A stretch of 64,000 bases of DNA from an uncultured Lachnospiraceae bacterium (GCA_946615865.1 CAMOIJ010000001.1:35640-99639); one strand, 5' to 3'; counted from the stretch's first letter, positions 1 through 64,000 are shown. Notes: generated by a model from the letters alone, not told the origin. A program made the numbers and translations.

Positions 1-103
1 GCGGATCTCCGACAAAAGTGAAGAGTCCCACAATCCCGAAGAGAAGCAGTCCGAGGTCCAGCGCCGCGCAGCAGACCAGAATAATATATCGAAATACGTT
101 CAT
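1..103 (-). CDS. 5' part of a hypothetical membrane/secreted protein (runs off window edge)
   Basis: ATG at 103 preceded by GGAGGA RBS; reads MNVFRYIILVCCAALDLGLLLFGIVGLFTFVGDP, hydrophobic N-terminus; not in ORF track. Confidence 0.65.
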   Translation of the reverse strand, partial: MNVFRYIILVCCAALDLGLLLFGIVGLFTFVGDP

Positions 104-275
104 TTTTCCTCCATCAGTTTGACAATCAGGCGTATTTGTAAATTGGCGAATGAACGATCGTGCGCTACAATAGTGAGAACACGACATCTTATGTAAGTTT
201 ACTACTTTGTAGAGGATTGGGCTATATTTTGGCAAAAAAGCGCGATCCGGTTAATTATACTATGAGGAGATCCGG

Positions 276-1139
276 ATGATGAATCAGAAAACAGGGCTTG
301 TCCTGGAAGGCGGCGCGATGCGCGGATTGTTCAGCGCCGGCGTACTGGATGTGATGATGGAAAATGGAATTGAATTCGATGGGATCATGGGCGTCTCGGC
401 GGGCGCGGTCTTCGGCTGCAATTATAAGTCCGGGCAGATCGGCCGCTCGATCCGCTACAATATGCGCTTCTGCGGCGATCCCAGATACTGCAGCCTGGAA
501 TCTCTGCGCAAGACCGGCGATCTGTACGGCGTCCAGTTCTGCTACGATGAGATTCCCAATAAACTCGATCCATTCGACAAGGAGGCTTACAAGGCCAATC
601 CGACTCCTTTCTACGCGGTCTGCACCAATGTCGAGACCGGAAAGGCGATCCACAAGCGCCTGGACAACGGCGACGCCAAGGATATGGAATACTTCCGCGC
701 CTCTGCTTCCATGCCGGTCGTATCCCGCATTGTGGAAGTCGACGGCTACAAACTTCTGGACGGCGGCATCACGGACAGCATCCCGCTCGCGAGCATGGAG
801 CGCCGCGGTTACAAGAGGAACGTCGTGGTTCTCACGCAGCCCCTCGGCTTTGTGAAGAAGAAAAGCAAGATGATCCCTCTGATCCGCCTGACAATGCATC
901 AGTATCCCAATGTGATCAGGGCTATGGAAGTGCGCCACATCCGCTACAATAAGCAGACCGCTTACGTGCGGGAGCAGGAGCTGGCGGGGAACGCATTTGT
1001 CATCCGTCCCCCTCATGATCTGGGCATCAGCCGTACCGAGGACGACCCCGCAGAGCTTCGCAGAGTCTATGAACTCGGGAGAAAAGAGATGGAAGAGCGC
1101 CTGCCGGAGCTCAGAAAGTTCCTGGAAGAGAGCTGCTGA
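276..1139 (+). CDS. patatin-like phospholipase family protein
   Basis: GGAMRG oxyanion motif, GVSAG nucleophile elbow, DGG motif. Confidence 0.92.
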   Translation: MMNQKTGLVLEGGAMRGLFSAGVLDVMMENGIEFDGIMGVSAGAVFGCNYKSGQIGRSIRYNMRFCGDPRYCSLESLRKTGDLYGVQFCYDEIPNKLDPFDKEAYKANPTPFYAVCTNVETGKAIHKRLDNGDAKDMEYFRASASMPVVSRIVEVDGYKLLDGGITDSIPLASMERRGYKRNVVVLTQPLGFVKKKSKMIPLIRLTMHQYPNVIRAMEVRHIRYNKQTAYVREQELAGNAFVIRPPHDLGISRTEDDPAELRRVYELGRKEMEERLPELRKFLEESC

Positions 1140-1142
1140 CCG

Positions 1143-1544
1143 TCATTTACGGACCAGATCGCTCAGCCACTTGCTGTGGAAAAAGTCATGGGTCAGTTTG
1201 TCGTACTCCGCCCACATGGGCAGAGTTTCGCACTCTCCCGCTCTGGGGCAGGGAACTGCGTCATTTGCAAGGCAGGCCACGGTCGCCAGGGAGCCCTCCA
1301 TCAGTTCGATAACTTCGCCGATGTTGTACTCCTCGGGTTTCCGATTCAATTTGTAGCCGCCGCCCTTGCCGCTCACTCCGGTCAAAAGACCGCCGACGAC
1401 CATATCTTTAACAATGATCTCCAGGTATTTTTTGGAAATATTCTGTCTGGCAGCGATGTCCTTTAAAGGGATGTAGCTGCCGTTATCATTTTCTGCAATA
1501 TCGATCAATACGCGGATCGCGTAGCGCCCTCTGGTTGAGATCAT
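1143..1544 (-). CDS. Rrf2 family transcriptional regulator (CymR/IscR-like)
   Basis: MISTRGRYAIR start, ISKKYLEII and GKGGGYKL winged-helix motifs, C-x7-C-x5-C; start trimmed to ATG 1544 after GAAAGGCGG; divergent from metY-cysK. Confidence 0.9.
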   Translation of the reverse strand: MISTRGRYAIRVLIDIAENDNGSYIPLKDIAARQNISKKYLEIIVKDMVVGGLLTGVSGKGGGYKLNRKPEEYNIGEVIELMEGSLATVACLANDAVPCPRAGECETLPMWAEYDKLTHDFFHSKWLSDLVRK

Positions 1545-1567
1545 AAGGATACCGCCTTTCTGTTTTT

Positions 1568-1657
1568 TGCCTATTTTATAGTAGGTAAATGGGTAAATCA
1601 AGATGTGCGGTACAAATTTCCAAATATTTGCCTATTGACATGATAGGTTAATAGGCA
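1568..1657. promoter_or_regulatory. two related inverted-repeat boxes, candidate Rrf2 operators
   Basis: TGCCTATT-N13-AATAGGCA (1629-1657, perfect arms) and TGCCTATT-N12-AATGGGTA (1568-1595), both with internal TAGGT. Confidence 0.6.
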
Positions 1658-1663
1658 TATAAT
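1635..1663 (+). promoter_or_regulatory. sigma-A promoter of leader-metY-cysK
   Basis: TTGACA(1635-1640)-17 bp-TATAAT(1658-1663), perfect consensus. Confidence 0.85.
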
Positions 1664-1703
1664 GGCGCCAAGAAATGATTCTCACCAAAAGGAGGCTTAA
1701 ACG

Positions 1704-1829
1704 ATGTTCCGCAAATATACATCTGATCAGAATATCGTTATGTGTTGGCGAATGTTGAACTCCCGGGCATATAGGATGGCCGGGGCGTCCGACTGCATGT
1801 CCGCACGCCTCATGAAAGAGCGATGTTAG
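1704..1829 (+). CDS. putative Met/Cys-rich leader peptide (41 aa)
   Basis: AAGGAGG RBS at 1689-1695; MFRKYTSDQNIVMCWRMLNSRAYRMAGASDCMSARLMKERC*; 6 Met + 3 Cys; lies between promoter and a terminator. Confidence 0.65.
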   Translation: MFRKYTSDQNIVMCWRMLNSRAYRMAGASDCMSARLMKERC

Positions 1830-1857
1830 TGCTGCAGGCACACACACTTGCCATTTG

Positions 1858-1891
1858 CCCGGGAGCTTCTCAAAGGATCCCGGGATTTTTT
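1858..1891 (+). terminator. intrinsic terminator in the metY leader (attenuator)
   Basis: CCCGGGA...TCCCGGG stem followed by ATTTTTT, upstream of metY start. Confidence 0.65.
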
Positions 1892-1953
1892 ATGTCCCGG
1901 GATCTGCCTCAGGCAACCGCAAGAATATAAAGAACCAAAAAAGGAGAAATAAA

Positions 1954-3237
1954 ATGAGCAAGTACAAATTTGAAACCCTGCAGCTGCACGTTGGACAGGA
2001 ACAGGCCGATCCGGCTACCGATTCCCGCGCCGTTCCGATCTACCAGACCACTTCCTATGTGTTCCACAACAGCAAACACGCGGCGGACCGCTTCGGACTC
2101 GCCGATCCCGGCAACATCTACGGCCGTCTGACCAATTCCACCCAGGAGGTGCTCGAGAAGCGTCTCGCTGCTCTTGAAGGCGGCACCGCTGCCCTGGCAG
2201 TAGCTTCCGGCGCGGCGGCCATTTCCTATACGATCCAGGCCCTGGCCGCAGGCGGCGGCCACATCGTCGCGCAGAAAACTATTTACGGCGGAAGCTTCAA
2301 CCTTCTTGGCCACACACTTCCCCAGTACGGCATCGAGACGACTTTCGTGAACGCGCACGACCTGGCGGAGCTCGAAGGCGCCATCACAGATAAGACACGG
2401 GCTGTGTATCTGGAGACCCTCGGCAACCCGAACAGCGACATTCCCGACATCGACGCGATCGCGCAGATTGCTCACAAGCACGGGCTTCCGCTGGTGATCG
2501 ACAATACCTTCGGAACTCCCTATCTGATCCGTCCTATCGAACACGGAGCCGACATCGTCGTCCACTCCGCGACGAAATTCATCGGAGGCCACGGCACGAC
2601 ACTGGGCGGCATCATCGTCGAGTCCGGCAAATTCGACTGGGGCGCCGGCGGGAAGTATCCTCAGCTTGCGGATCCCAATCCCAGCTACCACGGGATTTCT
2701 TTCTACGATGCTGTTGGACCGGCTGCTTTCGTGACCTACATCCGGGCGATCCTGCTGCGCGACACAGGCGCCGCTATTTCTCCTTTTAACGCATTCCTGC
2801 TCCTGCAGGGCGTGGAGACCCTCTCCCTGAGGCTCGACAGGCACGCCGAGAACACGAAGAAGGTCGTCGAATACCTCGCGGCTCATCCGCTGGTGGAAAA
2901 CGTCAATCACCCCTCCCTTCCCGATCACCCGGATCACGCGCTTTACACGCGGTATTTCCCGAACGGAGGCGCCTCGATCTTCACCTTTGAGATCAAGGGC
3001 GGCCAAAAAGAAGCCTGGGATTTCATCGATCATCTGGAGATCTTCTCCCTGCTGGCCAATGTGGCAGACGTCAAGAGCCTTGTGATCCACCCCGCTTCCA
3101 CCACTCACTCCCAGCTCTCTGAGGAGGAGCTCCTGGACCAGGGTATTAAGCCCAACACCATCCGGCTCTCCATAGGAACCGAGCACATAGATGACATTAT
3201 CGCGGACCTCGAGAAGGGCTTTGCCGCTCTTGGCTGA
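1954..3237 (+). CDS. metY: O-acetylhomoserine aminocarboxypropyltransferase (OAH/OAS sulfhydrylase)
   Basis: ETLQLHVGQ, PIYQTTSY, IYGRLTN, HSATKFIGGHG (PLP Lys), LANVADVKSLVIHPASTTH; start after AAGGAG. Confidence 0.93.
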   Translation: MSKYKFETLQLHVGQEQADPATDSRAVPIYQTTSYVFHNSKHAADRFGLADPGNIYGRLTNSTQEVLEKRLAALEGGTAALAVASGAAAISYTIQALAAGGGHIVAQKTIYGGSFNLLGHTLPQYGIETTFVNAHDLAELEGAITDKTRAVYLETLGNPNSDIPDIDAIAQIAHKHGLPLVIDNTFGTPYLIRPIEHGADIVVHSATKFIGGHGTTLGGIIVESGKFDWGAGGKYPQLADPNPSYHGISFYDAVGPAAFVTYIRAILLRDTGAAISPFNAFLLLQGVETLSLRLDRHAENTKKVVEYLAAHPLVENVNHPSLPDHPDHALYTRYFPNGGASIFTFEIKGGQKEAWDFIDHLEIFSLLANVADVKSLVIHPASTTHSQLSEEELLDQGIKPNTIRLSIGTEHIDDIIADLEKGFAALG

Positions 3238-3330
3238 GCCAAAACATTGGCCCCTGTACTTATAAACTAAGTGCCCTGACCGGCCGTCAGGGCTCAGACA
3301 TCACAATTTAATTGTAGAAGGAGGATTATC

Positions 3331-4263
3331 ATGGCTAATATTCACAAGAGCGCTGCGGAACTGATCGGAAACACCCCTCTTTTAGAGGTCACAAATATTG
3401 AGAGAGACCTTGGACTGAAAGCGAAAGTCCTTGTGAAACTTGAGTACTTCAATCCCGCGGGAAGCGTAAAGGACCGCATCGCCAAGGCGATGATCGAAGA
3501 CGCGGAAGCCAAGGGTCTGCTGAGAGAAGGCTCCACGATCATTGAGCCCACATCCGGCAATACCGGTATCGGTCTTGCGGCGATCGCAGCCGCGAAGGGC
3601 TACCGCATTATTCTGACGATGCCCGAGACCATGAGCGTGGAGAGACGCAATATTATGAAAGCATACGGAGCGGAGCTTGTCCTCACAGAGGGCTCCCAGG
3701 GCATGAAGGGCGCGATCGCCAAGGCCGCCAAGCTGGCGCTGGAGATCCCGAACAGCTTTATTCCCGGCCAGTTCGTCAATCCGGCCAACCCGGCGATCCA
3801 CAGGGCGACCACCGGTCCAGAGATCTGGCGCGACACCGACGGCAAGGTAGATATCTTCATCGCAGGTGTCGGAACGGGCGGCACGCTGACCGGCGTAGGT
3901 GAATATCTGAAGTCTCAGAATCCCAATATCAAAATAGTGGCACTCGAGCCGGAAGGGTCCCCGGTCCTCTCCGAGGGCAGAAGCGGCGCCCACAAGATCC
4001 AGGGCATCGGCGCGGGCTTTGTCCCGGAAGTCCTGAACACGAAGGTCTACAGCGAGATCTTCCGCGCAGCCAATGAGGACGCCTTTGCCGCGGCGAAGCT
4101 CCTCGCCAAGAAGGAAGGCGTTTCCGTAGGAATCTCCTCCGGCGCAGCCCTGCACGGCGCGATCGAGCTGGCTAAGCGCCCGGAAAACGCAGGCAAGACT
4201 ATCGTGGCCCTGCTCCCTGACAGCGGTGACCGTTATTATTCCACCGCGCTGTTTACAGAATGA
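3331..4263 (+). CDS. cysK: cysteine synthase A
   Basis: NPAGSVKDRIA (PLP Lys), EPTSGNTGIGLA, GVGTGGT, HKIQGIGAGF, DSGDRYYST. Confidence 0.95.
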   Translation: MANIHKSAAELIGNTPLLEVTNIERDLGLKAKVLVKLEYFNPAGSVKDRIAKAMIEDAEAKGLLREGSTIIEPTSGNTGIGLAAIAAAKGYRIILTMPETMSVERRNIMKAYGAELVLTEGSQGMKGAIAKAAKLALEIPNSFIPGQFVNPANPAIHRATTGPEIWRDTDGKVDIFIAGVGTGGTLTGVGEYLKSQNPNIKIVALEPEGSPVLSEGRSGAHKIQGIGAGFVPEVLNTKVYSEIFRAANEDAFAAAKLLAKKEGVSVGISSGAALHGAIELAKRPENAGKTIVALLPDSGDRYYSTALFTE

Positions 4264-4281
4264 GCCGGTCTTAAAATCAAA

Positions 4282-4325
4282 AAAGGCGCGCACATGCGGA
4301 TGTTCTTTCCGCTGTGCGCGCCTTT
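4282..4325. terminator. bidirectional intrinsic terminator
   Basis: AAAGGCGCGCACA...TGTGCGCGCCTTT inverted repeat between convergent genes. Confidence 0.75.
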
Positions 4326-4346
4326 GTGCGTCAAAAGCATGATCTA

Positions 4347-4931
4347 TTACTTGTTATCCTTCGGCTTCTCTGTTGTCTCAGAGTTAACCTCTGTATATTT
4401 TGACTTAGTGTCCTTCGGAGCCGTTTTCTTCCCTGATTCGCCTGTCTTCTTGATCTCTTTCCAGTCAGAGAGCCAGTCCGGCACCTTGTCCGTGGACGAG
4501 AACTCAAAGGTTTCGACAAACAGGAATTTGCGTGTCACGAAGATAATAGCGATCGCGCATACCGTCAGAAGGTTCTCCAATGAATTGCCGCCCTCGAGGA
4601 CCATATGCCTCGACAGAGCGAACAGCAGCACTTCGATAACACTGCCCGGCGTATGCTTGATAAGCATCTTGATGAACTCGATTCCGATGACCAGATCGAG
4701 CGCGCTCTCTAGGAAATGACGGTACGAAACAGTGCCCTGGCTCATCGAGCCCAGAAGCGGCAGTTCTCTCACCAGCGGGTACACGCTTATGATGAAGCCA
4801 AACGCCACGATGATCGCGATACCGATCTCGAAAATATCCATCAGGTGTTCCAAATACGCGGTAACATGATGAATCCTGTCCCCTACACTTTCATGGCTTT
4901 CATGAACATTATTGTTGTCGTGATCAGACAT
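4347..4931 (-). CDS. PsiE-like (phosphate-starvation-inducible E family) membrane protein
   Basis: about 4 TM helices, LDLVIGIEFIKML..H...VIEVLLFALSRHMV pattern; charged C-terminal tail. Confidence 0.65.
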   Translation of the reverse strand: MSDHDNNNVHESHESVGDRIHHVTAYLEHLMDIFEIGIAIIVAFGFIISVYPLVRELPLLGSMSQGTVSYRHFLESALDLVIGIEFIKMLIKHTPGSVIEVLLFALSRHMVLEGGNSLENLLTVCAIAIIFVTRKFLFVETFEFSSTDKVPDWLSDWKEIKKTGESGKKTAPKDTKSKYTEVNSETTEKPKDNK

Positions 4932-5092
4932 ACAATCCCCCTATCTTTTTCATCTTCCCCACGGCACCAACTTATTGCCTGCAATGATATTGTACTATAT
5001 CCCGGCACTTTCTTGAGGTTTTTTTTCGGAAATGCTACAGTAAAATGTAACATTACTTTCATTTTATGTGATTAACACTGAGGGGGCAAAAC

Positions 5093-6373
5093 ATGGATTT
5101 CAACAGTGATGACTTCAGAGACCAGCTTGAAGCGATTCTCTTCAAGATCAAAACAGGCTTCACACAGGTGATCAGGCTCCTGGGCTACGGCCTTTTGTGC
5201 GGTACGATCGTCGGAGCGGTTGCCAGCGTCTTCGCGCTTGGCATTGATTATGCCACAGAGCTGCGGGCGCAGCATCCCTGGGTCATCTTCCTGATGCCGA
5301 TCGGCGCGGCTGTCATCGTCTTCTTCTACCAGAAATTCGATCACAGCGAAGGGACAGACACCGTCCTCCTGGCGGTCACAAGAAATGAGAGCGTCCCCGG
5401 TACCATGGCTCCCCTGATCTTTTGTTCCACGATCCTTTCCCACTTTATGGGCGCTTCCGTAGGCCGCGAAGGTGCGGCGCTGCAGATCGGCGGATGCCTT
5501 GGCGATGAGATGGGCAAGCGCCTTCATTTCCAGGAAGAAGCGCGAAGGATCATGGTAATGGCCGGTATGAGCGCAGCTTTCTCGGCACTCTTCGGAACGC
5601 CGCTGGCAGCCACAGTAATCGCCATGGAGATCAGCCATGTAGGCCTTCTCCAGTACGACGCGCTAGTCCCCTGTGTTCTCTCAGCTCTTCCCGCCTACTA
5701 TATTTCCGCCATGATGGGCGTTGAAAAGCATCCCTGGGCACTCTCCGCGGTGAAGCCTTTCTCCCTGCCTATGGCTGTGGCCACCTTCGTACTGGCCGTT
5801 CTTTGCGCGCTGGTCAGCGTCCTCTTTGTCGTCGCTCTGGGCAGGATCCCTGCACTGGCGAGGAAGATCCCCGCTTCCCCGATCCCCCGCGCGGCGATCG
5901 TCGCAGTCATCCTGCTTGTCATGACCCTCCTCTCCGGCGGCCAGTTCTACAACGGCGCGGGCGGACACGTCATCACCGAATGCCTGCAGGGAGAACCCGT
6001 CCCTGTCTACGCATTCCTTCTGAAGATCCTGTTTACAGCCGTCTCCATCGCAGCCGGCTTCAAGGGCGGTGAAATTGTTCCCGCACTGTTCATAGGTGCC
6101 TCTTTCGGCTCTGTCGTCGGACCTCTCATGGGTATCCCCAGCGGTCTTGCGGCAGCCATCGGCATGGGCTGCCTATTCAGCTGCGTCACCAACTGCCCTC
6201 TCGGCACTCTTCTCATCTGTTTCGAGATGTTCGGCTTCGAGGGCTGGCCCTACTACCTTCTGGCCATCGCCATCGCCTCCACCGTATCCGGAAACTATGG
6301 CCTCTATCATCACCAGAAGATCCGCTACGGCAAGTTCAAGGTTGGCGTTGAGGATTCGCATGCGCATCATTGA
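5093..6373 (+). CDS. CLC family chloride channel/antiporter (EriC-like)
   Basis: GASVGREGAALQIG, AAFSALFGTPLAA, GFKGGEIVP, VTNCPL; multiple TM helices. Confidence 0.9.
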   Translation: MDFNSDDFRDQLEAILFKIKTGFTQVIRLLGYGLLCGTIVGAVASVFALGIDYATELRAQHPWVIFLMPIGAAVIVFFYQKFDHSEGTDTVLLAVTRNESVPGTMAPLIFCSTILSHFMGASVGREGAALQIGGCLGDEMGKRLHFQEEARRIMVMAGMSAAFSALFGTPLAATVIAMEISHVGLLQYDALVPCVLSALPAYYISAMMGVEKHPWALSAVKPFSLPMAVATFVLAVLCALVSVLFVVALGRIPALARKIPASPIPRAAIVAVILLVMTLLSGGQFYNGAGGHVITECLQGEPVPVYAFLLKILFTAVSIAAGFKGGEIVPALFIGASFGSVVGPLMGIPSGLAAAIGMGCLFSCVTNCPLGTLLICFEMFGFEGWPYYLLAIAIASTVSGNYGLYHHQKIRYGKFKVGVEDSHAHH

Positions 6374-6561
6374 GGAAATTGCTTGATTTTGTGGTGATTT
6401 TGCGGTTGGGCCGGATTCCGGCTTGCTTCTGCGGCGGTTGGGCATAAGAAGCTGGTTATTTAAAATCATACACAACTCATTATCGGAATACAGTCAGTCT
6501 TGAGTCAAAATATCGCTTTAGCTAAGATTTCAGGTACTTACCAACAAAATATCGATCATTT

Positions 6562-6636
6562 CAGGTATAGATTGCTATTTTTCGTTAATCTATACCTGTT
6601 TTTTTGATTTTTCAAAAAGATTGCATGCAATCTTTT
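6562..6636. repeat. two perfect inverted repeats; first may be the CLC terminator
   Basis: CAGGTATAGATT-N13-AATCTATACCTG followed by T run; 22-bp palindrome AAAAGATTGCATGCAATCTTTT at 6615-6636. Confidence 0.7.
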
Positions 6637-6670
6637 GTGTATGAATCTGTTTTTCCGCTGTTTGTGCCTA

Positions 6671-6785
6671 ATTCACTCTGAAGCCGACTGATTTCCAATG
6701 AAATTCACTCTGAAAACAACTTGCCATCGGTGAAATCCACTCTGAAACCACCTGATTGCCAATGCCCCCACTCTGAAAACAACAA
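6671..6785. repeat. degenerate ~32-bp tandem repeat (4 units)
   Basis: CACTCTGAA at 6674, 6706, 6738, 6769; units 1/3 and 2/4 more alike. Confidence 0.8.
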
Positions 6786-6805
6786 TATCCCACCAAAAAA
6801 CCCAG

Positions 6806-6836
6806 AAAAAAACCGCCGCACCAACCGGTGCGGCGG
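6806..6836 (-). terminator. intrinsic terminator of flavodiiron gene
   Basis: CCGCCGCACC/GGTGCGGCGG stem with 7-T tail on minus strand. Confidence 0.8.
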
Positions 6837-6899
6837 CCTCATTACCACCAAATCATTTTCAGCCTGCCGGATTCTCCGGCAAACTATTTCTAACAGCCC

Positions 6900-8057
6900 T
6901 CAGCCTGCCAGCTCTTCAGCCAGCTTCTCAAGTGCGGCTTCGCTGTCCGCGTTCAGCGCGGACTTGATCGTAACTGTCGTCTCTGTGAAGGTGATGTTCT
7001 TGGATTTCTCAAACATGGCCTTCATGAGCTTGCCTGCTACAGGAGCCCAGGTTCCGTTCTCGATGATAGCGATGGTGCGGTTCTGGTACTCGCGCTCTGT
7101 CAGGTGCTCGATGAATGTATGCATGAAGGGGAAAATGCCGTTGTTGTAGGTCGTTGTAGCAAGGACCAGTCTGTCATAGCGGAACGCGTCCTCAACTGCC
7201 TCAGGCATGTCGTCTCTTGCCAGATCGCTGATGGCGACCTTGACGCCCTTCGCGCGAAGAAGCTCTGCAAGCTTCTCAGCTGCGGCCTTGGTGTGGCCGT
7301 AAACGGATGTGTAAGCGATGCAGACGCCGGGTTCCTCAGGTGTGTAGGAAGACCACTTGTCATACATGCCAAGGTAGTATCCGAGATCTTCGCTCAGAAC
7401 GGGGCCGTGGAGAGGGCAGATGACCTGAATGTCAAGTCCTGCGGCCGCCTTCAGGAGCTTCTGTGTCTGAAGTCCGTATTTGCCCACAATGCCAAAATAG
7501 TATCTGCGCGCTTCGCAAGCCCATCCCTCGGGATCTTCCACATCGTTGGCGCCGAATTTGCCGAAGCCGTCAGCGGAGAAAAGGACCTTGTCAGTGCTAT
7601 CGTATGTGACCATGACCTCAGGCCAGTGAACCATAGGCGCGAACACAAACTTCAGGACATGCTTGCCGAGGCAGAGTTCCTCGCCGTTCTTGACGATCTG
7701 CTTCTTCATGGAAGGATTCTTGCCATAGAACTGCTCCATGAAGGTGAATGTCTTGGCATTTCCAATGACCACAGCGTCCGGATAAGCGCCCAGGAAACTC
7801 GTGATATTAGCGGAGTGATCGGGCTCCATATGCTGTACGATGAGGTAATCCGGCTTCCTGTCGCCAAGGACAGCTGCAAGATTAGCAAGCCACTCCTCGC
7901 CGAAGTGCTGGTCTACGGTGTCCATGACAGCGATCTTCTCGTCGAGGATCACATAAGAGTTGTATGCCATTCCTCTGGGAACAACGTACTGTCCCTCGAA
8001 CAGGTCTACCTGGTGATCATTTACGCCAACATATTTGATATCATCTGTTACTCTCAT
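6900..8057 (-). CDS. fprA: FprA family flavodiiron protein (O2/NO reductase)
   Basis: HMEPDH, MVHWPE, SADGFG, PLHG metallo-beta-lactamase ligands plus flavodoxin YTSVYGHT. Confidence 0.92.
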   Translation of the reverse strand: MRVTDDIKYVGVNDHQVDLFEGQYVVPRGMAYNSYVILDEKIAVMDTVDQHFGEEWLANLAAVLGDRKPDYLIVQHMEPDHSANITSFLGAYPDAVVIGNAKTFTFMEQFYGKNPSMKKQIVKNGEELCLGKHVLKFVFAPMVHWPEVMVTYDSTDKVLFSADGFGKFGANDVEDPEGWACEARRYYFGIVGKYGLQTQKLLKAAAGLDIQVICPLHGPVLSEDLGYYLGMYDKWSSYTPEEPGVCIAYTSVYGHTKAAAEKLAELLRAKGVKVAISDLARDDMPEAVEDAFRYDRLVLATTTYNNGIFPFMHTFIEHLTEREYQNRTIAIIENGTWAPVAGKLMKAMFEKSKNITFTETTVTIKSALNADSEAALEKLAEELAG

Positions 8058-8197
8058 ATCCCGCTCCTTTATACATTATTGTTTTTTATAACCGTAACGA
8101 ATCAGCAACCCGGAATTCAGGATCCGGGCTGCTGAACTGTTACTTATAATTTACCTTAAAATGCTGGTCTCGTCTACTCCCGCGGCAAAATCCGGCA

Positions 8198-9178
8198 TCA
8201 TCCTTTGATACTGATGTCGCCGCTTCCCATCTGGATCGTCAGAAACCGCTTTCCGTTTCCGGGCTGCATGTACCGGTCGCCCTCCGAAGTGCCGTTGTAA
8301 CTGATCTCCCCGTCGCCGGTCTTGATCTCCATCCTGCATCTTGAAAGACTCTCATCCGAGTTGATTTCCACTCGCCCTTCCGCCATGCCGATATTCAGGC
8401 TGTTAAAATTGCACTCCGAAACGGAAACCGAACCGGAATCCGTGTAGATATCAACTGTTCCCAGGGATACGTCCTTCATGACAAGTTTTCCTCCTCCGGA
8501 CTGGATCGTCACGGAGTTGGCAGTTATGTCGGTTATGATCAGGTTCCCATTTTCCATCGCAACCCGAAGTGTATCGAGGCCGATCCCGGAAGGGATCGTG
8601 ATCACGATCTCGGGCTCAGCTCCATTCGTTTCCGAAGTTTCTGTCGAAGAAGCAGGTTCCGCCTCAGCGCTCTCACCCTCTGCAGCAGGGGCCGCTTCAG
8701 CGCTCTCACCCTCTGCAGCAGGTTCCGCCTCAGAACTATTGCCCTCTTCAGCAGGAACCTCCACAGTAGAGACCGCTGCGGCGCTGTTTCCATCCGCCGC
8801 GGGCTCGTCCTCGCCGATAACGACGACTGACCCGTTTGAACTCTTTTCCTGATCCGCGCTCTTCCGGCCGCTCACCACCAGGATGTCGTCCTGCACCGAG
8901 AAGGATGGAATGTGTTCCCATCCGTTCGGGAACGAAATGGTGAAGTCTTCGCCGGGCTTGATCGTGAGGGTTCCCCGCACGGAATTGATCGCGATCCTGT
9001 CAAAATAGTCCAGCGTGTAGAATCCGGTCTCCTCCGAAACCGTATAGCCGTAGGCGGATGTTTCGCTTTTCGCTCCCGCCGTACCCGCATAAACCGGGAG
9101 TACACTCTGAACGATCAGAGTGATCGCTGCCAGGAAGGCGATCAGCCCCTTTCCGGCATCCCGAAGTAATCTGTTCAT
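8198..9178 (-). CDS. secreted DUF4097-like beta-strand repeat protein with acidic insertion
   Basis: signal peptide ending VYA, repeated xxxxSG/G.I.I beta motifs, Glu/Ala-rich linker; start trimmed to ATG after GGAAAGGA. Confidence 0.65.
   Translation of the reverse strand: MNRLLRDAGKGLIAFLAAITLIVQSVLPVYAGTAGAKSETSAYGYTVSEETGFYTLDYFDRIAINSVRGTLTIKPGEDFTISFPNGWEHIPSFSVQDDILVVSGRKSADQEKSSNGSVVVIGEDEPAADGNSAAAVSTVEVPAEEGNSSEAEPAAEGESAEAAPAAEGESAEAEPASSTETSETNGAEPEIVITIPSGIGLDTLRVAMENGNLIITDITANSVTIQSGGGKLVMKDVSLGTVDIYTDSGSVSVSECNFNSLNIGMAEGRVEINSDESLSRCRMEIKTGDGEISYNGTSEGDRYMQPGNGKRFLTIQMGSGDISIKG
8653..8734 (-). repeat. 33-bp in-frame tandem repeat (PAAEGESAEAx)
   Basis: CAGCGCTCTCACCCTCTGCAGCAGG repeated 33 bp apart. 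Confidence 0.8.
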
Positions 9179-9360
9179 AATTGTGATCCTTTCCATGCTG
9201 AACATCTAAATGCCGAGCACTTCCATGCTGAATGCATTACACAATTTCATTATAGACGTGGGAAGGATGAAATGTAAATCCTTTTATTTCAGATATTTTA
9301 CATTTCTTTCACAAATATTCTATCTTTTGGCAGATAGTTTACAAAAGCGTTTCTGTTCCG

Positions 9361-10497
9361 TTACTCGAGTGTTTCGTGATCTTCGGGCTCGTATGTGACG
9401 CCGTCAACACTGAAGGAATCCTCGTCCCTGATGATGAAGATCATGGTCTTTCCCTTGTTGAGCTGGATCTCATTGCCGTTGTCGTCATAGAAGGTAGTGG
9501 GCTTGTAGTCGTTGCCCTCGCCCTTCTCCCAGGTGACATGGATCATCCGGCCGCCGGTGAGGAAGAATCCGTCCTGGCCGTCCTCCTCGATGAGGATCCT
9601 GAGGTAGGAAGAGCCGTCTTCTCTGGGCTCGGCGCTGGCTCTCTGAATCAAAACATTGTCGAAGGCCATCTGCTCGTCGGTCACCGCGTCTTTCTGAGGC
9701 TCGCCGTAGATCGTCTTGTAGTACTTTCCGTCCTCGGCGTTGTAGGTCAGCGCGGATTTTGTGACAGGGAAGCTGTCTCTCATATCCAGGTACACCGCGC
9801 TCACAGAATCACCATACTGCTTGAGCGTGTTGCGCTCCTGCGCGAAGGTGAAGTGCTTCTTGTTGTAGTAAGCTCTTCTGTGCTCCGTCTCGAAGCCCGC
9901 TTTCCTGATGGCTTCTTTGATGTGCTCCGCGTCAGTGTAAGCAGTGTGCTCCGACCTGCTGCCGGCGGGAACTCTGTAGAAGCAGCCGTAATCAGAACCG
10001 AGGATACCGCCAACGCCGTTGATGTTATCGACGTCTTTTCTGGTGAGGATGTCCTTAGTGTAGTCGATCGGTCCGCCGTAGTGGATGATAATGGGATCCC
10101 ACTCCAGTGCCTCGTAGACAAAATATGCCCTGATGCTGCGGATGTTGCCGATCCTCTCAAGGTTCTGCCAGTCCTGGATAATTCCCATCTGGCGGCTCAT
10201 GCTGCCCTCTTCGATGATCTCATAGAAGACATCGACGTTGCTCAGGCCGTACTGGGGCTGCGCTTCTTTGTCGATCGGGAACATGACCGCGATCGGTCTC
10301 TGAGCGGCCAGCGTCGGGTCGATGGGCTCTCCGGTCAGAACGCTTACATCAGAGTATTTCTCTGCGGCAGAGCTGCCTTTGCCGGTTTCGGTCTCCTTGT
10401 TATCACCAGCCTGCGCTGTGGCTCCCGCTACAGTAAATCCGGGAGCTGTTACAGCCATGCACATAGCCATAAATAAAAGTAATGCTTTCTTTTTCAT
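9361..10497 (-). CDS. DUF3048 domain secreted protein (YerB-like)
   Basis: LTGEP, RPIAVM, PQYGLS..D.FYE...EG..SR, IG.IRSIR motifs; N-terminal signal peptide. Confidence 0.8.
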   Translation of the reverse strand: MKKKALLLFMAMCMAVTAPGFTVAGATAQAGDNKETETGKGSSAAEKYSDVSVLTGEPIDPTLAAQRPIAVMFPIDKEAQPQYGLSNVDVFYEIIEEGSMSRQMGIIQDWQNLERIGNIRSIRAYFVYEALEWDPIIIHYGGPIDYTKDILTRKDVDNINGVGGILGSDYGCFYRVPAGSRSEHTAYTDAEHIKEAIRKAGFETEHRRAYYNKKHFTFAQERNTLKQYGDSVSAVYLDMRDSFPVTKSALTYNAEDGKYYKTIYGEPQKDAVTDEQMAFDNVLIQRASAEPREDGSSYLRILIEEDGQDGFFLTGGRMIHVTWEKGEGNDYKPTTFYDDNGNEIQLNKGKTMIFIIRDEDSFSVDGVTYEPEDHETLE

Positions 10498-10646
10498 TTT
10501 CAACTTCCTTTCCTGAAAAAAATACAGGTTTCCGCGCGCCTTCCGGCTGCGCAGAAACCTATTATAATCCCAAAAGAAGCATGTTTCAATCGAGTAAGGA
10601 GTCGATCAGAGCCCCCTTTATATGGCGATTTGTACTACTTTTATCC

Positions 10647-11735
10647 CTATTTTGACAAATACTCCTCAGCCTTCTCCCGGTCCACTTTTTCATAGGGAAG
10701 GCGGATGTACTTGTTGTCCTGCATCGCGACGCCGTCGGGAAGCTGCATTTTGTCCAGCGAGCCGCCGGAGGCCAGCGTGTAGGCCAGTTCCTCCATAGCC
10801 CGGGCCTGCCCGTCCTTATCGTTGTAGATCGTACCGGTCATGGAGCCGGCGATCACAGCCTCAAGTCCCGTGTCCGTTCCGTCGATCCCAAAGATGGCCG
10901 GCCACTCTTCCTCGGGGATCCCTCTGCCCTGGTAAGCATCTATTGCGCCAAGGGCCATATCATCGTTGTTGGCCAGCACAAGTTCGATGCCGCTTCCGTT
11001 TCCGTCGATGAGCTGCTCCATCTTGCTCCTGGCCTGGGCGCGGTTCCAGTTGGCGATCGCGTAGCCGACCTTGTCCAGAAGGATCCCGTTCGAGATCATG
11101 GTGTCCACCGAGTACTCCGTCCTTATGATAGCGTCCTGGTGCCCGGCCTCGCCTTCAAGTACTACATACTGGATACTGCCGTCTTCGTTTCTGTCCGCCT
11201 CGGGATGTGCCTTGAAATACTCTGTTGCCATCTCGCCCTGCAGGATCCCTGACTGAAATGCGTCCGCTCCGACATAGTAGAGTTTATCCCATTGCATCAG
11301 GTCCTCTTCCACCAGTTCTCTGTTGAAGAAAATAACCGGAATGTCGTTCTTTCTCGCAGTGTCGATGATCTCCGTGGGCGCAGTGCGGTCCACCAGATTG
11401 ACGCAGAGCACGTTGCAGCCGTTCTCGATCATCTCCGCGACGTCCTCGTTCTGCGCAGGCTGGGACCTCGACGCGTCCTGAACTATCGTGGCGATCTCCA
11501 CGCCTTCAGACTTCCGAGTGTCCACATAGCTGCCAAAGGAGTCCATGAGTTCCGAGATAAATGTATCATACTGATCGTAGAGACTGACGCCGATCCTCAC
11601 GGAGCCGTTCCCTTTCTTGGGACTCGTACCCCCGCAGCCGGAGACAATTACCGCAGTTCCCAGAACCGCTGCCAATATGGCTGCCGCCTGCCTGATCCCC
11701 GCCGTCTTTTTGCTCTTTCTCACCATTGTGCTCAT
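10647..11735 (-). CDS. MglB-like sugar-binding lipoprotein associated with the two-component system
   Basis: lipobox VSGC, VNLVD, IPVIFFNRE, YYVGADA..SG, ANNDDMALGA. Confidence 0.85.
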   Translation of the reverse strand: MSTMVRKSKKTAGIRQAAAILAAVLGTAVIVSGCGGTSPKKGNGSVRIGVSLYDQYDTFISELMDSFGSYVDTRKSEGVEIATIVQDASRSQPAQNEDVAEMIENGCNVLCVNLVDRTAPTEIIDTARKNDIPVIFFNRELVEEDLMQWDKLYYVGADAFQSGILQGEMATEYFKAHPEADRNEDGSIQYVVLEGEAGHQDAIIRTEYSVDTMISNGILLDKVGYAIANWNRAQARSKMEQLIDGNGSGIELVLANNDDMALGAIDAYQGRGIPEEEWPAIFGIDGTDTGLEAVIAGSMTGTIYNDKDGQARAMEELAYTLASGGSLDKMQLPDGVAMQDNKYIRLPYEKVDREKAEEYLSK

Positions 11736-11799
11736 CGTCTGTACCTTTCCAATAGATAACCCGTTTGCCTGCTCTATGACTCAGGCCATCTTTTCCGCC

Positions 11800-12771
11800 T
11801 CATCTCTGCACAGGGAACAGAATCTCCTGATTCTCCTCCGCGAACAGTGTGTCTTTGTGGATCGTCCTGTGCGCGATCGTCCGCACCAGCGGCAGGAAAC
11901 GGTTTCTGTGAATATAGTCCGCCAGGTCTGAGACACTCTGATAACCCATCATATAGTCCTCAGGCACCACAAGACTCTGGACGATACCGCAGTCGAGATA
12001 ATAGATCGACTTTGTGGACGTCCCGGTACCGATCACGATTATCTTCTTTTCCTGCGACGAAGCATATTCACCCGCCGCTTCCATCCCGGCGTTGTCCAAA
12101 GCTACCAGTATTTCCGGTACCTCATGCTCTTCGAGCTGTTCCTTTATCTCCTTGGCGTCCCCCATACATTCCACGACCCAGGCAGTCCGGCCGCCAAGAC
12201 TCTCCAAAGTCTCCGTAAAACCGTCCATCCTCTGCTCCATGGAGCTCAGGGCGGAACTGCCCCGAATAACGCCAATAACGCAGTTTTCCAAAGGTTTCGA
12301 CGCGTATACCGCGGTTTCCTGTGCAATCGTCTCTCCAATAGCCCTGTGGTCAGGACTTACAACTCCCACTACGTTGCTCATGACCTCATAAGCATTTTCA
12401 TCCACCAGTTCTATATTTGTCCTGTCACTGAGTTTCTCCAGCGTATTAGCCGCACCTATACTCGAACAGAGCTGGATGATCACTCCGTCCGATCCGTTCG
12501 CGATCGCTCTCTCGACGATCGCCTCTTCTTCAGAAAGAGTTTCTATGTGTCCGGTGGGAACGATAGTCAGAATGACTTCCTGATCCTCCGCAGCCTGCTT
12601 CATCCCTTCGATAAACTGAACCCATCGGTTGTCATTGCTGTTTTCTATGATCACATGGATCTGCCGCAGATTCGCGGTATTTCCGCTCTCCCAGACCATG
12701 AAACCGATCACTGCCAGAATCATTGCAACGAGGGCCAGCACCAGTGCCGGGAAGAGCCTTTTATTTTTCAT
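11800..12771 (-). CDS. membrane-anchored type I periplasmic-binding-protein-like sensor accessory protein
   Basis: N-terminal TM anchor, W..FIEGMKQAA, R..GF, YMMGYQSV; overlaps kinase stop. Confidence 0.75.
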   Translation of the reverse strand: MKNKRLFPALVLALVAMILAVIGFMVWESGNTANLRQIHVIIENSNDNRWVQFIEGMKQAAEDQEVILTIVPTGHIETLSEEEAIVERAIANGSDGVIIQLCSSIGAANTLEKLSDRTNIELVDENAYEVMSNVVGVVSPDHRAIGETIAQETAVYASKPLENCVIGVIRGSSALSSMEQRMDGFTETLESLGGRTAWVVECMGDAKEIKEQLEEHEVPEILVALDNAGMEAAGEYASSQEKKIIVIGTGTSTKSIYYLDCGIVQSLVVPEDYMMGYQSVSDLADYIHRNRFLPLVRTIAHRTIHKDTLFAEENQEILFPVQR

Positions 12772-14647
12772 CCTGCACCTCCCCTGTCCATTTCCCGTGC
12801 TCCAGGGCCTTGCGGTTCTCTTCTGTATAGGGAACCGCGGGAATCCTGATCGTAACCTCTGTCCCTTCGTCGGGCTCGCTCTCTATCCTGAGTCCGTACT
12901 CCGGGCCAAATCTGAGCATGATCCTCTTGTGCACATTGATCAGTCCCACTCCCGATCCGTGTCTGCGCGTTCTCTCCTCATGCTCCTCATCCGACAGGAT
13001 CTGGTCGACCTTCTCCGGCGGCATGCCCAGCCCGTTGTCCCGCACGGACATCAAAATATCGTCTCCTTCTTTTCTTCCGCTGACGACGATCTCTCCCTCG
13101 TCGCCGAGCGCGTCTACGCCGTAGTAGATCGCGTTCTCCAGGATCGGCTGCAGGATCAGTTTCACCGTGCAGTAGTCCAGTATCTCCTCCTGGATATCCC
13201 AGCTCACCTCAAAAGCGTCTTTATACCGCACTTTCTGAATATTCATATAGTTGCGGGCGTGGACAAACTCGTCCCGGATACTGATCACAGTCCTGCCCTT
13301 ACTGAGACTGACTCTGAAAAGGCTCGCCAGCTGTGTCACCATAAACACAGCGTCCGCGTTTCTCTCGCCCTCGATCATCCACACGATGGAATCCAGCGTA
13401 TTGTAAAGGAAGTGCGGATTGATCTGCGACTGAAGAGCGTCCAGTTCTGTTCTGCGGCGCTCCTCCTGCTCCCTGACGACGTCGTCCATCAGTTCATTGA
13501 CCTGCCGCAGACTTCCCTGCATGCTTCGTCCCAGGTTTTCTACTTCCGCAGGTCCTCCGATGTACACCTTGTCGGGATCGACCCTGCCTCCGTCCATATT
13601 TTGGATAGAGCGGTTCAGCCGCAGGATCGGGCTTGTGATCCGATTCGTCACAAGGCGGTTGATCAGAAGGAGAGCCAGGATCGTCACGAGCAGGACCAGA
13701 AATGTGAAAAGCTGCGTACTGACCGTGCCCAGCCTGAAGCCGCTCATAGGAATGACACCGACCAGTTTCCATCCCGTATAACTGATCGTCTTGACAACTA
13801 CCATCCGGCGCTCGCCCTCAAAGATCTCTTCGTGCACGCCGTCATCATAATCTGAGGCGGTCAGATTGTTCTCCCTGTACTTATCTACGCCAATCTGGAT
13901 CATCCTGGGATGATAGATCAGCTCTCCGTTGCTGTCGCACAGGTAAAAATATTGATAGGAGCTGCTCCCGTTGACACGGTCCATCATCTCCTCGATCGTG
14001 TTGTAGTTCATGTCGACGAGCAGGACTCCCCTGACGGGAACGCCGCTGTAGGTCAGCTCTACGATCCGGCTCAGTGAAATGACCCAGTAATAGCGGAAAG
14101 AAGACGCGTTGAAAATATTCTGCACATGCGGCGTTGAGAAGTGAAGGTTCTCCGGCCGCTCCATCGCCATCTTGAACCAGGGCTGCAGGCGCACATCCAT
14201 TCCTTCTTTCATTGTTGAGACAGGCGCCGCGCAGACAAGGCTTCCATCCCTCTTAAACAGGGCAAAGCTGATCAGGTTGTCCTTATTGGCCTCATACAGA
14301 AGGGACATTTCGCTGTCAAGACTGTCCAAGGCCATGTCTTTATCCTTGATGGTGTCATAATACATGGCGTCGCTGACTCTGCGCATCGATGTCAGGTAGT
14401 CCTCAAAGTTAGCCTCTGTCTGGGACATCAGCTGCTCCATGCTCTCTGTCATCATTGCCCGGGTGCGCAGCGTGAACCGCTGATACAGGGAAAATCCGAG
14501 CAGCACCATAATAAAGACCGAGACGACCGTAAAGGAAACAAGCACCGTAAACTGGATTCCCCGCCTGCCTGCCTTTTCCATTGTCTGTCCGATCCATTTC
14601 GAAAATCCGCTATTGACTTTTTCCGGGTTCTCCCTGTCAAATTCCAC
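12761..14647 (-). CDS. YesM/LytS-type sensor histidine kinase (Cache-HAMP-HisK-HATPase)
   Basis: LQSQINPHFLYNTL, LQPILENAIYYG, DNGLGM, GVGLINV; 2 TM; GTG start. Confidence 0.92.
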   Translation of the reverse strand: MEFDRENPEKVNSGFSKWIGQTMEKAGRRGIQFTVLVSFTVVSVFIMVLLGFSLYQRFTLRTRAMMTESMEQLMSQTEANFEDYLTSMRRVSDAMYYDTIKDKDMALDSLDSEMSLLYEANKDNLISFALFKRDGSLVCAAPVSTMKEGMDVRLQPWFKMAMERPENLHFSTPHVQNIFNASSFRYYWVISLSRIVELTYSGVPVRGVLLVDMNYNTIEEMMDRVNGSSSYQYFYLCDSNGELIYHPRMIQIGVDKYRENNLTASDYDDGVHEEIFEGERRMVVVKTISYTGWKLVGVIPMSGFRLGTVSTQLFTFLVLLVTILALLLINRLVTNRITSPILRLNRSIQNMDGGRVDPDKVYIGGPAEVENLGRSMQGSLRQVNELMDDVVREQEERRRTELDALQSQINPHFLYNTLDSIVWMIEGERNADAVFMVTQLASLFRVSLSKGRTVISIRDEFVHARNYMNIQKVRYKDAFEVSWDIQEEILDYCTVKLILQPILENAIYYGVDALGDEGEIVVSGRKEGDDILMSVRDNGLGMPPEKVDQILSDEEHEERTRRHGSGVGLINVHKRIMLRFGPEYGLRIESEPDEGTEVTIRIPAVPYTEENRKALEHGKWTGEVQDEK

Positions 14648-14692
14648 GTTATTATCTCTCCGTTCGGCATCTGGATGTCAAAACATCCAAAA

Positions 14693-16288
14693 CTATTTTC
14701 TCTCCGTGCGATAGCGGGACGGCGAGACGCCGAACTTCTTCTTAAACACATAGCTGAAGTAAGCGGGATCCGCATAACCCACCTGGGCAGCGATCACATA
14801 GGTCTTCTCATCCCGCCCGATCAGCCTCTGCACAGCCTGCTCCATCCTGTAATCAGTGAGATAGGCGATAAAAGTCTTTCCCGTCTCTTTTTTGAACATA
14901 GTAGAGAAATACGCCGCGCTGACTCCCAGAATTCCGCAGATCTTATCGATCGTCAGCTCCTGATCGCTGTAATTATCGCGCACATAATCTACTGCCTTAG
15001 ACACAAAAGTCTGCGCGCCGTCCGCCCTGTTGCTCTGCATCTGTTCCTGCATCATGAGGGATACCTTGCAGAGCCAGTCCTCCAGCTGTGTGGAATCCAT
15101 GTTGGCTACATTGCGGAACAGCCGCTCGTCCTCCCCGAAGATCGGCTCCGTATCGATCCTGTTGCTGACAGCAAAACGATAAAGGGAACTGATCAGCTCC
15201 ATCACCATGAATCTGTGCATGCTCAGGGACACGCCCCCTCCGACCATCTCCTGCACATAGGCGTCCGCTTCCCTTCTTACGGTCTCCGGAGTGCTCATCT
15301 TCACTGCCTTGAACAGGGCCAGAAGCTTCTTCTGCGAATTGTCTGAAGCGCGCTCCTCTCCCGGCGCGATCTCGCCTATGTTGATCGCCTTACCTGCGCC
15401 GTACAGCGATCTGTAAGAAACCGCTTCTCTGGCGCCCCGGTAGGACTCCGGGATTTCTGCCAGATTCCTGCAGATCTTTCCGATCCCGATGGTCACAACA
15501 GCCTGGCTCACATGCTTTGCCAGGCGGCAGAACGCCTCGGCCTCATCTGTGATCCGCATCACATCCTCCTGCGATCTGCAAGGAGCTAGCAGAACGATGT
15601 TTCCCTCATGGGGAAACAGCCTGGCGTCCCATTTATTCGCAAGATGCTCCTGCGCGAGACGGCGCACTGACTCCGTCAACAGGACCGCGCTGATCCCTTC
15701 AGGAAGCTGCGTCGTGCTGGTATGGATCACCACTGCCGCGTACATGGGACTCTTCATCTCAATCTGATAATCCGAAAGAAACCTGGTCAGATCCGCTTCA
15801 GACACATTGCCCTCCACCAGCGAGGAGTAAAAGTTCTCCTGCAAAAGGGGCAGACTCTCCATGTAGTAGTCCCGAAGCTTCTGCACATTCCTCTTCTCAT
15901 CCATCTCCCGGTCAAGGGACTCCTTGATCTTCGTGAAGATCCTGCGCAGCTCATCCGCGTCTACAGGCTTTAAGATATACTCCTCCACCTCCAGACGGAT
16001 CGCTTCTTTGGCGTATTCAAACTCATCGAAACCGGAGAAGATCAGGATCCTCACTGCCGGATACATGATCTTGAGATTGTGCGCAAGCTCCAGTCCGTCC
16101 ATATAGGGCATCTTGATGTCCGTCAGGACAACATCCGGCGCCTCCTGTTCAGCCAGGTCAAGCGCCTCGATCCCGTTGTGGGCATAGCCCATGATCCGAA
16201 AGCCTATGCTCTCCCAATCTATTTTCTTCTGCATCGCGCGGACGACGTCTTCTTCGTCGTCCACCATAAGCACTGAGTACATGCTCAT
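14693..16288 (-). CDS. YesN-type response regulator (REC + AraC HTH)
   Basis: VDDEE, TDIKMPYMDGLE, YILKP; C-terminal VGYADPAYFSYVFKKKFGVSP. Confidence 0.92.
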   Translation of the reverse strand: MSMYSVLMVDDEEDVVRAMQKKIDWESIGFRIMGYAHNGIEALDLAEQEAPDVVLTDIKMPYMDGLELAHNLKIMYPAVRILIFSGFDEFEYAKEAIRLEVEEYILKPVDADELRRIFTKIKESLDREMDEKRNVQKLRDYYMESLPLLQENFYSSLVEGNVSEADLTRFLSDYQIEMKSPMYAAVVIHTSTTQLPEGISAVLLTESVRRLAQEHLANKWDARLFPHEGNIVLLAPCRSQEDVMRITDEAEAFCRLAKHVSQAVVTIGIGKICRNLAEIPESYRGAREAVSYRSLYGAGKAINIGEIAPGEERASDNSQKKLLALFKAVKMSTPETVRREADAYVQEMVGGGVSLSMHRFMVMELISSLYRFAVSNRIDTEPIFGEDERLFRNVANMDSTQLEDWLCKVSLMMQEQMQSNRADGAQTFVSKAVDYVRDNYSDQELTIDKICGILGVSAAYFSTMFKKETGKTFIAYLTDYRMEQAVQRLIGRDEKTYVIAAQVGYADPAYFSYVFKKKFGVSPSRYRTERK

Positions 16289-16310
16289 CTTATAATTCCT
16301 CTTCAGAGAC

Positions 16311-16616
16311 TCAATAGTACTTCTCATTCACCTTTTTCCAGAGCATAAATGAAATCACGACCCATACAGCCATCTGCACGAAGGCCACCGTCGCGTTAAA
16401 CAATTCCAGCCCTGCCATCAGGAAGGATCCGATCGCGAAAAAGATAATAAGTTTCCCGGTATCTCTGCAGAATCCCTCTTTGTCCTTCGGTTCCGGCTTA
16501 TTCTTCCCCACAACTGCCCGCACGTCCTTGAGCACCATCACCCTGTACGCGTAATAGAGCGATACCATCCCGATCAGGATCGAGACGCCTGTATGTTCAA
16601 AAATTGCTGATGCCAT
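16311..16616 (-). CDS. small hypothetical membrane protein (3 TM)
   Basis: 101-aa ORF with AAGGGAG RBS and three hydrophobic segments, first gene of the TCS operon. Confidence 0.7.
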   Translation of the reverse strand: MASAIFEHTGVSILIGMVSLYYAYRVMVLKDVRAVVGKNKPEPKDKEGFCRDTGKLIIFFAIGSFLMAGLELFNATVAFVQMAVWVVISFMLWKKVNEKYY

Positions 16617-16699
16617 CCGTTTTCTCCCTTTTCTTTGTTATTTCTTTCGCTCATTCTCTCGTCCGTTTTTCTTCATTCCCGGAACATAGAACACTAAAT

Positions 16700-16729
16700 A
16701 TCATACTACGTTTGCGGGCGCGCCCGCAA
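16700..16729 (-). promoter_or_regulatory. putative promoter with overlapping perfect 18-bp palindrome
   Basis: TTGCGG-18-TATGAT on minus strand; TTGCGGGCGCGCCCGCAA at 16712-16729. Confidence 0.45.
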
Positions 16730-16804
16730 TGCCGGGCCGCACAGAGGGGTTGTAATTTGTTGGGTTTGAAGCGACCCGCAACCCCCTTCAGCTTCTGCAA
16801 AAGC

Positions 16805-16835
16805 AAAAAACGACCGGCTCCAAAAGAGCCGGCCG
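16805..16835 (-). terminator. intrinsic terminator after mglC
   Basis: CCGGCTC/GAGCCGG stem with 6-T tail on minus strand. Confidence 0.75.
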
Positions 16836-16872
16836 CCTGTCAATTCGGTTATTCCATCTGTATAGAAGAATA

Positions 16873-17859
16873 TTACTTCTTCGCCACGTACTTTCTGATA
16901 TCCAGAGAGATCGCGATGTAGATGATGATACCAAGGGCGATCCACTGTGCGTTCGCGTTGACGCCCAGGAACTGCAGTGCTGCTTTCAGGAATTCGAAGA
17001 CTGCAACACCGATAACTGCGGATGACACTTTACCACGTCCGCCGGTAACGGAGACGCCGCCGATGGTACAAGCCGCGATAGCTTCCATCTCGTAACCAAG
17101 ACCAAGGTTAACGGAAGCGCCGCCGGACTTGGCGCCCAGCATGAAGCCGGCCAGGCCGTAGAAAGCAGCTGCCTTAGCATAGATCATGACCATTGTCAGC
17201 TTAACGGGAACGCCGGCGACTTCCGCTGCCTGCGGGTTAGCACCGATTGCGTACATATATTTGCCGTGGCGGGTCATGTTGAAGATGAACCATGAAATAC
17301 CGCCGATCAGGATGGCGATCCATACCAGATAAGGGATCATAAGGAATCTGCCGGAAGCAAGATTCGTGTACTCAGTGACATAGCCGCCCAGAGGGGTCGC
17401 GTTTGTGACGATCAGGTTAAGACCGTAGACGATTTCCATCATTGCCAGAGTGGAAATGAAGGGAGGTACGGACAGGAACGCGATGAAGGAACCGGTCACT
17501 GCGCCGAAGCATGCGCATACGAGCATGACGATAATGGCAGCGAGGAAAACGTTCATAGGCTTTCCGCCTTGGATAAAACGTCCGGAATAATCAGCCTTCT
17601 GCAGAAGAATACCTGCAAGGCAGCCGCCCAGACCGATAATACGACCTGCTGACAGATCGCACCCTGCGGTGATAACGCAGCCGGCGATGCCGAGCGCGAT
17701 GACCAGACGTGCGGACATGTTCAGGAGCAGGTTCAGCAGGTTGGACGGGGACAGGAAGTTGGGCGATTTGATCCCTGTAAATGCAACCAGGATAATGATG
17801 ATAAGGATAACGCCGTAGTTGATCAGGAAATCCTTTAAATTAAAAGCTTTTTTGTTCAT
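16873..17859 (-). CDS. mglC: galactose/methyl-galactoside ABC permease
   Basis: DLSAGR, PPFISTL, GKYMYAIGANPQAAEVAGV, YEMEAIAACTIGGVS..GG.GK; ends YVAKK. Confidence 0.85.
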   Translation of the reverse strand: MNKKAFNLKDFLINYGVILIIIILVAFTGIKSPNFLSPSNLLNLLLNMSARLVIALGIAGCVITAGCDLSAGRIIGLGGCLAGILLQKADYSGRFIQGGKPMNVFLAAIIVMLVCACFGAVTGSFIAFLSVPPFISTLAMMEIVYGLNLIVTNATPLGGYVTEYTNLASGRFLMIPYLVWIAILIGGISWFIFNMTRHGKYMYAIGANPQAAEVAGVPVKLTMVMIYAKAAAFYGLAGFMLGAKSGGASVNLGLGYEMEAIAACTIGGVSVTGGRGKVSSAVIGVAVFEFLKAALQFLGVNANAQWIALGIIIYIAISLDIRKYVAKK

Positions 17860-17926
17860 TAGAATCCTCCGTTTCAAAGAGCATCTGTGTCAATGCTTTG
17901 ACCATAGTAACAGACTATAGTGCCGA

Positions 17927-19435
17927 TCAGAACATGGTCGCGTAACTCATGACCTTCTCCTGAGTCATTTCTGCAGGATCGGTGATCTCGCCGCGGATGT
18001 GGCCGTTGCACATGACATAGATCCTGTCGGACATACCGAGCAGTTCTGCCATTTCTGAGGAGATCATGATGATCGCTTTGCCCTGCTTCTGCAGTTCTAC
18101 CATGATCTCATAGATCTCGTGCTTGGCGCCGACGTCGATGCCTCGGGTAGGTTCGTCCATGATCAGGACGTCCGGGTCATTGGCCAGCCATCTTGCGATG
18201 ATGACCTTCTGCTGGTTACCACCGGAAAGGTTTGCGATGTGTTCCTGCGCATTAGGCGTCTTGATGGACAGCTTCTTAATGCTCTCGTCCACGATCTTGT
18301 CGATCGTAGGATGATCCAGAACAAAACCTGCTTTCAGGTGTTTGTCATAAATAGAAATGCCTGTGTTGTCCTTGATGGACAGGCAGCCCAGAATACCATT
18401 ACCACGTCTGTCTTCTGTGATCAGTCCGATGCCGGCGTTCATTGCCTTGCGGGGTGTCTTGGTATCCACCTTTTTGCCGTGGACATAGATCTCGCCGGAC
18501 TGGATTCCGCGCATACCGAAGATCGCTTCCATCAGTTCTGTTCTCTGCGCGCCGACAAGGCCGCCGAATCCGACGATCTCGCCCTTGCGGATCTTGAAAG
18601 AGCAGTCCTGGAAGGATTTCTCATGGATGGAACAGACATTCTTGGTCTCCAGGATCACATCGCCCGGCGTGCAGGGATGCGGAGGATAGACGTTAGTCAG
18701 TTCGCGGCCGACCATCTTGGCAATGATCTGGTCGGTCGTCATTTCTGCTGCAGGCCATGTGCCTACATAAGTACCGTCACGCATGATGGTGATATCATCG
18801 GAGATCCGCTTGATCTCATCCATCTTGTGCGAAATATAGATCATAGCAACGCCCTTATCACGAAGGTCATTCATGATACGGAACAGTACTTCAACTTCTT
18901 TGTCAGAGAGGGAGGACGTAGGCTCGTCGAAGATGATGACCTTCGCCTCGTGGGAAACTGCCTTCGCAATTTCGATGGACTGCATCTGGCCGATAGAAAG
19001 ATCGGAAAGCGGTGCCTTGGGATCAAAATCCATACCTACTTCTTTGAGCCAGTAAGCAGTGTCTTCATACATCTTCTTGTGGTCGATGACCTTAAGAGGA
19101 CCGTAATTGTGGGTAGGGAATCTGCCGAGATACATATTCTCAGCAACACTTCTGGGGAGTACGGGCTGAAGTTCCTGATGCACCATGGCAATACCCATCT
19201 TCATGGCTTCATCGGGATTGTTGATGTTGACCTTCTCGCCGTTTATATAGACTTCTCCGGCATCCATTTTATAAATACCGAACAAGCACTTCATTAACGT
19301 AGATTTACCTGCGCCGTTTTCCCCCATCAGTGCATGGACAGTACCCGGGCGGACCGAAAGGGAAACATTATCCAGAGCCTTAACGCCGGGGAAAGACTTG
19401 GATACACCTTTCAATTCAAGATAATATTCTGCCAT
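17927..19435 (-). CDS. mglA: galactose ABC transporter ATP-binding protein (CUT2, tandem NBD)
   Basis: GENGAGKSTLMKCLFGIY, DEPTSSL, LSGGNQQK, DEPTRGIDVGAK. Confidence 0.9.
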   Translation of the reverse strand: MAEYYLELKGVSKSFPGVKALDNVSLSVRPGTVHALMGENGAGKSTLMKCLFGIYKMDAGEVYINGEKVNINNPDEAMKMGIAMVHQELQPVLPRSVAENMYLGRFPTHNYGPLKVIDHKKMYEDTAYWLKEVGMDFDPKAPLSDLSIGQMQSIEIAKAVSHEAKVIIFDEPTSSLSDKEVEVLFRIMNDLRDKGVAMIYISHKMDEIKRISDDITIMRDGTYVGTWPAAEMTTDQIIAKMVGRELTNVYPPHPCTPGDVILETKNVCSIHEKSFQDCSFKIRKGEIVGFGGLVGAQRTELMEAIFGMRGIQSGEIYVHGKKVDTKTPRKAMNAGIGLITEDRRGNGILGCLSIKDNTGISIYDKHLKAGFVLDHPTIDKIVDESIKKLSIKTPNAQEHIANLSGGNQQKVIIARWLANDPDVLIMDEPTRGIDVGAKHEIYEIMVELQKQGKAIIMISSEMAELLGMSDRIYVMCNGHIRGEITDPAEMTQEKVMSYATMF

Positions 19436-19506
19436 GCTAATCTCCTTTTTTGTATTCCCGTCAATTCACATCGGAATGTACAGGATGCTTGTTTTCGCTA
19501 AAGAGA

Positions 19507-19535
19507 GACAGGTGCGGCGGCACGCCGCACCTGTC
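19507..19535. other. intercistronic stem-loop after binding-protein gene (mRNA stabiliser/partial terminator)
   Basis: GACAGGTGCGGCG-3-CGCCGCACCTGTC perfect 13-bp stem. Confidence 0.65.
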
Positions 19536-19572
19536 AATTCAGACTGTGAACAAACTGTTCAAATTGCTTTAA

Positions 19573-20685
19573 TTACTTCAGAGAATCAAGGATCTCCTGA
19601 GCGTTATCCTTTGTGACCTTCTTGTAGTCGCACTGGATGTTGTGCTCGTTGCCAGCGCCTGTGATGTAGTTGATCGCTGCATCAGCTGCGTTGTGGGACT
19701 GTGCGAAGTGATCGTTGAAGACTGTGCCGGTGATGTCGCCGGAGATTACATACTCAACAACCTCAGTCAGAGCGTCAACGCCTACCAGATAGATGTCTGT
19801 GCCAACCTTGCGGCCTGCGGACTGGATGGACTGCAGAGCGCCAAGTGCCATAGCGTCGTTGTTGCAGAATACAACTTCGATGTCGTTGCCGTACTGGGAC
19901 AGGGAGTTAGCTACGAGCTCAGCGCCCTTAACCTGATCCCACATACCAACCTGCTCATCAAGCTTGTTAACTTCGAAGCCTGCGTCTGTCAGAGCCTTGA
20001 TGGAGAACTCTGTACGATACTGAGCGTCAACGTTCTCGGGATCGCCCTTGATCATGATGTAGTCGATCTTGCCGTTCTTGTTGAAGTCAACAGCGTCAAG
20101 GCCAAGGTCAGCGATGATCTCGCCCTGGTATGTGCCGGACTGACGAGCGTCGCATCCAACGTAGCAGACGTTCCAGTTGTTGTCTGCCCATCTCTGCTGC
20201 TCATCTGCAGCGGGCTCACGGTTGATGTAAACCAGCGGAATGTTTGCTGCAACGACCTTATCGGTAACAGTTGCTGCGGAAGAGGAGTTAACCAGGTTGA
20301 TGATCAGGACATCAACGCCGTCAGCGATGAAGCTGTCGATCTGACCGGACTGTGTAGCCTGGTCATTGGCGCCATCAACGATGGTGATGTTCTCTTTCGC
20401 GAAGCCCTTCTCAATGAGGTACTTCTCGAGCTCTGTTCTGAACAGGGTCATGAAGTTATCAGAGAACTGATAAATGCAAACGCCGACTTTCTTGGTTGCA
20501 AGGTCGCCGTCTGTAGCTGCAGCTGCCTGATCTGCAGCGGGCTCTGCTGCCTCAGCGGGAGCTGCTTCCTCGGTCTTCTGCTCTGCGGGTGCAGAAGAGC
20601 TTGCGCCTGTGCTTCCGCCACAGCCTACCAGAATGGAAGCTGCCAGAACGGATGCTGTCATGATAGCAATAACTTTCTTAAACAT
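19573..20685 (-). CDS. mglB: galactose ABC substrate-binding lipoprotein
   Basis: lipobox LVGC, IYQFSDNFM, INLV, YINREP, YVGCDARQSG, CNNDAMALGA, GTVFND. Confidence 0.87.
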   Translation of the reverse strand: MFKKVIAIMTASVLAASILVGCGGSTGASSSAPAEQKTEEAAPAEAAEPAADQAAAATDGDLATKKVGVCIYQFSDNFMTLFRTELEKYLIEKGFAKENITIVDGANDQATQSGQIDSFIADGVDVLIINLVNSSSAATVTDKVVAANIPLVYINREPAADEQQRWADNNWNVCYVGCDARQSGTYQGEIIADLGLDAVDFNKNGKIDYIMIKGDPENVDAQYRTEFSIKALTDAGFEVNKLDEQVGMWDQVKGAELVANSLSQYGNDIEVVFCNNDAMALGALQSIQSAGRKVGTDIYLVGVDALTEVVEYVISGDITGTVFNDHFAQSHNAADAAINYITGAGNEHNIQCDYKKVTKDNAQEILDSLK

Positions 20686-20749
20686 ATTCATCCTCCTTGA
20701 ATAATGTTAAAGGTTTTCGCGCGGGCCTGCCGCGCTTGTTACAATTAGC

Positions 20750-20811
20750 ATTATATGTGGTTTTATTGTTTCAAAACATTGAAATTCCTTTTATCTTATT
20801 TGAAAATTCTT
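20750..20811 (-). promoter_or_regulatory. mgl promoter (-10 TATAAT, weak -35) with upstream 21-bp-period direct repeat
   Basis: ATTATA at 20750-20755; TTGAAATTCCTT (20779) and TTGAAAATTCTT (20800). Confidence 0.5.
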
Positions 20812-20890
20812 CTCCTTTTTCCATATACTGTACACATTTTCCTATATAGAATGCTTGACGCAACTTATCGAAGCGCAGTATTTTAGCGAC

Positions 20891-20923
20891 AAAAAAGAGC
20901 CGCCGCAAAACGGCAGCTCTTTT
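20891..20923 (-). terminator. intrinsic terminator after sufB-like gene
   Basis: AAAAGAGCCGCCG-CAAAA-CGGCAGCTCTTTT. Confidence 0.75.
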
Positions 20924-20931
20924 GCTGTTCT

Positions 20932-21864
20932 TTATTTGAGGAATCCGTTGACAATCTGCTCCTCCGCCTCCTTCTCGGTAAGGCCCAGGGTCATGAGCTT
21001 GATCAGCTGGTCGCCGGCGATCTTGCCGATGGCCGCCTCGTGGATCAGCGCGGAGTCCGTGCAGTTGGCCTCGAGCTGCGGAACAGCGAGGATGCGGCCC
21101 TCGTCCATGATGATGGAGTCGCACTCGGTGTGTCCGCTGCAGGCGGCGTTGCCGTTGATTCGAAGATCAAGTTTCTGGTAAGACTTGTCGCGCGCGACGG
21201 AGCGGGAGACGATATCCGCGCTGGAACCGTCGCCGTCCAGGTCCACCGTATAGGCGCTGGCGGCGTACTGCTCGCCGTGAGTCATCAGACGCTCCTTGAC
21301 AACAAGGCTCGCGTTCGCTGCAACCTTGGCAACGGTGCTTCTGTCGGTGGAGTCGACGCCCTTGATCTGGACCATTTCCATTTCGACAGTGCTGCCTTCC
21401 TCCATGTAGACTTCGGTTACCGGATTGAGGATCCTCTTGCCGGTGCCGTCGCCTTCGCCGTAATGCTTCTCCACGTAGCGGACCTTGGAATTTCTGCCGA
21501 CGTAGAAACGGTGAATGCCGTCATGCTCGGAATCCATTCCGCCGCAGTTGCTGATGCCGCATCCGGCAACGATGATGACGTCGCAGTTCTCTCCGACATA
21601 GAAATCGTTGTAGACCACGTCGTGGAGGCCGCTCTTGCTCATGATGACGGGGATATGAACGCTTTCGTTCTTCGTTCCGTCCTTAATGTGGATATCGATG
21701 CCCGAGCCGTCTTCCTTGGAGACGATCTCGATGTTGGCGGAACTCGCGCGGCCGGCAAGCTGTCCGTCGCTTCTGATGTTGAAAGCTCCCTCCGGAACCG
21801 AGTGGAGGTCAGCTACTTCCATAAGGATTCTCTTCTGGATCTCATCCATTTTCTTGAATTCCAT
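20932..21864 (-). CDS. short SufB/SufD family Fe-S assembly scaffold (SmsB-like)
   Basis: beta-helix region, YVEKHYG, SRSVARD, GHTECDSII, A.PQL, LIHEAAIGKI..DQLIKLMTLGL. Confidence 0.88.
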   Translation of the reverse strand: MEFKKMDEIQKRILMEVADLHSVPEGAFNIRSDGQLAGRASSANIEIVSKEDGSGIDIHIKDGTKNESVHIPVIMSKSGLHDVVYNDFYVGENCDVIIVAGCGISNCGGMDSEHDGIHRFYVGRNSKVRYVEKHYGEGDGTGKRILNPVTEVYMEEGSTVEMEMVQIKGVDSTDRSTVAKVAANASLVVKERLMTHGEQYAASAYTVDLDGDGSSADIVSRSVARDKSYQKLDLRINGNAACSGHTECDSIIMDEGRILAVPQLEANCTDSALIHEAAIGKIAGDQLIKLMTLGLTEKEAEEQIVNGFLK

Positions 21865-22655
21865 CAGGCTTCTCCTCCTTTCTTCGCAGTTTCTTCAGCG
21901 GGAATGGACGGTACAGGCATCGGCTTGCCTCCCAAAGGGGCGCAGGTGCCCACTGCCGACGTTGTGCCGATCAGGGAAGGCAGGATCTCATCGCGGGGAC
22001 CCATTCGGTCGATCTTTCCGTCAGCGACGACGATGATCTCGTCCGCGATCTCCAGGATCCTCTCCTGATGGGAGATGATCAGGATCGAACTGTCCTTAAT
22101 GGAATCTCTCATCTGCTCAAAGACCTGGATCAGGTTCTGGAAGCTCCAGAGGTCGATGCCTGCCTCGGGCTCGTCAAAAACAGAGAGCTTGGTTCCGCGG
22201 GCCAGGACAGTAGCGATCTCGATCCTCTTGAGCTCGCCGCCGGAGAGGCTGGCGTTTACTTCGCGCTTGATGTAGTCCTTGGCGCACAGGCCGACTCTGG
22301 ACAGGTACTGGCACGCGTCTGCCACCGACACTCTTTTGCCGACCGCGAGGCGGAGCAGGTCAAGGACCTGGATGCCCTTGAAACGGACGGGCTGCTGCAT
22401 CGCATAGGAAATACCCATGCGGGCGCGGTCCGTGATAGATTTCTCTGTGATGTCCTCGCCGTCGAGCAGGATGGTGCCGCCGGAGGGCTTCTCAATACCG
22501 GCGATCAGCCTTGCCAGGGTGGATTTACCGCCGCCGTTGGGACCGGTGATGACGACAAACTTGTTGTCCGGAATAGTGAAACTGACGTCGCGGATGATCT
22601 CGATCTCATTCGTGCCCTCCTGAACGTCAAAGCGGATATTCTTCAGTTCCAGCAT
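21864..22655 (-). CDS. SufC-like ABC ATPase (SmsC-like)
   Basis: GPNGGGKST, REVNASLSGGELKRIEI, DEPEAGID; coupled to sufB-like gene. Confidence 0.88.
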   Translation of the reverse strand: MLELKNIRFDVQEGTNEIEIIRDVSFTIPDNKFVVITGPNGGGKSTLARLIAGIEKPSGGTILLDGEDITEKSITDRARMGISYAMQQPVRFKGIQVLDLLRLAVGKRVSVADACQYLSRVGLCAKDYIKREVNASLSGGELKRIEIATVLARGTKLSVFDEPEAGIDLWSFQNLIQVFEQMRDSIKDSSILIISHQERILEIADEIIVVADGKIDRMGPRDEILPSLIGTTSAVGTCAPLGGKPMPVPSIPAEETAKKGGEA

Positions 22656-22839
22656 TATGTTCTCCTTCGCTGCATGTAGATATTGCAAATTCTGATCCGC
22701 GTCTTACGGATACAGGTCAAAACATAGTTTCCCGCCATGCTCTGTGTATCTGTCAGACGCCGTATATTCAAGTATATTCAACTATTCTCTGTTTTGCAAA
22801 CCCTGACTGTAACTATTGTCAATAATTTGCCCATTCGGA

Positions 22840-25800
22840 TCAGTCCCCAATCGGCACCCAGGGCACTTCTTTGGCGTCCAGTTTCTTCTGCGGCTCCGAG
22901 CCCTCATGACAGTGGATCGTGTATTTATACCTGCCCGTCTTGTTGTCTTTCACCCCGATGTTGCCCAGATCCAGGATCGAATCCGGCAGATAGATGTCCG
23001 TGATCAGGTCACACTCGTTCAGCGCGCTGAAGCGGATATACATCGTTCCCTCCGGAATTCGCAGTTCTCCTTTCTTCAGTGTCGGCACTGAGACCAGGGT
23101 CTTGCCGTCCCTGCTCATCAGGATTCCGTCTTCTTCCTTGTAATAGGGATTGGAGGGGTCGACCTCGTAGCGCTCGAACAGCACTCTTCCGAGCAGCGGC
23201 GAAATGAGCTGAAGCTTGGCCGGGATCTTTATCACTTCCTGGTAAAAAGTCTTTCCGTAGTCCGCGGCAAAGCCCGTGTATCCTGTTTTCCTGAGGTTCT
23301 CGGGTATGATGAGTTCTCCGTACCTGTCATGGAGTGTAATGGCGCTGTTTCCGATCCATTCCACGGAAGAAGGAATTGTCATATTCTCCGCGTACACATA
23401 GCAGAACGCCAGGTCCCGGATCTCTGTGAGCCCCTCGTTGAGTTCCACTTCTTTCAGTTTACTGCACAGCATGAAACAGGACTTTCCGATCACGCGCAGG
23501 GAGGAAGGCATGACAACCTTCTGCAGGTTCCGGTTCATTGAAAAAGCCTTCTCTTCGAGTTCCTCGACGCCGTCCGGTATCCTGTACTCGCTGTCCTTCT
23601 TCATGAAAGGATAGTAGATCAGCGTCTTCATGTCCTTTGTAAACAAAACGCCTTCGACGCCAGCAAACGCAGTATTCTCAGGGGCCGCCTCTATTTTGGC
23701 GAGATTCCAGTATGGCACGAAGAACTCCCTGTCCACCTCAGTCACTGAAGCCGGCAGGATGATGCTGCTGATGCTTCCGCTGTATTTTGACTTCGCTTCC
23801 TCATCGTACCGGAGCGCCGTCACAGGAAGATCGCCGAACTGCTCCGGAACCTCCAGAGTGTCCGCCTTGCTCGAAACCACCTGGGTAAATCCGCTGAGTT
23901 CCGCCCGGTCCCGGAACACTCTCCAGTAATAAGTACGGTCTCCTTCTTCCTGCGTCACTTCCTCATACTTCATCCTCTCCGGATCCGTATTGCTGTCATG
24001 GCGGATGCCGAACCTCACAGCATACTGCCACGCCGCGGAACCCTCGCTGCAGTGGATCCTGCAGCGATAATAGTTCTCCAGATTCGTCGTCTCCTTCGAG
24101 GTCTCCCGCCCGTAAGGGAAAACATCCCTGGAATAGCGGAACACGCTGTCCGGAATGAAAAACTCGGTGTCCGGATCAAGAAGTGTAAAGAGCGAACTCT
24201 GCAAAGTAGTGACCCCGTCAGGGATCACGACCAGATCCCCGGTCCCCATGGGAACCGTGTTGATCGTATCGCCGGCAATATTCGTTATAAACCCGCCGTG
24301 CGACGCATAAACGGTATTCGCCTCATCGACCTCAAAGGCTCCTGCCATCAGCGCCGTAAACGCGTCGATCCCGATAAAGCCGACGTTCGCGCCGATCCGG
24401 ATCCGCTCGATACGCGGCTGCTCCTCCGGCGCCTCGTCCAGCCAGTATCTGCTGCTGCCAAAAGCCAGATTTCCGATATATTCGAGAGAATCCGGAAGCT
24501 GCAGCTCCTCAAGCGCGCGGCACTCATAGAACGCCTCGTTATCAATACGCCTAAGCGTCTCCGGGAATGTCACCTGCGGAATGTCCGCCCTCGCGCAGGC
24601 GCCGTAGCGGATCACCTCGGTCCCCTCCTCTACTTTATAGGGGCCGCTCTTCCCGTTCGGATACTGGATCAGTTCCTTCCCGTCCTTTGAATAGAGCACT
24701 CCGTCCGCCGATTTATATCCCGGATTGCCATCGCTGACCGCGATCTGCGTCAGTCCCCCGCAGAGCGCGAAGGGAATCTCTCCGATCTCTTCGATCGACG
24801 CGGGCAGTTCCACCCGCTTCAGGCCGGATTCCATGAAAGCCGCACGTCCGATTTTCCGCAGCGCCCCGGGAAGCTCGATCTCCTCGATCCCCGACTCTCT
24901 GAAAGCGGATATTCCGATCGTCTGAAGCCCCGCCGGCAAGCGGATTTCCCGCAGTGCTTTGGTCCCGTAGAATGCCAGCCTTCCGATCTCCGTGACACTG
25001 TCGGGAAGTGTGATCTTCTCTGTCTTATCCGCTCCGGAAAAAGCGCTCACAGCGATCACTGTTACAGGTTTCCCGGCGACTGCGTTCGGAATCGCGATCT
25101 CTGCGTCCGTTCCGTCGTAGCCGCTCACTTCGGCGTGATCTTCCTCTATTGCAAAATACAGCTGCCCCTTGTCTGTCTTAACAGTCTCTGTCTTTGTCTT
25201 CTTCTCAGGATCCAGTTCCACATATTCGGATCCATGGAGTTTGCCGTTTACGTCCTTAACAGTCACCTGGCAGATAAACTTGCGGTTGAACTCCGACGCC
25301 GGTTTCAGATAGAACCTGAAGGAATTGTCCATCGCCATGCCGCTGTAAATATAGCCCTTGTACTCCCATTCCGTATAGGGCTTCATCTGTCCGTTTTCAT
25401 CCCTGACCGGAGAAATCGTATCCCCTCCGACGTCAAAGATCGACCTGTAGCCCGAGACGTCAATAGAGCTCTTTCCGCTGAGCCAGGCGCTTCCTCCCGC
25501 AGAGTTGATATCCAGGATCGAGGTGTCTGTGTTTCCTTTTCTGTGACGGATTGAGACGGAAACCTCCTCTTCTCCCGCCACATCATACAGCGCGATCTCA
25601 TGCCCCGAAGACAGGACGGCTTTCACTGTTTTGTACACGCTCTCGCTGCGCTTGTCCGACACCTGTGTAAAAGCCCAGGGCTTCGCGGAATCCTCCAGAT
25701 CAGTCCTGGCTGTCACCAGTAGCGGATCCTGCGGGATATGCAAAGTATTGTCTTTATCCGGGCTGATCCTCACATTGCAGGTGGCGGTCTGATAACCGCC

Positions 25801-27660
25801 GTAGCCGTTTCTGAACAGGATCGAATAGAAGATCTCCGAGGCGTTGTTCGCCTGCTCCGGCGTGAGCTGAAGAGTAAGCTCTCCATTCTTTTTCTGAAGG
25901 GCGGGCAGCTTCCAGTCCAATGTGCTCTCTTCGAGCCAATTTCCGGTATAAGAATCAACAAAATCTTTATAGGACTCTGAAAGGATGTCCTGGTCTGTGT
26001 ACAGTTCCTGCGCTGTTCTGAACAGTTCGCGGTTGTCGCCGGGCAAATAGAAAGAGACTCCGCCGGCTCCTTCCACATTGCCTGCGGAGCGCACGACCAG
26101 ATGGTCGACCGCTTCCACAATGGGCTCCGCTTCCGGCACGGGCTCCTCGCCCGCTCTCATCGCAAACTCTTCTTCCACATTCTGCGCAAAGTCCTTGAGA
26201 TCGAGCAGGTCATAAGCCTTCTCCCGGGAACCGGCTACGCTCAGCCCGAATGCTTTCGTGCTGCTCCGCGCCTGATTGATCAAAGCGTAGTCCCCGTTTT
26301 CGATGCTCTCTTTTAATGCGTCAAAAAATCGGTCCGCTGCTGCTATGGCATCGTCCATCTTCTCAAGATCGAGGGCGGCCAGAGTCACATCCGGATTAAA
26401 GAACAGCGTTCTGTTCTTCTCATAATACTGCCCATAAGCGTCTACGATCCTGCTTGTGATCTCCCGAGCATCGGTTGTCTTATTGAGAATTTCAAGGCAG
26501 GTGTAATCCCATCCCCTGCCGGGTTCAAGTTCTTCGGAAGCTACAAGGTACTGTGCGTAATTCTTCCACAGCTTCGCGTTCTCCAGGTTGCCCATAAGAC
26601 AGGCGTCAAAACCCACCCAGTCCAGCTTGCGTCCCGGTCCGAACACCGATGCGTCCATAGCCCTGCGAAGCTCCTCGAGAAGGAGGCTGTCATTTCCGAA
26701 CAGTTCATCGCTCCCATACCCCCACAGAGGCCCTGCGCCGTGATCCCAAAAGATCAGCCCGTAATGCTTTGCCGGGTAAAGCGCAGTGCAGTAGTTAATG
26801 AATTCAGTCAGCGTCTGCGGCATTCCCATGTCCGCGCTTTCCTTCGTCTGCGCGATGATCTGAGATCCTCCGGCCGTCGACAGATCCAGCACGCTGTTAT
26901 ATTTGTTGGGGATATCGCTCACCCAGCGGCGGCTGCCGCCCGTGTAGACAAGGAGATTGATCTTCCCGAAGTCGATCCCTGCCTGCTTCATCTCCCCGAT
27001 ATCAGTAGTCGCGGCTCCAAGGCGGCTCTCCAGATTAGACCCCACGATATATACCATGACAGTGTAATCTTTGACCGCTTTTGCCGCAGTTTTACCGCCG
27101 GTTTTCGAACCCCCGCTTCCGTTTGTCACTGCATGCAGCTGAGAAGTCTTCTCATCGATGTCGGAAGCCTTGAGGCCGGCGGCGCCCCTGTAATCGTCGT
27201 TATCTTCCTCCAGGATGACTAGGCCGGGTTTGGATTCCTGCTGCGAGGCGGATTCCGAGGACTCAGGAGTCTCCAGGGAATCCGAGGGTGTGTCTTCCTC
27301 GGAGGCGGATTGCTCCTCGACAGGCTGTTCCTCGATAAGCTGCTCCTCAGCAGGCTGCTCTTCGGCGGATTCCTGTGTCTCTTCCGCGGGTTCCTCCTTC
27401 GGCTTTTCCGCGGGCACAAAGCCTTCTTCGCGATCAGTTCGATCCTCGGAGGTCCACTCCGCTTCAGTCAGGTCCTCTGCCGCTTCACCGCTTTGACTGC
27501 CGGTTTCTTCGCTTGTGATGTCGGCTTGTTCGCTTGAACTGCCGGTTTCTCCGTTTACGATTCCGGTTTCTCCACTTGCGCTGCCGCTTGCGCCGGCAGG
27601 CGCAGCACATGCCGATATTGACAATGCTATTACGAGCAGAATTGCTGTGAGCCTTTTCAC
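22840..27660 (-). CDS. large surface protein: clostripain (peptidase C11) domain + BspA-type leucine-rich repeats
   Basis: YTVMVYIVGSNLE, LIFWDHGAG (His), GFDACLMG (Cys), LVASEELEPG; repeated LP.SV..IG..AF and DGVLYSKDGKELIQYP; signal with ISAC lipobox. Confidence 0.85.
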   Translation of the reverse strand: MKRLTAILLVIALSISACAAPAGASGSASGETGIVNGETGSSSEQADITSEETGSQSGEAAEDLTEAEWTSEDRTDREEGFVPAEKPKEEPAEETQESAEEQPAEEQLIEEQPVEEQSASEEDTPSDSLETPESSESASQQESKPGLVILEEDNDDYRGAAGLKASDIDEKTSQLHAVTNGSGGSKTGGKTAAKAVKDYTVMVYIVGSNLESRLGAATTDIGEMKQAGIDFGKINLLVYTGGSRRWVSDIPNKYNSVLDLSTAGGSQIIAQTKESADMGMPQTLTEFINYCTALYPAKHYGLIFWDHGAGPLWGYGSDELFGNDSLLLEELRRAMDASVFGPGRKLDWVGFDACLMGNLENAKLWKNYAQYLVASEELEPGRGWDYTCLEILNKTTDAREITSRIVDAYGQYYEKNRTLFFNPDVTLAALDLEKMDDAIAAADRFFDALKESIENGDYALINQARSSTKAFGLSVAGSREKAYDLLDLKDFAQNVEEEFAMRAGEEPVPEAEPIVEAVDHLVVRSAGNVEGAGGVSFYLPGDNRELFRTAQELYTDQDILSESYKDFVDSYTGNWLEESTLDWKLPALQKKNGELTLQLTPEQANNASEIFYSILFRNGYGGYQTATCNVRISPDKDNTLHIPQDPLLVTARTDLEDSAKPWAFTQVSDKRSESVYKTVKAVLSSGHEIALYDVAGEEEVSVSIRHRKGNTDTSILDINSAGGSAWLSGKSSIDVSGYRSIFDVGGDTISPVRDENGQMKPYTEWEYKGYIYSGMAMDNSFRFYLKPASEFNRKFICQVTVKDVNGKLHGSEYVELDPEKKTKTETVKTDKGQLYFAIEEDHAEVSGYDGTDAEIAIPNAVAGKPVTVIAVSAFSGADKTEKITLPDSVTEIGRLAFYGTKALREIRLPAGLQTIGISAFRESGIEEIELPGALRKIGRAAFMESGLKRVELPASIEEIGEIPFALCGGLTQIAVSDGNPGYKSADGVLYSKDGKELIQYPNGKSGPYKVEEGTEVIRYGACARADIPQVTFPETLRRIDNEAFYECRALEELQLPDSLEYIGNLAFGSSRYWLDEAPEEQPRIERIRIGANVGFIGIDAFTALMAGAFEVDEANTVYASHGGFITNIAGDTINTVPMGTGDLVVIPDGVTTLQSSLFTLLDPDTEFFIPDSVFRYSRDVFPYGRETSKETTNLENYYRCRIHCSEGSAAWQYAVRFGIRHDSNTDPERMKYEEVTQEEGDRTYYWRVFRDRAELSGFTQVVSSKADTLEVPEQFGDLPVTALRYDEEAKSKYSGSISSIILPASVTEVDREFFVPYWNLAKIEAAPENTAFAGVEGVLFTKDMKTLIYYPFMKKDSEYRIPDGVEELEEKAFSMNRNLQKVVMPSSLRVIGKSCFMLCSKLKEVELNEGLTEIRDLAFCYVYAENMTIPSSVEWIGNSAITLHDRYGELIIPENLRKTGYTGFAADYGKTFYQEVIKIPAKLQLISPLLGRVLFERYEVDPSNPYYKEEDGILMSRDGKTLVSVPTLKKGELRIPEGTMYIRFSALNECDLITDIYLPDSILDLGNIGVKDNKTGRYKYTIHCHEGSEPQKKLDAKEVPWVPIGD

Positions 27661-27763
27661 GCTTCCCCTCCCACTGCGGTCAGTTCATTGGTTCGTTGTA
27701 TATATATGTATTTTATCATGTTTTAATTCGAGATTCTTCTGACGATGCAGCAGCATGAAACGA

Positions 27764-27999
27764 GTTGGGCACAAAAGAAGGAATTCTGGTTGTATACACA
27801 AAAAATTTGGACACAACATTTCCGGGAATAAAGAAAAATGGGTACAGATAGTAATAACTTGCTATCTATACCCAACGGCAGACGATACATTGTCTATTTA
27901 TGTTTGCAATTATGTTGCGATCGATATTTTGACTTCAGATGCACTATATTCGGAAGATTTGTTGTGTATGATCCAAAAAAAGGGTGTTTTGTGCCCAAC
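27764..27999. repeat. AT-rich element bounded by inverted repeats (MITE-like)
   Basis: GTTGGGCACAAAA (27764-27776) / TTTTGTGCCCAAC (27987-27999), with further imperfect inner IR (ATACACAA/TTGTGTAT). Confidence 0.55.
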
Positions 28000-28044
28000 C
28001 CCTCTTTTTTCAACAAGAATCCCCTCCAAGCTGGCAGCCCTCTG

Positions 28045-28583
28045 TCAACTCCAAAATGAAGATCGCCGCCGCCAGCCCGCTGTTCCATATCTGTGGAGGT
28101 TGCGTTCTCCGTGGGTTGCCTGGCCGGCTGCGCTGATCTTTCCCCTCAGTTTTTCCAGTTCCGCCGTGAGCACCCGCACCGTCATCTCCTGTTCCATCTC
28201 AAGAAGACCCAATGCTGTGAGCTCCCTCTGCTCCTTCAGGCATCGTCCCGCTCCCGCGCAAAAGATCCCGAAGGTGAATATAGCGCCCTTGTGCGTGTTC
28301 ACCCCGCCGGTCGCGGCGTACATCGCCTGCTCCGCGTCCATGCCCACACTTCGAAGGCCCATGAAAAGTTCCTCCGCGGATCCGTCAAAAGAGAGACCTT
28401 CCCTCGCCATTTGGACAAAAAGCGGCGCAGTGCTTCCGCGCTGCGTCTGAAGGTTCCTGCGTCCATATCTGTATGAGCGCCGTTGGAATACAGGTCCACA
28501 AGCCCGGGCTTGAGAGTTGTATTTACCTCTTCGATAAGAGCATTATAGGCGCATTCTCCGATCCATTCCGCCGTTCCGGTCAA
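28045..28583 (-). pseudogene. citG: triphosphoribosyl-dephospho-CoA synthase, frameshifted and 3'-truncated
   Basis: EVNTTLKPGLVD...GAHTDMD in one frame; ATGGVNTHKGAIF and THGE...YG in the next; shift near 28420. Confidence 0.85.
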
Positions 28584-28644
28584 TTTTTCTTTCCTCTCTG
28601 TCCATTACCAGTGGCGGTGCGGCACTGCGGTTTCAAGGCGTTCT

Positions 28645-28990
28645 CTATCCCCTTACCATCGGCAGTACGCCGTAGAAGATCACGCCCAGCATAGCTGAAC
28701 TCACGATGACCATCGGCACCGACCACTTTCTCTTAATAAGAAGATACAGCATAAGCGCCGCTATGCCAATGGAAAAGGGCTGAACTGCTCCTTCTACAAA
28801 ATATGTCGTCGAACTCAGTGTCACGATAACGCTGAGGATCATGGCGATACAGATTGGTTTTACGACGAACATGATGCGCCGCATCACGCTGCTTTCCTTA
28901 AATTTCTCAAAGAAAACAGCAATGACCAAAGTCAGTGTAAAAGCAGGCGTCAGAACGCCCAGCACCGCTATAAGTCCGCCCAGGAAAAAA
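28645..28990 (-). pseudogene. chromate transporter (CHR family) C-terminal remnant
   Basis: GGLIAVLGVLTPAFTL...VKPICIAMIL...KWSVPMVIVSSAMLG; 5' half replaced by antisense LysR sequence. Confidence 0.75.
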
Positions 28991-29910
28991 GCATCACTAA
29001 GGCCGCCGGAAAACTCTTTATCTCTCAGCCTTCGCTGACGCTGAGCATTCAGAATCTCGAGAAGGAACTGGGAGTCGAACTCTTCGAGCGAAGCCGAGGG
29101 GCCATGACACTGACCTATGCCGGCAGGTTCTATTACGACTGGGCTCTGAACACGCTGCACTCCCGGGAGCAGCTGGACGCGCGGATCGGGGATATCAAGG
29201 ACGAGAGCAGCCATTTGATCCGCCTTGGAATCAGCCCGCACAGAAGCGTGATCCTGCTGCCTGAAATCCTGCCCCGCTTTTATGAGCAGTTTCCCACCAG
29301 CGAGATCTTTCTGGAGGAAAGGCCAACTTACCAGCTGAGGACTATGCTGGAGGAGGAACAGCTGGACCTTATGATCGATGTCCCCCACCCGGATTCCCTG
29401 AATTACCAAAACATTGTTCTTGCTCAGGAGCATCTGGTCCTGGCTGTTCCCGAAAGATATATAAAAGAGCTCCCGGAAGTTTCCCCGGAAGCTCAAACCA
29501 TCACTATGGATCCGTCAAAGGCGACGGAAAGAGTTGTACCAATGCAGTATTTCGCCGGACTGCCCTTTTTCATGCTGGCTGAACCCCAGAATCTGGCAGC
29601 GCTCTCGAGACGCATCTACGAGTCAGCAGGATTTCTGCCGCAGACAAGGATGGTATGCAGCAGGATCGTCACTGCGCTCGAACTGGTGGGATGCGGGCTC
29701 GGTATCGTGCTGGCCCCTGAGATCTACTCTCTTCCGGGATACGCGCAGGAGGGCGTTCGCTATTTTCACATAGAGCCTCTGGCGACAGACCAACTCGATG
29801 TACGCCAGATCTGCCTGGTCTACCGTAAATCCCTCTATCTGCATTCCGGCCTCAAGGCGCTGATCGACCTGTTCGTCGAGCGCACTCCCGAAATATACCG
29901 GAGCACGTGA
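28978..29910 (+). pseudogene. LysR family regulator lacking its start and first helix
   Basis: AQEKSITKAAGKLFISQPSLTLSIQNLEKELGVELFER in frame upstream of ATG 29104, with no start codon seen in the preceding ~20 codons; substrate-binding domain intact. Confidence 0.75.
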
Positions 29911-29942
29911 AAAAGCAGCCCGCAAAGACCGGGCTGCTTTTC
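29910..29942. terminator. bidirectional terminator
   Basis: AAAAAGCAGCCCG...CGGGCTGCTTTTT between convergent genes. Confidence 0.8.
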
Positions 29943-29956
29943 CTTCTTCTGCCTGC

Positions 29957-31579
29957 TTATTTCAGTTCAAATCCCAGCATTGTCAGGTCGTCGAACTGAG
30001 GCCTGTCTCCGACAAACTCTTTGACGCTCTTATGCACGCCCTCCAAAATCTCCTGCGGCGAGCTGTCCCGGTACTGATTCAGGGCTGCCAGCATCCTGCC
30101 TGTCGTGTACAGTTTGTCAAACTGATCGGTAGCTTCCGGCACGCCGTCCGTGTAAACGAACAGCTTGTCTCCGCTGCCGAGATGGATATCGTAATCTGTA
30201 TACTCGATGTTCGGAAATACGCCGACAGCGACATTGTGCTTGGTCTTATAGAGTTCAAAAGATCCGCCCTTGCGATAGAGCGCCGGCTCTTCATGACCTG
30301 CGTTGACAAAAGTAAGTCTGCCCGTGGAAATCTCCAGAATCCCAAGCCAAATCGTGACAAAAAGGGTCGCCTCGTTGTGTTCGCAGATATTATTGTTGAC
30401 AAAAGCCATGATCTCCGCAGGCGTTCCGCCCATACTGGCCCGGTTGTTGATCACAATATTGATCGCCATCATAAACAGAGCAGCGGGCACTCCTTTGTCC
30501 GAAACATCGCCGATCCACATAGCCAGATGATCGTCATCGAGCAGACGGAAGTTATAGAAGTCTCCTCCGACTTCTCTGGCCGGCTTCATGTAAGCATATA
30601 TGTCAAAATCCGTTCTGTCGGGGAAAGCCGGAAATTTGGTAGGCAGAGAGCTGTGCTGTATATTTTTGGCAAAAGACAGCTCCATCCCGATCCTCTCTCT
30701 TTCCGCCGTGTAGGCGGTCAGATTTTCAATATAGTTGACCATGTCCGTCTCCATCTTATCGATCGAGCGTGACAGGGTATCGATCTCCTCAAATCTGCTT
30801 ACATTTCCAAGTTCCTCGCCCTTGGTGTTCTCCCTCGCGAAACGGGACGCCTCGTCCGAGACTCTCTTGATCGGGATAAAAACCCATTTTGCCAGGGATC
30901 TTGCCGCCAAATGCGAGGCCAGCGCACCCATAATAAGGACTATGACGACAATGTGCAGCATGAATCTTATAATGGCCGTCTCCAGTTCATGGATTGGCCG
31001 CTGAATACACAGAAGAGCCGTCACATCTCCTTCCGAGTTCGTGACCGGCACGATCGTAGTGATATGCGGCTTCAGCCCCTGCTCGGGGCGCAGCCGGTAT
31101 ATAGTCGCATACTCTTTCTCTTTGGCGTATAAGGCTTCGTAATTCTTCCTGTATTCCTCATTGGTTGTCTCGCGCTTATGTCCGATCTCCCAGGGAACGT
31201 AATTGGAGTCATCCACGGTATTATCCACCGCGTTGAAAACCGACACAAATCTCTCATAATCACTCTGATCCACGTCGATTACATAGATCAAAGAGACACT
31301 CATCCTATGGCAGTAGGCGTCCAGAATCCTCTTGGTCCGAGCGTACTCTTCCGGCTCTTCCCCCGCCAGATAAGCCTTGATATGGTCACCGTTTACCAAA
31401 GAGGCAGCTGTATACGCCATATGAAACGTGGTAGTCGAATTCATTTCATCGAAAGCGCTTGTGAAGCTCACTATACCGCTTATACACACAATGATCCCGA
31501 ACAGCGCCAGCAGGCACACAACTCCGGACGTTATATAAACGGCCATATTAGACCGCAATTTCCTTATCTTTTCTAACAT
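29957..31579 (-). CDS. membrane sensor PP2C/SpoIIE (RsbU-like) phosphatase with HAMP domain
   Basis: 2 TM, PAREVGGDFY, IGDVSDKGVPAALFM, NAGHE, YTDGVPEA, QFDDLT. Confidence 0.9.
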   Translation of the reverse strand: MLEKIRKLRSNMAVYITSGVVCLLALFGIIVCISGIVSFTSAFDEMNSTTTFHMAYTAASLVNGDHIKAYLAGEEPEEYARTKRILDAYCHRMSVSLIYVIDVDQSDYERFVSVFNAVDNTVDDSNYVPWEIGHKRETTNEEYRKNYEALYAKEKEYATIYRLRPEQGLKPHITTIVPVTNSEGDVTALLCIQRPIHELETAIIRFMLHIVVIVLIMGALASHLAARSLAKWVFIPIKRVSDEASRFARENTKGEELGNVSRFEEIDTLSRSIDKMETDMVNYIENLTAYTAERERIGMELSFAKNIQHSSLPTKFPAFPDRTDFDIYAYMKPAREVGGDFYNFRLLDDDHLAMWIGDVSDKGVPAALFMMAINIVINNRASMGGTPAEIMAFVNNNICEHNEATLFVTIWLGILEISTGRLTFVNAGHEEPALYRKGGSFELYKTKHNVAVGVFPNIEYTDYDIHLGSGDKLFVYTDGVPEATDQFDKLYTTGRMLAALNQYRDSSPQEILEGVHKSVKEFVGDRPQFDDLTMLGFELK

Positions 31580-31636
31580 CGGTCTTCTCCCCGGACACTC
31601 ACAAAATTATTTCGACCATTACATTCATTCTAGCAT

Positions 31637-31666
31637 AAAAAAGCCGCTGCATCACAGCAGCGGCTT
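31637..31666 (-). terminator. intrinsic terminator
   Basis: AAGCCGCTGC/GCAGCGGCTT stem with T tail on minus strand. Confidence 0.7.
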
Positions 31667-31726
31667 AGTTTCATTATCCTTTATCAAGTTCAAAAGTTCA
31701 GGTATATGTGGCTTTCTGCAGCAGCA

Positions 31727-32179
31727 TCAGTTCTGCGTTTCCACTGAAGCCCGCTGCACAGTCATATTGATCGTGCCGTTGGTATTCTTCTCAGGCAGCA
31801 CCGTTACTCTGTAGGAGCCGGGATCCACAGTGCAAGTCACAACTCCGCTGCCGGTCACCATGATCTCATAATCCGGATTCTCGGTATCGGGTAATTCATC
31901 GGCGTTTTCGTTCTCAGCGCCGGACTTGAGCTGGATCACAACTTTGTCATCTTCTTCAAGACTGGGTTCGACCACGATCTCTTCTCCCTCCGCGATGATC
32001 AGCGCCGCGGATGACACGGAACTTCCCTCATCTGTATCTGAAAGATCGATCTCACATGATTTTTCATTTTCGATCACGATCGACATCATGGAGTTGGACT
32101 CTTCAATTTTGCCGCATCCGACTGCCGCAAGGGCCAGGATCATAACTGCTGCCGCTGTGAATAACATAACCTTTTTCAT
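31727..32179 (-). CDS. hypothetical acidic lipoprotein
   Basis: MKKV...LAAVGC lipobox after AAGGAG; beta-rich mature domain. Confidence 0.75.
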   Translation of the reverse strand: MKKVMLFTAAAVMILALAAVGCGKIEESNSMMSIVIENEKSCEIDLSDTDEGSSVSSAALIIAEGEEIVVEPSLEEDDKVVIQLKSGAENENADELPDTENPDYEIMVTGSGVVTCTVDPGSYRVTVLPEKNTNGTINMTVQRASVETQN

Positions 32180-32273
32180 AACTATCTCCTTTTGCCAAAA
32201 TATTGAATCAATTATTTGTTTTTTGCATAACTGTTCAAATATACGGCACGGCAGCTCAAATACCACGGTCGAT

Positions 32274-33575
32274 TTACGCTATTTTGGCTTTTTTCTCGAA
32301 GCGGGCCCTGTTCTTGGCGTCGTCCGCGCCTGCCTGGATCTCGCCGGCCTTCGTCAGTGCGATCCTCGTCAGCTGCGGGCCTGCCAGCTCATAGACCAGG
32401 ACACTGAAGAGTATGATATTGCGCACCATGCTGCCCATCTCTTCTCCCAGTGCCTGCGCTGTGACCACCATGCCGAGCGCAACGCCGGCCTGCGGGAACA
32501 GAGTGATTCCGAGATATTTGCGGACCGTCTCATTGCAGTGCATGAGTGAACTGCTGAGCCGAGCGCCGTAATACTTTCCGAGGCAGCGCGCCAGGATATA
32601 GACAACGCCGATCAGCACGATTGCGGGATAGCGGAACACGCCCAGATCCAGCTCCGCGCCGGACAGCACGAAGAAGAGCGCGTACAGCGGCGACGTCCAC
32701 TTGGATGAACGGTTCATGATATCCACAGAATACTCGCTGAAATTACAGAAGACCGTTCCCAGCATCATACATACAAGTAGTGACGAAAAACTGATCTTTG
32801 CTCCACCGCCGAGTTCAAATTCCTGCGAAGCCATCGCGATCGTCATGATCACGAAAGAGATCGTCAGAGACAGGCGGTTGGAGTTGGAGAAGAAAATTTT
32901 CTCCAGCACAGTGAGCAGCGTTCCCATCACCGCGCCCAGGATCAGTGAAAACACAATTTCCAGCAGCGGATTGACAATGACCGAAATGAAGTCCAGTGTT
33001 CCGCCGGCCATTGCCTGCGCTATGCCAAAAGATACCGAGAACACGACCAGTCCCACCGCGTCATCGAGTGCGACTATGGGAAGGAGCAGTTCTGTGACCG
33101 GGCCTTTGGCCTTGTACTGTCTGACGACCATAAGGGTCGCTGCGGGCGCAGTAGCTGATGCGATCGCGCCCAAAGTGATCGCTACAGGAAGCGGCAGCAC
33201 TTCCGGCCCGAGAATAAAATGAAGCATGATCAGGACCGCGTCGACAAGCAGTGTCGCCATCAGAGCCTGAATTACGCCGATCACAGTGGCCGTTTTTCCC
33301 GTCTCCTTCAAATGTGCCAGACGGAACTCGTTGCCGATATCAAAGGCAATAAATCCAAGGGCGACATTACTGAGGGGACTTACAGTCTCAAGGTCCTGCA
33401 TCGTATTGAACCCTACTCCGTGAATGCCAAGTCTTCCCAATACAAAGGGACCTACAAGAACGCCGGCGATCAGAAACGCCGTTACATCCGGAAAGTTCAG
33501 TTTCATATACTTGAAAACACGGGTCATCATCAGCCCGGCAAACAACGCAAGTGCAGTTTCCAGTAACATGCTCAT
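32274..33575 (-). CDS. cation:proton antiporter (CPA2/Na+/H+ exchanger family)
   Basis: LGFIAFDIGNEF, ATAPAAT, VALDDA, FFVLSGAEL, R.LGKY.G, PQAGVALG. Confidence 0.9.
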   Translation of the reverse strand: MSMLLETALALFAGLMMTRVFKYMKLNFPDVTAFLIAGVLVGPFVLGRLGIHGVGFNTMQDLETVSPLSNVALGFIAFDIGNEFRLAHLKETGKTATVIGVIQALMATLLVDAVLIMLHFILGPEVLPLPVAITLGAIASATAPAATLMVVRQYKAKGPVTELLLPIVALDDAVGLVVFSVSFGIAQAMAGGTLDFISVIVNPLLEIVFSLILGAVMGTLLTVLEKIFFSNSNRLSLTISFVIMTIAMASQEFELGGGAKISFSSLLVCMMLGTVFCNFSEYSVDIMNRSSKWTSPLYALFFVLSGAELDLGVFRYPAIVLIGVVYILARCLGKYYGARLSSSLMHCNETVRKYLGITLFPQAGVALGMVVTAQALGEEMGSMVRNIILFSVLVYELAGPQLTRIALTKAGEIQAGADDAKNRARFEKKAKIA

Positions 33576-33630
33576 AACGATTCCTCTTTTCTATAATGAC
33601 TGATAAGAGCGCCTGCGGCGCCACTGCAAT

Positions 33631-33724
33631 AAAAAAAACTCCAGTCAGTCATGAGCATAGCATGTCCATCCTGGCGGTTTTCTTTGGAACGCCCCAATTA
33701 TAGCACCGGAAAGCAGAAATACAA
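33631..33724 (-). promoter_or_regulatory. promoter plus terminator-containing leader of antiporter (candidate riboswitch/attenuator)
   Basis: TTGTAT-16-TATAAT with extended TG; leader hairpin ending CTGGAG followed by 8 T, about 55 nt before start codon. Confidence 0.5.
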
Positions 33725-33895
33725 GCCGCATGTCGGATATGACATAATACAGGTCAAAAATGACATGTTTAGCCGGGAACCAAATCTTGGTTTTTGCATA
33801 TGAAACAATTTAAGAAATCGCGCCCATCTAGTATAATAAATGTAAACATTATCTAAACTGAGCAATAATGCACACAGCTTACAGGAGGGTAAATC

Positions 33896-34246
33896 ATGAT
33901 TAGAAGAAGCGACGATAAGATCAGCATCAGAAAGCCGTCTCCCTTTAACGGTGTCGGTGAGATCACTGTGAGAAGCCTTTTGAACGGACCTGAGGAAATG
34001 GAGAATAAGGGACGTGTATTCGGGCATACGACGGTGTATCCCGGAAGCAAGATCGGCCTCCACACGCACAAGGGCGACGCTGAGACCTATTACATCCTTT
34101 CCGGAAGCGGCAAGTACAACGACAACGGCACGATCGTTGATGTACAGCCCGGCGATGTATACTACTGCGGTGACGGCGAGTGCCATTCCATCGAGGCCAT
34201 CGGCGAGCCGATCGAGATGATCGCGCTGATCCTGTACACAACCTGA
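33896..34246 (+). CDS. cupin domain protein
   Basis: PGSKIGLHTH.GDAETYYILSG.G and V.PGD.......ECHSI cupin motifs. Confidence 0.9.
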   Translation: MIRRSDDKISIRKPSPFNGVGEITVRSLLNGPEEMENKGRVFGHTTVYPGSKIGLHTHKGDAETYYILSGSGKYNDNGTIVDVQPGDVYYCGDGECHSIEAIGEPIEMIALILYTT

Positions 34247-34264
34247 TAATAATTGCGGCAAAGG

Positions 34265-34311
34265 AAAAGGGGCCGGGAAAGAAATGGAGGACATTTCTTC
34301 CCGGCCCCTTT
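34265..34311. terminator. bidirectional terminator
   Basis: AAAGGGGCCGGGAA...TTCCCGGCCCCTTT. Confidence 0.8.
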
Positions 34312-34325
34312 ATTTAGCAATCAGC

Positions 34326-35240
34326 TCAGCTGAAATAGACAAGTTTAGCGTTGTTGTAGTAGATGTCTTCCAGCTCTTTCTGTGAGAATACATTGGACTT
34401 CTCAAGATAATCTGTGAGATGCTCGTAGGAATCCTGCGTAGCAGCGAACGGAGCATCTGTGCCCCACATCATCCTGTCAGCGCCGATGATATCTCTCGCT
34501 TCCGCCAGAGTATCGACCGTTTCCGGATAAGGATAGACATCGGGGGACATGATCTTGGGCATCGCGGCGATGTCGAACCAGACATTAGCCTGGCTGAGCA
34601 TCTGCAGCTCTGCCTTCCACTCTTTCTTCTTCTCTCTCATGGGAGCAAGAAGGTGGCAGATCACGACCTTAAGATCAGGGCATCTGTCAGCAATGCGCAT
34701 CAGAGCGGCGGTCTGGTGGCTCTCCATCAGAATATCGCCGACATCCAGCGCAACCACGCCTTTATGCTTCTCGATCAGCTTGTAGATCTCCATCATTCTG
34801 TCGCCTGACAGATCGAAGGGATCGTGGCAGCCCATGAGGCCGCCGCCGGAGCTGACTTCAAATTTGACGAGATGGAAATGCTTCTCTTCCAGGAATCTGT
34901 GCAGTGTCTCCATGTGATTGGTAGCGAAAGGCTCCACCTCACAGGAAGGGCAGAAGCGATCGGGATACTTCTCGAGAAGCTCCTCGTGATAGATATTCTG
35001 GAAGCCGTACATGCTGCCGTTCATCAGAACAGCTCTCTCCACGTCGTTGCGGTCCATGATCGCCAGGGCCTGCTCCGCTGTGAAGCAGTCCTCGCCATAA
35101 TCGCCGTTCTGCGGGAAAAGCTGGAATACTTCGCCGCTTCCCCACTGGCATTTGCCGCCGCCGATGGCGCGCAGCTCACCGCGTCTGCAGTAACCTGCTA
35201 CGATCTTGGCCAAATGTAAATGTGCATCAATTTTTTTCAT
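34326..35240 (-). CDS. amidohydrolase_2 family metal-dependent hydrolase (lactonase-like)
   Basis: IDAHLH, VVICHL, VWFDIAA, MMWGTDAPF, NNA..VY. Confidence 0.85.
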   Translation of the reverse strand: MKKIDAHLHLAKIVAGYCRRGELRAIGGGKCQWGSGEVFQLFPQNGDYGEDCFTAEQALAIMDRNDVERAVLMNGSMYGFQNIYHEELLEKYPDRFCPSCEVEPFATNHMETLHRFLEEKHFHLVKFEVSSGGGLMGCHDPFDLSGDRMMEIYKLIEKHKGVVALDVGDILMESHQTAALMRIADRCPDLKVVICHLLAPMREKKKEWKAELQMLSQANVWFDIAAMPKIMSPDVYPYPETVDTLAEARDIIGADRMMWGTDAPFAATQDSYEHLTDYLEKSNVFSQKELEDIYYNNAKLVYFS

Positions 35241-35286
35241 AAGTAATCCTCATTCTGACATCATTTATGATTGTTCAGCCAAAAGA

Positions 35287-36273
35287 TCAGGCGTTTGCTT
35301 TTTTGACCTTTTTAACTTTCTTTCTGGACTGATCAGCATGCTGCATAGCATCGAACGCAACTGCTACTACGATGACCAGACCCTTTACCAGTCCTGCATG
35401 TGTGGACGGTACGGACATCAGGTTCAGACCGTTGTTCAGAAGTCCCATAAGGACTGCACCGAAGATCGCGCCGGGAACGGTACCTTCGCCGCCGAGAAGG
35501 GAAACACCGCCGATAACGGCTGCCGTGATAACGTCATTGGTGTATCCTGCGCCGGTGGAGGAGGACGCCTGCTGCGTCATGGACGCGAGAACGATACCAC
35601 CCATAGCTGTTGTGAGACCGGAGAGAACGTAGCAAACGATCGATACAAGCTTTACGTTGATACCGGAAATCTCAGATGCTGTAGGGTTGCCGCCGACTGC
35701 ATAGACATATCTGCCGTATACAGTCTTTCTGAGCACATACCAGCTGACAAGCGCGATGACCACCATGAAATATACAGGGAGCGGGAATCCAAGGATCTTG
35801 AAAGCACCGATCGCCGTGAACGCGGGAACTGTGCAGCTGATGATCTTGTTGTTGGTCATGACCATAGCAAGTCCGAGGAAAATACTCTGCGTGGCAAATG
35901 TCACCAGGAAAGCCGGGATCTTGAACGTCGTGATGACAATACCGTGAATGGCACCTGCCAGGGCACCTGCAATCAGAGCCGCAAACACACCTGCAAATAC
36001 AGCGCCGGGCGTATCTCCCATATTATGAGTGACCGTGACGGCAATAACTGCGGAGAACGCGCACAAGGTCGCAATGGAAAGGTCGATACCGCCGATCAGG
36101 AAAACGAAGATCGTTCCGGAGACCATGATACCGATAACTGCTACTGACCACAGCACGTTACTGAAGTTATCCAGTGAAAGGAATGCCTTCGGGCGAAGGA
36201 TGGACAAAACAACAATAAATGCGACGAGGATGATCGGCTTACTGTATTTACTCCAGTTAAAATTCTTCATCAT
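35287..36273 (-). CDS. monosaccharide ABC permease (RbsC family)
   Basis: GGIDLS, IPAFLVT, YGRYVYAVGGN..ASEISGI, AAVIGGVSL.GGEG. Confidence 0.9.
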   Translation of the reverse strand: MMKNFNWSKYSKPIILVAFIVVLSILRPKAFLSLDNFSNVLWSVAVIGIMVSGTIFVFLIGGIDLSIATLCAFSAVIAVTVTHNMGDTPGAVFAGVFAALIAGALAGAIHGIVITTFKIPAFLVTFATQSIFLGLAMVMTNNKIISCTVPAFTAIGAFKILGFPLPVYFMVVIALVSWYVLRKTVYGRYVYAVGGNPTASEISGINVKLVSIVCYVLSGLTTAMGGIVLASMTQQASSSTGAGYTNDVITAAVIGGVSLLGGEGTVPGAIFGAVLMGLLNNGLNLMSVPSTHAGLVKGLVIVVAVAFDAMQHADQSRKKVKKVKKANA

Positions 36274-37787
36274 TCCGCCTCCTCTTCTACACCCTGTCCA
36301 GCGGAGAGTACCTTGGACTGCGTGACCTCTACATTCTTAAACTCTTTCACAATATCGCCCTTACGCATGACGATGATCCTGTGTGAGACACGAAGCAGCT
36401 CCTGCAGGTCAGATGTAACAACGATGACCGCCACGCCCTGCTTAGCAAGGTTCTCCAGGATCTGATAGATCTCGTCCTTAGCACCGACGTCGATACCGGC
36501 CGTAGGCTCGTCAACGATCAGGAGCTTAAGATCTCTCATCAGCCATTTGCCAAGAACGACCTTCTGCTGGTTACCGCCGGACATAACGCCGACCTGCTTG
36601 TTGGGATCGGCGGGACGGATATCGATGGCCTGGATCGCTCTCTTGGCCATTGCCAGCTCATCCGCATCCGAAATGGAGGTACCGCTGATCTTGACAATGT
36701 CGTAGTTGGTAAGAGCAACGTTCTTGATCGTGGACAGAAGCGGAATGAATCCCTGATTTCTTCTGTCCTCCGGAACGAATCCGATTCCTTCGAGGATGCT
36801 TGCCTTAGGAGAAGGATCGAGCTTCTTGCCGTCCAGCCATACTTCGCCGGATGCGGCCTTGTCCACACCGTAGATCGCACGGACAACTTCTGTTCTTCCT
36901 GCACCGATCAGACCGCCGAGGCCGAGGATCTCTCCTCTGTGGACCTGGAAGCTGATATTGCGATAGCGGTCAGTCTTGTCTGTGAGGTTCTTGACATCCA
37001 GTCTGACTTCCGCGCTGTCATCAGAGTGAAGCATCTTGCGGGAGCCGGCGGATTCGTCGACTACCTTACCGATCATGGTCTCGATGACCTTGGCGGGAAT
37101 GATATCCTGTTTCTCAAGGATCGCCGCGTTCTTACCGTCTCGCAGGATCGTCAGACGATCGGAAAGCATATAAACTTCCTCAAGTCTGTGGGAAATATAG
37201 ATGATCGAAACGCCTTCGCTGCGCAGCTTCTGGATGATCTTGAACAGCATCTCCGCTTCTTTACCGGAAAGGGAAGCTGTGGGCTCGTCCATGATCAGCA
37301 GCTTGGAATCCTGGGACAGACCCTTGAGAATCTCGATCAGCTGTCTCTGGCCGATACCCAGATTGTCCACAACCGTTGTGGGCTTTAAGGGGAACTGATA
37401 TTTGTCGATCAGTTCCTGGGTCATCTGATTCATCTTGGCATAATCAATAAAGACACCTTTGCGGGGCTCTCTGCCGAGGAAAACGTTCTGTGCTACCGTC
37501 AGAGGCGGGATTACGGAAAGCTCCTGATAGATACACGCTACGCCCAGTTTCTGGCAGTCCTGATAGTTGTTGATCTCTACCGGCTGACCTTCCCAGTAAA
37601 TCTGGCCTGCATCTTTTGTGTAAACGCCTGTGATGATCTTGATCAGTGTGGACTTACCGGCACCGTTCTCTCCCATCAGCGCATGTACTTCACCGGCTTT
37701 TACTTCAAAGTGAACATCCTGAAGAACCGGAACGCCGGAAAAGCTCTTATAAATGCCTTTGGCTTCAATTAATGTATTTCCTGCCAT
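36270..37787 (-). CDS. monosaccharide ABC ATP-binding protein (RbsA family)
   Basis: GENGAGKST, DEPTASL, SGGNQQK, DEPTAGIDVGAK. Confidence 0.92.
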   Translation of the reverse strand: MAGNTLIEAKGIYKSFSGVPVLQDVHFEVKAGEVHALMGENGAGKSTLIKIITGVYTKDAGQIYWEGQPVEINNYQDCQKLGVACIYQELSVIPPLTVAQNVFLGREPRKGVFIDYAKMNQMTQELIDKYQFPLKPTTVVDNLGIGQRQLIEILKGLSQDSKLLIMDEPTASLSGKEAEMLFKIIQKLRSEGVSIIYISHRLEEVYMLSDRLTILRDGKNAAILEKQDIIPAKVIETMIGKVVDESAGSRKMLHSDDSAEVRLDVKNLTDKTDRYRNISFQVHRGEILGLGGLIGAGRTEVVRAIYGVDKAASGEVWLDGKKLDPSPKASILEGIGFVPEDRRNQGFIPLLSTIKNVALTNYDIVKISGTSISDADELAMAKRAIQAIDIRPADPNKQVGVMSGGNQQKVVLGKWLMRDLKLLIVDEPTAGIDVGAKDEIYQILENLAKQGVAVIVVTSDLQELLRVSHRIIVMRKGDIVKEFKNVEVTQSKVLSAGQGVEEEAE

Positions 37788-38797
37788 TATTCAAGCCCCT
37801 CCTTAGCTCCTTCTTCTCTTGCCTTGCGATCCATGCGGGCCTTGTATGTAGCATCGAAGATAACGACAGCGATGATGATCGCGCCCTTGATGACATACTG
37901 GTATGCCGTATTGATCGACAGTTTACGTACGCCGTTTTCCAGTGTCGCCATGAAAAGCGCACCGATCAGTGTTCCGATGACATCACCGGATCCGCCGGAC
38001 AGCGCCACGCCGCCGACAACTGCTGCCGCGATCGGGTTGAACTCGAAGTCCATACCGATTGCAGTGGTAGCACTCTGCAGTCTCGCTGTTGTGAAAATAG
38101 CGCCTACAGCTACGGTAAAGCCGGTGATCACATAAGCAATCAGTCTCGTCTTCGCGACGTCGATACCGGAGAGGGTTGCTGCCTTCTTGCTGGCGCCTAC
38201 AGAGTAAAGGTTTGTGCCATAACGTGTGAACTTCAGGACGATCTGTCCTGCAGCGACAATCACGATCATAGCCATGATGACATAATAGAATTTGCCAATG
38301 CCACCTCCGAGCCAGGTGTAACCGGAGTGATTCATCGGCTGACTCTTGATGACGCCGTTGGCGTCCCTGATCGCGATGATGTAGGTCAACGCCCTGAAAA
38401 TACTCATGGTCGCCAACGTACCAATGAATTCGGGAACGTTGAACTTGGCTACGATCACACCATTGCAAAGTCCGCACAGAAGTCCTACAAGAATTCCGGC
38501 GAGCATCATTACCGAGAAGGGAAGCAGTGTATAGGCATAAATGTTTGCCATTGTCATGCCTACCAGCGCCATCATACTTCCGGTTGAAAGATCAATGCCT
38601 GCTGTGATTATGATAAATGTAACGCCAACGCCTATGATCGCCGGTATGGATGCATCTCTGACTACCTCGATCAGATTGTCAAAGTTGAAAAACTTGCCTT
38701 TGCCCGCTCCTGCAAGGATGGTGAACAATACAACAAGTATGACCAGCATACCGATCGAAATCAGGCGCCGCATCGTTGTCTGATTCATCCGTTTCAC
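37787..38797 (-). CDS. monosaccharide ABC permease (RbsC family)
   Basis: AGIDLS, VPEFIGTL, AATLSGI, IAAAVVGGVALSGGSG. Confidence 0.9.
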   Translation of the reverse strand: MKRMNQTTMRRLISIGMLVILVVLFTILAGAGKGKFFNFDNLIEVVRDASIPAIIGVGVTFIIITAGIDLSTGSMMALVGMTMANIYAYTLLPFSVMMLAGILVGLLCGLCNGVIVAKFNVPEFIGTLATMSIFRALTYIIAIRDANGVIKSQPMNHSGYTWLGGGIGKFYYVIMAMIVIVAAGQIVLKFTRYGTNLYSVGASKKAATLSGIDVAKTRLIAYVITGFTVAVGAIFTTARLQSATTAIGMDFEFNPIAAAVVGGVALSGGSGDVIGTLIGALFMATLENGVRKLSINTAYQYVIKGAIIIAVVIFDATYKARMDRKAREEGAKEGLE

Positions 38798-38961
38798 TTG
38801 TTATTTCCTCCTCTCTTATACATTCCCGCGCAAAATATATACTGCTGCCGGACTCTTCCGCCACTGACAGGTATAAATACGTCAGCACGCTTTCGACGGG
38901 AGTGCATAAGGGCGGGTATCATAAAGATTCCCGCCCGCTCTTATTCACTGGAAAAATCAGA

Positions 38962-40005
38962 TTACCAGCGATCTTCAGGTGCAATGTTGCCAACGGTCTC
39001 AGCAGTAACAACGATGGGCTCCATGATGACCTTAGGAGTTGCGGTCAGGCATGTGTAATCATACTCGGAACCGATCATAAGCAGAGCGATCTTAGCTGCT
39101 GTGGAACCTTCGTCCCAGCTGTTCGTGTAGATCGTGCCTGCCATGTCGCCGCTCTCGATCATTGCAAGAGCGTCCTTCTCACCGTCAGCGCCCCAGATGC
39201 AGATCTGGCCCTTCTTGTTAGCGGACTGTGCTGCAAGCGCAGCGCCCTCTGCCATTGCGTCGTTGATTGCGAATACGCCCTTAAGATCCGGATAGGACTG
39301 CAGGAAGGAGTTCATAACTGTCATAGCTGTATCCTTCTGGAAGGATGCAGACTGTGCGTCAACGATCTTGATGTTAGGATAATTAGCGATTGTGTCACGG
39401 AAGCCCTTCTCAAGGTTATCAGTACGCTCAAGTCCGGGAACACCCTGAATGATCGCGATGTCGCCGGCCTCACCCATCTGCTCAGCCATCTTGTCTGCTG
39501 CCATACGGCCTGCGTCGTAGTCAACAGCCATGACAAGCGCGCTGTGGATCGTGTCGCTTGAGCAGTCAAGGTTAACTGTGATAACCGGGATGCCTGCTTC
39601 CTCAGCCTGTTTTACACTGGGAGCCAGAGCAGTTCCGTCAGAGCACTGCAGAATGATCGCATTGTAGCCCTGGTTGATGCAGTCTGTCATGATCTGCACC
39701 TGAGTCTCTGCGGACTCTTCAGCGCCGTAAGAATCGACTTTGATGTTGGACCAGGATGCGCATTCTCTCTCGATACCCTCTTTCCAGCCCTGGTTATTGG
39801 GAGTTCCGATATCATGTGCGATGTAAGCGATCTTGACTTCGTCGCCTGCATAAGGATCAACCTTTACCTTAGCGCTGCTTCCGCCTGCCGCAGCACCTGC
39901 AGATGCATTGTTGTCCTCTCTGGTGGTCGTTCCGCCGCCGCCGCATGCTGCAAGGCTCAGTGCCATGATTGCTGTGAGCGCGAGTGCGATAACTCTCTTT
40001 TTCAT
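38962..40005 (-). CDS. monosaccharide ABC substrate-binding lipoprotein (RbsB family)
   Basis: lipobox LAAC, AGIPVITVN, FAINDAMAEGA, GADG. Confidence 0.9.
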   Translation of the reverse strand: MKKRVIALALTAIMALSLAACGGGGTTTREDNNASAGAAAGGSSAKVKVDPYAGDEVKIAYIAHDIGTPNNQGWKEGIERECASWSNIKVDSYGAEESAETQVQIMTDCINQGYNAIILQCSDGTALAPSVKQAEEAGIPVITVNLDCSSDTIHSALVMAVDYDAGRMAADKMAEQMGEAGDIAIIQGVPGLERTDNLEKGFRDTIANYPNIKIVDAQSASFQKDTAMTVMNSFLQSYPDLKGVFAINDAMAEGAALAAQSANKKGQICIWGADGEKDALAMIESGDMAGTIYTNSWDEGSTAAKIALLMIGSEYDYTCLTATPKVIMEPIVVTAETVGNIAPEDRW

Positions 40006-40086
40006 ATGTTACCCTCCTTAAAAAAAATAATTATGCAAAAAGCAAAGAGATTTATCTGTAAATCCTTTACATTTTTCCAAAAGTCA

Positions 40087-41004
40087 TCAGGCCTTCGGCC
40101 TTCCTTCCAGTGCGTGGATCGTGTTAACGACGAATTCGTGAGTCGGAACCGCGACACCTGCCTTCCTGGCGGCACGGACTACAGATCCGCTGATGGTGTC
40201 GACTTCCGTTCTCCTTCCCGCGCGGATATCCGCGCAGATCGAGGTCACGCCCTCGGGGGAACCGACCGACGTCTTCTTAACCTTCTCGGTGATCTCTTCC
40301 TCATCAGCTTTAAGTCCCAGTGCGTGCGCGACTTCCACCGCCTCGTGAATCAGCGCGGTGGTCATCTTCCATGCGTACTCGTTAGCGTAAATGTAGCCGA
40401 TCTCACACTGCAGAACACCGGTCACTGCGCTGAGCGACACATTGGTGAAAAGCTTGTCCCAGATGAGCTGCTGGATCACGGAATGAATGCGTACGTTGAA
40501 ACCGCATGCGTCAAAGGATTCCTTAAGTTTGGGAAGGAAGCCTTCCTTGTCCTCTACGAGCATACCGACGTTGGTATTTCCCTCTCCGCCGTGACGGATG
40601 TAGCCCATGCCGAGCACTGCACCGTTGTCTTCGGTCGTGCCGATGATGATATGATCCAGGTCGACAAACTCACCCAGGATATCCTCATGACCGGAGCCGT
40701 TCTGAAGCGTCAGCACATACGTATTGGGACCGATCAGCGCCTTATTGCCGGCAAGTGCCGCCTTGGAAAACAGCGCCTTGACAAACAGGATGATCAGATC
40801 CACGGGCTCAATCCCTTCTGTGGAAGTGACTGCCTTGGGATGATACAGGTTATCAGTTCCGTACTCCTGAAGTTTGAGTCCGTTTTCATTGACTGCCGCG
40901 ACTACATTCGGATTAGTATCAACAAGATAAACGTCATTATGTAATGATAGATGTCCTCCGTAAATGGAGCCCATGGCGCCTGCGCCGATAACTGCTATTC
41001 TCAT
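40087..41004 (-). CDS. ketopantoate reductase (PanE/ApbA) family 2-keto-acid reductase
   Basis: IGAGAMG, LFVK, TLQNG.GH, IWDKLFTN, S...DI..GRRTEVD.ISG. Confidence 0.9.
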   Translation of the reverse strand: MRIAVIGAGAMGSIYGGHLSLHNDVYLVDTNPNVVAAVNENGLKLQEYGTDNLYHPKAVTSTEGIEPVDLIILFVKALFSKAALAGNKALIGPNTYVLTLQNGSGHEDILGEFVDLDHIIIGTTEDNGAVLGMGYIRHGGEGNTNVGMLVEDKEGFLPKLKESFDACGFNVRIHSVIQQLIWDKLFTNVSLSAVTGVLQCEIGYIYANEYAWKMTTALIHEAVEVAHALGLKADEEEITEKVKKTSVGSPEGVTSICADIRAGRRTEVDTISGSVVRAARKAGVAVPTHEFVVNTIHALEGRPKA

Positions 41005-41019
41005 ACTGTCAAAACTCCT

Positions 41020-41712
41020 TTATTCAGAAAATTCCTTAATTCCCTCGATTGCATAAGCATGAACCGGGCTGGAATCCAGGCCGACGATCGGAAGCGGGGA
41101 GAAGGACATGAAGAATACATCCTTTTCAAGGTACTCGAGGTTCTTGAGAACTTCGATGAAAATGATGTTCTCTGCAAGGAGAATGTCATGGAAAGGCTTA
41201 ACATCTTCGTTGCAGTTCTCGATGGAGACACCGTCGCCGAAGCCTACTGCCTTGACCTTGTGATCGCGGAACCACTCTGCGGACTCAGCATCGATCAGGA
41301 GTCTCTTGTCAACTTCCGTGTTGGTCAGTTTCGTGAAGGGCTCAAGCTTATAGGAAGAGTCGATGATGACGATATCGCCCTCTTTTACCTTGTAAGCAAC
41401 TCTGTCGAGGTCAGCCTTTGTAATGTGTGTGTAGGGAGCTACAGTGTCCTTGAAATCCACATAGACGCCGCGGCCTACGAAAGTTGTCAGAGGAAGTCCT
41501 GTGACATCCGGCCAATTGTCATCGTGGTGATAAGGGCACTCAGCGTGGGTTCCAAGATGGCTCATGATATCAAAGTTTGTGTGGAAATCCGGGATCGGGC
41601 CGCCGGTGTTGAAGCGGTACAGTTTGCATCTTCTGGTCTCGGTTGCCGGATCTACCAGTTTGGAAAGATCGACCAGGCGCATGCCATTACCCATATCGTA
41701 TACTACTTGCAT
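41020..41712 (-). CDS. cyclase (KynB-like) family metal-dependent hydrolase
   Basis: HLGTHAECPYH, VKAVGFGD, FHDILL...I.FIEVL.NL, PL...GLDSSPV. Confidence 0.88.
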   Translation of the reverse strand: MQVVYDMGNGMRLVDLSKLVDPATETRRCKLYRFNTGGPIPDFHTNFDIMSHLGTHAECPYHHDDNWPDVTGLPLTTFVGRGVYVDFKDTVAPYTHITKADLDRVAYKVKEGDIVIIDSSYKLEPFTKLTNTEVDKRLLIDAESAEWFRDHKVKAVGFGDGVSIENCNEDVKPFHDILLAENIIFIEVLKNLEYLEKDVFFMSFSPLPIVGLDSSPVHAYAIEGIKEFSE

Positions 41713-41747
41713 AATTAACCTCCTTACTTATTAAACATGTGTTGCAG

Positions 41748-42200
41748 TTATATCTTGACTTTCACAACGACCTTCTTGACCGGAGCGGGCACGCCTGCCG
41801 CGCAGCGGGGTTTGTGGGCGTCCTCAGGCGCAACGACGATGAGATCGCCTTCCCTCAGGAGCACCTGTCCGTAGAGATCCGGATCGCTGTAGAACACAAC
41901 GTCATTCTCATCGATCCTGTCGATCTCCTTAAGTCCGTCTCTCTTACATACGCCGAACATCTCATCCCCTGTCACCATGTACTGGATATCGAAATACTTC
42001 TCATGTGTCTCGAATCTCCGCTCTTCCCACGGTGAAGTTGAATATTCCTGAACCCCTGCGATGACATCGTCTCCCATCAGCGGATAGAAGCCCTCCGGCA
42101 GATTCTTGATATCGGTCTCGGCAAGCCATTTGTACGCAACTGTAAATTTCTCATCCAAATAGTTGTATTTCTCAGCAATGCTGACGTTACAAAAAAACAT
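41748..42200 (-). CDS. YhcH/YjgK/YiaL family protein
   Basis: FETHEKYFDIQY...G.E, END..FY, PEDAHKP, VKKVVVKV. Confidence 0.9.
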   Translation of the reverse strand: MFFCNVSIAEKYNYLDEKFTVAYKWLAETDIKNLPEGFYPLMGDDVIAGVQEYSTSPWEERRFETHEKYFDIQYMVTGDEMFGVCKRDGLKEIDRIDENDVVFYSDPDLYGQVLLREGDLIVVAPEDAHKPRCAAGVPAPVKKVVVKVKI

Positions 42201-42382
42201 TGTCACCTCCCTTTTTGAGCCAGGCTGTGTTCAATAATGTGTCTATTAAATTATACAATGTGCACGTTTAAAATGGAAGATAAATATAAACAATTACTAA
42301 ACTGGGCAAAACTACATTTAAGCATATATTAACTGTTGACAACATCTTCTAAACAAAAGGAAGATTCTTGCATAAATCAAAC

Positions 42383-42426
42383 AAAAAAGCGCCGCCGCAT
42401 TTTTTCAAATGCGGCGGTGCTTTTTT
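42383..42426 (-). terminator. intrinsic terminator ending the pectin/uronate operon
   Basis: AAAAAAGCGCCGCCGCATTT...AAATGCGGCGGTGCTTTTTT. Confidence 0.8.
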
Positions 42427-42456
42427 GGAGCCGTTTTATTCTGGTTTTCGTACAGA

Positions 42457-43890
42457 TCACAGTCCGAAATATCTCGCTGCGTTCTTGTAGGAGATGCCCT
42501 CAACGATCTTCTTAAGAGAAGCCTCGTTGTTGGGATACTCGCCGTTCTCAACCCATTTGCCGATCAGGTTGCACATAATGCGGCGGAAGTAGTCGTGTCT
42601 TGCATAGGACAGGAAGGATCTGGAGTCTGTCAGCATTCCCACGAAATTGCCCAGAAGGCCGAGGTTTGCGAGGGACTTCATCTGGTCCTCCATGCCGCTC
42701 TTAGTGTCGTTGAACCACCATGCGCTGCCGTGCTGGATCTTTCCGGGCACCTCGTCGGACTGGAAGCAGCCCAGCATGGTGCCGATCTGCTCATTGTCAG
42801 CGGGATTCAGGGAATAGATGATGGTCTTGGGGCACTCGTTTGTCATATCCAGTGCGGACAGCAGGCGCGCGATGTCCTCGCCGCATGTGTTCTGCGCGAT
42901 CATATCTACGCCGGTGTCAGGCCCCATCTTGCGGAAGATTCTTTCATTAGCGTTGCGGTAGCAGGAATAGTGGAGCTGCATAACGATGTTAAGGCGGTGA
43001 TATGCCTTGGCAAGCGCCATCAGAACCGCGGTCTGATACTTCTCAGCTTCCTCTACGGTAATCGCCTCGCCTGCCATGACTTTCTTATAAACAGCGTCAA
43101 CTTCCTCAGCAGTCGCAGGACGGAAAGGAATGTAATCCAGGCCGTGGTCGCTTGCGCGGCATCCGAGCTTAGCGAAGAACTCAAGGCGCTCGATCAGAGC
43201 GTCGATGACTTCCTGTGCGCTGGCCAGCTCTTTTTTGCCTACCGATGCTGCGAGCTTGCCAATGTACTCAGCGAAGCCTTCCTTGTTGATGTTGATCGCT
43301 TTGTCGGGACGATAAGAAGGGCAGACCTTGACTTCGATGGAAGGATCTGCTGCGATCTTCTCGTGCCACTCCAGGCTGTCGATCGGATCATCGGTCGTGC
43401 CGATGAAAGCCACGTTCGACTGCTTGATCAGGCCGCGGACCGACATGTTGGGATCATTCTGCAGCATATCGGCGGTCTTGTCCCAGATCTCCTTGGCGTT
43501 ATCAACCGTCAGAGGCTCCGTGATGCCGAAGTATTTGTGCAGCTCGGCGTTGGACCAGTGATACATAGGATTTCCGATTGCCATCTCCAGAGCCTCCGCG
43601 AATTTCACGAATCTCTCGAAGTCCGGCTTGTGGCCTGTGATATACTCTTCCGGTGTTCCGTTGGAACGCATTACACGCCATTTGTAGTGGTCACCGAAAT
43701 AGGTGCCGTCAGGGTTCTCGCCGCCAAGCCATACTTCAGCGATGTTGTTGAAGCGGCGGTCCTCATAGATCTCCTTGGGGGAGATATGGCAGTGATAGTC
43801 CACCAGAGGCATCGGATCTGAGTAGTCATGGAACAGGTGCTTCGCGGTCTCGGTCTCCAGCAGGAAATCTTTGTCCATAAAAGGTTTCAT
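42457..43890 (-). CDS. uxaC: uronate isomerase
   Basis: DYHCH, GDHYKWR.MR, TTDDP.D.LEWH, GSAWWFND, GMLTDSRSFLSY.RHDYFRR. Confidence 0.96.
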   Translation of the reverse strand: MKPFMDKDFLLETETAKHLFHDYSDPMPLVDYHCHISPKEIYEDRRFNNIAEVWLGGENPDGTYFGDHYKWRVMRSNGTPEEYITGHKPDFERFVKFAEALEMAIGNPMYHWSNAELHKYFGITEPLTVDNAKEIWDKTADMLQNDPNMSVRGLIKQSNVAFIGTTDDPIDSLEWHEKIAADPSIEVKVCPSYRPDKAININKEGFAEYIGKLAASVGKKELASAQEVIDALIERLEFFAKLGCRASDHGLDYIPFRPATAEEVDAVYKKVMAGEAITVEEAEKYQTAVLMALAKAYHRLNIVMQLHYSCYRNANERIFRKMGPDTGVDMIAQNTCGEDIARLLSALDMTNECPKTIIYSLNPADNEQIGTMLGCFQSDEVPGKIQHGSAWWFNDTKSGMEDQMKSLANLGLLGNFVGMLTDSRSFLSYARHDYFRRIMCNLIGKWVENGEYPNNEASLKKIVEGISYKNAARYFGL

Positions 43891-43921
43891 GATATGTTGT
43901 TCTCCTTTTCTTGTTGTGATA

Positions 43922-45007
43922 TCAGCGCTTGATATCGTAGTTCATGTTCATGAGGTTGATGATGCTGTCGACATCATCTGTGATATTTCCATCGCCGTGG
44001 ATCGTGTGCTTGATGACACTCGAAGCCACCGCGAAGTTCACCATATCCATAGGTTTGAAATGATGCATATACGCATAGATCAGACCGCTGGCGAATGCGT
44101 CGCCGCCGCCGACTCTGTCCAGGATGTTGAAAGTGAACAGGCGGCTCTCGAAAGTGTGCCCTTTGTACCACATATAGGCCATCAGGCTGTTCTCACTTCC
44201 GGAGTGGACATAACGCACATGTCTCGCGATGCATTTGATATTGGGATACTTCTCCACAAAGGCCTGGAAGACCTCATCCTGCTGCTCATAGCTGGGCTGC
44301 AGCGGGATTCCGTCCTTGACGTCTCCCTTTGAAGGGTCTTCGTCATCTTTATAGAGATGATAGGGCTCAATGCCAAAGAGCACATCCACGTAAGGAAGGC
44401 ACTTCGTGCAGAAATCCCTCGCCTCGTTCCAGGTCCACAGAAGACTTCTGAAGTTGCCGTCGAAGCTGACCTTAAGGCCCATCTCCTTGGCGGTCTGCAT
44501 CAGGCGGATCATAAACTCCGCACAGCTCTCGCTAAGGGCAGGCGTAATTCCGCTCAGATGAAGCCAGTCGAATCCTTCCAGAAGCTCTCTCGCGTCGATC
44601 TTTGAGAAATCATATTCTGTGATGGCGCTGTGTTTGCGGTCATAGGTGACCTTGCTGGGGCGGATCCCGTAACCGGTCTCCAGATAGTAAGTTCCGAGTC
44701 TGTGGGTCGGCGTCTCCTGTTTGCTGGAGAGGATCACAGGCGTGCAGTGCACATCATTGCTTCGCAGCATACGCACTGCACTCTTTCCGAGGGAATTGTT
44801 CGGTACCACTGTAAAGAAGGTACTGTCCACACCCAGGTTAGCCAGGGCCAGAGCGATGTTGGCCTCACTTCCTCCATAACTGGCGTCGAAACTGTTCGCC
44901 ACACGGATCTTGCCGTAGTTGGGAGGCGTCAGGCGGAGCATGATCTCGCCGAAAGTAATAAATTTCTGTCCGCCGTCATTGTCCAGCAGCGGGTTTTTAT
45001 GAACCAT
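43922..45007 (-). CDS. kdgK: 2-keto-3-deoxygluconate kinase (PfkB family)
   Basis: TFGEIMLRL, GGSEAN, HLSGITPAL, DRVGGGDAFASG; uronate context. Confidence 0.85.
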   Translation of the reverse strand: MVHKNPLLDNDGGQKFITFGEIMLRLTPPNYGKIRVANSFDASYGGSEANIALALANLGVDSTFFTVVPNNSLGKSAVRMLRSNDVHCTPVILSSKQETPTHRLGTYYLETGYGIRPSKVTYDRKHSAITEYDFSKIDARELLEGFDWLHLSGITPALSESCAEFMIRLMQTAKEMGLKVSFDGNFRSLLWTWNEARDFCTKCLPYVDVLFGIEPYHLYKDDEDPSKGDVKDGIPLQPSYEQQDEVFQAFVEKYPNIKCIARHVRYVHSGSENSLMAYMWYKGHTFESRLFTFNILDRVGGGDAFASGLIYAYMHHFKPMDMVNFAVASSVIKHTIHGDGNITDDVDSIINLMNMNYDIKR

Positions 45008-45052
45008 TTCTTTCCTCCTTCTCATAGTGTTTCCCGTAAAACTCTTCCCGGA

Positions 45053-45907
45053 TCACAGTCCGTCATATATCTCCTGCAGATACATTCTGGAGCTCACCGC
45101 GTTCTCGTCCGTAGTATTTTCCAAAGTTGTATGAATATAAGGCTTTCTCACCTTTATGAACTTCAGGATCTCCTTGTAGTCCATGACGCCGGTTCCCGCC
45201 GCGATGCTCTTGAGGTCATCTCCATCAGGGACACAGTCCTTGAGATGAACGACTGCGATCCGATCGCACAGCTTCTCCATTGCCTCTCCGATCACTTTGC
45301 CGCGCTCGTCGAGGTTTCCGGGATACAGGAGATTGACCGGGTCAAAAATGATCCTGAGGTTGGGACTCTGTATCGCCTCCAGCACTTTCACTGCTCTGTC
45401 CGGGCTGTATACGATGTGTTTCCAGACAGGCTCAATGGCCATTGTCACGCCGCATTTCTCCGCTCTCTCCACTACCGGCGCAAGGCCCCGGATAAAGGTA
45501 TCAAGAGCTTCCTCGGAGTGCGTGTTGGCATCCATCTTGTACTGGGCGTTCGGAGCTCCGGTCTCGGTTCCCACCACGCCGGCTCCCAGAAGGGACGCTA
45601 CACGAAGGTGCCCGTAGTACCTGCTCTGGATCTCCTTAAGCTTATCCGGATCCGGATGGGCCAGATTCAGATAGCAGCCGAGGACAGCCACATCCAGGCC
45701 CTGGCCTTCAAATACCCTCCTGGTATATTTTGCCAGGCCCTCTGTCAGCGCGCAGTCATCAAAGGTATACCCCTTGATCACCTTGGAATAAGCGAGATGA
45801 ACGCAGGTGAACCCTTCCTCTCTTGCCGTCTGTGCCCGTTTCTCCATTGTCTGGAATTCAGGACCGAGTTTAGTATGAATATCATGCAGGCGAATTCCCA
45901 GCTGCAT
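45053..45907 (-). CDS. sugar phosphate isomerase/epimerase (xylose-isomerase-like TIM barrel)
   Basis: VLGCY.N, VGTETG, AIEP, IFDPVN, VHLKD, G.G..DY, LEN. Confidence 0.85.
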   Translation of the reverse strand: MQLGIRLHDIHTKLGPEFQTMEKRAQTAREEGFTCVHLAYSKVIKGYTFDDCALTEGLAKYTRRVFEGQGLDVAVLGCYLNLAHPDPDKLKEIQSRYYGHLRVASLLGAGVVGTETGAPNAQYKMDANTHSEEALDTFIRGLAPVVERAEKCGVTMAIEPVWKHIVYSPDRAVKVLEAIQSPNLRIIFDPVNLLYPGNLDERGKVIGEAMEKLCDRIAVVHLKDCVPDGDDLKSIAAGTGVMDYKEILKFIKVRKPYIHTTLENTTDENAVSSRMYLQEIYDGL

Positions 45908-46111
45908 AGGCTTTCCTCCTGTTATTCAAAATACTGACCGCCGTCACAGGGAAGGACAGCTGAAAGATCGGCAGCAGGATCCTCGATTTGAACTGCACCG
46001 CCGACGGAGTGAAGCGGAAGGCTCCTGAATTCTTCATCCTTTTGGTGAGCACTCACTTTGATCGATCGTCCTTTTTCACAAACACTGCTGACAATACAGA
46101 CGTACTACAGC

Positions 46112-46151
46112 GGCGCGCGCATCTTCGCCATAATCTTCAGATGCGCGCGCC
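46112..46151. other. intercistronic stem-loop after uxaA
   Basis: GGCGCGCGCATCT-N14-AGATGCGCGCGCC perfect 13-bp stem, no T tail. Confidence 0.6.
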
Positions 46152-46198
46152 TGCGTACTTAAATTGTGATCCGTCCGATCGTCAGGTTCACATTCACA

Positions 46199-47671
46199 TT
46201 ACAGCACTACGCCGTCCTTGAAGATCGAGATCTCTCTGAATCCCTTGCGCTCTGTGCTGGTCAGTTTGCCGGAGGCAACTTCGCAGACAAGATCAAGAAG
46301 ATCCGCGCCCGCCTCGTCGAGAGTCTTGACGCCGTCAGCGACAACGCCCGCGTTGAAGTCGATCCAGTTGGCCTTCTTCGTCGCGAGAGGTGTGTTGGTA
46401 GCGATCTTCATTGTGGGAACAGGTGCTCCGAAAGGCGTTCCTCTGCCGGTGGTGAACAGGATCAGGTTGCATCCCGCTGCCGTAAGAGCCGTACAGGACA
46501 CCAGATCGTTGCCGGGACCGTACAGAAGGTTCAGACCTTTGGTCTTAACCTGTTCGCCGTAGTTGATAACGTCCATGATCGGAGCTCTGCCGCCCTTCTG
46601 GACGCATCCGCAGGACTTGTCCTCGAGGGTGGTGATGCCGCCCTGCTTGTTGCCGGGGCTGGGATTGTCATAGACAACTTCGTTGTGGCTGATGAAGTAA
46701 TCCTTGAAGCCGTTGAGCATGTTGGAGGCCTTCTCGAAGACTCCGTCATTCACGCAGCGGCTCATCAGGAAGTTCTCCGCGCCGAACATTTCGGGTACTT
46801 CCGTGAGGATCGTGGTTCCGCCCATAGCGGTCATAAGGTCGGAGAATCTTCCGACTGTAGGGTTGGCAGTGATGCCGGACAGACCGTCTGATCCGCCGCA
46901 CTTCATGCCGACTACCAGCTCGCTCACAGGCATTTCTTCGCGCTTGAACTGGGAAGCGTACTCCGCGAGCTCTTTAAGGAGCGCGCTGCCCGCCTCCAGT
47001 TCATCCTCGACCTGCTGGCAGGTAAGGAATTTCACCCTGTCGGGATCATAATCGCCAAGTTCTGTCACAAACTGATCGTGGGTCAGGTTCTCACATCCAA
47101 GGTGCAGTACCAGAACAGCGCCCGCGTTGGGATGTCTGCACAGCGCCGCCAGAAGTCTTCTGGTCTGGGCGTGGTCATGACCGGTCTGGGAGCATCCGAA
47201 GGGATGGGTAAATGTGTACAGTCCGTCGATGCTTCCCTTGACCAGGTCCTGATTGTCGCGGACCAGAGTCTTGGCAACATCGTTGACGCAGCCGACGGTA
47301 GGAATGATCCAGATCTCATTGCGGATCGCCGCTCTTCCGTCTTTTCTCCTGTAGCCCATGAAGGTCTTGGGCTTAAGCGGTACGACGCAGGGAACAGCGG
47401 GGTCATAGGTGTACTCCACCTCGCCCTTGAGGTTGGTCATCATGTTGTGGGTGTGAACCCACTGGCCGGCTTTGATATCCTTGGTGGCGTGCCCGATGGG
47501 CAGGCCGTATTTCATGATCATGTCGCCTTTTGCGATGTCCTTAAGCGCCATCTTGTGGCCCTGAGGGATCTCCTCCACCGCTGCGGCACCGCCGAAAGCG
47601 GTGCCTGCGGGCGCGGGATGGAGGGCAACTGCTACATTATCAATGTCGTTGATCTGAATAAATATAGGCAT
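46199..47671 (-). CDS. uxaA: altronate dehydratase
   Basis: DNVAVAL SAF domain, IPTVGCVN, HPFGCSQ, KCGGSDG.SGITANP, NPSPGNK.GGITTLEDKS. Confidence 0.95.
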   Translation of the reverse strand: MPIFIQINDIDNVAVALHPAPAGTAFGGAAAVEEIPQGHKMALKDIAKGDMIMKYGLPIGHATKDIKAGQWVHTHNMMTNLKGEVEYTYDPAVPCVVPLKPKTFMGYRRKDGRAAIRNEIWIIPTVGCVNDVAKTLVRDNQDLVKGSIDGLYTFTHPFGCSQTGHDHAQTRRLLAALCRHPNAGAVLVLHLGCENLTHDQFVTELGDYDPDRVKFLTCQQVEDELEAGSALLKELAEYASQFKREEMPVSELVVGMKCGGSDGLSGITANPTVGRFSDLMTAMGGTTILTEVPEMFGAENFLMSRCVNDGVFEKASNMLNGFKDYFISHNEVVYDNPSPGNKQGGITTLEDKSCGCVQKGGRAPIMDVINYGEQVKTKGLNLLYGPGNDLVSCTALTAAGCNLILFTTGRGTPFGAPVPTMKIATNTPLATKKANWIDFNAGVVADGVKTLDEAGADLLDLVCEVASGKLTSTERKGFREISIFKDGVVL

Positions 47672-47724
47672 GGTTACCTCTCATTTCCGGGTGCAATATT
47701 TTGCACAGCCTTGCAGATTAACAA

Positions 47725-49218
47725 TTAAAGGCATGCAGCATAAGCTTTCAGAGTGCCGTCCTTGCGGATCTCGCCAAGGATTCTTGCGACCTCAGCCTCG
47801 AAGCCTTCGAACTTGGTGAGGTCTTCGCCCCACATCTGCTCGTTAGTCATGACCGCATGTGTCAGAGTCGCTGCATCGTCATCCTTGTGATCATAGTAGA
47901 ATTCCAGTACCCAGCGATCGTCGGAAATTGTGTAAGTTCTTCCCTGAGGATCCTTGCAGACAAGGCCCGCATCCGTCAGCTCCTGGATGTTGCTGGAATA
48001 GAACGCGATATAGGCCGCAAAGCTCGTCGTCAGGCATGCAGGAAGTTTGCCGTACTTCTCAACATACTCAGCGAAGCTCGGGAAGCATCTTGCTCTCCAC
48101 TTGGATGTGGAGTTGAGAGAGATGCTCATCAGCTCGTGGTTGACGAAGGGGTTATTGAATCTGTCCTGAACAGCCTGCGCGAAGTTCATCAGGTCATTCT
48201 TGTCCAAAGGCAGAGTCGGGATAACTTCGTCATAGAGCATCTTGTTCATGAAGCCGAGAACTGTTGCGTTCTCCATGCACTCACGCACAATGCTGAAGCC
48301 TGCAAGATATGCGCCCAGAACGAATCCTGTGTGCGCGCCGTTCAGGATGCGGACTTTCCTCTTCTTGTAAGGCGTTACATCCGGTACTACGATGCAGTTG
48401 ACGCCGGCTCTCTTGAAGGGGAGTTTCTCCTCCAGCCATGCCGGGCCTTCGATATTCCATACGCCGAAGACTTCGCCGACGACCAGCAGCGGATCTGAAT
48501 AGCCGTTGATCTCTTCGAGGCGGGCCACTTCTTCCGCGTCGCGGATGCGGCCGGGAACGATCCTGTCGACCAGGGTCGAGCAGAATGTGCAGTCCTCATT
48601 TACATATTTCTTGAAATCATCGCCGAGTTCCCACTGGTCGATGTACTGGTTCACGCATTTCTGAAGCTCTTTGCCGTTGTTGTCGATCAGCTCGCAGGAG
48701 AGGATCACAAGGCCGCCCTTGCCTGCCTTGAAGCGCTCGTAAAGCACCTGGGTAAGCTTGCCGGGGAAGGAGTTCGCGGGCTTGTCCTCGAACTTGCAGG
48801 AGGGATCATAGACAATTCCTGCCTCTGTCGTGTTGGATACGATGTACTCGAGATCGTCGGAGACTGCCAGCTCCATCATGGCCTTGAAGCCTTCCTCCTC
48901 ATAGGGGTTAAGGCATCTGGAGACAGAGGAGATAACTCTCTTCCTGTCGACCTTCTCGCCGTTCTCGCGGCCGCGCAGATACAGTGTGTAGAGGCCTTCC
49001 TGCTTGTTGATCATCTCAGCCAGGCCGGGCTTAATGGGCTGTACCAGGACACATTTGCCGTTCCAGTCAGCCTTCTCGTTAGAAACGTCAAACCAATAGT
49101 CTACGAACGCGCGGAGGAAGTTGCCTTCGCCGAACTGCATAACCTTCTCAGGAGCATCCTTGAGGATATATCCGTCATATCCGGATTTTTCCAGTACTTC
49201 ATAATTCAGAATTTCCAT
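47725..49218 (-). CDS. uxaB: tagaturonate reductase (altronate oxidoreductase)
   Basis: QFGEGNFLRAFVD, SNTTEAGI, CELIDNNG, LVDRIVPG, KVRILNGAHT, RFNNPF. Confidence 0.95.
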   Translation of the reverse strand: MEILNYEVLEKSGYDGYILKDAPEKVMQFGEGNFLRAFVDYWFDVSNEKADWNGKCVLVQPIKPGLAEMINKQEGLYTLYLRGRENGEKVDRKRVISSVSRCLNPYEEEGFKAMMELAVSDDLEYIVSNTTEAGIVYDPSCKFEDKPANSFPGKLTQVLYERFKAGKGGLVILSCELIDNNGKELQKCVNQYIDQWELGDDFKKYVNEDCTFCSTLVDRIVPGRIRDAEEVARLEEINGYSDPLLVVGEVFGVWNIEGPAWLEEKLPFKRAGVNCIVVPDVTPYKKRKVRILNGAHTGFVLGAYLAGFSIVRECMENATVLGFMNKMLYDEVIPTLPLDKNDLMNFAQAVQDRFNNPFVNHELMSISLNSTSKWRARCFPSFAEYVEKYGKLPACLTTSFAAYIAFYSSNIQELTDAGLVCKDPQGRTYTISDDRWVLEFYYDHKDDDAATLTHAVMTNEQMWGEDLTKFEGFEAEVARILGEIRKDGTLKAYAACL

Positions 49219-49310
49219 AATTAGTCTCTCCTTAAACATTAAACATTGATTAGTAAAACTATGGGTTGTCGGAGCATCCCCTTTTGATGCGTTTTTCCTT
49301 TAAACCTGGC

Positions 49311-50672
49311 TCAAATTGTTTTTTCGGAAATACGCATCCTTTTAAATAATTGTATTGCCTCGTCGAATCCAAGTCCAGCACAAAGTGGCTGATTTATAAA
49401 AACCGTGAAGATCTTCTTCTCATTTCTCTCCGCGATCCCCTCGGAGAGGAGGTCTATATTATCACTGTTCCTTCTCACCAGCGCGAGCGCTCCGGCAGGG
49501 AGCGGTTTCGATACGATGGGATCCACGAATCCATTGGTAAAGATACAGTTTGTCTCCACGATGCTGCCTTCCGGCAGGCCGGGCATCTGTCCCCGGTTAG
49601 GGAGGTTGACATTGGTGATCACTGTCTTAAGACCCATGATGCCGCGCAGCATATCGACGAGCGCCTCTCCTGAAGGTGCCAGCGGCACTTCCCGGCGGCC
49701 CTCTGCCATCTCAATGGATTCCCGGATCAGTCTGTCCTGATTGGCAATTCTCCAATCCACCGTGGTCAGACCGAAATGCCATTTCTTAACCGTTTCTCTG
49801 TCCTTCAGATACCAGCTGTTATCGACGAATTCCACCAGGTGACGGTCTCCTGCTGCCGCCAGCGCGCCGTATTTCTTCAAAAGATCCATCTTTACCCGGT
49901 TTCCGTAAGCAAAGGTGTCGCGCGTCCACTGGTCGGCCGGACCGTTCTCGTAATATCCCGTGTCAAAATAGCGATCCATAAACTCGGGCATGAGCTTCAT
50001 CAGATCAATATTTTGATATCGCGCCTCCGTGATCCACGTGAAATGATTGATGCCGGAGGCGTCCGTATAGATATCCTCTCTTTTGACCTCGATGCCTGTC
50101 AGTTCTTTCAGAACGCAGCATAAGAAGTCCTGCGTGTGGAATACTTCGTGGCAGCATCCGAAAGCCTTGATCTGCGGAAAACACCGGTACAGCGTCTTCA
50201 CACAGATGCTCATGGGATTGGTGAGATTGAGGACCCAGGCATCAGGACAGCATTTCCGGATCGCCTCGGCAAATCCCTCATAAACAGGAACAGTCCGCAG
50301 TGCACGGAAGACCCCACCAGGTCCCACAGTGTCACCCACGGACTGCAAAATACCGTATTCTTCCGGAGCATGTACATCCGTGTGCATCTGTGTAAAAGTA
50401 CCGGGAAGGATGGAAATGATCACGAAATCGGCGCCTGTGAGCGCTTCTTCCAGCGTTTCGGACACTGTATATCTGAAATCAGACAGCGCCTCTTCCTTCT
50501 CCTGTATCTTTGTGCCTATGATCTGATTCCGCTCTGCGGCGGGAACGTCAATATCATAGAGCGCAACTTCGCCGGCCAGATCCGGGGCCAGGGCAAGATC
50601 CTGCATAAAGGATCTCGCCCACGCCTTCGAACCGCCGCCGATATAAGCTATCTTTACACTTCGCCGGCTCAT
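49311..50672 (-). CDS. GH4 NAD+-dependent alpha-galacturonidase (LplD-like)
   Basis: KIAYIGGGS, QSVGDTVGPGG, N.TNPM, GCCHEV (CHEV motif of GH4 galacturonidases), GINHFTW. Confidence 0.88.
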   Translation of the reverse strand: MSRRSVKIAYIGGGSKAWARSFMQDLALAPDLAGEVALYDIDVPAAERNQIIGTKIQEKEEALSDFRYTVSETLEEALTGADFVIISILPGTFTQMHTDVHAPEEYGILQSVGDTVGPGGVFRALRTVPVYEGFAEAIRKCCPDAWVLNLTNPMSICVKTLYRCFPQIKAFGCCHEVFHTQDFLCCVLKELTGIEVKREDIYTDASGINHFTWITEARYQNIDLMKLMPEFMDRYFDTGYYENGPADQWTRDTFAYGNRVKMDLLKKYGALAAAGDRHLVEFVDNSWYLKDRETVKKWHFGLTTVDWRIANQDRLIRESIEMAEGRREVPLAPSGEALVDMLRGIMGLKTVITNVNLPNRGQMPGLPEGSIVETNCIFTNGFVDPIVSKPLPAGALALVRRNSDNIDLLSEGIAERNEKKIFTVFINQPLCAGLGFDEAIQLFKRMRISEKTI

Positions 50673-50703
50673 ACTCTACTCCATAACTCTTTTACAAAAA
50701 TGA

Positions 50704-51504
50704 TCAGCCGGGCTGCTTGCCGATGTAAGCAAGGATGCCGCCGTCAACGTAAAGGATGTGGCCGTTTACGAAATTGGAGGCGTCGGAAGCCAGGAATACT
50801 GCAGGGCCCTGCAGATCTTCCGCTGTGCCCCAGCGACCTGCGGGAGTCTTGGCAATGATAAACTGATCGAAAGGATGTCTGGATCCGTCAGGCTGTCTCT
50901 CACGAAGAGGAGCAGTCTGAGGAGTTGCGATGTAGCCGGGGCCAATGCCGTTGCACTGGATGTTGTGCTCACCGTACTCGGAGCAGATATTTCTGGTCAG
51001 CATTTTGAGTCCGCCCTTAGCTGCCGCGTAAGCGGAAACGGTCTCTCTGCCCAGCTCACTCATCATGGAGCAGATGTTGATGATCTTGCCGTGGCCCTTC
51101 TTGATCATGCCCGGAATAACAGCCTTGGACATGATGAAAGGAGCGTTCAGGTCGACGTCGATAACAGCACGGAAATCAGCTGCGGACATCTCGCACATAG
51201 GGATCCTCTTGATGATGCCTGCGTTGTTGACAAGGATGTCAACGCCGCCGAGCTTCTCCTCGATATCGGCGATCATAGCCTGGACTTCATCTTCCTTTGT
51301 TACGTCTGCCACATAGCCTAATGCGTCAATGCCTTTCTCGGCATAAGAAGCAAGAGCTTTTTCCTTTGCATCTTCACTGAGGCAGTTGAAAACGATCTTG
51401 GCGCCCGCTGCTGCATAAGCCTCTGCAATGGCAAATCCGATACCATAGACAGCGCCTGTGATCAGCGCCACTTTGCCGTCAAGACGGAAATCTTTCATAT
51501 CCAT
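50704..51504 (-). CDS. kduD: SDR: 2-keto-3-deoxygluconate/gluconate 5-dehydrogenase (KduD function)
   Basis: TGA.YGIG, NNAGIIKR, YAAAKGGLKMLT, GPGYIATPQT; directly downstream of kduI. Confidence 0.85.
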   Translation of the reverse strand: MDMKDFRLDGKVALITGAVYGIGFAIAEAYAAAGAKIVFNCLSEDAKEKALASYAEKGIDALGYVADVTKEDEVQAMIADIEEKLGGVDILVNNAGIIKRIPMCEMSAADFRAVIDVDLNAPFIMSKAVIPGMIKKGHGKIINICSMMSELGRETVSAYAAAKGGLKMLTRNICSEYGEHNIQCNGIGPGYIATPQTAPLRERQPDGSRHPFDQFIIAKTPAGRWGTAEDLQGPAVFLASDASNFVNGHILYVDGGILAYIGKQPG

Positions 51505-51560
51505 AGTAAATCCTCCTTTTCCAGGGTCCTGCCGCAGAACCCTGTCCTTTGTAAGTTGCT

Positions 51561-52403
51561 TTATCTCAATTCGTTGGGCTTGAGATTGTCCATGTCGTCA
51601 AATGCCTGGTTTTCTCCTCCCATTGCCCAGATAAAGGTGTAGTTGGAGGTGCCGCATCCGCTGTGGATCGACCAGGAAGGTGAGATGACCGCCTCGTAGT
51701 TCTGCATGACAATGTTCCTGGTCTGCTGAGGCTGTCCCATGAAGTGCATTACCGCTTCGTTCTCAGGAATCTCAAAATATGTATAAACTTCCATTCTTCT
51801 CTCGTGCGTGTGGCTGGGCATTGTATTCCAGACACTGCCGGGAGCCAGCTGGGTAAGGCCCATGGAAAGCTGGCATGTCTCCAGCACATCGGGATGGATG
51901 AACTGGTTGATCACTCTCTTGTTGGCGTTCTTCTCATCGCCGCAGGGACGGTGGTTTGCCTTGTCAAAAGAGAGGAATGTCGTCTTGCACGCCTTGTGTG
52001 CGGGATAAGACGCGAGATAGAAACGGGCAGGATCTGCTCCGTCAATACTTCCGAAATACACCTCTTTCACGCCTTTAGTGATATAGAGGCAGTCCTCATA
52101 TCCCATATCATAGCGCACGCCGTCCGCCACGATATATCCCTTGCCGCCGATATTGAACACTCCGGCTTCACGGCGCTCAAGGAAATACTCTGTTCCGAAG
52201 TTGTGCCAGATGTCGATTCCCTTGTCGATCGAAACTTCTTCGCTGACAGGCATGATTCCCAGGATCACCACGCGGTCCACGTGAGAATATGTTGCCTTTA
52301 CAGTATCCGGTACATACAGATCTGTGATCAGGAATTCATCACGAAGTTCCTCTGTTGTGTACCTTTTTACATCGTTCGGACTTGCTGAATAACGAATGTC
52401 CAT
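51561..52403 (-). CDS. kduI: 5-dehydro-4-deoxy-D-glucuronate isomerase
   Basis: YSHVDR, FLERRE.G, GSVWNTMP.HTHERRMEVY, SPSWSIHSG.GT.NYTFIWAM.GEN. Confidence 0.96.
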   Translation of the reverse strand: MDIRYSASPNDVKRYTTEELRDEFLITDLYVPDTVKATYSHVDRVVILGIMPVSEEVSIDKGIDIWHNFGTEYFLERREAGVFNIGGKGYIVADGVRYDMGYEDCLYITKGVKEVYFGSIDGADPARFYLASYPAHKACKTTFLSFDKANHRPCGDEKNANKRVINQFIHPDVLETCQLSMGLTQLAPGSVWNTMPSHTHERRMEVYTYFEIPENEAVMHFMGQPQQTRNIVMQNYEAVISPSWSIHSGCGTSNYTFIWAMGGENQAFDDMDNLKPNELR

Positions 52404-52422
52404 AATTCCTCCTAAGCTCTGA

Positions 52423-53502
52423 TTACTTGATCACCATCTCTGTCTCTCCGTCGAAGAGATATACGCTTTCCACAGGAATAGAGAATGTGATCTGCTCGTC
52501 GATTTCCGGTGTGTCGTGAGGGTCGACCTTAAGGATCGCCTTGTCCTCGCCTGCCGTCACATAGACGTTGGTATTATCGCCGAGCATCTCTGTAAGCTCT
52601 ACCATGGAGGTCAGCTGATAAGCGCCGTCAATCTTGCCGAGCTCAATATGCTCAGGACGGAACGCGAATACGATGGGCTTTCCTTCGTAATCCTTGATCT
52701 TGCTGCCAAGTTTCCTGGAAAGGTCGAGCTCGTTGTCACCGAACTTGATCCTGCCGCCGGTAACCGTGCCGCGGATGAAGTTCATCGGAGGCTCGCCGAT
52801 GAATCCGGCGACGAAAACATTTACCGGATCATAATACAGCTCATAGGGAGTACCGATCTGCTGCACATAACCGTCCTTCATAACTACGATCCTGTCAGCC
52901 AGAGTCATAGCCTCTGTCTGATCATGCGTGACATAGATGGTCGTAGCTCCGGTGGATTTGTGGATCTGCGCGATCTCGGAACGCATCGTGACACGCTGCT
53001 TCGCGTCCAGGTTGGAGAGCGGCTCGTCCATCAAAAAGACGCCGACCTTTCTGATGAGGGCGCGGCCGATGGCAACACGCTGTCTCTGGCCGCCCGAAAG
53101 AGCTCTGGGAAGACGGTCAAGATAGTCTGTCAGGCCCAGGATCGCGGCGGTATGATTAACCTTCTCTTCGATGACATCTTCATCGACGCCCTGGAGCGTC
53201 AGGCCAAATGCAATATTGTCAAAGACCGTCATCTGCGGATACAGAGCGTAACTCTGGAATACCATCGCCACCTCTCTCTGTCTGGGGCCCCACTCATTGG
53301 CTCTGTTCCCGTTGATCAGGAAATCGCCGTTGGAAATGTCCTCAAGGCCTGCGATCATTCGAAGCGTCGTGGATTTACCGCATCCGGAAGGTCCGACGAA
53401 AACGATAAACTCGCCCTTCTCAATATCAAGGTTGAAATTGTGAACGGCGTGGTATCCATTCGGATAGATCTTGTTGATGTTCTTCAGCGTTAAATATGCC
53501 AT
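52423..53502 (-). CDS. MalK/MsmX-type ABC ATPase (second copy)
   Basis: GPSGCGKST, LSGGQRQR, DEPLSNLDAK, VTHDQ, C-terminal TOBE region. Confidence 0.93.
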   Translation of the reverse strand: MAYLTLKNINKIYPNGYHAVHNFNLDIEKGEFIVFVGPSGCGKSTTLRMIAGLEDISNGDFLINGNRANEWGPRQREVAMVFQSYALYPQMTVFDNIAFGLTLQGVDEDVIEEKVNHTAAILGLTDYLDRLPRALSGGQRQRVAIGRALIRKVGVFLMDEPLSNLDAKQRVTMRSEIAQIHKSTGATTIYVTHDQTEAMTLADRIVVMKDGYVQQIGTPYELYYDPVNVFVAGFIGEPPMNFIRGTVTGGRIKFGDNELDLSRKLGSKIKDYEGKPIVFAFRPEHIELGKIDGAYQLTSMVELTEMLGDNTNVYVTAGEDKAILKVDPHDTPEIDEQITFSIPVESVYLFDGETEMVIK

Positions 53503-53554
53503 TTTACTGCCTCCTCACACATTGATGGCTTCGTTCGCCCCTGTCTGCTGCCGC

Positions 53555-54337
53555 CTACAAAATGATCTTTGTACTGTCAGAATCCGATGTGGGCGGTTCC
53601 AGATTGTCAGGTGTGTAGTTTTTCGGCGAGACGCCGTATTTCTTTTTAAACAGACGGGAAAAATACAGGGGCTCCTGAAACCCGCTCTGCCTTGCGATCT
53701 GTGAGATGCTGGATCCGCAGCCGGAAAGCGCCAGATTGTTGGCCGCGTTTTCCAGTCTCTTATCTGTGAGAAACTGCCTGGGAGTCATTCCCACTTCATT
53801 CTTGAACATCTTCTTGAGATACTCAAAACTGAAAGGCATACTCTGCAGATATGCGTTCAGGTCGTAATCCGCATCGGGATAGTTTTTTAAAATGTCGTTT
53901 ATGACCTGCTGGACCACATCGCTGTGGGCGATGTCCGAAGCGAGCATGAGCGCCGTAGAGGCGATCAGCTGGCCATAAACCGGGAGCAGCGTTGTTCTGC
54001 CGATTCCGTTATTTGAATAGTAATAGAATGCCGCCTCAAACGCCTGTCTGAGAAAAGCATTGGAGGTACAGGATAAAATGATCGGTTCCCTGAAATTGAG
54101 GGTCGAATCCACGATGTTAACATGAATGTTTGTAAATCCCGAATCGCTCCAATTCGAATGAGTGACCATGGGCGGGATAATAACAATACTATCGTTATAG
54201 TAGGTAAAAGTCCTGTCCTCGAAACTGATCTGGCCTTTACCACTCGTGCAATATATTAATTCCCAGCTCTCATGCGCATGATCAGACACACGCAGCGTCA
54301 GCGCATGCCTTCCCACATAAATGATGTCATTCATCAA
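53555..54337 (-). CDS. AraC family transcriptional regulator
   Basis: N-terminal cupin HAHESWELIY...G; C-terminal IA..SGF.EPLYFSRLFKKKYGVSP. Confidence 0.92.
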   Translation of the reverse strand: MMNDIIYVGRHALTLRVSDHAHESWELIYCTSGKGQISFEDRTFTYYNDSIVIIPPMVTHSNWSDSGFTNIHVNIVDSTLNFREPIILSCTSNAFLRQAFEAAFYYYSNNGIGRTTLLPVYGQLIASTALMLASDIAHSDVVQQVINDILKNYPDADYDLNAYLQSMPFSFEYLKKMFKNEVGMTPRQFLTDKRLENAANNLALSGCGSSISQIARQSGFQEPLYFSRLFKKKYGVSPKNYTPDNLEPPTSDSDSTKIIL

Positions 54338-55473
54338 TCAGTTCCCTTTTTCCTTTTAATCTCCGTGTAAGCCAGGACAAAAGGCGCCACTCCTTTTGCG
54401 TCGTTCTCTACAACAGGTTCAGAGATATAATAAGCATAGGAACCGTCTCTGCGTCTGTTGTTCTCAGGTCCAAGTCCCGCCACAAGGCAGATCCCGCCGA
54501 GATTGAGTCCCGTATCGGTAAATGTCAGGTAGCGGTCGATGATTCCGTTAAAAGTCTTCTCTCCCTGCTCGGCGAATCTCTCCGGCAGGATTCCCAGCCT
54601 TGCGCCCTTAAGCATGGCGTATGCCATCATCGCGCTGCCGCTGGTCTCAAGATAGTTGCCTTCCCGTCCCGGCATATCCGGCACCTGCCAGTACAGCCCG
54701 GTCTCCGGGTCGGCGTATTCGATCATGTGCTCCATGAGCTCTTTGAAGATTCCGGTCAGCTCATCTCTGCTCTCTCCCTCGGGCAGAATGTCCGCAAGAT
54801 CCGCAAGAGCTACCGCAAACCATCCAAGAGAGCGAAGCCAGAAGTTCTGTGAACAGCCCGTCTCCGGATCTGCCCAGAAAGCTTTCTTCGAGGCGTCATA
54901 GCCGTGGAAGTAAAGTCCCTTCTCCTTAGAGCGCATTCTCAGATACACTGTTTTAATCTGCTTAACTATATCGGAGAAGTCTCCGTCTCCGAAGTTCTTC
55001 ACATACAGTGCGTAAAAGGGCTGTGCCATATAGATGCCGTCGAGCCACACCTGATCGGGATAAATGGCTTTATGCCAGAAGTTTCCTTCCCAGGTCCTGG
55101 GCTGTGCTTTGACCTGCTCCATGAGGCGGTCCGCCGCGAGACGGTACTTCTCGGTTCCCGTCTTTTTATAGAGCTCAAACAGCACTCTTCCCTCGTTGAT
55201 ATCGTCAAGATTTGCTTTCTCGGGTTTCAGAGTCAGAATGTTGCCGTCTTCCTGCACAAAATGATCGATGACCTTTTCCGCGAAAGCAGCATATCTCTCA
55301 TCTCCCGTGATGGAAGTCATTTCCATAAGTGCCGTCAGCATGCAGCCGTCAATATAGTTCCATTCCACCTTCTTGCCTTCCCGGATCTTCTCCAGATTCC
55401 AGGCGGTGCGCTCAGGCGTGGACTCCTCTATCAGGCGCAGCACATAGGCATCGATTCTGCTGTAATCTGTCAT
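54334..55473 (-). CDS. GH105 unsaturated (rhamno)galacturonyl hydrolase
   Basis: WNYIDG, NLDDINEG, FWHK.IYP.QVWLDGIYM, FW.RSLGW, NYLETSGS, ENDAKG; no signal peptide. Confidence 0.93.
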   Translation of the reverse strand: MTDYSRIDAYVLRLIEESTPERTAWNLEKIREGKKVEWNYIDGCMLTALMEMTSITGDERYAAFAEKVIDHFVQEDGNILTLKPEKANLDDINEGRVLFELYKKTGTEKYRLAADRLMEQVKAQPRTWEGNFWHKAIYPDQVWLDGIYMAQPFYALYVKNFGDGDFSDIVKQIKTVYLRMRSKEKGLYFHGYDASKKAFWADPETGCSQNFWLRSLGWFAVALADLADILPEGESRDELTGIFKELMEHMIEYADPETGLYWQVPDMPGREGNYLETSGSAMMAYAMLKGARLGILPERFAEQGEKTFNGIIDRYLTFTDTGLNLGGICLVAGLGPENNRRRDGSYAYYISEPVVENDAKGVAPFVLAYTEIKRKKGTD

Positions 55474-57035
55474 TCCTGATCAAATCCTTCCGTAATTAAC
55501 TTTTCATAGTGATCCGCGATGACCATCTCGCCGTCCTGGCCCTTCATCTTCACGTTCCGGATCTCAATCTCCTTGACGTTGTCCAGATACAGGCCCAGTT
55601 TGCATCTCTCCTTGGCAAAATTCTGCATCGCCGGAACATGCGGCTGCGCGTTCTCAGCAAAAGAGATGGAAATGTTTTCCAGGATCACCTTGTCAATAGG
55701 GCTCTCCGGCAGACCGTCAATATAGCAGGCCGCCGCCTCTGCGTCCGTGCACTCCATATTGCGGAAACAGAAAGTTCCCATATGAGGCGTGCGGTCATCC
55801 ACGGGCAGGTGTTCTCTCGACCACACATATTCCGTGAATCTGTCAGGATCGCAGCAGTTATACCACAAGTTGATGACGATGGGCGTGAGCACACCGTCCA
55901 TGCGGATATTATCAAACTCGACATTTGTTATGATACTGTCTTTTCCTCTGCCCCTGCGGCTCTTGATGCGCAGTCCGCGGTCTGTGGCGTGGAAGAGGCA
56001 CTTCGTTACACTCACGTTGCGGATTCCGCCCGCCAGCTCGCTTCCCAGCGTCAGCGCTCCGTGTCCGAAATCCATCAGACAGTTGCGGATCGTGTGGTGA
56101 TCAGCCGGTGTCTTGTATTTGCGGGCCATCTCTATTTTGCCCGATTTGATAGCGATGCAATCATCTCCCACCGAGAAACGGCATCCGATGATCTCGACCT
56201 GATCACAGCTCTCGGGGTCGATCGCGTCGGTATTGGGGCTGTTCTTGGGAGCCTCAATGTACATGTCATACATACCGATGTTCTTCGAGAAGAACGGGTG
56301 CATATGCCAAGACGCACTGTTCGCGACTGTAACCCCGTGGAATGTGACGTCTTCACAGCGATTGAGGAAAACGGCTCTGGGGCGCATAGCGGGAAAGTTT
56401 TCAAACTCTTTCCACCAGTCGCCGTTCTGTCCGTTTCCGTCGATCCTGCCAAGTCCAACCACGGTAATGTCCCGTGCGTAAGCGCCGTGCAGAAGGGACA
56501 TATAGGCCGGAACCTCATTTCCCTCAAAGGAGGAGAGCGGCGTTTCCTGTCCTGTGAAAGGATCTCTGGCAACCTCTGCCAAAATAGGGTAGCGCTCTCT
56601 TTCCGTGGATCCCAGAAGGACCGCTTTCTCGCTCAGTTCCAGTGTGATGTGGCTTCTAAGCGCGATCGGAAGTGTGAGATAAGTTCCGGCAGGGAAATAG
56701 ATCCTGCCGCCCTCAGGCACGAAATTCACAGCCGCCTGTATGGCTGCCGTGTCCTCATGAACGCCGTCGCCGACTGCGCCGAAATCTTTGACGCTGACAC
56801 AGCATGTCTCCGTGCGGGTCTTGAAAGAAATCTCTTCCTTGATTCCCTGATACTCGACAGCAGCGGTGTACTCCGTATCCGGCGTCAGCTCGAAAAGAGA
56901 GAATACATTCGTGTTCCTTCGCAGAATAGGTCTTCCGCCCATGGAAACGGTATATTCCTCAGGTGCGTAATAGGGGTTGTCATTCTGCAGCTCCATGCAT
57001 ACGGAACTGCTTCCCAGATAAAGGATCTTTATCAT
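55470..57035 (-). CDS. GH28 polygalacturonase (cytoplasmic, likely exo-acting)
   Basis: FGAVGDG, PNTD, GDDCIAIKSG, GHG...GSE, RIK motifs; no signal peptide. Confidence 0.93.
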   Translation of the reverse strand: MIKILYLGSSSVCMELQNDNPYYAPEEYTVSMGGRPILRRNTNVFSLFELTPDTEYTAAVEYQGIKEEISFKTRTETCCVSVKDFGAVGDGVHEDTAAIQAAVNFVPEGGRIYFPAGTYLTLPIALRSHITLELSEKAVLLGSTERERYPILAEVARDPFTGQETPLSSFEGNEVPAYMSLLHGAYARDITVVGLGRIDGNGQNGDWWKEFENFPAMRPRAVFLNRCEDVTFHGVTVANSASWHMHPFFSKNIGMYDMYIEAPKNSPNTDAIDPESCDQVEIIGCRFSVGDDCIAIKSGKIEMARKYKTPADHHTIRNCLMDFGHGALTLGSELAGGIRNVSVTKCLFHATDRGLRIKSRRGRGKDSIITNVEFDNIRMDGVLTPIVINLWYNCCDPDRFTEYVWSREHLPVDDRTPHMGTFCFRNMECTDAEAAACYIDGLPESPIDKVILENISISFAENAQPHVPAMQNFAKERCKLGLYLDNVKEIEIRNVKMKGQDGEMVIADHYEKLITEGFDQE

Positions 57036-57046
57036 AACAAAACCTC

Positions 57047-57682
57047 TTAATTTACTTTTTGTGCTTTCCTTACAATATCTGTAATTGTATGTTTGCATTT
57101 GATCAGCAGCTGGTCTACCCCGAGGTAGAAGAGCCCGAACATGATCGGTCCCACGCCAAGGGGGATCGTGTCCGTGTTGCCGGTGATCCGGGTCACAGTA
57201 AAATTGATGACCGCATAAATACTGTAGACGAAGAAAAGCACCACAAACGCATAAAGTATGTTCAAAAAGAAGCTTAAGTAACCGCGATGTGTGACCATGA
57301 TGTAGCGGTCATCGCCTCCCGGCGTTGCCTCAAAGAACCTGATCGCGTTGTTGGTCAGAAGATCCGTTACGATCCCCATGGCGATGCCCGTCACGAAGAG
57401 CGTATCCAGCATATCTGCCATGTATCCGCTCAGGCCCCATATAAAGAAGAAGCACACCGCTCCCGCGAACCAGAATTTCAGGATAAGTATTTTGACTCCG
57501 TCCGCAAGTTTGATCTTGGGACCGGACCGGTATTTGTTAAGCTCCTCCTCGCTGACTTCCGGGGAGTTGCTCTCATCCGCTTCCACCAGATCCTTTACCG
57601 CCTGTGTCTTGAGCCTGTAATACCCTGCCTCTTTGGTAACATCCGGTTTACGGTTCTGTCTTTTGCCAGTTTTCTTACTCAT
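57047..57682 (-). CDS. hypothetical membrane protein (soluble N-terminus + ~4 TM)
   Basis: in operon orientation; hydrophobic helices after KFWFAGAVCFF. Confidence 0.75.
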   Translation of the reverse strand: MSKKTGKRQNRKPDVTKEAGYYRLKTQAVKDLVEADESNSPEVSEEELNKYRSGPKIKLADGVKILILKFWFAGAVCFFFIWGLSGYMADMLDTLFVTGIAMGIVTDLLTNNAIRFFEATPGGDDRYIMVTHRGYLSFFLNILYAFVVLFFVYSIYAVINFTVTRITGNTDTIPLGVGPIMFGLFYLGVDQLLIKCKHTITDIVRKAQKVN

Positions 57683-57748
57683 ACTCTCTGCTCTAAATCG
57701 GGCAGAAGCACCGGCCGGAGCCGGACGCTTCCGCCCCAAAGGATTGGA

Positions 57749-58318
57749 TCATGCTTCTCCGGTAAGATCGATCGCACCCATCTCGCCGTTGTCCTCGACC
57801 TCGATCGAAGTCTTGATCTTGCGGATCATCTTGCTGTAAACAGGAAGCAGGACGATCAGCGCGATAGTGATGCACATCAGCATAATATGGATTCTCAGAT
57901 ACCATTCCGCATATGCAATGTAGATCGTAGCTACTGTGACCACGATCGGGTTGTCCGGGCGGTAAACAGCGCTGTAGATCTGCTGCAGATACAGATAGTC
58001 GGCACCGATAATGATCGCGAACATGATGAACATAAGGACGATCATCGGTACATTGGGCTTTTTGCGATAAGGAAACGCATTGATAAAGCACATGAAGGAC
58101 AGCATGGAGAACAGCATTACGCAGAATCCGCACAGTCCCATTCCGGTTCCCTGGATCTTAGCCGTCGTATCGGAAATATACATCAGGTTAAGCGCATAGA
58201 ACAGGAAAGTGATTACCAGTGATGTCAGCGCGATATTCTGTGGTTTGCGCTTGAGCGCCACCAGGAATTTGCGCCAGAGTTCGCTCAGTCCGCGGGGTTG
58301 TTTCTTTTCCATCTTCAC
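57749..58318 (-). CDS. hypothetical 4-TM membrane protein
   Basis: GTGA overlap with ATPase stop, AGAGGAGG RBS, four hydrophobic segments. Confidence 0.8.
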   Translation of the reverse strand: MKMEKKQPRGLSELWRKFLVALKRKPQNIALTSLVITFLFYALNLMYISDTTAKIQGTGMGLCGFCVMLFSMLSFMCFINAFPYRKKPNVPMIVLMFIMFAIIIGADYLYLQQIYSAVYRPDNPIVVTVATIYIAYAEWYLRIHIMLMCITIALIVLLPVYSKMIRKIKTSIEVEDNGEMGAIDLTGEA

Positions 58319-59388
58319 TTACCTCCTCTGATCGCATTTGTTGTCTCCTTGTCGAAGAAATGCTTCCGTTTGAAGGAGAAGGAAATACCATCGCCGGCCT
58401 TGAGCTCTTTCCAGCCCTTAAGCTTCGCGACGATCCTGGGACCGCCGCCAGCGATATATCCATGAACCAGTGTGTTCATACCAAGATTCTCGTTGTTCTG
58501 CACATCTACGGGAACTTCCGTGCCTTCCTCGATATTCTCGGGGCGGACGCCCAGAACGATCTCTTTGCCTCTGTAAGAAGCAAGTGTGCTCTTCTCTTCC
58601 TCGGTCAGCTTCACAGAGAATCCCTGTCCGTTGAGGACGCCGTCGCCGACGGTGACGTCAAAGAAATTCATAGGAGGAAGTCCGATGAAACTTGCTACGA
58701 AAATGTTGTCCGGATCGTCGTACAGTTCAAGAGGTGTTCCCACCTGCTGAACGTGTCCCATGGACATGCATACGATCCTGTCAGCCAGCGTAAGAGCTTC
58801 GGTCTGGTCGTGCGTGACATACATCATGGTCGCCTGCAGGCGCTTGTGCAGCAGCAGGATCTCACGTCTTGTCGCGCCTCTGAGCTTGGCGTCCAGGTTG
58901 GAAAGCGGCTCGTCGAAGAGGAAGACCTTGGGGTTGCGGACAATGGAACGGCCCATTGCCACACGCTGTCTCTGACCGCCGGAAAGCTGTGCCGGCTTCT
59001 TGTTCAGCTGGCTGGTGAGTCCGAGGATCTCTGCCGCCGCCAGAACTTTCTTATGGATCACGTTCGGATTCTCCTTGCGCAGTGTCAGGGAGAACGCCAT
59101 GTTTTCATAAATGGTCATGTGGCCGTACAGGGCGTAGCTCTGGAATACCATTGCCATGTCTCTGTCCTTGGCCGGTGCTGCTGTGATGTCTTTGCCGTCC
59201 AGCAGGAGTTTGCCGTTGGAAATGTCCTCAAGGCCTGCGACCATGCGCAGCGTAGTGGACTTTCCGCATCCGGAAGGACCGACCAGAACGATCAGTTCTC
59301 CGTCTTTTACGTCCAGATTGAAGTCAAAGACTGCCTGAACGTTATTATCATATATCTTATCGATATGCTGTAAGTTTAACGTTGCCAT
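58315..59388 (-). CDS. MalK/MsmX-type ABC ATPase (first copy)
   Basis: GPSGCGKST, LSGGQRQR, DEPLSNLDAK, VTHDQ. Confidence 0.93.
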   Translation of the reverse strand: MATLNLQHIDKIYDNNVQAVFDFNLDVKDGELIVLVGPSGCGKSTTLRMVAGLEDISNGKLLLDGKDITAAPAKDRDMAMVFQSYALYGHMTIYENMAFSLTLRKENPNVIHKKVLAAAEILGLTSQLNKKPAQLSGGQRQRVAMGRSIVRNPKVFLFDEPLSNLDAKLRGATRREILLLHKRLQATMMYVTHDQTEALTLADRIVCMSMGHVQQVGTPLELYDDPDNIFVASFIGLPPMNFFDVTVGDGVLNGQGFSVKLTEEEKSTLASYRGKEIVLGVRPENIEEGTEVPVDVQNNENLGMNTLVHGYIAGGGPRIVAKLKGWKELKAGDGISFSFKRKHFFDKETTNAIRGGK

Positions 59389-59403
59389 GTCTTTTTCTCC
59401 TTA

Positions 59404-59895
59404 TTAACTCTGGACACCGATTGCTTTCAAGTGCTCGCTCAGTTCGTTGCACTTCTTGAAGTTGATCGCCGCTGCTGCCAGGAGGCAAGCTGCGGAGAGC
59501 GCAAGATAGATACAGACTCTGATGAACTGACCGTTGTGCATTACCAGAACCTGCTCATTGTTTACCACGGTCGTCGCTATATGCGCACGCATGGGAATAA
59601 TGAATATTCTTACGATCTGAAGAATACCGACCACTGCAAGCACATAGGAATAGTTCTTGTTGTAGTTCTTGACTGCTTCCGAGGAAAGGAAGACTGCCAG
59701 CATAAAGATCAGATTGTAAACGATCGACGCACCGATCAGGATGTTGTAGTAGTAAGTTCCTACATCCGACTTATAAATACTGACAAAATAGAACACATTC
59801 AGCAGGATTCCGAGGTAGCAAAGGTTTGCGGACTGGGAATTCTTAATAAATCTCATCCGGTCGCGCGCGATCGTGAGCTCGTCGTTCATATTCAC
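59404..59895 (-). CDS. hypothetical 4-TM membrane protein
   Basis: GTGA overlap with upstream gene; four hydrophobic segments. Confidence 0.8.
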   Translation of the reverse strand: MNMNDELTIARDRMRFIKNSQSANLCYLGILLNVFYFVSIYKSDVGTYYYNILIGASIVYNLIFMLAVFLSSEAVKNYNKNYSYVLAVVGILQIVRIFIIPMRAHIATTVVNNEQVLVMHNGQFIRVCIYLALSAACLLAAAAINFKKCNELSEHLKAIGVQS

Positions 59896-60482
59896 GCCTG
59901 CACCCCCTTTTCTCCGCGAAGAAGCTGCTGCTCCTCTTTCATGAGTCTTGTCTTCCAGACTGCATTCGCTACCAGCAGCGCCGCTACGATGAGCAGGAGC
60001 GCAAATACAAGGTAATGAATATCAAACCAGAACGTGGACTCTGTATAGAGCGTGCCCCACATCTCCGCGTGTTCTTTAAGTGCGGCAAAATCCACCTGAA
60101 GGAACTGCCCCTTGAAGATTTCAATGTAGGTATGTCCGAAAATGGAGATTGCAACACTTGCAACTGCAAAGAGACCCGTAGCGACATAGTTGCCGATATA
60201 ATATTTCCTGCGCACATGGGTATTTGTGATAAACAGCAGTACGGCGAGCAGGATCAGACCGATGCTGTATTTCAGGAAGTAGTTGTTAAAATCCTGCATA
60301 TTGTAGTAAACAATAGAGCCGGGAACATCTGTCTGAAATACGTCGTTAGGGTTGCGCATCGTATCGTACAGCGCGTCGTACAGGTCGGTCATAATACCAA
60401 GTGCATAGAAGAATACCACTGCGCTCACGATGACCGCTGCCATGCAAAGGATCTTCTGCACTGTCAACTGTTTTTTATACAT
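59892..60482 (-). CDS. hypothetical 4-TM membrane protein
   Basis: GGAGG RBS before ATG 60482; four hydrophobic segments with two loops. Confidence 0.8.
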   Translation of the reverse strand: MYKKQLTVQKILCMAAVIVSAVVFFYALGIMTDLYDALYDTMRNPNDVFQTDVPGSIVYYNMQDFNNYFLKYSIGLILLAVLLFITNTHVRRKYYIGNYVATGLFAVASVAISIFGHTYIEIFKGQFLQVDFAALKEHAEMWGTLYTESTFWFDIHYLVFALLLIVAALLVANAVWKTRLMKEEQQLLRGEKGVQA

Positions 60483-60580
60483 GATGACCTCCACCATTTG
60501 TTGAGTAACGGTTTCATCCGGGCCGGGCGCCTGTGACGTCCGGCCGCGGACTTAGTAAGATCTTAAATTGGCCGGTTAGA

Positions 60581-62782
60581 TTAATTGCCGAGGCCCTGAT
60601 AGTAAGCAAGATCACGCTGCCAAGCTGCTTCCTTGAGTCCAAGGTACTGCTTGCCGCTCCAGTTGTTCGCAACATAATCCGCAGCTCCCTGCGCGTCGTT
60701 CACGGAAGAATCCAGAGCGCTGTAACCGCCGATGATCATGTTGACCAGAACGTTCTCGCCATCCTTCTGCTGGCTGAATTTCTCTTTCAGCTCAGTGTAG
60801 CCGCCGATCTTCTCGTTCTCAACACTGGTGTTGGGAAGAACGGTGGGAACAGAGGTGTACCACTGGTTATCTGCAACTGCGAGTTCAGGGTGCTTTACAA
60901 CGCCAAGAGCGATAGCCTTGGAGATGTGGCCTGCGCCTTCCTGACCGATCTCAGTTGTGCACTGATACTCGAACGCCTGGTTCTTTACGAAGGAAAGTGT
61001 GGAACCAAGATAGTAACGTGCGAAGTTGGTGTAGTTGCCGTCTGCCAGCTCCCAAAGCTCTTCTTTGGTCGCGTCAGCGATAACGGGCTGCTGTGTTCCG
61101 TTGAAGTCGAATGTCTCACCCTGCTTGATAAATGCATCGGGACCATAGCTCAGAAGAACCAGTCCTTCGGGTGTGTATGCGAAGTCGATCAGAGCAAGAG
61201 CTGCGTTGAGCTTGTCTGTGTCGGATCCTACGCCTGCCTTGGAGATTCCCCAGCCGTCTGTCTTAACAGAACGCCAGGACTCTGTAAAGTGCATGTATAC
61301 GCCGTCAGCATTTGTGCCGTCATACCAGCGTGCTACGGGAACCATAACCGCCATGTACTTCTCGCCCTCATCCTTCTGGAGCTTGGTCTCGTTAAGGATG
61401 GTCTGGGTCTGGTTGTAGTCATAGTGCATGAAGCCGAGGTCGTTCTCAAGATACTTGCCGGTGTTCTCTTCTGTGCTGCCGACAAAGCCGTCAGAAACAA
61501 GGCCTTCCTCTAACATTGTGTGAACTCTGTTAAGAGCCTCATAAGCTTCCGCATCCTGACGAGCATCGTGCAGAGTGCCGTCGTTGCCTACATACAGGTA
61601 ATCCTGACGGGACTCAAGGCCGCGGACGCCGAACAGTGTGCCGGCGAAACGGAACAGATCTACGCGGCGCTGGTTGTTGTTCTCTTCACGTGTGAACAGG
61701 CCCTGGATGGTATCTGTGCCATTCAGTGTCTGAGGGTTAGCCTTCACGCAGCGCAGCAGAGCTACCAGCTCGTCTGCGTCCCATGCGGCATTCTGGCCAA
61801 CGAACAGATCGGAACGCTGTGTTCCATAGTATCCGCCGTAAGCTTCGTCGATGTATGTACGGAGCATATTGACAGCAGCTACGCCGTCCATAGAACCTGC
61901 TTCGTTCATCTTGGCAACGATGTTGCCTGCTGCGTCATAATCCTTTGTAACCTTCTCAGCCTTTGTGCCGTCAGCGCTGACTACGTCAACTTCGACCTTG
62001 CCCTCTGTGGGCATATAAGGCTGATAAACAGGATCCGCTGTAGTATTGGAAGCATCCGCGGTGAACTCGCCTTCGCCGTCAAGGAGCTTCTGTACCCAGT
62101 CAACACGCATAAGGGGCATACGCTCGATATCGTTAACACCGTCGAAATAAGGGCTGAAGTAGATCGCGCCTGTGTCGGTGTTGCCGGTGATGGAGAGACG
62201 AACGATCGGGTTAGCATCCAGATATGCCTTGAAGTTGGGCATGGAATCAAGATACTCAGCGATATTTACAAGGCTTCCTGCCTCGCCGTTCTCTGTCAGC
62301 AGAGCTGCTGTACCGGAAACCATGTCTACGTCGCCGAGACGCTCTTTCCAATACTCGAACTCTTTGCTGGCGCTGTTGCCCTGGTATTTGTCTTCAAACT
62401 CAACGCCGAGCTTTTCCTGAACTGCTACCCATGTGGGCTTGAGGTCGCCAGCGTTATAGGTAACGCCGTCGGCCAGTGTGATACCGGAGCCTGCTGTCTC
62501 TGCATCGAAGCTGAGGCCGGTCTTTGTGCTGTTGTAACCGGTCGCCATGCGAAGCTTGGTTCCGGGCGCATAGGTCAGAGCCGCTGCGGGAGCCGCCTCT
62601 GCTGTAGCATCTGCAGTCTGCTGTCCTGCACCTGTATCAGCGGCTGCCTGTGTCTCCTGGCTTCCGCTTCCTGCAGGTGCGCCGTTCTGCTGGACCTGGA
62701 TCTTGGGTCCGCAGCCCGCGAGCAGCAATGTGCTCATAGCCGCTGCAAGCGTCAGAGCGAGTGCTGATTTAATCTTTTTCAT
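60581..62782 (-). CDS. very large carbohydrate ABC substrate-binding lipoprotein (~733 aa)
   Basis: MKKIK...LLAGC lipobox after AGGAGG; YLDSMPNFKAYL...G.IY, RVDWVQKL, GWGIS, ALIDFAYTPEG family-1 SBP patterns. Confidence 0.85.
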   Translation of the reverse strand: MKKIKSALALTLAAAMSTLLLAGCGPKIQVQQNGAPAGSGSQETQAAADTGAGQQTADATAEAAPAAALTYAPGTKLRMATGYNSTKTGLSFDAETAGSGITLADGVTYNAGDLKPTWVAVQEKLGVEFEDKYQGNSASKEFEYWKERLGDVDMVSGTAALLTENGEAGSLVNIAEYLDSMPNFKAYLDANPIVRLSITGNTDTGAIYFSPYFDGVNDIERMPLMRVDWVQKLLDGEGEFTADASNTTADPVYQPYMPTEGKVEVDVVSADGTKAEKVTKDYDAAGNIVAKMNEAGSMDGVAAVNMLRTYIDEAYGGYYGTQRSDLFVGQNAAWDADELVALLRCVKANPQTLNGTDTIQGLFTREENNNQRRVDLFRFAGTLFGVRGLESRQDYLYVGNDGTLHDARQDAEAYEALNRVHTMLEEGLVSDGFVGSTEENTGKYLENDLGFMHYDYNQTQTILNETKLQKDEGEKYMAVMVPVARWYDGTNADGVYMHFTESWRSVKTDGWGISKAGVGSDTDKLNAALALIDFAYTPEGLVLLSYGPDAFIKQGETFDFNGTQQPVIADATKEELWELADGNYTNFARYYLGSTLSFVKNQAFEYQCTTEIGQEGAGHISKAIALGVVKHPELAVADNQWYTSVPTVLPNTSVENEKIGGYTELKEKFSQQKDGENVLVNMIIGGYSALDSSVNDAQGAADYVANNWSGKQYLGLKEAAWQRDLAYYQGLGN

Positions 62783-62840
62783 TACTATTCCTCCTGGATA
62801 ATATGAATAATACCTATGATTACTCTCGTTATTTCTATCA

Positions 62841-63731
62841 TTACTCCTTGACGCCGCCGACGTTTGTGCCCTTGGCAAAATATTTCTGGATGAAAGGATA
62901 GATAATAAGGATCGGTACAATCGAGCAAACGATCAGTGCATAGATTACCGAGTCAGAAGCAAACGCTTTGTTCCAGCCTGCCATTGCCTCGGGATCCGTG
63001 TACTGCTCCAGTCTCAGACGGATAAATACCTGCAGCGGATGCTCGTTCTGGTTGGAGATCATCTGGCGTGCCCAGAAATATCCATTCCAGCGCGAAATTG
63101 CGAAGAACAGCGCTACCGTCGCGATCGTGGATTTACTCATCGGGAGATATACCTGTGTGAGGACCTGCATTTCAGTCGCGCCGTCAACGATCGCGGCTTC
63201 CTCGATCTCGGAAGGAACTCCCTCAAAAGCATTACGAAGCAGGATGATGTTCATGGCCGCCATACCCATGGCGATAACTACGAGCCACTTATCATCCATG
63301 ATTCCCATGGAATTAAACACTTCCTTGGTTGCCAGGTAGTTCAGGTACTGAGGTACGATACCTGCGGAGAACCACATGGTGAAAACCAGGAAGAAGTTGA
63401 AGAATTTTCTGAACAGCAGTCTCTTTTTGGACAGCGCGTAGCCGCCGAGGATGGCGACGAACATTGCCCAGAGCGTGCCGAACAGGGTCAGGAACAGCGT
63501 GTTGGAATACGCGTTCCAGAACATGTTGTCATTAAACATCAGCTTAAAGGCGTCAAACTGAATGTCCTTGGGGAAGAGTACGATCTGGCCGTACTCAACT
63601 GCTGACCTTCCGCTTATGGAAGCGCTGATCGCGTATACAAACGGATACAGGCAGCAAAGGGCAAATACCGTAAGCAGGGTATAGCTGATGACTTTAAAGA
63701 TCAACTCAGAGATTTCCAGTTTCCTCTTCAT
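62841..63731 (-). CDS. carbohydrate ABC permease (MalG/LplC-like)
   Basis: LLRNAFEGVPSEIEEAAIVDGA EAA loop, LFFAISRWN, PILIIYPFIQKYF.KG. Confidence 0.93.
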   Translation of the reverse strand: MKRKLEISELIFKVISYTLLTVFALCCLYPFVYAISASISGRSAVEYGQIVLFPKDIQFDAFKLMFNDNMFWNAYSNTLFLTLFGTLWAMFVAILGGYALSKKRLLFRKFFNFFLVFTMWFSAGIVPQYLNYLATKEVFNSMGIMDDKWLVVIAMGMAAMNIILLRNAFEGVPSEIEEAAIVDGATEMQVLTQVYLPMSKSTIATVALFFAISRWNGYFWARQMISNQNEHPLQVFIRLRLEQYTDPEAMAGWNKAFASDSVIYALIVCSIVPILIIYPFIQKYFAKGTNVGGVKE

Positions 63732-63743
63732 AGCCCCTCCTTA

Positions 63744-64000
63744 TCAGTATAGTGATGTGTTAGATGCCTTACGGGCGATTGTGTTAGCACCGATGACCAG
63801 CAGCATACCGATGACGTTGTTCATCATTTCGGCCGCCGCCGCTATTCCGACACCGGCGCCGGAACCCATACCATTTCTGTTCGCGAAGGTGGAAACAACG
63901 TCCGCCGTCACATATGTGTTGGGATTGTACAGCAGCAATACTTTCTCATAGCCGATGTTCAGCAGTGAACCGATCCTGGTGATGAGCATGATAACGATTG
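63744..64000 (-). CDS. carbohydrate ABC permease (MalF/LplB-like), 3' part only
   Basis: IG.LLNIGYEKVLLLYNP.TY.TADVVST; runs off window edge. Confidence 0.88.
   Translation of the reverse strand, partial: IVIMLITRIGSLLNIGYEKVLLLYNPNTYVTADVVSTFANRNGMGSGAGVGIAAAAEMMNNVIGMLLVIGANTIARKASNTSLY

Follow-up and report, generated by a model that had tools for sequence, protein, structure and literature searches.

A putative ribosome-mediated attenuator with methionine and cysteine codons in the metY–cysK leader of a Lachnospiraceae bacterium and its relatives

The metY–cysK locus and its leader

The window analyzed here is a stretch of 64,000 nt, one strand, from an uncultured Lachnospiraceae bacterium (GCA_946615865.1, CAMOIJ010000001.1:35640-99639), and positions are counted from its first letter. 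Near the start of the window, metY is followed by cysK on the plus strand, and a gene for an Rrf2-family regulator points away from them on the minus strand. A promoter, a short upstream open reading frame (uORF) and an intrinsic terminator lie in the interval before metY. The features used below are as follows.

1143–1544, minus strand: divergent Rrf2-family regulator gene, 133 aa from the ATG at 1544 (Pfam Rrf2, 3.3e-31)
1630–1648, plus strand: palindromic box GCCTATTGACATGATAGGT spanning the -35 element, with the promoter embedded in it
1635–1663, plus strand: promoter, -35 TTGACA (1635–1640), 17-nt spacer, -10 TATAAT (1658–1663), 12/12 consensus matches
1689–1695, plus strand: Shine-Dalgarno sequence (SD) AAGGAGG, 8 nt 5' of the ATG at 1704
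1704–1829, plus strand: uORF of the leader peptide, 41 codons (Met, 6; Cys, 3), with CGA-TGT-TAG at its end
1740–1754, plus strand: putative sensor codons ATG TGT TGG CGA ATG (M13 C14 W15 R16 M17), a conserved block directly 5' of segment A
1760–1769, plus strand: segment A, CTCCCGGGCA, codons N19–A22, the predicted antiterminator 5' strand and exact reverse complement of 1856–1865
1776–1780, plus strand: ATGGC, 5' strand of the antiterminator extension P1b, pairing with GCCAT at 1850–1854
1782–1811, plus strand: inner hairpin B:C, GGGGCGT (1782–1788) with ACGCCTC (1805–1811), -12.1 kcal/mol in the window
1821–1829, plus strand: terminal CGA-TGT-stop, a second pair of rare Arg and Cys codons, recurring in relatives
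1850–1865, plus strand: GCCAT (P1b 3' strand) and TGCCCGGGAG (1856–1865), the terminator 5' arm and predicted antiterminator 3' strand
1858–1891, plus strand: intrinsic terminator, CCCGGGA (1858–1864) with TCCCGGG (1878–1884), 13-nt loop, A-T6 at 1885–1891, -15.3 kcal/mol
1875–1905, plus strand: hairpin of the terminator 3' arm with the fourth CCCGGG copy (1895–1905), 12 bp perfect, -22.3 kcal/mol, z -4.95
1954–3237, plus strand: metY, O-acetylhomoserine sulfhydrylase, the predicted first regulated gene (TIGR01326, 624 bits)
3331–4263, plus strand: cysK, cysteine synthase A, the second gene (TIGR01139, 445 bits)

A preliminary description of this DNA had reported the promoter, SD, 41-codon uORF, terminator and segment A, and each of them is present base for base where it was placed. 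A simple terminator scan missed 1858–1891 because the loop is 13 nt long. Directly 3' of cysK, two plus-strand ORFs overlap (4294–4719 and 4716–5075; 141 and 119 aa). Neither has a Pfam or NCBIfam match, and a ClC-type channel gene (5093–6373) follows them.

The uORF encodes methionine at M1, M13, M17, M25, M32 and M37 and cysteine at C14, C31 and C41. Two Met/Cys pairs result, M13-C14 and C31-M32. Met and Cys thus make up 9 of 41 residues, compared with about 4.5% in the long ORFs of the window. Taken alone, this is weak evidence. The comparative data given below decide the matter, and by them the uORF is judged not to be a chance ORF. A search of the leader peptide against Pfam returned a match to DUF3918 below threshold only (E 0.028).

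Sulfur amino-acid genes of Firmicutes are ascribed to S-box, T-box and CymR-type control. Leader-peptide attenuation is textbook knowledge for Proteobacteria and is regarded as rare in Firmicutes. At gathering score, Rfam 15 gave no relevant match in the 64-kb window. With E values up to 10, positions 1550–2000 returned only chance-level matches (E of at least 2.7), and 20 homologous loci contained nothing but one tRNA. The leader had been proposed to be distinct from the S-box and T-box, and this holds for the window and the 20 loci, in which the SAM-I (RF00162) and T-box (RF00230) models are unmatched. The whole assembly (88% complete) gave two T-box matches and none for SAM-I (RF00162). In this genome the leader peptide may take the place of the S-box.

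A full-text literature search gave no paper on a Met/Cys leader peptide in Clostridia, nor any described transcription-terminating leader peptide for Met and Cys. Leader peptides have been considered essentially unknown outside Proteobacteria and Actinobacteria, with a His leader noted in bacilli (Naville & Gautheret 2010, PMC2965389). According to Canestrari et al. (10.1101/834739), uORF attenuation for cysteine had not been described. The polycysteine small ORFs (sORFs) that these authors studied in mycobacteria are leaderless and act by translational control.

Recurrence of the leader and conservation of its peptide

The core of the leader occurs a second time in the same genome, on contig C14 (locus L006). 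This second leader has its own SD; its uORF encodes the run C-M-M-C-M-R-M, its A segment is the same and its terminator matches. It precedes a lipoprotein gene with SBP_bac_3 and NlpA domains. An nhmmer profile search of the genome found no leader copies beyond these two. Relatives were sought with the pattern ATGTGY-N3-CGN-ATG-N6-TCCCGGGC, one mismatch allowed. Of 400 other genera of the family, 13 have a match, and none matches a reversed control pattern. An exact search with CGA gave at least 118 contigs of a species-representative genome collection, where about 4 chance matches would be expected, as estimated from the 38 bits of the pattern. Since the search patterns fix the core, the large set could not show variation in it; only the search of 400 genera left the third base of the Arg codon free. 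The comparisons that follow bear on features left unspecified by the patterns. The leader set comprises 135 instances, 129 after removal of exact duplicates and 90 non-redundant.

Most hosts among the matches listed come from rumen and gut and belong to the Lachnospiraceae, Ruminococcaceae, Oscillospiraceae, Acutalibacteraceae, Saccharofermentans, Blautia and Butyrivibrio; also among them are Collinsella/Coriobacteriaceae and one Atopobacter. In the former, which are gut Actinobacteria (L079, L085 and L106), and in the latter, a member of the Lactobacillales (L046), the leader and terminator stand before metY-like genes. Their presence in these hosts suggests that the leader and its gene were transferred horizontally as a unit. 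The matches listed include Lachnospiraceae bacterium XBB2008 and AC2029, Ruminococcaceae bacterium KHP2, Collinsella sp. and Atopobacter sp. AH10.

Among 119 first downstream genes, 74 encode Cys_Met_Meta_PP proteins, the PLP enzymes of Cys and Met metabolism, and 68 of these 74 are MetY-like by BLAST. A further 31 carry NlpA/MetQ and 15 carry SBP_bac_3, 12 being fusions of both. ABC permeases and one CysK are also found. Together these genes form a sulfur amino-acid regulon. The fusion lipoprotein of SBP_bac_3 and NlpA/MetQ often lies 3' of the leader, both in the same genome (L006/L023) and in the 12 loci, for example L013, L052, L077 and L114. Joining an SBP_bac_3 domain, of the polar amino-acid or cystine type, to NlpA/MetQ suggests that a single protein binds both sulfur amino acids. 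A division of the leaders into separate Met-only and Cys-only classes was considered and rejected, as Met/Cys content is similar before Met transporters and before MetY.

Conservation indicates that the uORF is likely translated. An SD of at least 5 nt with an ATG or GTG in frame with the core is found in 84 of the 90 non-redundant leaders; the other two frames have such a start in 1 and 2. In 93 of the 135 instances the uORF begins 12 codons (63 instances) or 11 codons (30) ahead of the core, and the stretch between start and core, about 12 variable codons, is not conserved in sequence. Frame 0 has no stop before +51 nt, and only 1/90 leaders stops before +60, compared with 17/90 and 43/90 in the off-frames. 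From the uORF stop to the terminator arm the median distance is 34 nt.

Sulfur codons are enriched in this frame. Outside the searched core, in-frame ATG accounts for 6.1% of N-terminal and 5.8% of C-terminal codons (off-frame, 1.2–3.7%), and Cys codons in the C-terminal part outside the core account for 10.0% in frame versus 4.2–4.9% off-frame. Directly 5' of the core, 26% of leaders have a Met codon and 12% a Cys codon. Overall, the leader peptides contain 11.8% Met and 10.0% Cys; the long ORFs of the window contain 2.7% and 1.8%. The suggestion of an unannotated, translated Met/Cys-rich leader is thus borne out by a start in frame in 84/90 leaders and a Met/Cys enrichment confined to that frame.

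The family core reads Met-Cys-Cys/Trp-Arg(CGA)-Met, followed by two codons and then CTCCCGGGC. At position 15 the leader of the window has Trp (M-C-W), where most relatives have a second Cys (M-C-C). The 15-nt block ATG TGT TGT CGA ATG takes part in none of the helices supported below, and codon identity is the best explanation of its conservation. Ribosome stalling had been proposed to occur at C31-M32. This position must be given up, since C31 is merely semi-conserved and M32 is not conserved; the conserved sensor comprises codons 13–17.

The Arg codon in this block is unusual. CGA is the rarest Arg codon in the long ORFs of the window, at 3.3% of Arg codons. The assembly carries tRNA-Arg(ACG) and no cognate UCG tRNA for CGA, so CGA would be decoded solely by inosine-adenosine wobble. 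In the search that left the third base free, 16 of 18 matches have CGA. CGA plausibly brakes the ribosome at the decision point. The uORF ends CGATGTTGA or CGATGTTAG in 22/90 non-redundant leaders, a sequence that lies outside the search pattern, and its last two residues are RC in 25/90. Some relatives have an internal second CGA-ATG-TGT, which repeats the module of a rare Arg codon with sulfur codons.

Antiterminator pairing and the promoter box

Segment A had been proposed as an antiterminator strand that competes for the terminator 5' arm (T5'). In the predicted whole fold of the leader RNA (-96.4 kcal/mol, z -4.3), A is paired with this arm. The resulting antiterminator domain spans about 110 nt and has a predicted energy of -49.7 kcal/mol, compared with -15.3 for the terminator. 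A hairpin at least as stable as -8 kcal/mol with a T run is found in 107/129 leaders, and in most of those that fail this criterion the U tract is interrupted.

Covariation was counted in an alignment of 83 non-redundant leaders. The A:T5' helix (10 bp) is 99.3% paired across them, and it is the sole consensus helix that RNAalifold finds unguided. At pair 104:253, 74 leaders have GC, 8 have AU and 0 are unpaired. The same position in all anchored leaders is G:C in 111, A:T in 10 and A:C in 2. Where A reads CTCCCAGGC, the Ser-Gln-Ala variants, the terminator arm reads GCCTGGGAG. The change from G-C to A-U arose in about 3 independent lineages, related sequences not being independent. The terminator 3' arm keeps G, forming a G-U pair, in most of these lineages, which indicates that the change in the 5' arm serves pairing with A. 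The antiterminator role assigned to A is thus upheld by a covarying helix with compensatory changes.

The P1b extension (5 bp) is 79% paired, with compensatory changes at 4/5 pairs, and the inner hairpin B:C is 73–79% paired, with compensatory changes at 6/7 pairs. For the whole antiterminator structure, 87% of cells pair, versus 25–48% with slid partners, and 41 cells are changed on both sides versus 14.9 +/- 3.2 in shuffles (0/500). The conserved residues S-R-A, M-A, A-G-A and R-L are explained by these helices, as constraints on the RNA. Since CCCGGG is palindromic and four copies of it lie here, part of the complementarity listed above follows automatically; this does not apply to the 10-nt A:T5' match or to its covariation.

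Two other pairings had been put forward. The first was an anti-antiterminator between A and 1776–1784. This hairpin exists in the window (-14.8 kcal/mol), and 82% of cells are pairable, but its covariation is no better than in shuffles. Positions 1776–1780 covary instead with 1850–1854, as the antiterminator extension. The A:1776–1784 hairpin is possibly no more than a kinetic helper. The second was a further partner for the terminator 3' arm, at 1876–1904. The hairpin is real in the window, but a complement of at least 7 nt is found in only 6/90 leaders. It can form solely in read-through RNA (1875–1905), and we read it as a lineage-specific lock of that RNA.

A second conserved element lies at the promoter. 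Across the leaders, the box has the consensus ACCTATTGACATAGTAGGT (ACCTA...TAGGT), a near-invariant palindrome at the -35 element that is kept across several Clostridial families. Its core, CTAYTGAC, is present in 70/89 non-redundant leaders, mostly 62–66 nt upstream of the uORF start. The box resembles an operator bound by a dedicated transcription factor.

The divergent Rrf2 gene is a neighbor in other loci too. The protein encoded at 1143–1544 scores above the cut-off for NCBIfam rrf2_super and below it for the CymR and IscR equivalogs; three cysteines cluster near its C-terminal half. Orthologues with 61–80% identity are divergent and no more than 400 nt from the leader in 13 non-redundant loci, and an orthologue lies within 3.5 kb of the leader in 20/90. 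The regulator is a candidate repressor binding the box at 1630–1648. The overall design is likely to combine promoter repression by this regulator with attenuation in the leader.

Proposed mechanism, alternatives and significance

The leader shows every feature of leader-peptide transcription attenuators that can be tested in sequence. It is probably a ribosome-mediated transcription attenuator that gauges how much charged Met- and Cys-tRNA is available. The preliminary description had proposed an attenuator of this kind for both sulfur amino acids, and the in-frame start, the covarying antiterminator, the sulfur regulon and the absence of an Rfam match in the loci searched all argue for it.

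In the proposed mechanism, transcription would begin at about 1670 from the operator-bearing promoter. A ribosome would load at the strong SD and translate the 41-codon leader. With Met- or Cys-tRNA in short supply, it would halt at codons 13–17 (AUG UGU UGG CGA AUG). A ribosome covers about 15 nt on either side of the first base of the P-site codon. With any of codons 13–16 in the A site, its leading edge would reach no further than the 5' end of A or slightly into A. Left free, A would pair with 1856–1865 and 1776–1780 with 1850–1854, closing the antiterminator domain of about 110 nt. This would sequester the terminator 5' arm and allow read-through into metY–cysK. When supply is ample, the ribosome would advance a few codons and cover A, then the extension and the inner hairpin. 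A would then be occluded as the 5' arm emerges, the local terminator would form, and transcription would stop at 1885–1891.

From this arrangement we infer the stalling itself, the direction of the response, the geometry of the footprint, the role of CGA and the unpaired state of A after the ribosome has passed. Because the RNA alone prefers the antiterminator, termination would require either that a ribosome sit on or close to A when the choice is made or that the A:B hairpin (A with 1776–1784) form transiently. In Firmicutes, RNA polymerase is considered to run ahead of ribosomes, and attenuation that depends on timing is a less obvious option there. The attenuation model gives no account of the conserved terminal CGA-UGU-stop.

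The conserved core could also act as a nascent chain. In an arrest peptide, the sequence M-C-C-R-M-L-x-S-R-A in the exit tunnel would stall the ribosome on free Met, Cys or SAM and operate the same downstream RNA switch; TnaC shows nascent-peptide stalling of this sort in response to tryptophan. The core is indeed conserved as peptide over about 10 residues, Leu follows R-M in the majority of leaders through several different Leu codons, the distance from start to core is narrow (11–12 codons), and the 15-nt sensor block is outside all supported helices. RNA pairing, however, accounts for S-R-A and M-A, and the position after R-M is also occupied by F, Q, R, P, S, Y and others. The enrichment of Met/Cys codons extends outside the core. 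Genes for biosynthesis and uptake need induction when the end-product is low, and hunger codons give that directly. We consider an arrest peptide unlikely. A ribosome-independent riboswitch is a still less likely explanation. On this view a sulfur metabolite would be the ligand of the domain of about 110 nt that A:T5' closes, with the overlapping ORF playing an incidental or secondary part. In its favor, the domain is stable, its helices covary and the RNA alone chooses between two exclusive folds. Against it, the interior of the domain is variable and lacks a conserved unpaired pocket, and no Rfam model matches in the window or the 20 homologous loci. A pure RNA sensor would also make the conserved SD, start, frame and in-frame Met/Cys enrichment superfluous, and the most conserved unpaired block consists of the Met/Cys/Arg codons themselves.

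Under control by protein alone, the CCCGGG palindromes would be bound, as DNA or as RNA, by a protein such as the divergent Rrf2 regulator, and the uORF would not serve as a sensor. This reading draws on the four CCCGGG copies in the window, the near-invariant promoter palindrome and the Rrf2 gene divergently adjacent in 13 loci, and promoter-level control very likely exists as well, judging from these features. As the only control it is highly improbable. The promoter box (ACCTA...TAGGT) is unrelated to CCCGGG; A:T5' and its extension tolerate G-U while A-C is rare, which fits RNA pairing rather than a DNA site; and the in-frame start and Met/Cys enrichment would be left unexplained.

The proposed attenuator resembles the trpL, hisL, pheL, leuL, thrL and ilvL leaders of E. 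coli and Salmonella and the His leader of bacilli, which likewise have a short SD-led ORF with regulatory codons from about codon 10–13. As in these classical systems, an intrinsic terminator precedes the structural genes, and the antiterminator shares a strand with the terminator and has its other strand just 3' of the regulatory codons. Two amino acids would be read in one leader, as in the thr and ilv leaders. The differences are several. Met and Cys would be sensed here, and the hosts are Clostridial, where such systems have been thought nearly absent (PMC2965389). The antiterminator is long-range (strands about 96 nt apart) and encloses a structured domain largely inside the ORF. Unlike in the classical attenuators, the RNA alone favors the antiterminated fold, and the rare CGA is embedded in the putative sensor. 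The Clostridial leaders also match none of the Rfam leader families.

The mycobacterial polycysteine sORFs (10.1101/834739) are similar in being small uORFs with consecutive Cys codons before cysteine-related genes, where the ribosome senses Cys supply. They read Cys only, act translationally and have no intrinsic terminator, whereas the leader described here has a conserved terminator, mixed Met and Cys codons and a strong SD. They are also leaderless, whereas here about 40 nt, the SD among them, separate the end of the -10 box (1663) from the ATG. There is no sequence similarity between the two. With the S-box (RF00162) and the Met/Cys T-box (RF00230), the leader shares its targets, namely metY, cysK and metQ-type transporters, and a choice between antiterminator and terminator in the 5' leader. 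Those RNAs sense SAM and uncharged tRNA, respectively, whereas the proposed sensor here is the translating ribosome.

The CGA codon allows a further, tentative proposal, in which the sensor would be a tuned codon pair and more than a row of hunger codons. CGA in the P site just before AUG, and again before UGU-stop, might slow decoding in the A site and so heighten sensitivity to Met- and Cys-tRNA supply. This could enable timing-dependent attenuation in Clostridia despite weak coupling of transcription and translation. Together with the co-inherited Rrf2 operator, it might form a two-tier sulfur regulon that replaces the S-box in these lineages. The CGA-AUG pair lends itself to testing how codon pairs affect sensing by the ribosome. 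For annotation, the signature of the family is the promoter box, SD, M-C-C-R-M, CTCCCGGGC and terminator. If the reading as an attenuator is true, a Met/Cys leader would add a missing amino-acid class to ribosome-mediated attenuation, and it would help explain how methionine synthesis and uptake are regulated in many abundant gut and rumen anaerobes.
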